A program made the translations under genes and the position numbers. The notes beneath the pieces were generated by a model. That model worked only from the letters and a program-made list of their open reading frames with translations, was not told the DNA's origin and ran no database searches. A stretch of 6,155 bases of DNA. It comes from a virus. Below are positions 1 to 6,155 of the stretch, piece after piece (position 1 is the stretch's first letter; the number at the start of each line of letters is the position of its first letter). The stretch is taken from IMG/VR virus record IMGVR_UViG_3300022758_000051; one strand, written 5' to 3'.

Positions 1-127
1 AAAAAAAATATTTGGAGATACAAAAAAAACTCATACCTTTGCCCATGTGGAAGTTACAACTATTATTAACATTTTAAAATTTATTACAATTATGCAAAAG
101 TTTATTATCTCAGTTAAAGATAAAAAT
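1..127. repeat. Terminal redundancy, copy 1 (identical to 6029-6155); signature of a circular-genome assembly overlap
   Basis: Aligned by eye, base for base: A8-TATTTGGAGATAC-A8-CTCATACCTTTGCCCATGTGGAAGTTACAAC...GTTAAAGATAAAAAT occurs at both window ends. Confidence 0.95.
11..41 (+). promoter_or_regulatory. Bacteroidota-type promoter: -33 TTTG (11-14) and -7 TAnnTTTG (TACCTTTG, 34-41), 19-nt spacer
   Basis: Both consensus elements known for Bacteroides/Flavobacterium sigma-A promoters match exactly, with the spacer length I recall as optimal. It sits in the only large intergenic region, upstream of the whole co-directional gene array. It is flanked by two A8 tracts (1-8 and 22-29) spaced 21 nt apart. 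Confidence 0.5.
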
Positions 128-286
128 ACTGGTCGTGATGTTATTTCGCCTTATATTGTTAATTCTCTCGATGGTCTTGGACATTATTCTGAACGAGTTT
201 CTTCGTTGGGTCTTATTGTTATTGTGGATTCGATTAAAGAAGAAAATAATTTTGTTGAACTTAAAACTCAAAGCAATGAAAAGTAA
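92..286 (+). CDS. Hypothetical protein, 64 aa, no recognisable domain (promoter-proximal first gene)
   Basis: ATG at 92 and TAA at 284-286. It has the strong third-position T bias shared by the recognisable phage genes, and a diverse, globular-looking composition. The ORF track begins at GTG 47, but that lies at or before the predicted transcription start, so ATG 92 is preferred. Confidence 0.6.
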   Translation: MQKFIISVKDKNTGRDVISPYIVNSLDGLGHYSERVSSLGLIVIVDSIKEENNFVELKTQSNEK

Positions 287-359
287 TAATATTTGGAAAA
301 TTGTAATTGGCGCTGTTTCTGCCGCCTTAGGTTATATTCTTAACGCTATTGGATTATGA
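276..359 (+). CDS. 27-aa single-pass membrane peptide (MKSNNIWKIVIGAVSAALGYILNAIGL); candidate holin-like or lysis accessory peptide
   Basis: ATG at 276. The N-terminus is polar and basic (K2, K8), followed by an uninterrupted hydrophobic stretch of about 19 residues. About half of the third codon positions are T. The stop TGA (357-359) overlaps the ATG (356-358) of the peptidase gene as ATGA. The stretch 287-355 is otherwise unassigned in a very compact genome. Confidence 0.4.
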   Translation: MKSNNIWKIVIGAVSAALGYILNAIGL

Positions 360-664
360 ATTATTCTCTTGTTTCTTTTCTTGAGAGTCTGTTATACTTT
401 AATGTTCATTTTACGATAACTAGTGCTCGTCGTACTCCCGAACAGAATAAGGCTTGTAATGGCGTTCCTACATCTCAGCATTTGACTGGAGAGGCTCTTG
501 ATATTAAACCTTATGGTTCTACTACTTATAATCGGTTGCTTGAATTTATTCATAGATATTCGGACGATGTTCATGTGTTTGATCAGCTGATATTGTATCC
601 TACATTTATTCACATTTCATTTGGCGTTCGTAATCGTCATCAAGTGATTGATAAACGTAAATAA
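356..664 (+). CDS. Zinc D,D-/L,D-peptidase of family M15 (Peptidase_M15_3-like), 102 aa; putative endolysin
   Basis: ITSARRTPEQNKACNGVPTSQHLTGEALDI matches the family signature (SgyR..N...GG...SqHl.G.AaDi). The predicted Zn ligands are H42 (nt 479-481), D49 (500-502) and the distal H86 in FIHISF (611-613). The protein is minimal in size, with no signal peptide or cell-wall-binding domain. Confidence 0.8.
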   Translation: MNYSLVSFLESLLYFNVHFTITSARRTPEQNKACNGVPTSQHLTGEALDIKPYGSTTYNRLLEFIHRYSDDVHVFDQLILYPTFIHISFGVRNRHQVIDKRK

Positions 665-666
665 TT

Positions 667-2346
667 ATGAAATTTTCTCCTGATTTGTTTAAGGCTGCTG
701 ATCATTGTCAGCATCGTTCGTTTATTACGAATAAATATACTGGTGCACGTATTGCCGTAGATTGTGGTCAATGCGATTACTGTATCCATAAGAGAGCTAA
801 AAAGGCGTCCATGCGTGTGAAGACTGCTGGAAGTGCTTTCAAGTACTCTTATTTTGTTACTTTGACTTATGATAATGTTCATATTCCTCTTATGAATTGT
901 AAGGTTCTTCACAGTGAATATGAGGATGTCGTAGGCATTTCAGGAGATATTCATTTTGGTAATGAACATCATCAATATATCCCTGTTTCTGAATATAAAT
1001 GTGATGATAACTCCGCGTTGCGTCATATATTCTTCGAACAGGTTCAAGGCACTGTGCCGTATGACCGTGAAATTAAGGAATATATACCTGTTAGGGACAA
1101 TTGGTTTCTTAGTATGGATGCTATTCGTAGTTTTATCTATAAGTCGCAATCCGTTGACAAAACGGATTATTCCGCTTCTGCGCAATACGGTCGTGATAAT
1201 CTTATTCCCTTCCTGAATTATGTTGATGTTCAGAATTATATTAAACGTTTGCGTAAACATTTATTTCAACAATTAGGTTCCTATGAGACGTTACATTTCT
1301 ACGCTGTGGGTGAGTACGGACCCGTACACTTCCGCCCGCATTATCATCTCCTATTATTCACAAACTCGGACGAAGTCGCCCAGGTTCTACGATACTGTCA
1401 CGATAAGAGTTGGAGACTCGGTCGTTCAGATTTCCAACGTTCCGCTGGTGGAGCTGGTTCGTACGTTGCGAGTTACGTTAACAGCCTGTGCGCTGCTCCC
1501 TTGTTATATCGCTCATGCTGCGCGTTTAAACCCAGGTCGCGAGCGTCTGTCGGATTCTTTGAGAAGGGTTGCGACTACGTGGAAGGCGAAGACCCTTATG
1601 CGCAAATTGAACAGAAAATCGATTCTGTTGTTAACGGAAGAGTCTATAACTTCAACGGCGTCAGTGTTCGGTCAACTCCACCCCTGTCGTATATCCGTGC
1701 CTTATTGCCCCGATTCTCGTCTGCTCGCAATGACGATGGTGTTGCGATTACTAGAATTCTTCGCGCTGTTCACCGAACGCCACAGAGAATTGCAAGATTC
1801 GGATTCGTTGATTATAACCGGGACTCAATCTTGAGTCTTGTCCGTGCTTATTATCAATACCTTAAGGTTAATTCTATTCTTACTGATGATGATAAGATTA
1901 TATTACATGCTTCTCGGTGTCTTACTAGGTTCTGTAACAGTTCTAGCGATGTCGATATTGAGTCTTATATTAATAAGTTATATAGGCTGTTCTTATATGT
2001 CTCTAAGTTCTTCCGTAACTGGCATTTGCCTGACTTCGGTTCTGATATTGGTGCTTACTCCGGTCGTATTGATTATATTATTAAGACAGGTATAGAATAT
2101 GAGAAGAAAAAGGATTATGAAGATATGCGAAGTGTATATGGCCTTCGTTCCCAATACCCCGAACTTTCAGATTGTATGTTTGTTCTGCCACAGAACGGGC
2201 AGGAACTTGATGTCTTGTCAGATGTTTCGTGTGAAACGCTCCAACTTCTTGAGCAGCTCCGGTATCGTAGTTCGACATTCTGTCGTGATATGATTAAACA
2301 TAAGTCTCTTAATGATGCTAATAATATATTCAATCGTATGGTTTAA
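667..2346 (+). CDS. VP4: Rolling-circle replication initiator, HUH endonuclease superfamily (Microviridae VP4 / gpA-like), 559 aa
   Basis: Cys cluster CGQCDYC (aa 33-39). Motif I FVTLTY (aa 63-68, nt 853-870). HUH motif HYHLLLF (H225-Y-H227, nt 1339-1347). Double-tyrosine motif YVASYVNS (Y266 and Y270, nt 1462-1476), which closely resembles the phiX174 gpA YVAKYVNK active site. Confidence 0.9.
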   Translation: MKFSPDLFKAADHCQHRSFITNKYTGARIAVDCGQCDYCIHKRAKKASMRVKTAGSAFKYSYFVTLTYDNVHIPLMNCKVLHSEYEDVVGISGDIHFGNEHHQYIPVSEYKCDDNSALRHIFFEQVQGTVPYDREIKEYIPVRDNWFLSMDAIRSFIYKSQSVDKTDYSASAQYGRDNLIPFLNYVDVQNYIKRLRKHLFQQLGSYETLHFYAVGEYGPVHFRPHYHLLLFTNSDEVAQVLRYCHDKSWRLGRSDFQRSAGGAGSYVASYVNSLCAAPLLYRSCCAFKPRSRASVGFFEKGCDYVEGEDPYAQIEQKIDSVVNGRVYNFNGVSVRSTPPLSYIRALLPRFSSARNDDGVAITRILRAVHRTPQRIARFGFVDYNRDSILSLVRAYYQYLKVNSILTDDDKIILHASRCLTRFCNSSSDVDIESYINKLYRLFLYVSKFFRNWHLPDFGSDIGAYSGRIDYIIKTGIEYEKKKDYEDMRSVYGLRSQYPELSDCMFVLPQNGQELDVLSDVSCETLQLLEQLRYRSSTFCRDMIKHKSLNDANNIFNRMV

Positions 2347-2364
2347 TTTTAATTTTAATTAATT

Positions 2365-4116
2365 ATGAGTGATTTTAATCCCTTGGACAGAGCGAAAATT
2401 TCTACCCATCGCTCGTCTTTCGACTTAAGTTCGAAAAAGTTGTTTACCGCTAAAGTCGGTGAAATTCTCCCCTGTTATTGGCAGATTGCTATTCCTGGTA
2501 ATAAGTATCGTATTTCTTCGGATTGGTTTACCCGTACTGTTCCGGTAAATACTGCTGCCTATACCCGTATCAAGGAATATTACGACTTTTACGCTGTGCC
2601 GTTACGTCTGATTTCCCGTGCGCTTCCGCAGGCGTTTACTCAGATGACGGATTATATGACTAGTGCATCTAGTTCTTCTGCGAATGCATCTGCCCTTATT
2701 TCTGTACCTAATGTTTCTCAGAACGCACTTAACCTGTTTCTTCTGACTGCTAATGCCGGTGATCAACCTAACACTCGTGACGATGCTGGCCTTCCTATTG
2801 TCTATGGTTCTTGCAAGTTGCTTGATCTGCTTGGTTATGGTTCTATGATTGCTAGTGATAATAAAGGTAAGGCTGCTATTACTCAAAAGTATCTAGGTGT
2901 TGATGGTCTTGGTGACGCTGCCAACCCTTTGGTTTATCAGTCTTCACAGACAGTTAGTGCTCTTCCATTTCTTGCTTATCAGAAGATTTACTATGATTTC
3001 TTTAGTAATTCTCAATGGGAAAAGCATAAGGCTTATGCTTATAATGTAGACTATTGGTCCGGTGCTGGTAATATTTCATTGGGTACAGATATGGTTCAGC
3101 TTCGTTATGCGAACTATCCTAAGGATTACTTTATGGGAATGCTTCCTAGTTCACAATACGGTTCGGTATCTATTCTTCCTTCGTTGAATCCTCTTCGTGA
3201 TTCTCGTTTGATTACGTTGAGTTCTTCTCCTCACCCTGATGCTTCTTCTTCTGTCACTGTATCTAATCCTGCTGCTGGTAATGACTTGATTTCTTCCTCT
3301 GTCAATTCTACTTCTTCTGTTAGGTATGCGTTTCTCAATAGTGATCTGTCAGCGTTGAGTCTTCGTGCTACTGAATACTTGCAGCGTTGGAAAGAGGTAG
3401 TGCAATTCTCTAGCAAAGATTATTCTGACCAAATGGCTGCTCAGTTCGGTATTAAGGCTCCTGAATATATGGGAAACCATTCGTATTATATTGGTGGTTG
3501 GTCTAGCGTAATTAATATTAATGAAGTTGTTAATACCAACCTTGATACTGATTCTTCTCAGGCTTCTATTGCCGGTAAAGGTGTATCCAGTAATTCAGGC
3601 CATACTCTTACTTATGACTGTGGTGCTGAGCATCAGGTAATTATGTGTGTATATCATGCTGTGCCTATGTTGGACTGGAATCTGACGGGCCAGTCTCCCC
3701 AGTTGACCGTGACCGCTATATCCGACTTTCCGCAGCCTGCGTTTGACCAGCTTGGTATGCAGGCCGTCCCCGCTCTGAATCTTCAGAATAATCCAGGTCG
3801 TAACGTTTCCGGTTCTCTAGGTTACAATCTTCGTTATTGGCAATGGAAGTCTAATATTGATACTGTTCACGCCGGATTCCGTGCTGGTGCTGCTTATCAG
3901 TCTTGGGCTGCTCCTCTTGACGGTTGGCAGGTATTGACTTCCTCCGGTTCTTGGTCTTATCAGTCTATGAAGGTTCGTCCTCAACAGCTGAACTCTATAT
4001 TCGTCCCACAGATTGATGCTACTAACTGTTCGGTTGCATTTGACCAGTTATTGTGTAATGTTAACTTCCAGGTGTATGCTGTTCAGAACTTGGATAGAAA
4101 TGGTTTACCTTATTAA
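2365..4116 (+). CDS. VP1: Major capsid protein (Microviridae VP1 / F-like), 583 aa
   Basis: The N-terminal region (RSSFDLSSKKLFTAKVGEILPCYWQIAIPGNKY...VPVNTAAYTRIKEYYDFYAVPLRLI) has the pattern typical of Microviridae capsid proteins. It is the largest ORF, with a size and position appropriate for VP1. Confidence 0.93.
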   Translation: MSDFNPLDRAKISTHRSSFDLSSKKLFTAKVGEILPCYWQIAIPGNKYRISSDWFTRTVPVNTAAYTRIKEYYDFYAVPLRLISRALPQAFTQMTDYMTSASSSSANASALISVPNVSQNALNLFLLTANAGDQPNTRDDAGLPIVYGSCKLLDLLGYGSMIASDNKGKAAITQKYLGVDGLGDAANPLVYQSSQTVSALPFLAYQKIYYDFFSNSQWEKHKAYAYNVDYWSGAGNISLGTDMVQLRYANYPKDYFMGMLPSSQYGSVSILPSLNPLRDSRLITLSSSPHPDASSSVTVSNPAAGNDLISSSVNSTSSVRYAFLNSDLSALSLRATEYLQRWKEVVQFSSKDYSDQMAAQFGIKAPEYMGNHSYYIGGWSSVININEVVNTNLDTDSSQASIAGKGVSSNSGHTLTYDCGAEHQVIMCVYHAVPMLDWNLTGQSPQLTVTAISDFPQPAFDQLGMQAVPALNLQNNPGRNVSGSLGYNLRYWQWKSNIDTVHAGFRAGAAYQSWAAPLDGWQVLTSSGSWSYQSMKVRPQQLNSIFVPQIDATNCSVAFDQLLCNVNFQVYAVQNLDRNGLPY

Positions 4117-4127
4117 TTTGTATTGTT

Positions 4128-4568
4128 ATGAGAAATTTTGCTTATAAAAATCCGGATTATATTAAAAATGAGGTTGTTCCGGAATTGATTGAAGATCATC
4201 CCTGTTATCAACAGTCTGTATATGATACAGTTATGTACGATGAATCTCCCGATGGTGATTTGATTCAAAATGATATGACGCAGATTCTTCTTAATCAGGA
4301 GAAGTATCGTCGTTTACTTGGTGATATGAATGTTCAGAATATTCTTGCTCAAATGCATCCTACTCAGTCTACTATAATGGATGGTATGACTGATGAAGAA
4401 CGTTTTGATTGTGTTATCTCCCGTCATTGTCAAACTATGTCTGAACGTCAGGCTGTTTTGCAGCAGTTGGCTAGTGAGAAATCTGAGTTGTCGGCTTATG
4501 CCGAGACTATGTTGGCAGAGACTAAGGCAGCGCCGTCTACGGATTCCGCATCTGCCTCTCCTGAGTAA
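4128..4568 (+). CDS. Acidic 146-aa protein; putative internal scaffolding protein (VP3-like) by size, charge and position only
   Basis: A clean ORF with the T-rich third-position bias. It is D/E/Q-rich with an Ala/Ser-rich tail. It lies between the capsid and pilot genes, and its stop overlaps the next start (TAATG at 4566-4570). I recognise no diagnostic motif. Confidence 0.55.
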   Translation: MRNFAYKNPDYIKNEVVPELIEDHPCYQQSVYDTVMYDESPDGDLIQNDMTQILLNQEKYRRLLGDMNVQNILAQMHPTQSTIMDGMTDEERFDCVISRHCQTMSERQAVLQQLASEKSELSAYAETMLAETKAAPSTDSASASPE

Positions 4569-5671
4569 TGGGTTTATTTGACGCTATAGCTTCTTCAGCT
4601 GCTAGCCTTACCGACAATATTGTCGGTATGGTTAATCAGAATCATCAGAATAAGGTTAACCTTCGTATGATGCGTGAACAAAACGCATTTAATGCTGAAC
4701 AGGCTCAAATTCAACGTGATTGGCAGCAACAAATGTGGGGCATGAATAATGCTTATAATTCTCCTAGCGCTATGATTTCTCGTGGCTTGAATCCATTTGT
4801 CCAAGGTTCTGCTGCTATGGCTGGTTCTAAGTCTCCTGCATCTAGCGGAGCTGCTGCTACCGCTGCCCCTGTTCCTAGCATGCAAGCTTATAAACCTAAT
4901 TTTTCCGGTGTGTTTCAATCTCTTGCTTCTCTTGCTCAAGCTAAGGCTTCTGATGCTGCAGCTGGCGAATCAGGCTCTCGTGCTCGTCAGACTGATACGG
5001 TAACCCCTCTTTTGTCGGACTATTATAGAGGTCTTACTAATTGGAAGAATTTGGCTATTGGTTCTTCCGGTTACTGGAATAAGGAAACGGGTCGTATATC
5101 TGCCGCCCTAGATCAGTCTACTGAAGCTCAAAATCTGAAGAATGCACAGTTTGCTGAACGTATATCGGCTGCGCAGGAGACACAAATCTTGCTTAATTCT
5201 GACGCCCAGCGTGTTATAAATAGATATATGGATCAGAGTCAACAGGCTGATTTGTTCATTAAGGCGCAAACGCTAGTCAATCTTCAAGCTCAAGGTGCTC
5301 TTACGGAGAAGCAGATTCAGACTGAAATCCAGCGTGCTATTCTTATTTCTGCTGAATCTTCCGGCAAGAAAATTGATAATCGTGTTGCTTCTGAAACTGC
5401 CGGTTCTCTAATTAAGGCTGCTAATGCTTCCCATGAATTGCAGTATCGTGATAGTATGTATGATTATAAGAATGTCAAGTTCCGTAAGCATACGGAGTAT
5501 AAAACCTCTATGGCTCAGCAAAAAGCCGCCGAATATGGTGCTGAACTGTCTCGTAAACAAGGCCGTACTCATTATTGGGAATCTGTATCACGCGGTCTTG
5601 GTTCTATTGCTTCCGGTTCCGGTAATGTAATTGGAGCTGGTATCCGTCTAGGCTCTAGCAGTAGGAGATAA
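4568..5671 (+). CDS. VP2: Minor capsid / DNA pilot protein (Microviridae VP2 / H-like), 367 aa
   Basis: The N-terminal MGLFDAI... is followed by REQNAFNAEQAQIQRDWQQQMWGMNNAYNSPSAMISRGLNPF, which matches the conserved VP2 block (..A..Q..fqe.Msnt.yq....d...aGLNP). Then come an Ala/Ser-rich linker, a long helical Q/A/E-rich region and a Gly/Ser-rich C-terminus. Confidence 0.85.
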   Translation: MGLFDAIASSAASLTDNIVGMVNQNHQNKVNLRMMREQNAFNAEQAQIQRDWQQQMWGMNNAYNSPSAMISRGLNPFVQGSAAMAGSKSPASSGAAATAAPVPSMQAYKPNFSGVFQSLASLAQAKASDAAAGESGSRARQTDTVTPLLSDYYRGLTNWKNLAIGSSGYWNKETGRISAALDQSTEAQNLKNAQFAERISAAQETQILLNSDAQRVINRYMDQSQQADLFIKAQTLVNLQAQGALTEKQIQTEIQRAILISAESSGKKIDNRVASETAGSLIKAANASHELQYRDSMYDYKNVKFRKHTEYKTSMAQQKAAEYGAELSRKQGRTHYWESVSRGLGSIASGSGNVIGAGIRLGSSSRR

Positions 5672-5689
5672 CATACTTTAGGACTAGAA

Positions 5690-5736
5690 GCCCATCGCGG
5701 CGCTTGAGCGATATACACCCGCCGCCCGCGTAGGGC
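5690..5736 (+). repeat. Imperfect GC-rich inverted repeat (hairpin H1)
   Basis: GCCC (5690-5693) pairs with GGGC (5733-5736), and CGCGG (5696-5700) pairs with CCGCG (5726-5730), across a 2x2 internal loop. An alternative register pairs GCGGCG (5697-5702) with CGCCGC (5720-5725). Confidence 0.7.
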
Positions 5737-5748
5737 CTGGTCGAAAAA

Positions 5749-5794
5749 CGGAGCGGAGCGACTTCCTTATAAGAGCGTTCCGCTCTGGTATTTT
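5749..5794 (+). terminator. Candidate intrinsic terminator downstream of VP2 (hairpin H2 plus T-run)
   Basis: A 12-bp stem, CGGAGCGGAGCG (5749-5760) with CGTTCCGCTCTG (5776-5787), includes two G-T(U) wobbles (5750/5786 and 5758/5778). The loop is 15 nt and contains the palindrome CTTATAAG. An A5 run precedes the stem (5744-5748), and GTATTTT follows it (T4 at 5791-5794). Confidence 0.4.
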
Positions 5795-5840
5795 AGCACG
5801 GAGTGCGTAAAGGCAGGTTCTATCTGACCTGCCGTGCCTA
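5794..5840 (+). repeat. Nested inverted repeat (hairpin H3)
   Basis: The inner 7-bp stem is GGCAGGT (5812-5818) with ACCTGCC (5827-5833), around an 8-nt loop. The outer stem is TAGCAC (5794-5799) with GTGC(C)TA (5834-5840), carrying one bulged C. The two are separated by an asymmetric internal loop. Confidence 0.65.
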
Positions 5841-5869
5841 TACACCCTTGTATACATTCACTTATTTCC

Positions 5870-5896
5870 CCTGGATCTATTAGTAATGGATCTAGG
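5870..5896 (+). promoter_or_regulatory. 12-bp hairpin H4 with a GC-rich base and AT-rich apex (ATTAGTAAT); candidate Rep nick or origin hairpin
   Basis: CCTGGATCTATT (5870-5881) pairs with AATGGATCTAGG (5885-5896), with G-T wobbles at 5873/5893 and 5878/5888 and a 3-nt loop, AGT. The two arms also contain the 8-nt direct repeat TGGATCTA (5872-5879 and 5887-5894) and two GATC sites. Confidence 0.3.
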
Positions 5897-5920
5897 ACGT
5901 GTTAATTAAGCGAAGCCCCT

Positions 5921-5989
5921 AGTTGTGTGCGAAGCAAATCCGAGTTATCCTCTCGGATTCTCCATTCCCTTGTCCATAAACGCACAACT
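5921..5989 (+). repeat. Hairpin H5 (8 bp perfect) enclosed by a long-range stem H6
   Basis: H5 is AATCCGAG (5937-5944) with CTCGGATT (5952-5959), around a 7-nt loop TTATCCT. H6 is AGTTG(TG)TGCG (5921-5931) with CGCACAACT (5981-5989), with a 2-nt bulge. Confidence 0.6.
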
Positions 5990-6028
5990 CACACTCCATC
6001 ACAAATGGTCCTCTCCCCACAAATTTCT

Positions 6029-6155
6029 AAAAAAAATATTTGGAGATACAAAAAAAACTCATACCTTTGCCCATGTGGAAGTTACAACTATTATTAACAT
6101 TTTAAAATTTATTACAATTATGCAAAAGTTTATTATCTCAGTTAAAGATAAAAAT
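6029..6155. repeat. Terminal redundancy, copy 2 (identical to 1-127)
   Basis: Same as copy 1. It also duplicates the promoter and the first 36 nt of the 92..286 ORF (ATG at 6120). Confidence 0.95.
6039..6069 (+). promoter_or_regulatory. Same promoter in its native context at the end of the intergenic region (duplicate of 11-41)
   Basis: TTTG at 6039-6042 and TACCTTTG at 6062-6069. Identical by virtue of the terminal overlap. Confidence 0.5.

Follow-up and report, generated by a model that had tools for sequence, protein, structure and literature searches.

The window, a stretch of viral DNA of 6,155 nt, represents a complete circular gut microvirus genome of 6,028 nt, and its host probably belongs to the Bacteroidales. 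Near its left end, an AT-rich block on the plus strand carries two overlapping genes, one for a very short hydrophobic peptide and one for a zinc peptidase, preceded by a third small gene and a putative promoter region:

39 to 93, plus strand: cluster of three sigma-70-like promoter matches that overlap one another, immediately 5' of ORF64
92 to 286, plus strand: ORF64 (ATG at 92), a small soluble conserved protein with no assigned function
276 to 359, plus strand: 27-codon peptide gene (ATG 276-278, stop TGA 357-359), predicted product MKSNNIWKIVIGAVSAALGYILNAIGL
356 to 359, plus strand: ATGA junction, where the peptidase gene starts (ATG) within the last codons of the peptide gene and the latter stops (TGA)
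356 to 664, plus strand: 102-codon gene (start ATG 356-358) for a Peptidase_M15_3/LAS-fold zinc peptidase, a candidate endolysin

A fresh reading of the sequence places the two ORFs, the ATGA junction and the metal-ligand residues H42, D49 and H86 exactly where an initial annotation, made from the letters alone, had put them. ORF64 lies directly upstream of the peptide gene, its last 11 nt overlapping the peptide start, and falls within the same AT-rich gene block (GC 0.30 vs. 0.41 for the genome). Its homologues in the relatives L001-L010 (36-98% identity) are annotated "hypothetical protein", and family profile searches returned no match for it; it is treated here as a neighbor of the putative lysis module. 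A transcript running from the promoter cluster through ORF64, the peptide, the peptidase and VP4 is possible, a match to consensus weakly suggesting it; the cluster was scored against a sigma-70-like consensus, and the likely host group has a different promoter type. The peptide gene occupies a slot of its own, with only 11 nt and 4 nt of overlap with its neighbors, and is not overprinted within another gene.

A short gene under strong constraint

The 27-residue peptide has lysines at positions 2 and 8, followed by a hydrophobic run of 19-22 residues that reaches the C-terminus (mean Kyte-Doolittle value of 2.0 over residues 9-27) with no charge after K8. Hydropathy and charge agree with its original description as one hydrophobic span behind a basic N-terminus: a single transmembrane (TM) segment is predicted, lying N-in/C-out and without any extramembrane domain, and the confinement of the basic residues to the N-terminus is consistent with the positive-inside rule. 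Small and polar residues gather on one face of the predicted helix (shuffle p 0.004-0.06 across family members).

An ORF of this size falls below the reporting length of gene callers, and the peptide in this form is unannotated in the public records of the relatives examined; moreover, in three GenBank entries the peptidase CDS begins farther upstream and runs through it. It might accordingly be a chance ORF, or the upstream part of a frameshift product, an N-terminally anchored SAR-type peptidase. The pattern of variation among relatives largely refutes this reading. The ORF is intact in all 92 evaluable loci, which bears out the expectation that it is conserved in related microviruses, and 83 distinct nucleotide versions of it encode only 21 peptides. 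Entropy at codon positions 1, 2 and 3 is 0.31, 0.02 and 0.84, and pN/pS is 0.115 in the peptide frame, while the two remaining frames give 1.1 and 6.3, so that the coding signature is strong in the peptide frame only. Because it is intact in 92 loci and carries this in-frame signature, the ORF is beyond chance. Measured at the same loci, pN/pS is 0.082 for the peptide and 0.292 for the peptidase, and mean identity among relatives is 95% and 77%, respectively; W7, I11, G12, A13, S15, A16, A17, G19, Y20, L22, N23 and G26 of the peptide are invariant. The peptide gene is thus real, under purifying selection, and more constrained than the peptidase gene.

Fusion of the two products fares no better. 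The Gly and Leu codons just 5' of the junction vary synonymously and therefore leave no conserved slippery site; no conserved slippery heptamer was found, and the two frames are never fused in the 92 relatives, leading us to reject a frameshift product. The extended GenBank entries, 124-aa "peptidase" CDSs of Dulem viruses 226, 238 and 243, were likewise rejected as TM fusions: each starts at an upstream in-frame ATG, in a frame that differs from that of the peptide, and its leader is neither hydrophobic nor conserved.

The ATGA junction itself is kept in nearly all close relatives (the window clade and L001-L010), becomes GTGA in L061 and L078, and is replaced by a short gap between the two genes in the diverged L011-L013. 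The overlap was originally taken as a sign of translational coupling. It is present, yet it is weak evidence by itself because ORF146 and VP2 of the same genome also overlap stop to start, and no significant RNA structure that could serve as a coupling device, or promote a frameshift, was detected at the junction (z = -0.46).

The peptidase and its family

The 102-aa, 11.9-kDa product of the second gene matches Pfam PF08291 with 36.3 bits (E 6.6e-9), above the curated cut-off of 23.2 bits, and PHROG 894 "endolysin" at 1e-15; precomputed assignments to PF08291 exist for all 240 homologues among the matches listed. In a set of 51 diverse sequences, down to 25% identity, H42, D49 and H86 never vary, and the first two, an H-x6-D motif, align one to one with H66 and D73 of the T5 endolysin (2mxz). 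An AF2 model built on the diverse 51-sequence alignment reached a pLDDT of 94.5; it replaced a model from 33 near-identical sequences whose pLDDT was 62.7 and whose Foldseek matches (gyrase, ribosomal proteins) were meaningless. The top PDB matches of the new model are 1lbu, VanY, 2mxz (EndoT5), the RB49 peptidase, LdcB, LysB4 and Shh-N, with VanXY also among the closest solved folds. The best PDB E-value is only 2.8e-3, while matches in BFVD are strong, 49 viral M15 models matching at E<=1e-3. EndoT5 and the Streptomyces albus Zn DD-peptidase (1lbu) share the LAS fold with the modeled enzyme (Foldseek probabilities 0.97 and 1.00; query-normalized TM-scores 0.52 and 0.60) at about 20% identity, the window protein being 35-110 residues shorter. 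On the profile match and the model, the M15-family identity proposed at the outset is established, and the metal ligands are intact.

The domain is incomplete, the match running from position 38 to position 107 of a 108-position profile. Alignment showed that some 30 N-terminal domain residues (the MKYFT..EF.RS.TA...DN motif region) are missing throughout the window clade; therefore, the substrate or activity of the enzyme might differ from that of its relatives. In EndoT5 and 1lbu, an acidic or His residue lying 2-3 residues ahead of the H86 position serves catalysis, and the window protein appears to have no such residue there. The enzyme of the window clade has 102 aa as compared to 124-178 aa in the other microviruses examined, and was first regarded as among the smallest endolysin-like enzymes; it is small but not exceptional, given that gp43 of phage K1E has 114 aa and that viral M15 models of 83-105 aa exist.

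As the initial annotation stated, the peptidase lacks a signal sequence: no 17-residue stretch exceeds a hydropathy of 1.34, and the first 8 residues include neither K nor R. Nor does it carry a SAR segment, since its N-terminus forms helix H3-14 of the folded domain in the model, with no basic n-region. With neither a signal nor a SAR segment of its own, and encoded separately from the peptide in all 92 relatives, it would need a partner that opens the membrane. A stand-alone M15 domain adjoining a conserved TM-peptide gene has the gene context of an endolysin, making the peptidase a candidate endolysin that would act on peptidoglycan in lysis.

The enzyme is already known. In 2012, Roux et al. 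described M15 peptidases in Microviridae and suggested that they act as endolysins (PMC3394797); half of the Alpavirinae peptidases were affiliated to Bacteroidetes, and 5 of 11 peptidase genes adjoined an ORF of unassigned function (PMC3394797). An M15 muralytic enzyme also appears in Kirchberger 2022 (PMC9239249) and in the Occultatumvirinae (PMC11499846), and Gp7 of Ebor degrades peptidoglycan (PMC11980548). The window enzyme resembles the M15_3 peptidases described in these viruses in its Pfam family, proposed endolysin role, location near VP4 and signs of horizontal acquisition and, as in the Alpavirinae set of Roux et al., its nearest cellular homologues are found in Bacteroidales. A muralytic enzyme is thus no novelty in a microvirus, and the occurrence of M15 in the family, once called sporadic, amounts in the window clade to 1,919 database proteins and 339 IMG/VR loci, the gene being routinely annotated "peptidase" in relatives. 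The new part is the peptide. Three of these papers (PMC3394797, PMC9239249, PMC11499846) treat the peptidase alone and describe no conserved ~27-aa TM peptide, and a search of the literature open without subscription found no holin or TM partner in microviruses and no comparable "smallest holin".

Linkage of peptide and peptidase

The peptide was found by tblastn in 35 phage records, in all 35 directly upstream of the peptidase and never without it, and the pair is kept in 92 of 92 relatives. Within the close clade, such co-occurrence could result from inherited gene order alone. However, diverged relatives (VP1 about 35% identical) encode peptidases that are 38-55% identical, one of them a full-length, 162-aa enzyme, and these are preceded by a similarly built peptide of 28-31 aa; the full-length microvirus peptidases of L095 and L196 are paired with the same kind of peptide. 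In porcine microviruses, a similar peptide lies downstream of the peptidase (ISAVCAALSY vs. IGAVSAALGY; shuffle p 0.0005). Peptide and peptidase are therefore linked across lineages. The linkage is not universal: no such peptide was seen in the M15-bearing microviruses L096, L100 and L101, and an HMM of nine peptides, a model whose shortness and hydrophobicity rob it of discriminating power, found no credible relatives in L096-L101.

Relatives without a peptidase carry a small lipoprotein of 60-68 aa in the same slot (70 loci). The signal peptide of this lipoprotein resembles the 27-residue peptide only weakly (p 0.02-0.25), and homology is not claimed. No spanin gene lies beside the cassette, and a lipobox scan of the genome gave one ORF, at 4797-5003, which starts with TTG and is overprinted in VP2; the early remark that no spanin-like ORF is apparent therefore stands.

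Homologous peptidases in tailed phages and prophages adjoin holins, often with the same stop/start overlap. In Siara, an endolysin endopeptidase is followed by two holin/antiholin genes and then by the i-/o-spanin, and on IMG/VR contigs of tailed phages a TM gene overlaps the M15 gene, after which a type-II TM coiled-coil protein is encoded. Among cellular proteins, the nearest homologues (42-46% identity) are encoded in Bacteroidales genomes, directly after proteins with 1-4 TM segments, one of which belongs to Pfam Phage_holin_4_1 (E 8e-8), with two more below threshold; a PHROG search of these upstream TM proteins returned only families without an assigned function. Some of the Bacteroidales homologues are then followed by proteins with a lipobox and a C-terminal TM segment.

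These cassettes also bear on the proposal that the peptidase is a virion-borne entry enzyme and the peptide a neighbor that does something else in the membrane, for instance superinfection exclusion, brought alongside by genome compaction. The M15 fold does occur inside large virion or tail proteins of tailed phages (gp5-like, ~1,000-1,200 aa), and stop/start overlaps are, as noted, frequent in this genome. The small stand-alone homologues, in contrast, are annotated as endolysins in lysis cassettes, and the pair stays linked across gene orders and lineages. Ebor Gp7 was detected in virions, which would favor an entry role, though at trace amounts only, which speaks against it (PMC11980548). 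A T=1 capsid would moreover offer little room for such an enzyme, and the pilot protein VP2, which the window genome encodes, is available for delivery. We regard an entry role as very improbable.

Comparison with known lysis systems

A close parallel is found in phage K1E (Vectrevirus, SP6/K1E-like), whose gp43 is a stand-alone M15 protein annotated as endolysin and 35% identical to the window peptidase over residues 14-87. The adjacent gp44 (49 aa, MKKLFKSKKVVGALVALVIALVSVGLGV...), annotated as holin, resembles the peptide in its Lys-rich N-terminus and single TM segment rich in Gly, Ala, Val and Leu, although the two sequences are at best marginally similar (shuffle p 0.05) and gp44 is a holin by annotation only. 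The arrangement differs in several respects: the K1E "holin" follows the endolysin whereas the window peptide precedes the enzyme, gp44 has a 20-residue acidic periplasmic tail whereas the peptide ends inside the membrane, and K1E encodes an Rz-like lipoprotein (gp45, a spanin) after the holin, a partner that the window cassette lacks.

The peptide has some of the usual attributes of a holin and lacks others. It is a small phage protein predicted to be integral to the membrane, with at least one TM segment, and its gene adjoins that of a candidate endolysin. The hydrophilic, charged C-terminal domain is absent, the hydrophobic run ending at the C-terminus, as is the dual-start motif common in holins. 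Searches of Pfam, PHROG and NCBIfam matched the peptide to no family, curated holin families included, and its diverged relatives gave only E ~0.1 matches to TM segments of one holin and one spanin family. The initial description of a holin/endolysin-style module thus holds for two real, linked genes, with homologues of the peptidase found beside holins, while a holin function of the peptide is our inference. To our knowledge, no holin-like protein shorter than this peptide has been described.

With respect to holin classes, the predicted topology recalls the class III holins, such as T4 T, with their single TM segment and N-in/C-out orientation (PMC9636201); these have a large periplasmic domain, and the window peptide has none. 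A counterpart to the small-residue side of the peptide helix is the glycine-zipper face of TMD2 in the pinholin S68 of phage 21. Pinholins pair with SAR endolysins, and the absence of a SAR segment on the window peptidase led us to reject a pinholin/SAR-endolysin system. Pfam and PHROG searches found no sequence relationship of the peptide to class III holins or pinholins.

A docking or regulatory role was also considered for the peptide, whereby it would tether the peptidase at the inner leaflet for VanX/VanY-like cleavage of precursors (UDP-MurNAc-pentapeptide, lipid I/II) or keep the enzyme inactive until triggered. VanY and VanXY among the closest solved folds, the lack of an export signal and the missing N-terminal residues, which may signal an altered substrate, are compatible with such a role, and a protein-protein interface could account for the close 1:1-style coupling and for how strongly the peptide is conserved. 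The predicted cytoplasmic part of the peptide, however, is only ~8 residues long and leaves nothing more for binding. In addition, the full-length homologues of tailed phages are ordinary endolysins accompanied by holins, and the full-length microvirus enzymes of L095 and L196 have the same kind of peptide. This role is judged improbable.

More serious, though still rather unlikely in our estimation, is the proposal that the peptide kills at the membrane by itself, as either an amurin-like inhibitor of wall synthesis or a TisB/Hok-like depolarizer, with the peptidase only speeding wall breakdown in an envelope that is already failing. In size and design, single-gene lysis proteins (phiX174 E, those of leviviruses) and type I toxins resemble a bare ~27-aa TM helix more than characterized holins do. 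The extreme conservation of the peptide (pN/pS 0.08) could reflect a conserved host target to which it binds, and in relatives that lack any muralytic enzyme a small membrane-targeted protein occupies this slot and seems to suffice. Microviruses classically lyse their hosts by single genes (PMC3394797), and phiX174 E, also a microvirus lysis candidate consisting of about one N-terminal TM helix, is overprinted inside gene D, works by inhibiting MraY and does so without the help of a muralytic enzyme (in part from PMC3394797). The peptide has a slot of its own, always comes with a peptidase in the 35 records and 92 loci above and shows no similarity to E, and we rejected it as an E-type amurin. 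Its linkage to diverged peptidases in differing gene orders likewise argues against a self-sufficient effector, as does the consideration that a peptidase confined to the cytoplasm has no use until the membrane is opened.

A model for two-gene lysis

The data presented above have led us to favor, with about even confidence and with the mechanism included, a model in which positions 276-664 form a two-gene lysis cassette of the holin-endolysin type in a microvirus. A single transcript would serve both genes, and ribosomes that have finished the peptide would move on to the start codon of the peptidase. The peptide would be a bare TM helix, its Lys-bearing N-terminus in the cytoplasm and its C-terminus just at the periplasmic face, which builds up in the inner membrane and oligomerizes via its invariant small/polar face (G12, S15/A16, G19, N23, G26). 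At a threshold, it would permeabilize the membrane and give the signal-less peptidase, a cytoplasmic zinc peptidoglycan peptidase serving as endolysin, access to the wall; opening at a threshold would also time lysis in a virus with little temporal gene control. Membrane insertion, topology, oligomerization, hole formation, the peptidoglycan substrate and the role in lysis are what we infer here. Against the model, we know of no characterized precedent for a single 20-residue helix passing an 11.9-kDa protein, and known single-helix pores such as that of pinholin TMD2 are too narrow.

More tentatively, and with the odds against it, the 26-31-residue peptides may constitute a family of the shortest known holins, each a lone TM helix and yet gating an 11.9-kDa endolysin, in a "lysis slot" upstream of Rep of gut microviruses whose host is probably Bacteroidales. 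This slot would hold alternative cassettes, either the TM peptide with the M15 peptidase or the 60-68-aa lipoprotein alone.

Lysis by microviruses outside the phiX174 group is still largely unexplained. Since 2012, one candidate has been the M15 peptidase, but how a peptidase without a signal would cross the inner membrane had no explanation; the peptide provides a concrete two-gene hypothesis. Were the peptide not a holin, the pair would be an ordinary, known accessory gene and a neighbor with no assigned role. If it is one, it would set a new lower size limit for holins, one helix with no soluble domain, and offer a tractable model of the membrane hole, and, if the reading of a lysis slot is true, the missing lysis genes of very abundant non-phiX174 microviruses would have been supplied. 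A conserved gene missed by gene callers lies against the peptidase gene in thousands of gut microvirus genomes, indicating that ORFs of fewer than 30 codons, which current microvirus annotations omit, can rank among the most constrained genes in these genomes.

Genome organization and host

Bases 1-127 of the window are an exact copy of bases 6029-6155, and this 127-nt terminal repeat indicates that the window represents an entire circular genome (6,028 nt), read past its start. Every recognisable gene lies on the + strand.

Genes of the window
92-286, +: ORF64, 64 aa, no family match
276-359, +: 27-aa peptide
356-664, +: 102-aa peptidase
667-2346, +: VP4 / Rep (PF23343; PHROG 942)
2365-4116, +: VP1 capsid (PF02305; PHROG 514)
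4128-4568, +: ORF146; relatives annotate the same position 'internal scaffolding protein'
4568-5671, +: VP2 pilot protein (PHROG 8689)

In GenBank, the closest matches are to uncultured microviruses sampled from dogs, lemurs, rodents and humans, at no more than 85% nucleotide identity. The host is likely to belong to the Bacteroidales, because no Shine-Dalgarno-like motif precedes any gene of the window, the gene leaders are 72-92% A+T (except that of VP2, 48%) and the closest cellular homologues of the peptidase are nearly all from Bacteroidales genomes. The G+C content of ORF64, the peptide and the peptidase (92-664) is 0.30, 0.32 and 0.35, compared with 0.40-0.44 in the core genes, consistent with an acquired accessory block.

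Other features lie within VP4 and VP2. Three alternative-frame ORFs in VP4 (956-1216, 1283-1834 and 1838-2095, +) are open in 69/70, 68/76 and 54/76 relatives, respectively; synonymous variation in VP4 is 0.71 before position 956 and about 0.49 after it, with an equal drop in the gaps between these ORFs, so that the drop speaks neither for nor against overprinted genes. An imperfect palindrome (21 nt, 86% complementary, centre GGTTAACC) is found at 4643-4672, close to the VP2 start. The sole lipoprotein-type candidate of the genome is a TTG-started 68-codon ORF overprinted in VP2 (4797-5003, +). Its residues 26-29, FLAC, resemble a lipobox; a T-rich frame probably gave rise to this ORF as an artefact.

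The 27-codon ORF as a gene

The coordinates and residues initially assigned to 276-664 were all correct when read from the sequence, and the 27-codon ORF is a genuine, strongly constrained gene. Among the loci gathered by peptidase similarity (13 from GenBank and 80 from IMG/VR), it is intact and directly 5' of the peptidase in every evaluable one. Apparent exceptions are accounted for by a GTG start of the peptide ORF (L051), peptidase initiation at GTG (L061 and L078) or a contig end (L072); in L090 (346-480), about 30 nt are tandemly duplicated at the junction, which leaves the peptide intact and parts it from the peptidase start. The ORF occurs in 83 distinct nucleotide versions encoding 21 peptides, with entropies of 0.31, 0.02 and 0.84 at codon positions 1, 2 and 3, and pN/pS is 0.115 in the peptide frame versus 1.1 and 6.3 in the other two. 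When compared over the same loci, the peptide shows lower pN/pS than the peptidase (0.082 versus 0.292) and higher mean identity (95% versus 77%).

The 26-29-aa form is annotated in none of the fetched GenBank records of relatives that carry it; the diverged 31-aa version in bajarodmic virus 1034 does have an annotation, 'hypothetical protein'. In PP511396, PP511323 and PP511322 (L007, L008 and L009), the deposited start of the peptidase CDS (638-1012 in each) is an in-frame ATG that lies 63 nt too far 5', and the CDS crosses the peptide ORF in another frame. The leader thus added is neither hydrophobic nor conserved, and the extended start is probably a mis-call that hides the small gene.

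The peptidase

An HMM search upheld the M15 assignment: the peptidase scores above the Pfam curated threshold for Peptidase_M15_3 and also matches the PHROG 894 endolysin family. A profile of 13 relatives retrieves EndoT5, the L-alanoyl-D-glutamate peptidase of phage T5 (PDB 2mxz), with H42/D49 aligned with H66/D73 of 2mxz. Ten positions are invariant in an alignment of the window protein with 50 homologues, at identities down to 25% (S23, R26, N31, G36, S40, H42, A47, D49, I79 and H86), and these include all three proposed metal ligands, H42, D49 and H86. Since the Pfam match is confined to positions 38-107 of the 108-position profile and about 30 N-terminal residues of the domain are missing clade-wide in the alignment, the window peptidase is a shortened member of the Peptidase_M15_3 family.

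Structure prediction from a shallow alignment gave a poor model and a meaningless fold search, and was replaced by prediction from a diverse alignment (pLDDT 94.5). The top PDB matches of the resulting model are the Streptomyces Zn DD-peptidase 1lbu, VanY, EndoT5, the RB49 peptidase, LdcB, endolysin LysB4 and the Sonic hedgehog N-domain, a set that identifies the predicted fold as LAS. In addition, 49 viral predicted structures match the model at E <= 1e-3, the named ones all being M15 peptidases.

Linkage of the peptide to the peptidase

A tblastn search with the peptide returned 35 phage records, all microviruses, and the match abuts the peptidase start in 35/35. Peptides of 28-31 aa and the same design also lie 5' of the peptidase in microviruses whose capsids are only about 35% identical (bajarodmic viruses 410, 1134 and 1034, Dulem virus 257 and mar62) and whose peptidases, one of them full-length (162 aa), are 38-55% identical to that of the window. 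In porcine microviruses, including MG945328 and MG945336, a 29-30-aa peptide of the same design (e.g. MTKEQLNKISNALCALISAVCAALSYFFS) is located 3' of the M15 peptidase, where it overlaps the 3' end of that gene or comes after one 45-47-aa ORF.

Porcine 29-30-aa peptide
L196, 5404-5493
L197, 5730-5819
L198, ~698-790
L199, ~701-790
L200, ~701-790

The porcine peptide falls inside a 766-nt region over which MG945328 and MG945336 share 76% identity; Kirchberger et al. present this pair as an example of a recombined 700-nt peptidase region (PMC9239249). Its core, ISAVCAALSY, resembles IGAVSAALGY of the window (shuffle p 0.0005); the remaining comparisons between families gave weaker similarity (p 0.01-0.03). 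No comparable peptide was found in three other M15-bearing microviruses, and the peptide is not universal. A functional link between peptide and peptidase is highly probable.

Peptide design and the ATGA junction

The peptide has two Lys within its first eight residues, followed by a hydrophobic run that continues unbroken to the C-terminus with no further charge. The positive-inside rule predicts a cytoplasmic N-terminus, with a helix just long enough to cross the membrane. The invariant residues G12, S15/A16, G19, N23 and G26 occupy one 100-degree arc of the helical wheel, and small and polar residues cluster modestly above shuffles (p 0.004-0.06 across family members). Such a face would suit helix-helix packing or pore lining, and proves neither.

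The initial annotation proposed translational coupling at the ATGA (356-359). The overlap itself is real, but overlaps are general in this genome and no RNA structure was found at the junction. The ORF146 stop and the VP2 start likewise share one base, and overlaps such as the ATGA serve this genome as a general means of compaction.

Comparison with lysis cassettes

In Bacteroidales genomes, full-length homologues of the peptidase commonly follow 1-4-TM proteins, and the stop and start codons of the two genes often overlap. Among these neighbours is a member of Pfam Phage_holin_4_1 (E 8e-8), and some homologues are followed by a gene whose product has a lipobox and a C-terminal TM. IMG/VR tailed-phage contigs display the order 2-TM protein, overlap, M15, type-II TM coiled-coil protein. 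The curated order in Stenotrophomonas phage Siara is endolysin endopeptidase, two holin/antiholin genes, i-spanin and o-spanin, while phage K1E encodes a 114-aa M15 endolysin and a 49-aa protein annotated as holin, with a Lys-rich N-terminus and one TM, next to an Rz-like spanin. Because homologous peptidases adjoin holin, TM and spanin genes in these genomes, the microvirus pair looks like a miniature of the standard cassette, from which it differs in a membrane component cut down to a helix and in having no spanin.

A 38-aa single-TM ORF (MRTTIRKISYIARQVIAAPALAVGLLCMGIWYIITDKD) abuts the M15 peptidase in three tailed-phage contigs of 42-62 kb (L167, L168 and L174; 1082/1085-1198/1201), with a 162-163-aa type-II TM protein just 5' of it in 2/3; very short TM ORFs beside M15 endolysins thus occur outside microviruses as well.

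Relatives without the peptidase

Two relatives with capsids about 34% identical (L203 and L204) contain no M15 motif in any frame, and encode a 63-67-aa protein in the slot just 5' of Rep. The same small lipoprotein, 60-68 aa in length, is present in 70 IMG/VR loci.

Small lipoprotein precursor, upstream of Rep
L203, 4658-4849
L204, 4429-4632
L205-L274, the IMG/VR loci

It has a basic N-terminus, an h-region and, in 67/67 reconstructed copies, a lipobox Cys, and its mature part, CT(L/M)SLSVSKNNSNSTQ, is highly conserved. An M15 gene was found near it in 0/70 loci, within the locus DNA examined, and the unassigned ORFs tested in the pilot-Rep interval of L203 and L204 matched no wall hydrolase family. 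The complementary distribution of the M15 gene and the small lipoprotein suggests that the slot 5' of Rep may hold alternative lysis cassettes, of which the lipoprotein, reminiscent of colicin-release lipoproteins, is one candidate. In a Bacteroidaceae MAG (L104, 443-535), a 30-codon ORF, MKAISWKKVLEIVVAILTAIIGTLSVQSCL, is located about 430 nt 5' of a full-length M15 peptidase. This ORF shows similarity to the signal peptide of the microvirus lipoprotein (p 0.0005) and also to the 31-aa bajarodmic virus 1034 peptide (p 0.001).

The complementary distribution further indicates that, even with no enzyme, a small membrane-targeted protein may be enough. This keeps alive the alternative that the peptide is a self-sufficient lethal membrane effector of the amurin or toxin type and the peptidase only speeds wall breakdown, a reading we consider rather improbable. 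A holin-like role is the best explanation for the peptide, and we hold it with moderate confidence. Of the holin/endolysin-style module first proposed, the real peptide gene, the M15 peptidase and their linkage stand, but the peptide was placed in no curated family and lacks the charged C-terminal domain that holins typically have. We know of no characterised lone 20-residue helix that passes a folded 12-kDa protein.

Relation to earlier work

A 2012 study described M15_3 peptidases in 11 Microviridae genomes, put them forward as endolysins and noted that five of them adjoin an ORF of unknown identity (PMC3394797). A 2022 taxonomy paper treated them as lysis-associated accessory genes and left out overprinted genes (PMC9239249), and they are present in most Occultatumvirinae (PMC11499846). 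Peptidoglycan degradation has been demonstrated for Gp7, the peptidoglycan hydrolase of microvirus Ebor, whose gene table includes a 45-aa 'membrane protein' without comment (PMC11980548). In the openly accessible literature, no description was found of a conserved membrane peptide coupled to a microvirus peptidase. The microvirus M15 peptidase is known already; its strongly constrained membrane peptide, unannotated in the 26-29-aa form, was not found described. The peptide-peptidase pair is easy to test, and the peptide is possibly the smallest holin.

Follow-up and report, generated by a model that had tools for sequence, protein, structure and literature searches.

Conserved Structured Element Downstream of VP2

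The window, i.e., the whole stretch of 6,155 nt from the IMG/VR record IMGVR_UViG_3300022758_000051 that was analysed, contains a circular microvirus genome of 6,028 nt, in which a conserved structured non-coding element follows the VP2 gene (Table 1). We suggest that this element is probably the origin region of the ssDNA genome and that it works as folded + strand DNA, mainly as the complementary-strand origin. In distant microviruses, clusters of DNA mini-hairpins and the fold of the 3′ domain are found again at the corresponding place in the genome.

The block had been read as non-coding from its sequence, and this was confirmed, with the VP2 stop codon at 5669-5671 and the next ATG only at 6120. 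Coding potential was ruled out based on stops, periodicity and indel lengths: no stop-free stretch is kept across the homologues (minimum 30-32 aa), 3-nt periodicity is absent in the block (0.095/0.100/0.089), and the indels are mostly not multiples of 3. On the 3′ side, the non-coding region is bounded by the promoter at 6039-6069, which we take to be of the Bacteroidota type and whose two TTTG blocks are unchanged throughout a 13-species alignment.

It had also been proposed that the block is compositionally foreign, with 40/60 G+C at 5701-5760 against 19-22/60 in typical coding lines. The former value is correct and belongs to the highest 60-nt line of the genome, but the latter was too low, the median line having 25/60 and coding lines reaching up to 36/60. 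Given these coding lines and a G+C content of 50% for the element versus 41% for the genome, the element is elevated in G+C, not foreign.

Table 1. Features of the structured element and its 3′ flank in the window.
Feature	Position	Strand	Remarks
Conserved structured non-coding element, whole	5672-5994	+	5′ domain 5672-5860, optional insert, 3′ domain 5905-5994
Hairpin A, ATCGC/GCGAT, 9-nt loop	5694-5712	+	Pair 5697/5709 GC:91, AT:7, CG:4; 100% of cells paired
Invariant, mostly unpaired block GATATACACCCGCC	5710-5723	+	Same in 104/104 copies, 5710-5722 being fixed by the pattern that recruited the IMG/VR copies
Hairpin B, GCCC-GCGTA-GGGC	5724-5736	+	Pair 5727/5733 CG:100, TA:4
Invariant CTG directly 3′ of hairpin B	5737-5739	+	Within the search pattern, yet invariant in 13 BLAST-recruited sequences
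Mini-hairpin M1, GCGGAGC (GNA triloop)	5753-5759	+	Stem invariant, middle loop base variable
Hairpin C, AGAGCG-TTC-CGCTCT, then GGTATTTTAG; terminator-like	5772-5796	+	Pair 5773/5785 GC:66, AT:33
Hairpin D, GCAC-GGA-GTGC (C-GNA-G closing)	5796-5806	+	Pair 5798/5804 AT:77, GC:27, without exception
Hairpin E, GGCAGGT/ACCTGCC	5812-5833	+	Four pairs changed on both sides
Near-palindromic hairpin insert (H4 of the sequence-only reading), optional, outside the core	5870-5896	+	Strict word test, 104 copies
3′ domain, ~90 nt	5905-5994	+	Covariance model and deep alignment
Mini-hairpin M2, GCGAAGC	5910-5916	+	In 3′ domain
Helix G	5921-5928 with 5982-5989	+	In 3′ domain
Stacked mini-hairpin M3, GCGAAGC	5929-5935	+	In 3′ domain
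Hairpin H	5937-5944 with 5952-5959	+	In 3′ domain
Pyrimidine-rich single-stranded loop, 22 nt	In 3′ domain	+	CTTGTC at 5969-5974
Tail CACAC	5990-5994	+	End of 3′ domain
Promoter, presumably Bacteroidota-type, TTTG-N19-TACCTTTG, for the next gene (ATG 6120)	6039-6069	+	Flanks the element, outside it

Folding and Covariation

More than 100 genomes of related microviruses carry the element. In GenBank, 34 microvirus records are 71-90% identical to it, and in IMG/VR it was found in 99 contigs. A separate, protein-anchored sampling of IMG/VR yielded close relatives alone and is no measure of breadth. The alignment comprised 104 distinct copies of the element.

The strong + strand folding that had been expected was recovered in comparison with dinucleotide shuffles. 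It reached -56.7 kcal/mol with z = -5.39 under DNA parameters, and the RNA parameters did as well (z = -5.83), while the z-scores of the - strand were only -2.69 and -2.26. In addition, ten helices are maintained through compensatory changes in the 104 homologues. Over 48 pairs, 97.4% of the alignment cells are paired and 21/48 pairs are changed on both sides; 258 compensatory cells were observed against a shuffle mean of 65 (0/500 as high), and slid controls gave ≤65.

Strand specificity had initially been argued from G-T wobble pairs in the stems. This argument fails to generalise, as the variable pairs comprise 53 G·T versus 59 A·C cells, but the specificity itself is real, being seen in the asymmetry of the z-scores, in the invariant pair T5928·G5982 and in the GNA mini-hairpins restricted to the + strand. 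It should be noted that the + strand is the mRNA sense too, so strand bias alone cannot tell DNA from RNA.

Six hairpins (H1-H6) had been drawn in the block, and the alignment allowed us to sort them. H5 (5937-5959) and H6 (5921-5989) are retained on compensatory changes across the 104 homologues, as are the inner hairpin of H1 (5694-5712) and the core of H3 (5812-5833). The outer stem of H1 was discarded because the change G5733->A is compensated at C5727 (CG:100, TA:4) and not at C5693 (CA:4), so the true hairpin is 5724-5736. The outer stem of H3 loses to the hairpin 5796-5806. Similarly, H2 (5749-5787) gives way to the local hairpin 5772-5786, in which the pair 5773/5785 covaries (GC:66/AT:33), whereas the H2 pairing would imply 31 A·C and many G·T cells. 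H4 is an optional insert rather than a core feature, 91/104 copies being without it, 11 carrying it in forward and 2 in inverted orientation (strict word test).

Hairpin E has two alternative sequence forms among the copies, and only 87% of its cells are paired because the alignment does not bring these two forms into register. In the 104-copy set, the search pattern itself dictated much of the invariance of 5710-5739, but the 13 sequences recruited by BLAST, independently of that pattern, likewise show no variation in the block 5710-5723. M1 reads GCGAAGC in some clades. A long-range pairing of 5750-5759 with 5910-5919, given by RNAalifold, was rejected since it is without covariation, both sides being invariant; a double change from GCGAAGC to ACGAAGT in one copy (L017) favours local mini-hairpins over this pairing.

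DNA Mini-Hairpins

Each copy of the element contains 3-4 mini-hairpins of the type N-C-GNA-G-N′ on the + strand, and 95/104 copies have none on the - strand. For the strict motif, the count in the element of the window is 3 versus 0.38 in dinucleotide shuffles (31/5000). In the VP2-to-VP4 gaps of 10 outgroup genomes, 26 strict motifs were found on the + strand versus 3.2 +/- 1.8 in shuffled sequences (0/1000), and 11 on the - strand versus 5.3 expected.

The hairpins d(GCGNAGC) and d(GCGNNAGC) have extraordinary stability in DNA form and far less in RNA form, and they are poorly bound by SSB (PMC13037366). Such mini-hairpins sit at the primase start of the oric of G4, St-1 and alpha3; furthermore, RSF1010 ssiA has the mini-hairpin CCGAAGG, and the N4 vRNAP promoters contain GCGGAGC (PMC13037366). 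As positive controls, the same scan detected GCGAAAGC of G4 at 3977, inside the annotated primer (3970-3997) and beside oric (3998), and GCGAAGC of phiX174 at 2358, in the F-G intergenic ori(-) region. A CCGAAGG mini-hairpin also lies ~30 nt 3′ of the ori(+) nick of phiX174, and G4 carries CCGAAGG in gene A. Since a mini-hairpin flanks ori(+) as well in phiX174 and apparently in G4, the motif marks an origin but not which one.

The 3′ Domain in Distant Microviruses

The covariance model R1, trained on the window clade alone, gave full-length + strand matches after VP2 in 6 outgroups (E <= 0.02) and a weaker top match at the 3′ domain fold in 3 further outgroups; the model R2 brought in a tenth outgroup with this fold. 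The 3′ fold is present in 10/13 outgroup microviruses, in which it lies after the pilot-protein gene (VP2) on the + strand and has different stem sequences. The capsid protein (VP1) of the outgroups is mostly 30-38% identical. In the deep alignment of the 3′ domain, 96.9% of cells are paired versus 31-44% when slid, 16/20 pairs are changed on both sides, and CT(T/C)G, unpaired after the pyrimidine run, is kept in 15/15 rows. As judged by the models, what distantly related microviruses have in common in the 3′ domain is its shape and not its sequence. Unlike the 3′ domain, the 5′ domain was found in 0/13 outgroups. The shared word CGATATACA was considered as a general feature and rejected, being present in only 2/13 outgroups.

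Proposed Function

Based on the folding, the mini-hairpins and the known minus-strand origins, we suggest the following pathway for the element. Once inside the cell, the circular + strand would be coated by host SSB, and the cluster of very stable hairpins, including the 3-4 C-GNA-G mini-hairpins that bind SSB poorly, would remain folded. The folded cluster would expose defined single-stranded segments to the host priming machinery, and primase, primosome or RNA polymerase would make a primer there for complementary-strand synthesis. The models for such priming are the minus-strand origins of G4, St-1, alpha3 and phiX174 and the plasmid sso/ssi signals. By this analogy we infer priming at the element by whichever host enzyme, with the CTG at 5737-5739 as one candidate start. 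The 3′ domain may be the core of the priming signal or, alternatively, a nick/termination site of Rep (VP4). It is also possible that hairpin C with its T-run terminates late transcripts.

A single-strand origin was the conservative interpretation in the sequence-only reading, and it is the best supported one after the present analysis, given the covariation, the mini-hairpins and the recurrence in distant microviruses; it is a probable reading, and the 3′ domain is possibly ori(+). A complementary-strand hairpin signal is expected in every microvirus (PMC9865509). On the other hand, ~300 nt with long invariant unpaired blocks exceeds the need of the known microvirus minus-strand origins of 55-140 nt.

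A broader and much more tentative proposal can be made for the 90-nt 3′ domain, with its two GNA mini-hairpins, long-range helix, hairpin and CTYGTC...ACAC frame. It might be an unrecognised origin module of many gut, probably Bacteroidota-infecting, microviruses that joins Rep nick/termination and host priming in one folded-DNA device, mini-hairpin clusters then being a general origin signature across Microviridae. In a further variant, the 3′ domain may act as a conserved phage non-coding RNA.

Alternative Explanations

An alternative that we consider rather unlikely is a viral-strand origin (dso, ori(+)) within the element, its most plausible place being the 3′ domain. There Rep would bind, nick the + strand so that rolling-circle synthesis can begin, and finish each round by cleavage and rejoining. 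The Rep of this phage is VP4, an HUH-type protein (Pfam REP_ORF2-G2P, E = 1.7e-14), and HUH nucleases commonly cut ssDNA displayed by hairpins. Candidate nick positions are YYCTTG/TC (5969-5974) of the pyrimidine-rich loop and the loop of hairpin H, and an ori(+) here would leave room for a complementary-strand origin in the 5′ domain. The much deeper conservation of the 3′ domain than of the 5′ domain (10/13 versus 0/13 outgroups) agrees with this assignment; in Bullavirinae, ori(+) is conserved and ori(-) differs, being of the primosome type in phiX174 and of the primase type in G4. The unpaired CT(T/C)G kept in the deep alignment is reminiscent of CTTG/ATA, the nick site of phiX174 (G4305/A4306), near which the CCGAAGG mini-hairpin shared with gene A of G4 is located. 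However, the match to the nick motif consists of CTTG, 4/7 bases, and the next bases are TCC, not ATA; where the pC194-family origins have CTTGATA (PMC10378824), the element reads CTTGTCC at 5969-5975. The resemblance of the invariant stretch GATATACACCCGCC-hairpin-CGAAAAA to the phiX174 ori(+) flank is suggestive (score 31, 0/2000 shuffles as high), but an unrelated coding stretch scores 32 against the same flank. The score of 23 against the M13/f1 gpII origin lacks significance, as 9% of shuffles do equally well, and the presence of GNA triloops on one strand only indicates function in the single-stranded form. The literature searched here yielded a mapped replication origin for no microvirus outside the phiX174/G4 group.

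A structured RNA was another alternative raised from the sequence. Here the block, transcribed with the late genes, would terminate or stabilise the message from its 3′ UTR or else be processed to a phage non-coding RNA. The block has the same sense as all genes and comes straight after the last late gene without a terminator between them, its fold has z = -5.8 under RNA parameters, and covariation cannot separate RNA from ssDNA. Furthermore, hairpin C with GGUAUUUUAG is the sole terminator-like match in the region, and dual use has a precedent in phiX174, where the terminator T_F overlaps ori(-). These points lend the RNA alternative weak support, but the DNA-specific features oppose it as the main role. 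The recurrent motif, a 2-bp stem with a C:G-closed GNA triloop, has exceptional stability in DNA but not in RNA, and in 5 copies a 2-bp GCGNAGC mini-hairpin, which is unable to terminate transcription, stands in place of hairpin C. The element is without a promoter of its own, and most of it lies downstream of the candidate terminator. No match was obtained in Rfam 15 even at E <= 10 (best 12.6-18 bits versus gathering thresholds of 34-42), and the tRNA/tmRNA scan of the element found none. Given the DNA-specific features, RNA is unlikely to be the main role of the element. It is highly improbable that the block is a host-derived or recombination module (attP/dif-like), which had also been proposed, with XerC/D-type integration, or that it is other horizontally acquired foreign DNA. 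The raised G+C content of the element (50% versus 41% for the genome) could be read in this way, some Bacteroidetes microviruses occur as proviruses (PMC3394797), and the palindrome TGTATACA at 5849-5856 counted for an attP/dif-like site, but the segment with this palindrome is lost in several clades. Among 185,579 bacterial and archaeal genomes, neither domain pattern was genuinely matched, the sole match (L112) being dismissed as a 17-nt chance match, and blastn against 72,556 plasmids (PLSDB) gave no match to the element. The oversized contigs are strain chimeras (chimeric concatemers); in the only one with a bacterial flank (L060), the junction is inside the capsid gene (VP1), 2.2 kb from the element, and no integration junction at the element was found in the long contigs checked. 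In the absence of any bacterial, archaeal or plasmid copy in these collections and of a junction at the element, a host-derived or attP/dif module is unsupported. In addition, the divergence of the element follows that of the genome.

Comparison with Known Systems

The oric of G4, St-1 and alpha3 is, like the element, an intergenic + strand hairpin cluster in a microvirus and contains a mini-hairpin of the GCGNNAGC/GCGNAGC type, known at the priming site in the G4 group. The primase-start CTG of G4 (3996-3998) lies just 3′ of hairpin I, as the CTG of the element (5737-5739) lies just 3′ of hairpin B, and the poor SSB binding of mini-hairpins, a principle proposed for the G4 group, is proposed here as well. 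The two differ in size, the element having ~320 nt, ~10 helices and 3-4 mini-hairpins and the G4-type origin ~135 nt, three hairpins and one mini-hairpin. They also differ in position (after the pilot-protein gene versus between the F and G genes) and in host, which for the phage of the element is probably Bacteroidota. The 3′ domain model R2 revealed no homology to the oric of G4, its best match in the G4 genome (E = 7.8) being away from the origin, and gave nothing significant in phiX174 (E = 4.4).

The ori(-) of phiX174 is likewise a hairpin region in the non-coding + strand, where it is bound by host replication proteins (PriA/n′ primosome). It has GCGAAGC nearby (2358) and overlaps the terminator T_F, and the element combines GCGAAGC with the terminator-like hairpin C. 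The ori(-) site itself is a single hairpin of ~55 nt. The dso of phiX174 and pC194 shares with the element an unpaired CTTG after a pyrimidine run and a mini-hairpin nearby, whereas the bases after CTTG differ; the ori(+) of phiX174 is situated inside gene A and needs no hairpin.

The plasmid signals ssoA, ssoT and ssoU are structured, orientation-specific non-coding DNA of 150-300 nt, on which host enzymes prime the lagging strand and which is active solely when single-stranded (PMC5714925). The sso signals and RSF1010 ssiA/ssiB resemble the element as highly structured, strand-specific non-coding DNA, and the CCGAAGG variant of the mini-hairpin in RSF1010 ssiA also occurs in the family of the element. 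However, their replicons are plasmids and that of the element is a phage, and the CS-6 motif of ssoA, TAGCG(A/T), is absent from both strands of 5672-6030. The reekeekee- and roodoodooviruses have non-coding hairpins beside the Rep gene, of conserved sequence and with compensatory substitutions, which were tentatively tied to negative-strand initiation (PMC9865509). Their hairpins are simple, one or two in number and 13-64 nt in length, whereas the element is multi-domain, contains DNA mini-hairpins and includes a 90-nt domain whose fold is kept across very divergent lineages.

In the animal gut, microviruses outside the phiX174/G4 group rank with the most abundant ssDNA phages, and the role of hairpins in uncultured microvirus clades was left uncertified (PMC9865509). 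An exact origin candidate is now available with base-pair-level structure, and mapping of primers, Rep nicking assays and SSB footprinting can address the origin question directly. The covariance model already transfers to lineages of ~30-38% capsid identity, and the + strand C-GNA-G cluster is a simple sequence signature that correctly picks out both mapped origins, those of G4 and phiX174. For phagemid or ssDNA-production vectors in Bacteroidota, the element provides a defined cis-acting part. Some GenBank records carry spurious 'hypothetical protein' calls over the element, and the covariance model should therefore improve annotation.

Genome Organization and Composition

The window represents a complete circular genome (6,028 nt) of a microvirus, since its bases 1–127 are repeated at 6029–6155 (terminal redundancy of 127 nt). 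The + strand carries all genes, and the circular join is spanned by the first ORF as well as by the non-coding region. The sole long non-coding stretch extends from the VP2 stop codon to the next ATG (6120), and the structured element (5672–5994) occupies its 5′ three-quarters. A promoter, of Bacteroidota type by its consensus, lies within the last 80 nt of this stretch, upstream of the first small ORF (ATG 92/6120); its two TTTG blocks do not vary among 13 related species. The promoter type and the M15 peptidase gene point to a Bacteroidota host. Also upstream of the first ORF, the segment ACAACTATTATTAAC (6084–6098) loosely resembles the phiX174 nick region CAACTTGATATTAATAAC; because only TTATTAA is kept among relatives, it may be just 5′ UTR.

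Genes, promoter and predicted helices of the window
Feature	Position	Strand	Remarks
M15 peptidase	356–664	+	
Rep protein VP4	667–2346	+	Pfam REP_ORF2-G2P
F-type major capsid protein VP1	2365–4116	+	
Scaffold-like ORF	4128–4568	+	
Pilot protein VP2	4568–5671	+	stop 5669–5671
Hairpin A	5694–5698 with 5708–5712	+	
Hairpin B	5724–5727 with 5733–5736	+	
Mini-hairpin M1	5753–5759	+	GCGGAGC
Hairpin C	5772–5777 with 5781–5786	+	
Hairpin D	5796–5799 with 5803–5806	+	closes as C-GGA-G
Hairpin E	5812–5818 with 5827–5833	+	
Mini-hairpin M2	5910–5916	+	GCGAAGC
Helix G	5921–5928 with 5982–5989	+	
Mini-hairpin M3	5929–5935	+	GCGAAGC
Hairpin H	5937–5944 with 5952–5959	+	
Bacteroidota-type promoter	6039–6069 (also 11–41)	+	TTTG-N19-TACCTTTG; TTTG 6039–6042, TACCTTTG 6062–6069

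The sequence-only reading had called the block compositionally foreign. Its count of 40/60 G+C at 5701–5760 is correct and marks the highest line in the genome; the foreign composition itself was not confirmed, the median line having 25/60 and coding lines up to 36/60 (G+C is 50% in the element versus 41% in the genome). The non-coding nature of the region was upheld by 104 homologues, in which the longest stop-free stretch falls to 30–32 aa, variability lacks a period of 3 nt and the length of most indels is not divisible by three. Since the homologues give no coding signal, the "hypothetical protein" CDS overlying the element in Dulem virus 242 (L007, PP511392, 358–684) is probably spurious. 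In two other copies (L008 and L010), such a CDS is annotated just upstream of the element (260–412), and Dulem 254 and 255 have an additional insert of ~160 nt between VP2 and the element.

Conservation and Covariation of the Element

Thirty-four microvirus records in GenBank, originating from samples of dog, human and lemur, contain the block at 71–90% identity, a conservation equal to that of the remaining genome. Based on tblastn of VP1 in the phage collection, 34 records showed at least 66% identity to the window, all of them bearing the element, and the next values were 38% or lower. Given this sharp gap, the element-bearing viruses form, by capsid sequence, a discrete clade, perhaps at the genus level.

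Further copies were recruited from IMG/VR by an invariant 30-mer pattern (99 contigs, nearly all ~6 kb), and alignment A2 comprised 104 distinct copies. Because the pattern is exact and falls within the element, the invariance of 5710–5739 is overstated in this set; the same segment was equally invariant in an independent BLAST-recruited set (n = 13). Oversized IMG/VR contigs, considered as integrated copies, proved to be strain-chimeric concatemers. In L060 (IMGVR_UViG_3300029235_000108, 6341–7720), a bacterial response-regulator gene of sigma-54 type adjoins a microvirus genome. The junction falls inside VP1, and the contig is therefore probably a chimeric assembly rather than a provirus.

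RNAalifold proposed 48 pairs on A2. A model-free scan for perfectly covarying columns contradicted some of them, as well as several stems of the sequence-only reading, and therefore a ten-helix structure was assembled by hand and then tested on A2. It paired 97.4% of cells, versus 25–43% with partners slid by 1–3 columns, and both sides had changed in 21 of 48 pairs. The covariation sought among homologous intergenic regions is thus present, with 258 compensatory cells, whereas shuffles averaged 65 (none of 500 attained 258) and slid controls had at most 65.

Among the six hairpins drawn earlier (H1–H6), H5 and H6 covary strongly. Only the inner parts of H1 and H3 held: G5733-to-A is accompanied by a compensating change at 5727 (CG:100, TA:4) rather than at 5693 of the outer H1 stem (CA:4), and the outer H3 stem is beaten by hairpin D (AT:77, GC:27). 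H2 gives way to hairpin C, whose pair 5773/5785 is GC:66, AT:33, while H2 pairing would leave 31 A.C cells. H4 is an optional near-palindromic insert, CCTGGATCTATTAGTAATGGATCTAGG (5870–5896), carried by a minority of copies (absent from ~87%). It is found as the reverse complement in two genomes (L085 and L095), pointing to flip-flop inversion or to insertion in both orientations.

In five copies (L012, L014, L016, L038 and L069), a GCGNAGC mini-hairpin stands in place of the 6-bp hairpin C (window 5772–5786 equivalent), with the flanking GGTAYTTTAGC retained. Here, one stable DNA hairpin has been exchanged for another of different sequence. The copy in L096 (IMGVR_UViG_3300020029_000054) is 420 nt long owing to the tandem duplication of a segment running from TCGAAAAATGGAGCGG to GTATACATCCA, which holds M1 along with hairpins C–E.

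Strand Specificity and Mini-Hairpins

A fold favoured on the + strand had been proposed from G-T wobble pairs. The fold is strand-specific, although the wobble argument does not generalise (53 G.T versus 59 A.C cells among variable pairs). Against dinucleotide-preserving shuffles, the + strand of 5672–6028 folds far better (z of −5.39 with DNA and −5.83 with RNA parameters), whereas the − strand reaches only −2.69 and −2.26, respectively. In addition, the T5928.G5982 pair is invariant in 104/104 copies. The most telling of the three grounds is the recurrence of a single loop type on one strand: N-C-GNA-G-N′ units number 3–4 per copy on the + strand and are absent from the − strand in 95 of 104 copies. 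Their outer pair covaries (GCGAAGC, CCGAAGG and ACGAAGT, i.e., GC:67, CG:28, AT:8). The element contains three strict motifs versus 0.38 in dinucleotide shuffles (31/5000), and the entire window has six on both strands versus 1.66 expected.

As DNA, the d(GCGNAGC) and d(GCGNNAGC) "mini-hairpins" have extraordinary stability, and they bind SSB poorly; their RNA versions are much less stable (Tm of r(GCGAAAGC) 39 °C), according to a 2026 review by their discoverers (PMC13037366). The same review places GCGAAAGC or GCGTTAGC exactly at the primase primer site of the G4, St-1 and alpha3 complementary-strand origins, CCGAAGG in RSF1010 ssiA, and GCGGAGC in the phage N4 virion RNA polymerase promoters.

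As a positive control, G4 (L180) and phiX174 (L181) were scanned with the same motif expression. The G4 + strand gave four matches, including GCGAAAGC at 3977, within the annotated primer (3970–3997) adjoining the annotated complementary-strand origin (3998), with CTG at 3996–3998. G4 also has CCGAAGG at 882 inside gene A. In phiX174, the F-G intergenic region, which holds ori(−), has GCGAAGC at 2358, inside a hairpin (2353–2373) that is functionally important per a complete-mutagenesis study. At 4333 in gene A, ~30 nt downstream of the ori(+) nick (G4305/A4306), phiX174 carries in addition a CCGAAGG mini-hairpin (CCCCGAAGGGG), followed by ACGAAAAA; PMC13037366 treats the mini-hairpins of minus-strand origins and not this one. 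The motif thus marks replication origins in classical microviruses, of both kinds in phiX174 at least.

The 3′ Domain in Divergent Microviruses

Thirteen outgroup genomes, with VP1 mostly 30–38% identical (one 25%, one 39%), retain the order VP1-VP3-VP2-gap-VP4 with large, unannotated gaps, and blastn of the element against them found no similarity. In the ten with annotated boundaries, the gaps contained 26 strict motifs on the + strand versus 3.2 ± 1.8 in dinucleotide shuffles (0/1000 attained 26), and 11 versus 5.3 on the − strand.

By eye, the layout of the 3′ domain (5905–5994) is recognisable in five outgroups (L119, L116, L125, L120 and L121), with wholly different stem sequences. A mini-hairpin precedes the 5′ strand of helix G; a stacked mini-hairpin and then hairpin H come next, followed by a pyrimidine-rich loop carrying CTTGTC, and the 3′ strand of helix G leads into a (G/C)ACAC tail. 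A covariance model of this domain, R1, trained on 28 window-clade sequences only, matched the + strand at full length in six outgroups, each time in the gap after VP2 (E = 4e-7, 7e-6, 9e-6, 3e-4, 6e-4 and 0.02), and gave a weaker top match (E 0.3–0.9) at the same place in three more, E-values of such home-made models being rough and the outgroups numbering 13. In a 15-sequence deep alignment, which was fitted to the model and is hence biased towards structure, 96.9% of cells paired versus 31–44% when slid, with both-side changes in 16 of 20 pairs. The rebuilt model, R2, gained a tenth outgroup outside its training set (L126, E = 0.007) and gave no match in G4, in phiX174 or in the M13 origin. 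The CGNAG loops, an unpaired CT(T/C)G(T)C, the 3′ ACAC, and the A-n-T-T and A-A-n-T of the helix G base are conserved throughout.

The word CGATATACA of the window's invariant block also occurs in L116 (OM869668, 3606–3634) and on the reverse strand of L117 (MT135331, ~308–330), and none of the remaining 11 outgroups has it. Peromfec RodF7_5 carries it as the 3′ arm of a 9-bp hairpin, GTATATCGC-GCTTA-GCGATATAC, resembling hairpin A. This word could be a Rep or primase site.

Proposed Function

On evidence that is entirely computational, we suggest that the element probably functions as folded single-stranded DNA in replication, with host priming of the complementary strand. This proposal is based on the selection of the fold on the packaged strand, the DNA-specific stability of the loop motifs, the five copies that trade a 6-bp hairpin for a 2-bp mini-hairpin stable only as DNA, the recurrence of the motif class at an equivalent position in sequences that are unrelated, and its coincidence with the mapped origins of G4 and phiX174. 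A purely RNA function is considerably less likely; an Rfam scan of the region yielded noise only, and tRNA and tmRNA scans yielded none. A host-derived or attP/dif module, entertained in the sequence-only reading, is highly improbable; the element is absent from 185,579 representative bacterial and archaeal genomes and 72,556 plasmids, where the lone match was a 17-nt chance match.

The main rival, partly complementary to host priming, is that the 3′ domain serves as the Rep-recognised viral-strand origin, which we regard as unlikely, though less so than an RNA role. The 3′ domain is deeply conserved; in Bullavirinae, the conserved origin is ori(+), whereas ori(−) differs between phiX174 and G4. 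Moreover, the domain contains an unpaired pyrimidine run that ends in CTTG, reminiscent of the phiX174 nick CTTG/ATA and the CTTGATA of pC194-family origins. However, the nick-motif match is four bases only, the resemblance to the phiX174 ori(+) flank is no more than suggestive and that to M13 is not significant.

In the established model, SSB coats the incoming + strand, stable hairpins stay exposed and host enzymes prime there (PMC5714925, PMC9865509, PMC13037366). Under the host-priming proposal, the hairpins of the element would likewise remain exposed on the SSB-coated strand, and complementary-strand synthesis would be primed at them by host enzymes. By analogy with G4, the invariant CTG immediately following hairpin B (5737–5739) is a candidate priming start.

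Conserved intergenic microvirus hairpins and mini-hairpins at G4-type origins are already known; in other uncultured microviruses, such hairpins with compensatory changes were tentatively tied to minus-strand initiation (PMC9865509). Within a limited literature search, the multi-domain element, the several mini-hairpins in one element and the 90-nt domain whose fold is kept across very divergent gut microviruses appear to be new. Clusters of + strand mini-hairpins may predict origins in Microviridae, as this small sample suggests. Finally, hairpin C with GGTATTTTAG is the sole terminator-like site in the region and lies within the element; as the T_F terminator of phiX174 overlaps ori(−), it may also end late transcripts.
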